A stretch of DNA of 64,000 nucleotides. Origin: Euglena gracilis. Lineage: Eukaryota. Location of the stretch: NCBI GenBank assembly GCA_039621445.1, contig CP154954.1, forward strand, positions 12,022,716 to 12,086,715, given 5' to 3'. Position 1 is the stretch's first letter. Every line of letters begins with the position of its first letter. The notes beneath the pieces were generated by a model. It was not told where the DNA came from and made no database searches. It was given only the letters and a program-made list of their open reading frames with translations. Position numbers and translations under genes: made by a program. Positions 1 to 64,000 of the stretch are shown here, piece after piece.

Positions 1-689
1 CCCCCCCCCCCCGCGACCCCAACACCCCCTAGGGACCCTCTCCTAACCTATAGGCTATTAACTTTTCGGGTCCGGAAATCAGGTCACATCGATAATCCGC
101 GGGGGCCCGAGCCTCCTCAGGGGGGGGGGGGCGGGGGGGGTCAGGGGGGTTTGGGGGGGGGGGTGGTAAGCTTCGCTCTTACTCTAAAGAGATAAGAGCT
201 CAGCGACCCAGGGTGTGACGTAGAGCTGAGCTCTTTGGAAGACCACCCCGGCTCGGCGGCCCGGCCCGGCCCGGCACGGCCCGGCCCGGCCGGCGGCCCG
301 GGCGGGCCGGGCCGGGCAAAGTCAATGGGTTGGCGGCCCAAAACGGGGAGCTGGCGGGTCGAAAAACGTTCATTTTTGGCTCGAAAACACTTTTTTCGCG
401 TCCGGGAGGTCAAAAAACATGGTTTTGGGCAAACTTTTTTTCGAATTTATTGAATTTGTTTGACTTTTTGACCCAAAATTGGCCAAGTCCACCGGCCAGT
501 GGGGCAGGTGGACCTGGGGGGGCCCGGGGGGGGGTCCGGGTCGGAAAATTTTTTTTCGCTCAAAAACACTTTTTTTGATGTTCTGAAGTGAAAGAAAGTA
601 TTTTTGAGCGAAAAAATTTTTTCAAAATTTTGGGTCCCGACCTGCCACCCGACCCCCCGTCGCCCAGCCGCCCTCACGCCGCCCGCTGG

Positions 690-1410
690 GGTCCCCGAAT
701 ACCCAAAACTGGCCCAAAATCGCACAACCAGACCCCGGGAACCCCAAAAAACGGTCAACCCCTCCCCCCCCTGAACCTAATGATTGACCCCTGGTTTGGG
801 TCCCAACTCCCCGTCTAGCCCGAGATACGGCCAATATACGGTTTCGGGCCCAAACAGGCCCGAAATGGCCAAAACTGGCCCAAAACCCCAAAACTCTCGG
901 GCTAGGCGAGGAGTTGGCCCAAACCGCGCATACCGATCGATAGGGCGTCCAAAAGTTGTGGAGGGACGTCCTCTTTTCTTTTCCTCAACTCCACAGTGTT
1001 TTCGAGATATTTTGAATTTTTCGCTTTTTTGACCCCAGCCCGGCAGCCCTCGAACCCCTGCAGGGGTTCCCGAACATCCAAAAATGGCCCAAATTCGCAC
1101 AACCAGACCCCGGGAACCCCAAAAAACGGTCAAAACCCCCCTCTAAACCTAATGATTGACCCCCTGGTTTGGGTTCCAACTCCTCGTCTAGCCCGAGATA
1201 CGGGCAAATTACGGTTTCGGGCCCCAAATGGGCCCGAAACGGCCAGAACTGGCCAAACTGGCCCAAAACCACAAAACGGCCGTATCTCGGGCTAGGCGAG
1301 GAGTTGGCCCAAACCGCGCATACCGATCGATCGGGCGTCCCAAAGTTGTGGAATGAGGTACTCTTTACTTTTTCTCAACTCCACAGCGTTTTCGAGATAT
1401 TTTGAAATTA
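690..1410. repeat. Diverged tandem duplication, period ~375 bp
   Basis: CGCACAACCAGACCCCGGGAACCCCAAAAAACGGTCAA at 721 and 1096; both copies end in GTTTTCGAGATATTTTGAA. Confidence 0.85.
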
Positions 1411-2439
1411 TCGAATGACCCTGCAATTTTCCCGGAAAAAAAAACGGTAGACAACTTTTTTGCTCGGGCCATATCTCCGGACTGGCGGGGAGTTGCGGGT
1501 AAACTAAAGGCTCCTGAGATACTAGGGATCGTCCCCTAACCTATGGGCTACCCTCACCCCCCCCCCCTAATTGCCCCCCCCCTAATTGGCTAATTGGGGG
1601 GTCCTTAAGGGAGGTCCATTAGCCAATTAGGGGGGGGGTTAGCCCAATTGGCCAATGGACGTTCCCTTGGCCTACTTTGGCCAATTTCGGCAAAGGCTCA
1701 GAAAACCTCCAAAAACGTCCGTTTCGAAAATGTGAAAAATTGCCGGATACGAAAAAGTCATGACCAATCCAAAAATGCACAAAAAATCGACCAATTTTGC
1801 ACACGTCAAAAAATATGGGGTCGGGGTCCTCGAGCCCCCCCCCCCCTAATTGTCCCCCCCCCTAATTGGCTAATTGGGGGTCTGAAGGAGCCCGGCCATT
1901 AGCCAAATAGGGGGGGGGGGTGAGGGTACCCTCCTCAAAGTGGCCACTTTCTTTTGGCGCCGAAGCAGAATTTGACCCCCCCCCCCAAATGTCCCGCTTC
2001 AGAGTGGCCGTTTTTGGGATTCCACGGGTGGCCATTTTGAGGTATACCATGCCCCCCCCCTCCAAGATGTTCACCCCGACCTATTTTCCCCGGGGACCCT
2101 TTGCGGCCTAATGGGAACAGTGTGGGGAAGTTCTTTCAAAAAAAGTGCTATGATAGTGAGCTGTCCCCGCATTGTGACCCCCCCCAGAACCACCAACCTT
2201 GACTTATAACCCCCCCAGAAAAACCGGGACGAATAACCGGCAACAAAATGCCGAAAAGCTTTTTGGCAATTTGCATGTGAACAAACGTCGTCAAAAACAC
2301 CACTGTTTGTCAATTTTTGTGGGGCGTTGGATTTTCACCCCCCCCCCCCCTGTTCCCACCAGGCCGTAAAGCTCCGGGGGGGGCGGGAATGGCTCTGAAC
2401 AACCATGTCCCCTCCCAAAGGTTTTCCCTTCAAAGGGGG

Positions 2440-2800
2440 GTGTCTCCCCGTTACCCCCCCCCCCCCCCCATGATCCCCCCCCGTGACCCCCCGTGACCCG
2501 ACCTACGACCCTTTTCAGCCAAATTTTTACAGGAAGAAATTTGGCCAGTGATGCCTAATTTCATGATATTTTCAGGTAGATTCCTAATTTTGAAGCATGA
2601 ATTTTTCAAATTTGGGGTTGGTGATTTTTAATTTGGTGTCAAAATCCCAATTTTAGGTGTTGGGATTCCTAATTTATGGATTTTTCCCAAAAAAATTGTG
2701 CTCGGTGATTCCTAATTTGGCCACCAAAAATGCGGTGTTCCCCCCGTGATCCCCCCACCACGTGACCCCCCCCCCCGTGACCCCCGTGACCCGAACCACC
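2440..2800. repeat. Dispersed repeat with an inverted copy at ~7700-8190
   Basis: Shared blocks such as GATTCCTAATTTGGCCACC, TTCAGGTAGATT and GTGACCCGA in reverse complement. Confidence 0.75.
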
Positions 2801-3939
2801 CCAAGCAAGTACAACGGAGCGTTGGCAGGGGGGGGGTCCCGAGTCAGGTTTTTTTTGCATTTTTGGCACCTTTTTTGCTGTACTGTCTCAACACCGGTGG
2901 CGGGGTCCTGGGGTCCCAACTGTACTGCCAACCCCCCCTCGAAAATCGGCCAAAAACCACGAAGGCGCCGGGAAAAAATTTTAAGGCCTTTTTTTGGTCT
3001 AAAAAGGCCATTTTTGGTGCCAAAATTTTCATCTGTCTCGGGGGGGTCAGCACCAGGGGGGGGGGTCCCAAAAATCCCAACTGTACAGGGGGGGGGGGGG
3101 AGGGGGGGTCCCCAAAAAACCCCAACTGTACTGCCGTCGCCCCAACAATGGTCTGGAAACATTTTGGTGGTGGGGCATTTTTTTTGGAAACACGTTGAAT
3201 GCCAATTTGATAATTTTGTTGATCACAATCAGTTGTAGAAAATTTCCCATTTTTTTAGGAGTCAAAGGGGTGAGCTGGGGGGGGGGGCAAGTTTTTGGAA
3301 ATAAAAAACCACTTGCTTAAAGTTTTTTGTAGCAAACACTTCACCCTGAGACACAAATTTTAAAAGCTTGTAAGGCACATGGACTCAGAACGGAGTTGGT
3401 GTCTTGCCAACGGATGAAACAAGAAAATGTTCATTGCATTTCACCACTGTGGTGCCCACAACGAGGTAGTGAGTGGCCGAGAAGCGAGATGGAATTTAAG
3501 CGCCAGAATTTTAGGTGTCCGCACAAGTTATTTTTTTGCCACCCTCAAACATCCTCCTCCAGACACCCTGATAATTTGTGTTTCGGAACAAAATTCTTCT
3601 TTTAATGTTGTGAGAACTGTGTTTTGAATCATCAAACCTGTACAAATTGAAAAAAATGAGTTGTGGCGAATGACAAAAATGACCCGAAATGGACTGACAT
3701 GGTTTGAAAAAATTGTTCGAAGAATGGCCCAACCATAACCCAAAATAGTCCAAACTGTAAGATATCCAAAAATGGTCGACTATCTCAAAAAACGGCCTGA
3801 AATGATTGAAAAACTGCCCGAAAATTTACCAAAAATGGTCACAACTCTTGAACCCAGCTCTGTCCATTTTGGATCTCATTGCGAACCTTCTTTGAGCAGT
3901 TTTTCAAACCTTTGGAGCTATGCAAAAGGGCGTTTGAAA

Positions 3940-4200
3940 TTGTGTTCAGTCCACGATGTACAGCGTCGTGAAAAACTGTGTTTAGTCCACGTGTGCAGCG
4001 ACGATAAACGTGGACTGAACACGTTTGTTGACACTGCACACGTGGACTGAACACGTTTTATTGCACAAAAAATCGTGATCTGAACACGTTTATTGACACT
4101 GTAAACGTGGACTGAACACGGTTTCCTGCACAAAAAAATCGTGATCTGAACGCATTTATTGACATTGTACACGTGGACTGAACACATTTATCTGCCAAAA
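3940..4200. repeat. Repeat built of ACGTGGACTGAACACG units; second copy ~9850-10060
   Basis: TTATTGACA(C/T)TGTACACGTGGACTGAACAC(G/A)TTTATCTGCCAAA at ~4157 and ~9851. Confidence 0.8.
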
Positions 4201-4617
4201 AAACTGTGTTCACTACCCAAAGGGAACCGGACAGAAAGATCATCATACCAGATGATTGTTGAGTGTCTCCAAGGGTCGCCAACGACAGTGGGGGAGGAAT
4301 AGGGGAGGATATATGCAAACATATTGCAAACACCTCGTGGCTCGACGGCCAGGACACACTACGGACACACCGCATCACAAACATCCCAGGCATCTCCAGG
4401 GACGTTTGGGAGCACGGCGGAGGTCAGCGCACACAAAATGATAAGTGCCGTTCAGCTATTGAGGTAGGTGGTAGGGGGGTCCCAACCCCCCCCCCCACTA
4501 GGGGGGTAAGGTGGTAGGGTTTGGGTTTGGGTTTGCTTTGCCCTGCTGAAGCGCAGTGCCCACGGTCAGCAGACCCAGCATGAGCGCCAGGTCAGCTTCC
4601 GTGGGGCACACCCAGGG

Positions 4618-4904
4618 CAGGCTTCTTTTTAAGTCAGCAGCCCCCCCCCCCCCCCCCCGGGGGGGGGGGGGTTGGGTGGGTGGGTCCGGGCCGGACCCCC
4701 CCCGGGGGGGGGGGGTCCCGCGCCGGAGGCGCTGGGTATACCTTTTCGGTGCGAAGCGCCGAAAATTTTTGGAAATCGCCTTTAGCGGGCCCGATTTTTG
4801 GGGGGGTCCCGCCCCCCCCCCCCCCGAGGGGGGGTCCCGCGCCACCCTGGGTGGGTGGGGGGGACCCCCCCCCTCCCCCCCCGGGGGTCTTAAAAAGAAG
4901 CCTG
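4618..4904. mobile_element. Non-autonomous hAT-like MITE, family A
   Basis: Perfect 16-bp TIR CAGGCTTCTTTTTAAG/CTTAAAAAGAAGCCTG; exact 8-bp TSD ACCCAGGG at 4610-4617 and 4905-4912. Confidence 0.9.
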
Positions 4905-5555
4905 ACCCAGGGCCCGGGCACACTTGAACACCGGAGCAGGAAACTTTGACATCCAGCAGCCCAGCAGCCCCAGCAGAAGGCTTTAAGGGAGGGGCGGAAG
5001 CATGCCCATGAGGGCAGGCCGAGGGATGGTACAATGTGCTGCTATTGGAATGACCCAGAAATTGGGGTGGGAACACCACTGCAGTGAGGGATTCACCCAG
5101 AAGGTCAAAGACTGAACCCCGAGAGGCCGCTGGATTGGGAGGAGAAAGCACCACAGAGTGGTCAGGCAGGCCCAGAAATTTGGAGGGAGAATGTTGGACA
5201 GTTGTTAGACTGGCCCATGGCGTTGATAGGTTGAAATTAAGCGGGGACAACACGCTGTTGGCAGACAAAAAAAAGCACAGAAAAATTTGTGGTTATGGGG
5301 CTGCCCAAGTTGACGGCTGCGCTGCGGGGAGGCAGCATGTGGCTGCAGGATCTGGACCAGGTCTCATGTCTTCCGTTGAAACTGTCAAGCTTTCTGCTTT
5401 GAACTCTTTTGGGCGTACGTGCGATGCCACCCTTGTGAAAACGAGCCTGGCTGTGACTTTCAGAATGTCCCTCGCGAGAATTTTTCAGTGGATCATTTTA
5501 CCAGAAAGCAGCGAATAAAAATTGTGCCGGCGCTGTTGCCCTGTGGGGGTGGCCT

Positions 5556-6760
5556 AGACGTTCCGTTGGATGAACACCACAGACTGGTCGGACGGCCCCA
5601 GACGAAGTTCGGTTGGATGGACACCGCAGACTGGCTGCACAGCCCCAGATGAAGTTCGGTTCGATGAACACCGCAGACTGTTTGGATAGCCCCAGAAGGC
5701 GTTCCGTTCGACGAGCACCACAGACTGGTCGGACGGCCCCATAGGAAGTTCGGTTGGATGAACACCACAAACTTGTGGGATGGCCAGAAGACGTTCCGTT
5801 CGACGAACACCACAGACTGGTTGGACAGCCCCATAGGAAGTTCGGTTCGATGAACACCACAGACTGGTTGGACAGCCCCATAGGAAGTTCGGTTCGATGA
5901 ACACCACAGACTTGTTGGACGGCCCCACAGGAAGTTCGGGTCGATGAACACCACAGAATTGTTGGACAGCCCCAGACGAAGTTCGGCTCGATGAACACCA
6001 CAGACTGGTCGGACGGCACCAGAGGGCGTTCCGGTCGATGAACACCACAGACTGGTTGGACAGCCCCAGACGAAGGTCGGTTGGATGAACACCACAGACT
6101 GGTTGGACAGCCCCAGACGAAGGTCTGTTCGAAGTACACCACAGGCTGGTTTGACAGCCCCAGATGAAGTTCGGTTCGATGAACACCGCAGACTGGTTGG
6201 ACAGCCCCAGACGAAGGTCGGTTGGATGAACACCACAGACTGGTTGGACAGCCCCAGATGAAGGTCTGTTCGAAGTACACCACAGACTGGTTTGACAGCC
6301 CCAGACGAAGTTCGGCTCGATGAACACACCAGACTGGTTGGACAGCCCCAGACGAAGTTCGGTTGGATGAACACCACAGACTTGTTGGACAGCCCCAGTT
6401 GAAGTTCGGTTGGATGAACACCACAGACTGGTTGGACAGCCCCAGACGAAGGTCGGTTGGATGAACACCACAGACTGGTTGGACAGCCCCAGACGAAGGT
6501 CGGTTCGAAGTACACCACAGACTGGTTTGACAGCCCCAGATGAAGTTCGGTTCGATGAACACCGCAGACTGGTTGGACAGCCCCAGACGAAGGTCTGTTC
6601 GAAGTACACCACAGACTGGTTTGACAGCCCCAGACGAAGTTCGGCTCGATGAACACACCAGACTGGTTGGACAGCCCCAGACGAAGTTCGGTTGGATGAA
6701 CACCAGAGACTTGTTGGACAGCCCCAGTTGAAGTTCGGTTGGATGAACACCACAGACTGG
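5556..6760. repeat. 47-bp tandem minisatellite, ~25 copies
   Basis: Unit CAGACTGGTTGGACAGCCCCAGACGAAGTTCGGTTGGATGAACACCA; starts at 6001, 6048 and 6095 give a period of 47. Confidence 0.95.
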
Positions 6761-7845
6761 TGGGTAAGGTGGTAGGGGGGGGGGGTCTGGACCCCCCCCC
6801 CCAGATGTTGGGAGGGGGAGTCCGGACCCCCACCCCAGGTGCCAAAAATTGCAGAAAATTTTCTTCCGGCGCTGTGCGCAGGAAAATGAGCAAAAAACAC
6901 CCCTTTGCTCACTTTTGGACATAATGCCCATCTTTTGATGTGTTGGCGTTTTCCCCCCAAAAAATATTCAAAAAATTTCAAAAAATGAGCATTTTTGGTT
7001 TTGGGTTTTTTTAACCAATTTCGACCCGATTTCCGGCCCTTTGCCCGTCCATGGAATCGAAATTTTTCGGCCCCCCCTCAGTTTCGAGGTAGGAGGGGGG
7101 GGGGGTCCGACCCCCCCTCCGTGTCGGGGGGGGGGGGGTCCGACCCCCCCCCCAAGGCTTCCCATCCAACCCTGGTGCCGTTGGATGAGATACACGAAAC
7201 GCAATGGTAAAACCAAGGCACAGTGCGTCGTTGGACATCCAAAATGCTTTTCTCCTGTACCGCGGCCACCACCGTAATCAATTCCTCCTTGGTGAGAACG
7301 TTGTTGGATGGATGCCCCTTCCATCTAGCAGCTTCTCATCCAAAGCCTTCGCTGCCAGAGGGGCAAAGAAGGTTGTGAACTTGGAGAACTGAGAGACGGA
7401 GGAGGCCACGATTGGTGAACTGTTGCAATCTGACACCTTGTGCAAAAACACAAGGGGGTTCAGGTACGTACGGAAAGTGGAGATTGGCATGGAATGCACC
7501 CGAAAACTGGTGCCAGCCCTCTCCGTTTGTACAGCAACGCATGCCAGCCGTCAGGGTTGACGTTTTTTTGTTTTTTTTAAAAAAAACAACAAAAAAACAT
7601 GTTTTTGTGGGGAAAAACACAAAAAACATGTTTTTTTTTGAAAAAGCAAAAATTGACCTTTTTCCTTGCGAAATCGCCATTTTTGAGGAAAATTTTTCGG
7701 GGGTGGTTCGGGTCACGGGGGGGGGGGGGGTCACGGGGAACATCACATTTTCGGTGGCCAAATTAGGAATCAACGAAAACGAATTTTTTTGGGGGAAAAT
7801 CCTTTTTAGGCTCCAAATTAGGAATCCCCAAACTTAAAATTAGTA

Positions 7846-8013
7846 CCCCCCCCATATTGTCCCCCCCCCATATTGTCCCTCGGCCCCTGCCGACGGGGGG
7901 TTTTTTTGGCTCGGCCAATGAAATTCCTTTGGTACCCCCATATTGTCCCCCCCCCCCATATTGTCCGGTCGGGCCTCCCGGGGGGAGGTCGGTGGGACAA
8001 TAAGGGGGGGGGG
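7846..8013. mobile_element. TA-flanked MITE (Tc1/mariner-like TSD) nested in another repeat
   Basis: TIR Cn-ATATTGTCCC/GGGACAATAA-Gn with TA on both sides; the inverted host copy at ~2630-2675 lacks it. Confidence 0.7.
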
Positions 8014-8275
8014 TATTTTGACCCCAAATTTGGCATCACCACTCCAAATTTTGCAAAATTTATGCCTCAAAATTATTAATCTACCTGAATATTTTGTCAA
8101 ACTAGGCATCACTAGCCAAGTTATTTTTCAGAAAAAAAATGGGCCGAAAAGGGTCTCAGGTCGGGTCGGGGGGGGGGTCACAGGGGGGAACACCCCCTCT
8201 AAAGTTTTTTTTATGTGTGAAAGTGCTTCCAAATCTGTGTTTTCTGGTGCAAAAAATCATGCTTTCTGATACGAA

Positions 8276-9515
8276 AACTGTGTCCAGAACGCCGGTTCGG
8301 GCGTGAAGCCGTGTTCCAGAACGCCGGTTCGGGCGGCAGTCCGAACCGGCGTTCTGGAACACGGCTTCACGCCCGAACCGGCGTTCTGGACACAGTTGTT
8401 GAAACCGTGGATTAGGGGCTCTGGCTTCACGCCCGAACCGGCGTTCAAGGAATAAAGGCCAATTTCGCCCTAAATATCCAGTTTCTGAACATTTTTGGGC
8501 ATTTTTGGGATCCTTTGGGCTCATGGCCATGCCGATCGGCCGATTGAAGTTTTCATCCGTCTGATGCCAGGTTACCCATCAATCGAAAGGTTTTTTTTCA
8601 GAATTACGATTTGGAAAAAAATTTTGGTTGGACCACCCCTAGGTTTTTTCAGAATCACGGTTGGGAAATTTTGGCTGGACCCCCCCCAGATTTTTTCAGA
8701 TTTGCAATGCCGAATTTTCGGTTGGACCCCGCTGGTTTTTTTTTCTTCCAGAATTATGGTTGGGATTTGATCCCCCTTTTTTTCAGAATTCCGGTTCAGA
8801 AATTTTGGCTGGATTTCTTCACAAACACGGTTGAAATTTTTTTTTTGGCTGGAGCCCCCCCTAGGGTTTTTCAGAAGTACGGTTGGGAAATTTTGGCTGG
8901 CCCCCCCCCCCCCCCCGGGAATTTTTCAAAATTGTTGGGAAATGTTAATTACAGTTGGGAAATTTTGGTCCCCCTGGGTGTTTTCAAAATTGGTTGGACC
9001 CTCCCCTGGGTTTTTCAGAATTATGGTTAGGAAATTTTAGCTGGACCCCTTGGGTTTTTCAGAATTACGATTTTTGGACCCTTTTCGCAAATTCCAAAAT
9101 CCACTGTTCACCTGCCATGTTGCCCCTTGATCGATAACCCTTCTCTAGGGTTTTAGATGGCCTTAGATTTCAGGCCTGCTGCATGGTATTCTATTTCAGA
9201 AAATCCCCAGATTTGGCCAAATGGAAATTGTTGCACAAAATACCCCATTTCTGGCCAAATACCCCCCAAAAAGTGCTCAGATGTGATTGCCTCATGTCTA
9301 CAAACCATTTTGGACACTTTTTGGCACTTTTCATTTTCGGTCCCCAGGACGCCGTTTTCCCGCCCGAACCGGCGTTCTGGACACCGGTTCGGCGCAGAAA
9401 TTTCTGCGCCGAACCGGCGTCCTGGACAACGGCTCGGCGCAGAAATTTCTGCGCCGAACCAGCGTCCAGAACGCCGGTTCGGGCGTGAAGCCAGAGCCCC
9501 AATACACGGTTTCAA
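8276..9515. repeat. Palindromic GAACGCCGGTTC-based composite repeat
   Basis: Perfect 57-bp-arm hairpin at 8276-8397; ~8400-8447 is inverted relative to ~9469-9515. Confidence 0.8.
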
Positions 9516-12500
9516 CCCCAAAAAAAGACAAAAAAATGAATGCTGCAGAGATAAAAAATGAACTTTTTTCCAAAAAAACATTGCAAAAAAATTTACCCCA
9601 AACCCTCCATGACGTTTTTTTTATTAAAGAAACATGCTTTTTTTGTTTCAAAAAAAAAACAAGCCGTCAACCTTGCCAGCCGTTGCTGAGGAGTTGAGTA
9701 CAACTCCCGAGCATCAATTCACCAGCGTGCCCACCCACAAAAACAGTCATCCAACTTGGCGTGCTGTACCCCATGGGCTGCGCATACCCCGATGTATTCT
9801 GTAAAACAATTTAGGGCGGCCATTCGGTCCCAACAATAATCTTTTGCGCTTATTGACACTGTACACGTGGACTGAACACGTTTATCTGCCAAACATCCTG
9901 ATCTGAACACGTTTATTACCAATAAACGTGTTGCCCCATTTTTGTACATGTGTTCACCATTATTGCCATTTTTTGCGCGAATCACGTGGACTTGAACACG
10001 GTTTTTCACCTGACGCTGTACATTGTGTACTCTGAACATGGTTTCAAATGTGTGTCATGATCTGAAACCGCTTTTTCGGTGAAAAAGCAGTTTCAGATCA
10101 CGAAACACAAAACGTATTTCTCGAATTCAGTTTGCTGTCAACAGTGAGTGCGACAAATCCAAGGTTATTGCTTTTTGCAGATTTCCACTTCAGTATCATT
10201 TTTTAGCTTTTTGCACGATTTTTTTGGGAGGCTCCGGCAAACTCAGCATTCAAAGGACAGAGTCTGTGTCCTGTGCCGTAGACTCTGTCATGCCCGAAGC
10301 CGTGTGTCTTAAACACAGACTCCGCCCAAAGTCCATGTGCCTTAGAAACGGATTTGAAGCAAAATTCTTCCAGTGTAAGTTAAATGAAATTTCATTTTTG
10401 AAATTAAATTCATAATTTTCGGCCCATTTCCCATTATTATTTCCCATTTCCGTTAAAAAAAATTTGTAGCCCTTCAAGTAGCAGTTGCCGAAGTCAATCT
10501 CATGGATCTCATGAAGGATGACATTAAGCAATGAGAAATGAACAAAAACGAAGTCAGAAGAAAGTGTCTGGCAAGAGTTGCAAGAGATGTGTGATTATAT
10601 ATGGTGCCTTGCCGTCATCATTAATTTCCAAAAACAGTTTGGGAATGAATTTTTTGAGCGGGCTTGGTTTTTTGACCCACCGCCATTCTGAATTTTGCAA
10701 TGTGAAATTCAAGAAGTGAAACATGCTGTTGCCTAAGTTTTATTCAACTGGGGCAAGATTTGCAAAGACAGGGGGCAAAAATTTTGACAACTTGGTCAGA
10801 ATTTTGTTTGGAAAGGTGCAATTCTTCAATTTTTTTTTTGGTACAGCAGCAACCCAGTTTGGGACGGGGGCACATATTTGTGTAGCTACAAATACGAACC
10901 ATGTAGCTCTACACTGACGATGTTTGTTCTTTTGCGTGCTTCTCTTTGCCTTGTGCACCTCCACATATACACATGATCAATGCCCGCTTCTGTGCTTGTA
11001 CACACCAGGCTTTTGCTTCAGGGATTGCAGTACCCCCCCCGGGGGGGGGGGGGGCTGGACTGCAGCTAGTCCTGATTTGGCTGGTGGGATTTCTAGCAGA
11101 CCTGTCTGCTGGCAGCGCTAACTAGTGGAACTTTTTTTCCAGTGACCGGTGCGAAGCGCCGGAAAATTGCCAAAAATGCCCGTTTTTGGCCATTATTGGG
11201 AATTTTTGGAACAAAATCATCCAAAAAACATTAAAAACCTCATTTTCACCTCGGCGCACAGCGCCGAAGGGAAGGGATTTTTTTTACAGTTGGGGGGACC
11301 CCCGGACCCCCCAACGACGGAGGGGGGTCTAGCTAGTCCATTTTTTCCAGTGTCCAGCCAGTACCCCCCGGGCAAGAAAAAGCCTTAAGCAAAAGCCTGG
11401 TACACACGCGCGCACATGTGTGTGCACGCGGATGTGTGAGCGCACATGTGTGTGCACGCGGATGTGTGAGCGCGCATGCGTGTGTGCGTGCGTGCGTGCG
11501 TGCGTGCGTGTGTTCTTTTCCTCGTTTGATCATTTTGATCAGGGGCATTGGCTACGCTATACCAGCAAGTGGCCAACGCTCATGGAGCAGACATTCACTT
11601 GTTTTTGATGGATTCTTGAGAGGGGGGGGGGCGAGACTGAGAATTCATCGGCGTGACATGTGTGAAGAATGAATTTTTTCTCCACGCGTTGGACGATAGT
11701 TTGTTGCCCAAAGGGCAAGATGGTCGGCAAGACTTCTTGGTCAATTTTGGGTTGAACAAGTGAGGCAAGACCTTGACAGGATGATCCTCCCATGTGTCAA
11801 TAATTTTAATTAATTAATGTGTTTGCTCCAACCCGAGGCGGGGACTACGGCACCGAAGGTGCCGTGTTGCCCCCGCGCCATCCTAAAAATTTGGCCAAAG
11901 CACTGTTCTTGGTCTGTAAAATCCCGTGGTCAATGGTATGCAACGCGGGGGGGATTGATTCTGCGGTTTTCCCGCAATTTCCGATTTCCCCCCCAATTCT
12001 CCCGCAATTTGCAAATTTTTTTCACAGTTTGTTTCTCAGTTTTTTTTCCCTTCCGCTATTTTCCCGCATGAACCTGAAACGAAAAGGGGAATGGGCTTTG
12101 TAACTTTTTGAACGCTTCACAAACAAGCGGAAGAACAGGTGCTTTGTTGTTGTTGCAATTGCCAGAATTTGCCAAATTTTACAAATCTTGACTTTTTTTT
12201 GTGTTTTTTTTTTCAGCCAACAAATTCCATATTTCTAAAAATTAAGAAAATTCCCAAAGTCACAAAAATCAGGTTTTTTGTTGCATTTTTTTGACTTTTT
12301 TTGTTGGAAAATGTGTGAGTGTAACAACTCAAACCGCACAGAATGGCAAATTTGTTAACTTTTTCAAATTCCCCTGCAGCAGAAGTGTACATATTCCCAA
12401 ATGCACAGTTTCCGCATTTTTCCGCATTTTTTCCTGCAATTTCCGCAATTCTATGCAATTTTTCTCCAGGCCAATTACCCCCCCCCCCCCGCTGCAACGG

Positions 12501-13718
12501 GGATAAGCTCTCCACCATTTGAGTTTCCCATTGGCCTTACTTCAAAAAATTGGACTTTTCTGCTGTGCATTTGGGTTTCCCATCGAAATTTCGGGCTGAA
12601 TTTCGGGCTGTCAAAGAAAAGAGGCACTTTGTGCAGAATTTCTGGGGGAACCCACCCTTCTGTTCGTGTGAGAGGTTTCATAAAATGCATGCAAGTCTAC
12701 AGAATCTTACTTTCAAAAAATAAGCAACAAAAAAAACTGAGAAATGTCCCCCGCCCTGAAGAAAAAAAACCGAGTCCACGACTCCCCTCCGTACGCCTCC
12801 CCTCCGTGGAAGTTCGCCTCACCAAATGAAAGGAAACAAAAGCAAAGGCACTTCCTGAAACAGCAAGAAATGCCAAAAGAGAAAAGGACAGGAGTGGACC
12901 CCTCCCTTAAACCAAATCCAAATTCCCAATTACTGATTCCAAAATTAAAAAAAGCCAAAAAGTCCACACCTTGGCTTTTGACCAAACATTCGCCAGACAA
13001 TTTTTTTCTGAGGCAATAAAATTTTGGCAAGCAATAAAGCTGCCCCACATGAGCTCCAGATCTCAAATGCGGAATCAACCTTCAACAAAACTTAAAACAT
13101 CAGAAAGCTACGTTGCCAAGAACCCATAAATATTTTTTTGTTCTTCCAGTGGAATGCTTGTGAGGAGAAAATGGTTATTGTAATATTTAATAAATATATA
13201 ATAATATAGATATTAAATATAGATATTATCATTAAGTTTACAAATATATTATATAAAAGAAACGTTAGTCCTGCCAACAAAAGAAATGTTTGTGTTCACT
13301 TGTGGGGGCAGTTCCCCTGTGTCCCCTGGCCCCTGACCTCCTGGCCCCCTGACCTCTCTGTGACCTTGGCAGTGGAGCAGTCGGCGTCTCCCGCCTCCTG
13401 TCGGGGTATCTGTGCAAAATAGCACTCAAAGCCCAAAAGATGAAAAACAAAATACAAGCGATGAAGTTCTCTTCAAAAAATGTAAGAAAAGGTGGAGAAT
13501 AGTCAACCCAAGGCATCTTGTGCATTTGCTTCCACATGAGCTCTTTGATGAGTTTCGATGGGATGGTGCTTAACTCATGAAGATTGTGCCAAGGGGGGGG
13601 TCCAGCCAGAACCTTTCTTCCAGCGAGCACCTTTCTCCAGCCGGCCCGCCCCCCCCCCCCCCGGGTCGTCGTTTGATAAACCCTTGTTTGAGAGAATTCT
13701 GAATGGTTGCCTGTCATG

Positions 13719-63990
<50,272 letters not shown>

Positions 63991-64000
63991 GGTGTGTGTG

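Follow-up and report, generated by a model that had tools for sequence, protein, structure and literature searches.

The origin of the nonconventional introns of euglenids has, according to the literature covered, been open since the 1990s, with an origin from MITEs proposed in 2013. The 64-kb stretch of Euglena gracilis DNA analysed here (contig CP154954.1; the window) raises the question of whether such introns are insertions of elements that duplicate eight base pairs of their target. In 2018 the transposon theory was still put as a question (PMC6221363), and a 2024 review in Mobile DNA labels CAG/CTG as 'TIR' and the border repeats as 'TSD-like' (PMC11282704). A strain-specific, recently gained gapC intron of E. 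agilis is described with 'eight nucleotide direct repeats', taken as the footprint of double-strand-break repair (PMC4770533). Among E. agilis introns 84.4% are given as 'slidable' through border repeats, their origin is said to be one that 'remains unclear', and the knock-ins of the same 2025 PNAS paper present a 3-nt spacer, CAG, pairing, CTG, a 5-nt spacer and a purine at the exon start as sufficient (PMC12501133). The texts searched contain no 8-bp TSD, hAT or 3+5=8 accounting for these introns, and no actual MITE families or superfamily assignment for euglenid nonconventional introns. As a MITE origin is already published, the finding reported here is, on good grounds, a precise and testable extension of a known hypothesis and not a new one.

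The intron evidence has been obtained from a gene of the window whose exons match the transcript-derived protein P0004 (980 aa, with IQ and B-box domains), which was found by exon query and is 100% identical to the exon matches bar one residue. The protein fixes the intron lengths, and every protein-compatible junction position was listed. Of 27 introns, a GT-AG reading is possible in 2, and the other 25 are nonconventional, offering no GY-AG option at any protein-compatible junction. The introns starting at 59219 and 63270 (introns 20 and 27), which the first-pass annotation had called from the letters of the DNA, are backed by the transcript-derived protein; under the 3+5 rule the latter ends at 63915, and it is the second copy of the repeat that extends to 63918. 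The same annotation had described the nonconventional introns as carrying CAG at +4 to +6 and CTG at −8 to −6; this strict form is present in 7 of the 25 transcript-backed introns, including 59219 and 63270, while the other 18 deviate, with variants such as CAA, CGG and CAT or with unclear ends.

The MITEs in the window belong to at least three families of non-autonomous cut-and-paste transposons. By their CAG(G)...(C)CTG ends and 8-bp TSD they are hAT-like, the superfamily being putative. Exact 8-bp direct repeats flank 12 elements, and all 12 8-mers differ; each of these elements starts with CA and ends with TG or CG, the start being CAGG in nine and CAA or CAT in three (Table 1). The four MITEs named at the outset (4618-4904, 47798-48097, 48311-48561 and 52531-52799) are as described, i.e. 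non-coding, 250-300 bp long, with inverted ends CAG(G)...(C)CTG, one CAA start and one CCG end, and exact 8-bp TSDs. Present, too, are the exact 8-bp repeats reported at 21432-21670, 31101-31267 and 43675-44055, and the 6/8 flank matches at introns 59219 and 63270; element 31104-31262, however, is not CAG...CTG-ended, its ends reading CAAGC...GCATG. Overlooked in the first reading were 11006-11399, 17064-17109, 45760-46059, 63001-63078, the 7/8 case at 25041-25318 and the 8/8 intron 53155-53559. The TSD of 52531-52799 is weak evidence, because it is located inside a CCCA repeat, and 17064-17109 is the weakest member and could be due to chance, as its TIR is just 5 bp.

Table 1. Positions in the window of the mapped gene, the MITEs and the elements coinciding with introns.
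Feature	Position	Strand	Details
IQ/B-box protein gene	44603..63990	+	28 exons match residues 1-877 of P0004 (eukprot EG_transcript_177)
MITE family A	4618..4904	.	TSD ACCCAGGG at 4610-4617 and 4905-4912; perfect 16-bp TIR from CAGGC
MITE family B	11006..11399	.	TSD GTACACAC; 13-bp perfect TIR from CAGGC
Mini-element, 46 bp	17064..17109	.	TSD CCTGGGCA; ends CAGGC...GCCTG
Family C element, putative nonconventional intron 21432-21670	21435..21665	+	TSD GCCATGTG, divided as GCCAT and GTG
Element with 8-bp TIR CAGGAAGG...	25041..25318	.	7/8 TSD: TACAAGCA / GACAAGCA
Element, putative intron 31101-31267	31104..31262	+	TSD GTGGCGGG; ends CAAGCACCTATG and CATAGGTGCATG, TIR 11/12
Element, putative intron 43675-44055	43678..44050	+	TSD CATCCAGG; ends CAGGC...GCCTG
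MITE family C, full length	45760..46059	.	TSD ACCACCAC; 12-bp perfect TIR from CAGGGCGGTCCT; within nonconventional intron 3 (45551-46318)
MITE family A	47798..48097	.	TSD GTTCCAAC; 14-bp TIR; within intron 4 (46505-48640)
MITE family A	48311..48561	.	TSD CTTCCGAC; ends CAGGG...CCCCG; within intron 4
MITE family A	52531..52799	.	TSD CCACCCAC; starts CAAGC; within intron 10 (52374-53018)
Element, transcript-backed intron 11 (53155-53559, 3+5 register)	53158..53554	+	Exact TSD GCCGCGAG; ends CATCGATTCACT...AGTGAACCTATG
Core of transcript-backed intron 20 (59219-59422)	59222..59417	+	8-bp perfect TIR CAGGGCTG; flanks CACGTGGA / CGCGTGGT, 6/8
Family C derivative, 78 bp, internally deleted	63001..63078	.	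TSD CTTCTTTG; within intron 26 (62681-63196)
Core of transcript-backed intron 27 (63270-63915)	63273..63910	+	Ends CAGGC...GCCTG; flanks GCGGTGAG / GCGGCAAG, 6/8

The significance of these duplications has been evaluated by a search outward from inverted repeats, in which CAG-started perfect pairs of at least 5 bp, 40-3000 bp apart, were collected (n=4542 pairs). Exact flanking repeats of length 8 occur nine times, and none is found at 6, at 7 or at any length from 9 to 13; the complete distribution is 341 pairs at length 2, 100 at 3, 24 at 4, 7 at 5, 0 at 6 and 7, 9 at 8, 0 at 9-13 and 2 at 14. Shifting the downstream 8-mer by −3 to +5 gives no exact match in any of the eight registers, as compared to nine in the true one, and with arms of 6 and 7 bp the true register yields 6 vs 0 and 4 vs 0, respectively. 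Near-exact TSDs among the CAG-TIR pairs do not clearly exceed those in the shifted registers (2 vs 0-6 for 7/8 matches, 39 vs 15-33 for 6/8). The 8-bp duplications around CAG inverted repeats exceed chance.

Four of the 12 exact-TSD elements are whole introns and the other eight are not. Exonic insertions seem undepleted, 4/12 standing against an exon share of ∼14% in the mapped gene, although these numbers are small. A pyrimidine followed by a purine at TSD positions 5 and 6 is found in all four whole-intron elements vs two of the eight others (hypergeometric p ∼0.03, calculated by hand on small counts from a single 64-kb window). These two positions adjoin the junction when the duplication is divided 5 and 3, and the pattern fits the published requirement for a purine in the acceptor exon. 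Intron 11 is the transcript-backed one among the four exact-TSD introns; the other three are putative, including 21432-21670, the sole one linked to a family. Two of the four, those formed by the elements at 31104 and 53158, end in CAA/CAT...ATG and not in CAG...CTG.

The splice geometry was derived from the position of the end helices in the introns of the gene. Perfect end helices of at least 5 bp that leave a total of 8 nt outside the outermost pair are present in 10 of the 27 introns, and totals of 0 to 7 nt give counts of 0, 2, 0, 3, 0, 1, 2 and 1; there is no excess of pairing further out, these counts lying between 0 and 3. Larger even totals arise because the same helices are entered one pair further in. 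In a 9x11 grid of upstream and downstream spacers (a,b) scored over the 25 nonconventional introns, with G-U pairs allowed and the helix required to start at the given spacers, the maximum is at (3,5), with 8 of the 25 introns. The diagonal a+b=8 is enriched as a result of sliding ambiguity, and (3,6) spacers occur too, matching the published '5-6'. For the seven clean in-register introns (3, 4, 13, 20, 21, 24 and 27) the 5' spacers allowed by the protein, intersected by hand, coincide only at 3. The window alone reproduces the published 3-nt and 5-nt spacers.

When the MITEs were folded as RNA together with the 3 preceding and 5 following nucleotides, a terminal helix starting from +4/−6 was obtained in most cases, of 16, 14, 12 and 12 bp for the elements at 4618, 47798, 11006 and 45760, respectively; no such helix is formed by 48311 or 52531, whose end bases deviate. 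The validated introns 3, 13, 20, 21 and 24 display the same terminal helix, of 6-8 bp. The earlier proposal that MITE ends with an 8-bp TSD match the intron geometry is upheld by this agreement, the helix peak being at 3 nt from the 5' junction and 5 nt from the 3' one.

The flanks of the introns were then compared in the 8-nt register, which was picked by helix length alone among the protein-compatible junctions. For each of the 25 introns, the 8 nt formed by the five bases that end the upstream exon and the three that open the intron were set against the 8 nt formed by the five that close the intron and the three that open the next exon. The enrichment of identity anticipated by the first-pass annotation is found within the window: 90 of 200 positions match, as compared to 63.9±6.1 for permuted partners (0 of 10000 reach 90), and if the windows are displaced by 8-24 nt, 50-66 of 200 match. 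With intron 11 left out, 82 of 192 positions match vs 60.6±5.9 (0 of 10000). Matches per intron range from 1 to 8, with 8 in one intron, 6 in two, 5 in two and 2 or fewer in six, and the mean flank identity over the 25 introns is 45%, 6/25 introns being at or below 2/8. Identity at −1/+1 could partly reflect a mechanistic preference for pyrimidine-purine at both junctions; composition is controlled by the permuted partners.

The transcript-backed intron 11 (53155-53559) has an exact 8/8 TSD, P0004 reading ...AWAAGRE before and QMVL after its junction, and its TIR is complementary at 11 of 16 positions. The protein also limits the register of two other introns. At intron 20 flank position 2 must stem from the upstream copy and position 8 from the downstream one, and at intron 27 a Lys (AAG) of the protein assigns flank position 6 to the downstream copy. 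The register of introns 20 and 27 is consistent with a junction that divides the eight positions into 5 and 3.

Among the families, family A is represented by four exact-TSD copies (4618, 47798, 48311 and 52531), by two degenerate copies, close to 17753 and 29655, and by two fragments, at 28613 and 39122. The copy at 4618-4904, whose flanks have a non-coding codon score, consists of G/C-rich arms around a TTTTCGG..CCGAAAA core and is 85% identical to 52538-52799 over 281 bp. Family B comprises 11006-11399 and an inverted, incomplete copy that lies in intron 18 and ends at 58090, and family C has three copies (45760-46059, 63001-63078 and 21435-21665).

Family C would connect elements and introns. 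The 78-bp copy 63001-63078 aligns to 45760-46059 with a score of 55 vs 17.0±2.4 in shuffles (0/200), and 21435-21665 aligns to 45760-46059 with a local score of 38 vs 19.0±2.6 in dinucleotide shuffles (0/200). As controls for the comparison with 45760-46059, 31 real introns or elements reach at most 27, and random window segments reach 38 in 4 of 976 cases; by a global-type score, 21435-21665 obtains 64.4 vs 19.6±7.2 for random window segments (max 40.4). Against the 78-bp copy alone, 21435-21665 gives no significant similarity, 30 of 200 shuffles reaching the score. The clustering of introns with MITE families, proposed earlier as a check, is found in part: two MITEs outside exons share homology with the putative intron 21432-21670, and no family link stands for the other intron elements compared. 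Elements 63273-63910, 59222-59417 and 31104-31262 show no significant similarity to any window family, and intron 11 shows none to the MITE families beyond G/C runs. Its placement in family A is not claimed, as scores of 35-50 are driven by these runs and real-intron controls reach 38; nor is that of 43678-44050 in family A or B, with scores of 33-40 that are within or just above the real-intron controls (38 for A, 40 for B).

Taken strictly, an introner is recognised by many near-identical copies that are introns in unrelated genes, and no window family supplies two introns, family C having one putative intron copy and two non-exonic ones. In the metagenomes scanned, an exact 24-mer of family A has no matches, and its degenerate core motif occurs at 120 loci, with no BLAST hit at E<=1e-6 to the MITEs or intron elements of the window. 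The motif is a generic hairpin.

The coding character of the flanks of the upstream elements has been assessed by a codon log-odds score, trained on the 28 exons vs the introns. The score is 1.12±0.44 for exons and −0.91±0.41 for open intron segments of 30 codons, of which 0.8% exceed 0.3. Removal of the intron around 31104 (167 nt) restores one frame, gives an exon-like score of 1.20 for the joined flanks and yields an IQ-like LLQRVWRAYTAWR; this element contains an 11-bp tandem repeat internally. After removal around 43678 (381 nt) the joined flanks score 1.02, and the junction reads ...HTAARSIQARYRGRLVR, in agreement with the repeated IQ pattern of the gene. Removal around 21435 (239 nt) joins two open frames with a score of 0.47, which falls among the exon values and exceeds that of ∼99% of open intron segments. 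The same test applied to the eight non-exonic MITEs results in a negative codon score or no open frame. Frame continuity and codon score thus indicate that 31101-31267 and 43675-44055 are very probably introns, and that 21432-21670 is probably one. For the stretch from 21 to 44 kb no transcript protein was found: the protein searches gave no match for 44052-44270 or 40448-40765, and for 21247-21429 returned seven weak low-complexity matches, none identical.

A single account would cover these observations. Insertion of a MITE would duplicate 8 bp of its target and place between the two copies an element with inverted ends CAG(G)...(C)CTG. Non-spliceosomal splicing would recognise the helix formed by such ends and would cut outside both arms, at a distance of 3 nt before the 5' arm and of 5 nt after the 3' arm. 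Because 3+5=8, a transcribed insertion would lose the element together with the equivalent of one 8-nt copy, leaving the original exon sequence. An exonic insertion would then act as an intron from the start, given a pyrimidine and a purine at positions 5 and 6 of the duplicated 8-mer, and older introns of such origin would be expected to have lost flank identity and much of the inverted repeat. That an element may be spliced on arrival is plausible, because N3-CAG...CTG-N5 cassettes knocked in at a foreign site are spliced, as published (PMC12501133). The explanation as a whole, i.e. insertions of hAT-like MITEs with 8-bp TSDs spliced by the 3+5 geometry, is considered probable. Within it, we infer a hAT-type transposase, the splicing of the three upstream exact-TSD elements and the MITE origin of most nonconventional introns. 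With respect to the claim of the first-pass annotation that nonconventional introns are hAT-like MITE insertions relieved of exactly one TSD, the geometry and the flank identity are supported in the window, as is, for one putative intron, the link through family C; the hAT label, the splicing of a multi-copy MITE and a genome-wide introner system are proposals.

The agreement of the numbers may also be read as coincidence combined with repair, in which 3+5 is a property of the splicing enzyme, the border repeats derive from double-strand-break repair and the CAG...CTG MITEs merely sit in introns. Milanowski et al. (2016) took the eight-nucleotide repeats of the new gapC intron as a repair footprint (PMC4770533), and the 8 of 12 exact-TSD MITEs that are not whole introns, as well as the absence of strict CAG/CTG in 18 of 25 introns, would suit this reading. 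It requires, however, that end bases, inverted-repeat architecture, the number 8 and a flank identity confined to one register agree by chance, and 21435-21665 has two homologues outside exons, flanked by 8-bp TSDs that differ from copy to copy, which is the signature of transposition rather than of local repair; coincidence and repair together are therefore regarded as quite unlikely. The direction could also be the reverse, the MITEs being excised intron RNA circles that were copied back or reverse-spliced, with the 8 nt arising from the splicing geometry. Nonconventional introns are reported to leave as full-length circles (cited in PMC11282704 and PMC12501133), and the excised RNA would hold the element plus 8 nt. 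A re-inserted intron would nevertheless bring the 8 nt of its donor and no duplication of the new target, and perfect TIRs of 12-16 bp are typical of transposase substrates. This origin is scarcely credible and was rejected, each family copy having its own duplicated 8-mer (in family C, GCCATGTG, ACCACCAC and CTTCTTTG).

The mechanism preferred here could also operate with a transposase from another superfamily with 8-bp TSDs than hAT, such as Merlin, P or Mutator-like. In their targets hAT elements prefer a T at position 2 and an A at 7, and among the 12 elements T2 is present in 5 (p=0.15) and A7 in 6 (p=0.03), a weak preference that leaves room for such a transposase. The 19 long ORFs of the window, which have no Pfam match and include no hAT transposase, and the CAA/CAT...ATG ends of elements 31104 and 53158 point the same way. 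Against it, short CAG-started TIRs combined with 8-bp TSDs are classical for hAT. For Merlin, two families that make 8-bp TSDs and have intact DDE motifs are known from an assembly of the same organism, E. gracilis (PMC8101967). Their ends, however, carry a conserved terminal GG and they encode a transposase (PMC8101967), whereas the present elements are CA...TG-ended and non-coding; all 12 begin with CA and end with TG or CG, and the TSD register bars moving the end inward. A transposase outside hAT is accordingly considered unlikely.

The proposed hAT-like insertions may be compared with other elements that became introns. The introners of Micromonas and Aureococcus, described by Huff, Zilberman and Roy in 2016, are reportedly DNA transposons that are introns on arrival and whose TSD helps exact excision; they are said to be spliceosomal, the element carrying one splice site and the TSD supplying the other. 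Here, in contrast, removal would be non-spliceosomal and measured from the TIR helix, with the whole TSD accounted for as 3+5. With hAT MITEs the elements have in common the 8-bp TSD, the short CAG TIRs and non-autonomous copies of a few hundred bp, and Ds, a hAT element, is a precedent for removal from mRNA. Ds is removed imprecisely, by way of cryptic spliceosomal sites; removal here would be exact and follow a dedicated code. Ds-derived introns have been described in maize (Giroux 1994, cited in PMC3935182). The Amoebophrya introners are non-canonical introns with inverted repeats of 8-20 nt forming a hairpin and direct repeats overlapping the borders, which are called MITE-like (PMC7789003). 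Their direct repeats are 3-5 nt long and variable, and the share of introners assignable to putative MITE families is just 10-31%, without a fixed cut geometry (PMC7789003); the repeat here is 8 nt and the cut is fixed at 3+5. The introns of the window resemble published euglenid introns in their non-GT-AG borders, CAG at +4 to +6, CTG at −8 to −6, end helix, 3/5-nt spacers, acceptor purine and border repeats (PMC12501133), and differ from them in that MITEs outside exons, alike in their ends and flanked by 8-bp TSDs, lie next to the introns.

The MITE hypothesis is thereby made checkable in three statements: source elements lie outside exons, they duplicate 8 bp, and the duplication is made up of the experimentally defined spacers of 3 nt and 5 nt. 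The finding explains why border repeats are common, why the new intron has eight-nucleotide repeats and why intron gain is frequent and harmless in this lineage. Tolerated insertions would be predictable from a purine at position 6 of the duplicated 8-mer. More tentatively, non-spliceosomal splicing may be a transposon-erasing device tuned to hAT-like elements with 8-bp TSDs, which by measuring 3 and 5 nt outward from the paired ends would remove both insertion and footprint from the RNA. In that case most nonconventional introns, which amount to ∼70% of all introns in E. agilis (PMC12501133), would be fossil insertions, exonic insertions would survive when the duplicated 8-mer has a pyrimidine and a purine at positions 5 and 6, and an introner system independent of the spliceosome would have been described for the first time.

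The best end helix of intron 23 (60894-61538), a nonconventional intron of the gene for P0004 (the transcript-derived IQ/B-box protein, eukprot EG_transcript_177), is CTGGCTG...CAGCCAG, with CTG on the 5' side and just 3+3 nt outside it, a total of 6. This intron does not fit the 3+5 rule, by which the helix begins 3 nt inside the 5' junction and 5 nt inside the 3' junction. The putative nonconventional intron at 31101-31267 consists for the most part of an 11-bp tandem repeat, GGCGTGACTGG, present in about 10 copies at 31125-31232, between its 12-bp inverted ends.

Another short repeat family with a unit of ~110-120 bp is present in the window, its copies being up to 96% identical to one another. 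The palindromic arms comprise a C-run followed by GGGAAACTGTCA, with the reverse complement at the opposite end; the ends are not CAG...CTG. Its copies are located in introns 5 and 21 of the P0004 gene and upstream. The tetranucleotide microsatellites are very long, and two of the four lie within nonconventional introns. The 47-bp tandem array gives rise to spurious minus-strand ORFs of ~500 aa.

Repeats and micro-exons in the window
Feature	Coordinates	Description	Location
47-bp tandem array	5560-6761	25.6 copies, 85% identity	
Tetranucleotide microsatellite	32043-32624	CACA x146	
Tetranucleotide microsatellite	37139-37330	CACG x48	
Tetranucleotide microsatellite	49275-49885	ACAC x153	intron 5
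Tetranucleotide microsatellite	55360-56038	TATG x170	intron 15
Short repeat family	26112-26280, 37852-38032, 38650-38746, 48847-48968, 59538-59582		
Micro-exon	53563-53574	~12-21 nt (sliding; GREQMVL)	between introns 11 and 12
Micro-exon	50916-50945	30 nt	
Micro-exon	54802-54831	30 nt	

All three micro-exons of the P0004 gene are bordered by nonconventional introns. P0004 and the window differ at a single residue, encoded at 63949-63951, which is Ala in the window and Thr in the transcript protein; this difference suggests that the transcript came from a different allele or strain. At 44324-44647, the open frame of the first P0004 exon extends 5' of its Met, with …EEREPFDR preceding MPIAKEE, and same-strand IQ-motif exons also occur at ~31.2, 41.2 and 44.05 kb. 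Database protein P0004 therefore probably lacks part of its N-terminus, and the true start of the gene may lie 15 kb or more farther upstream.
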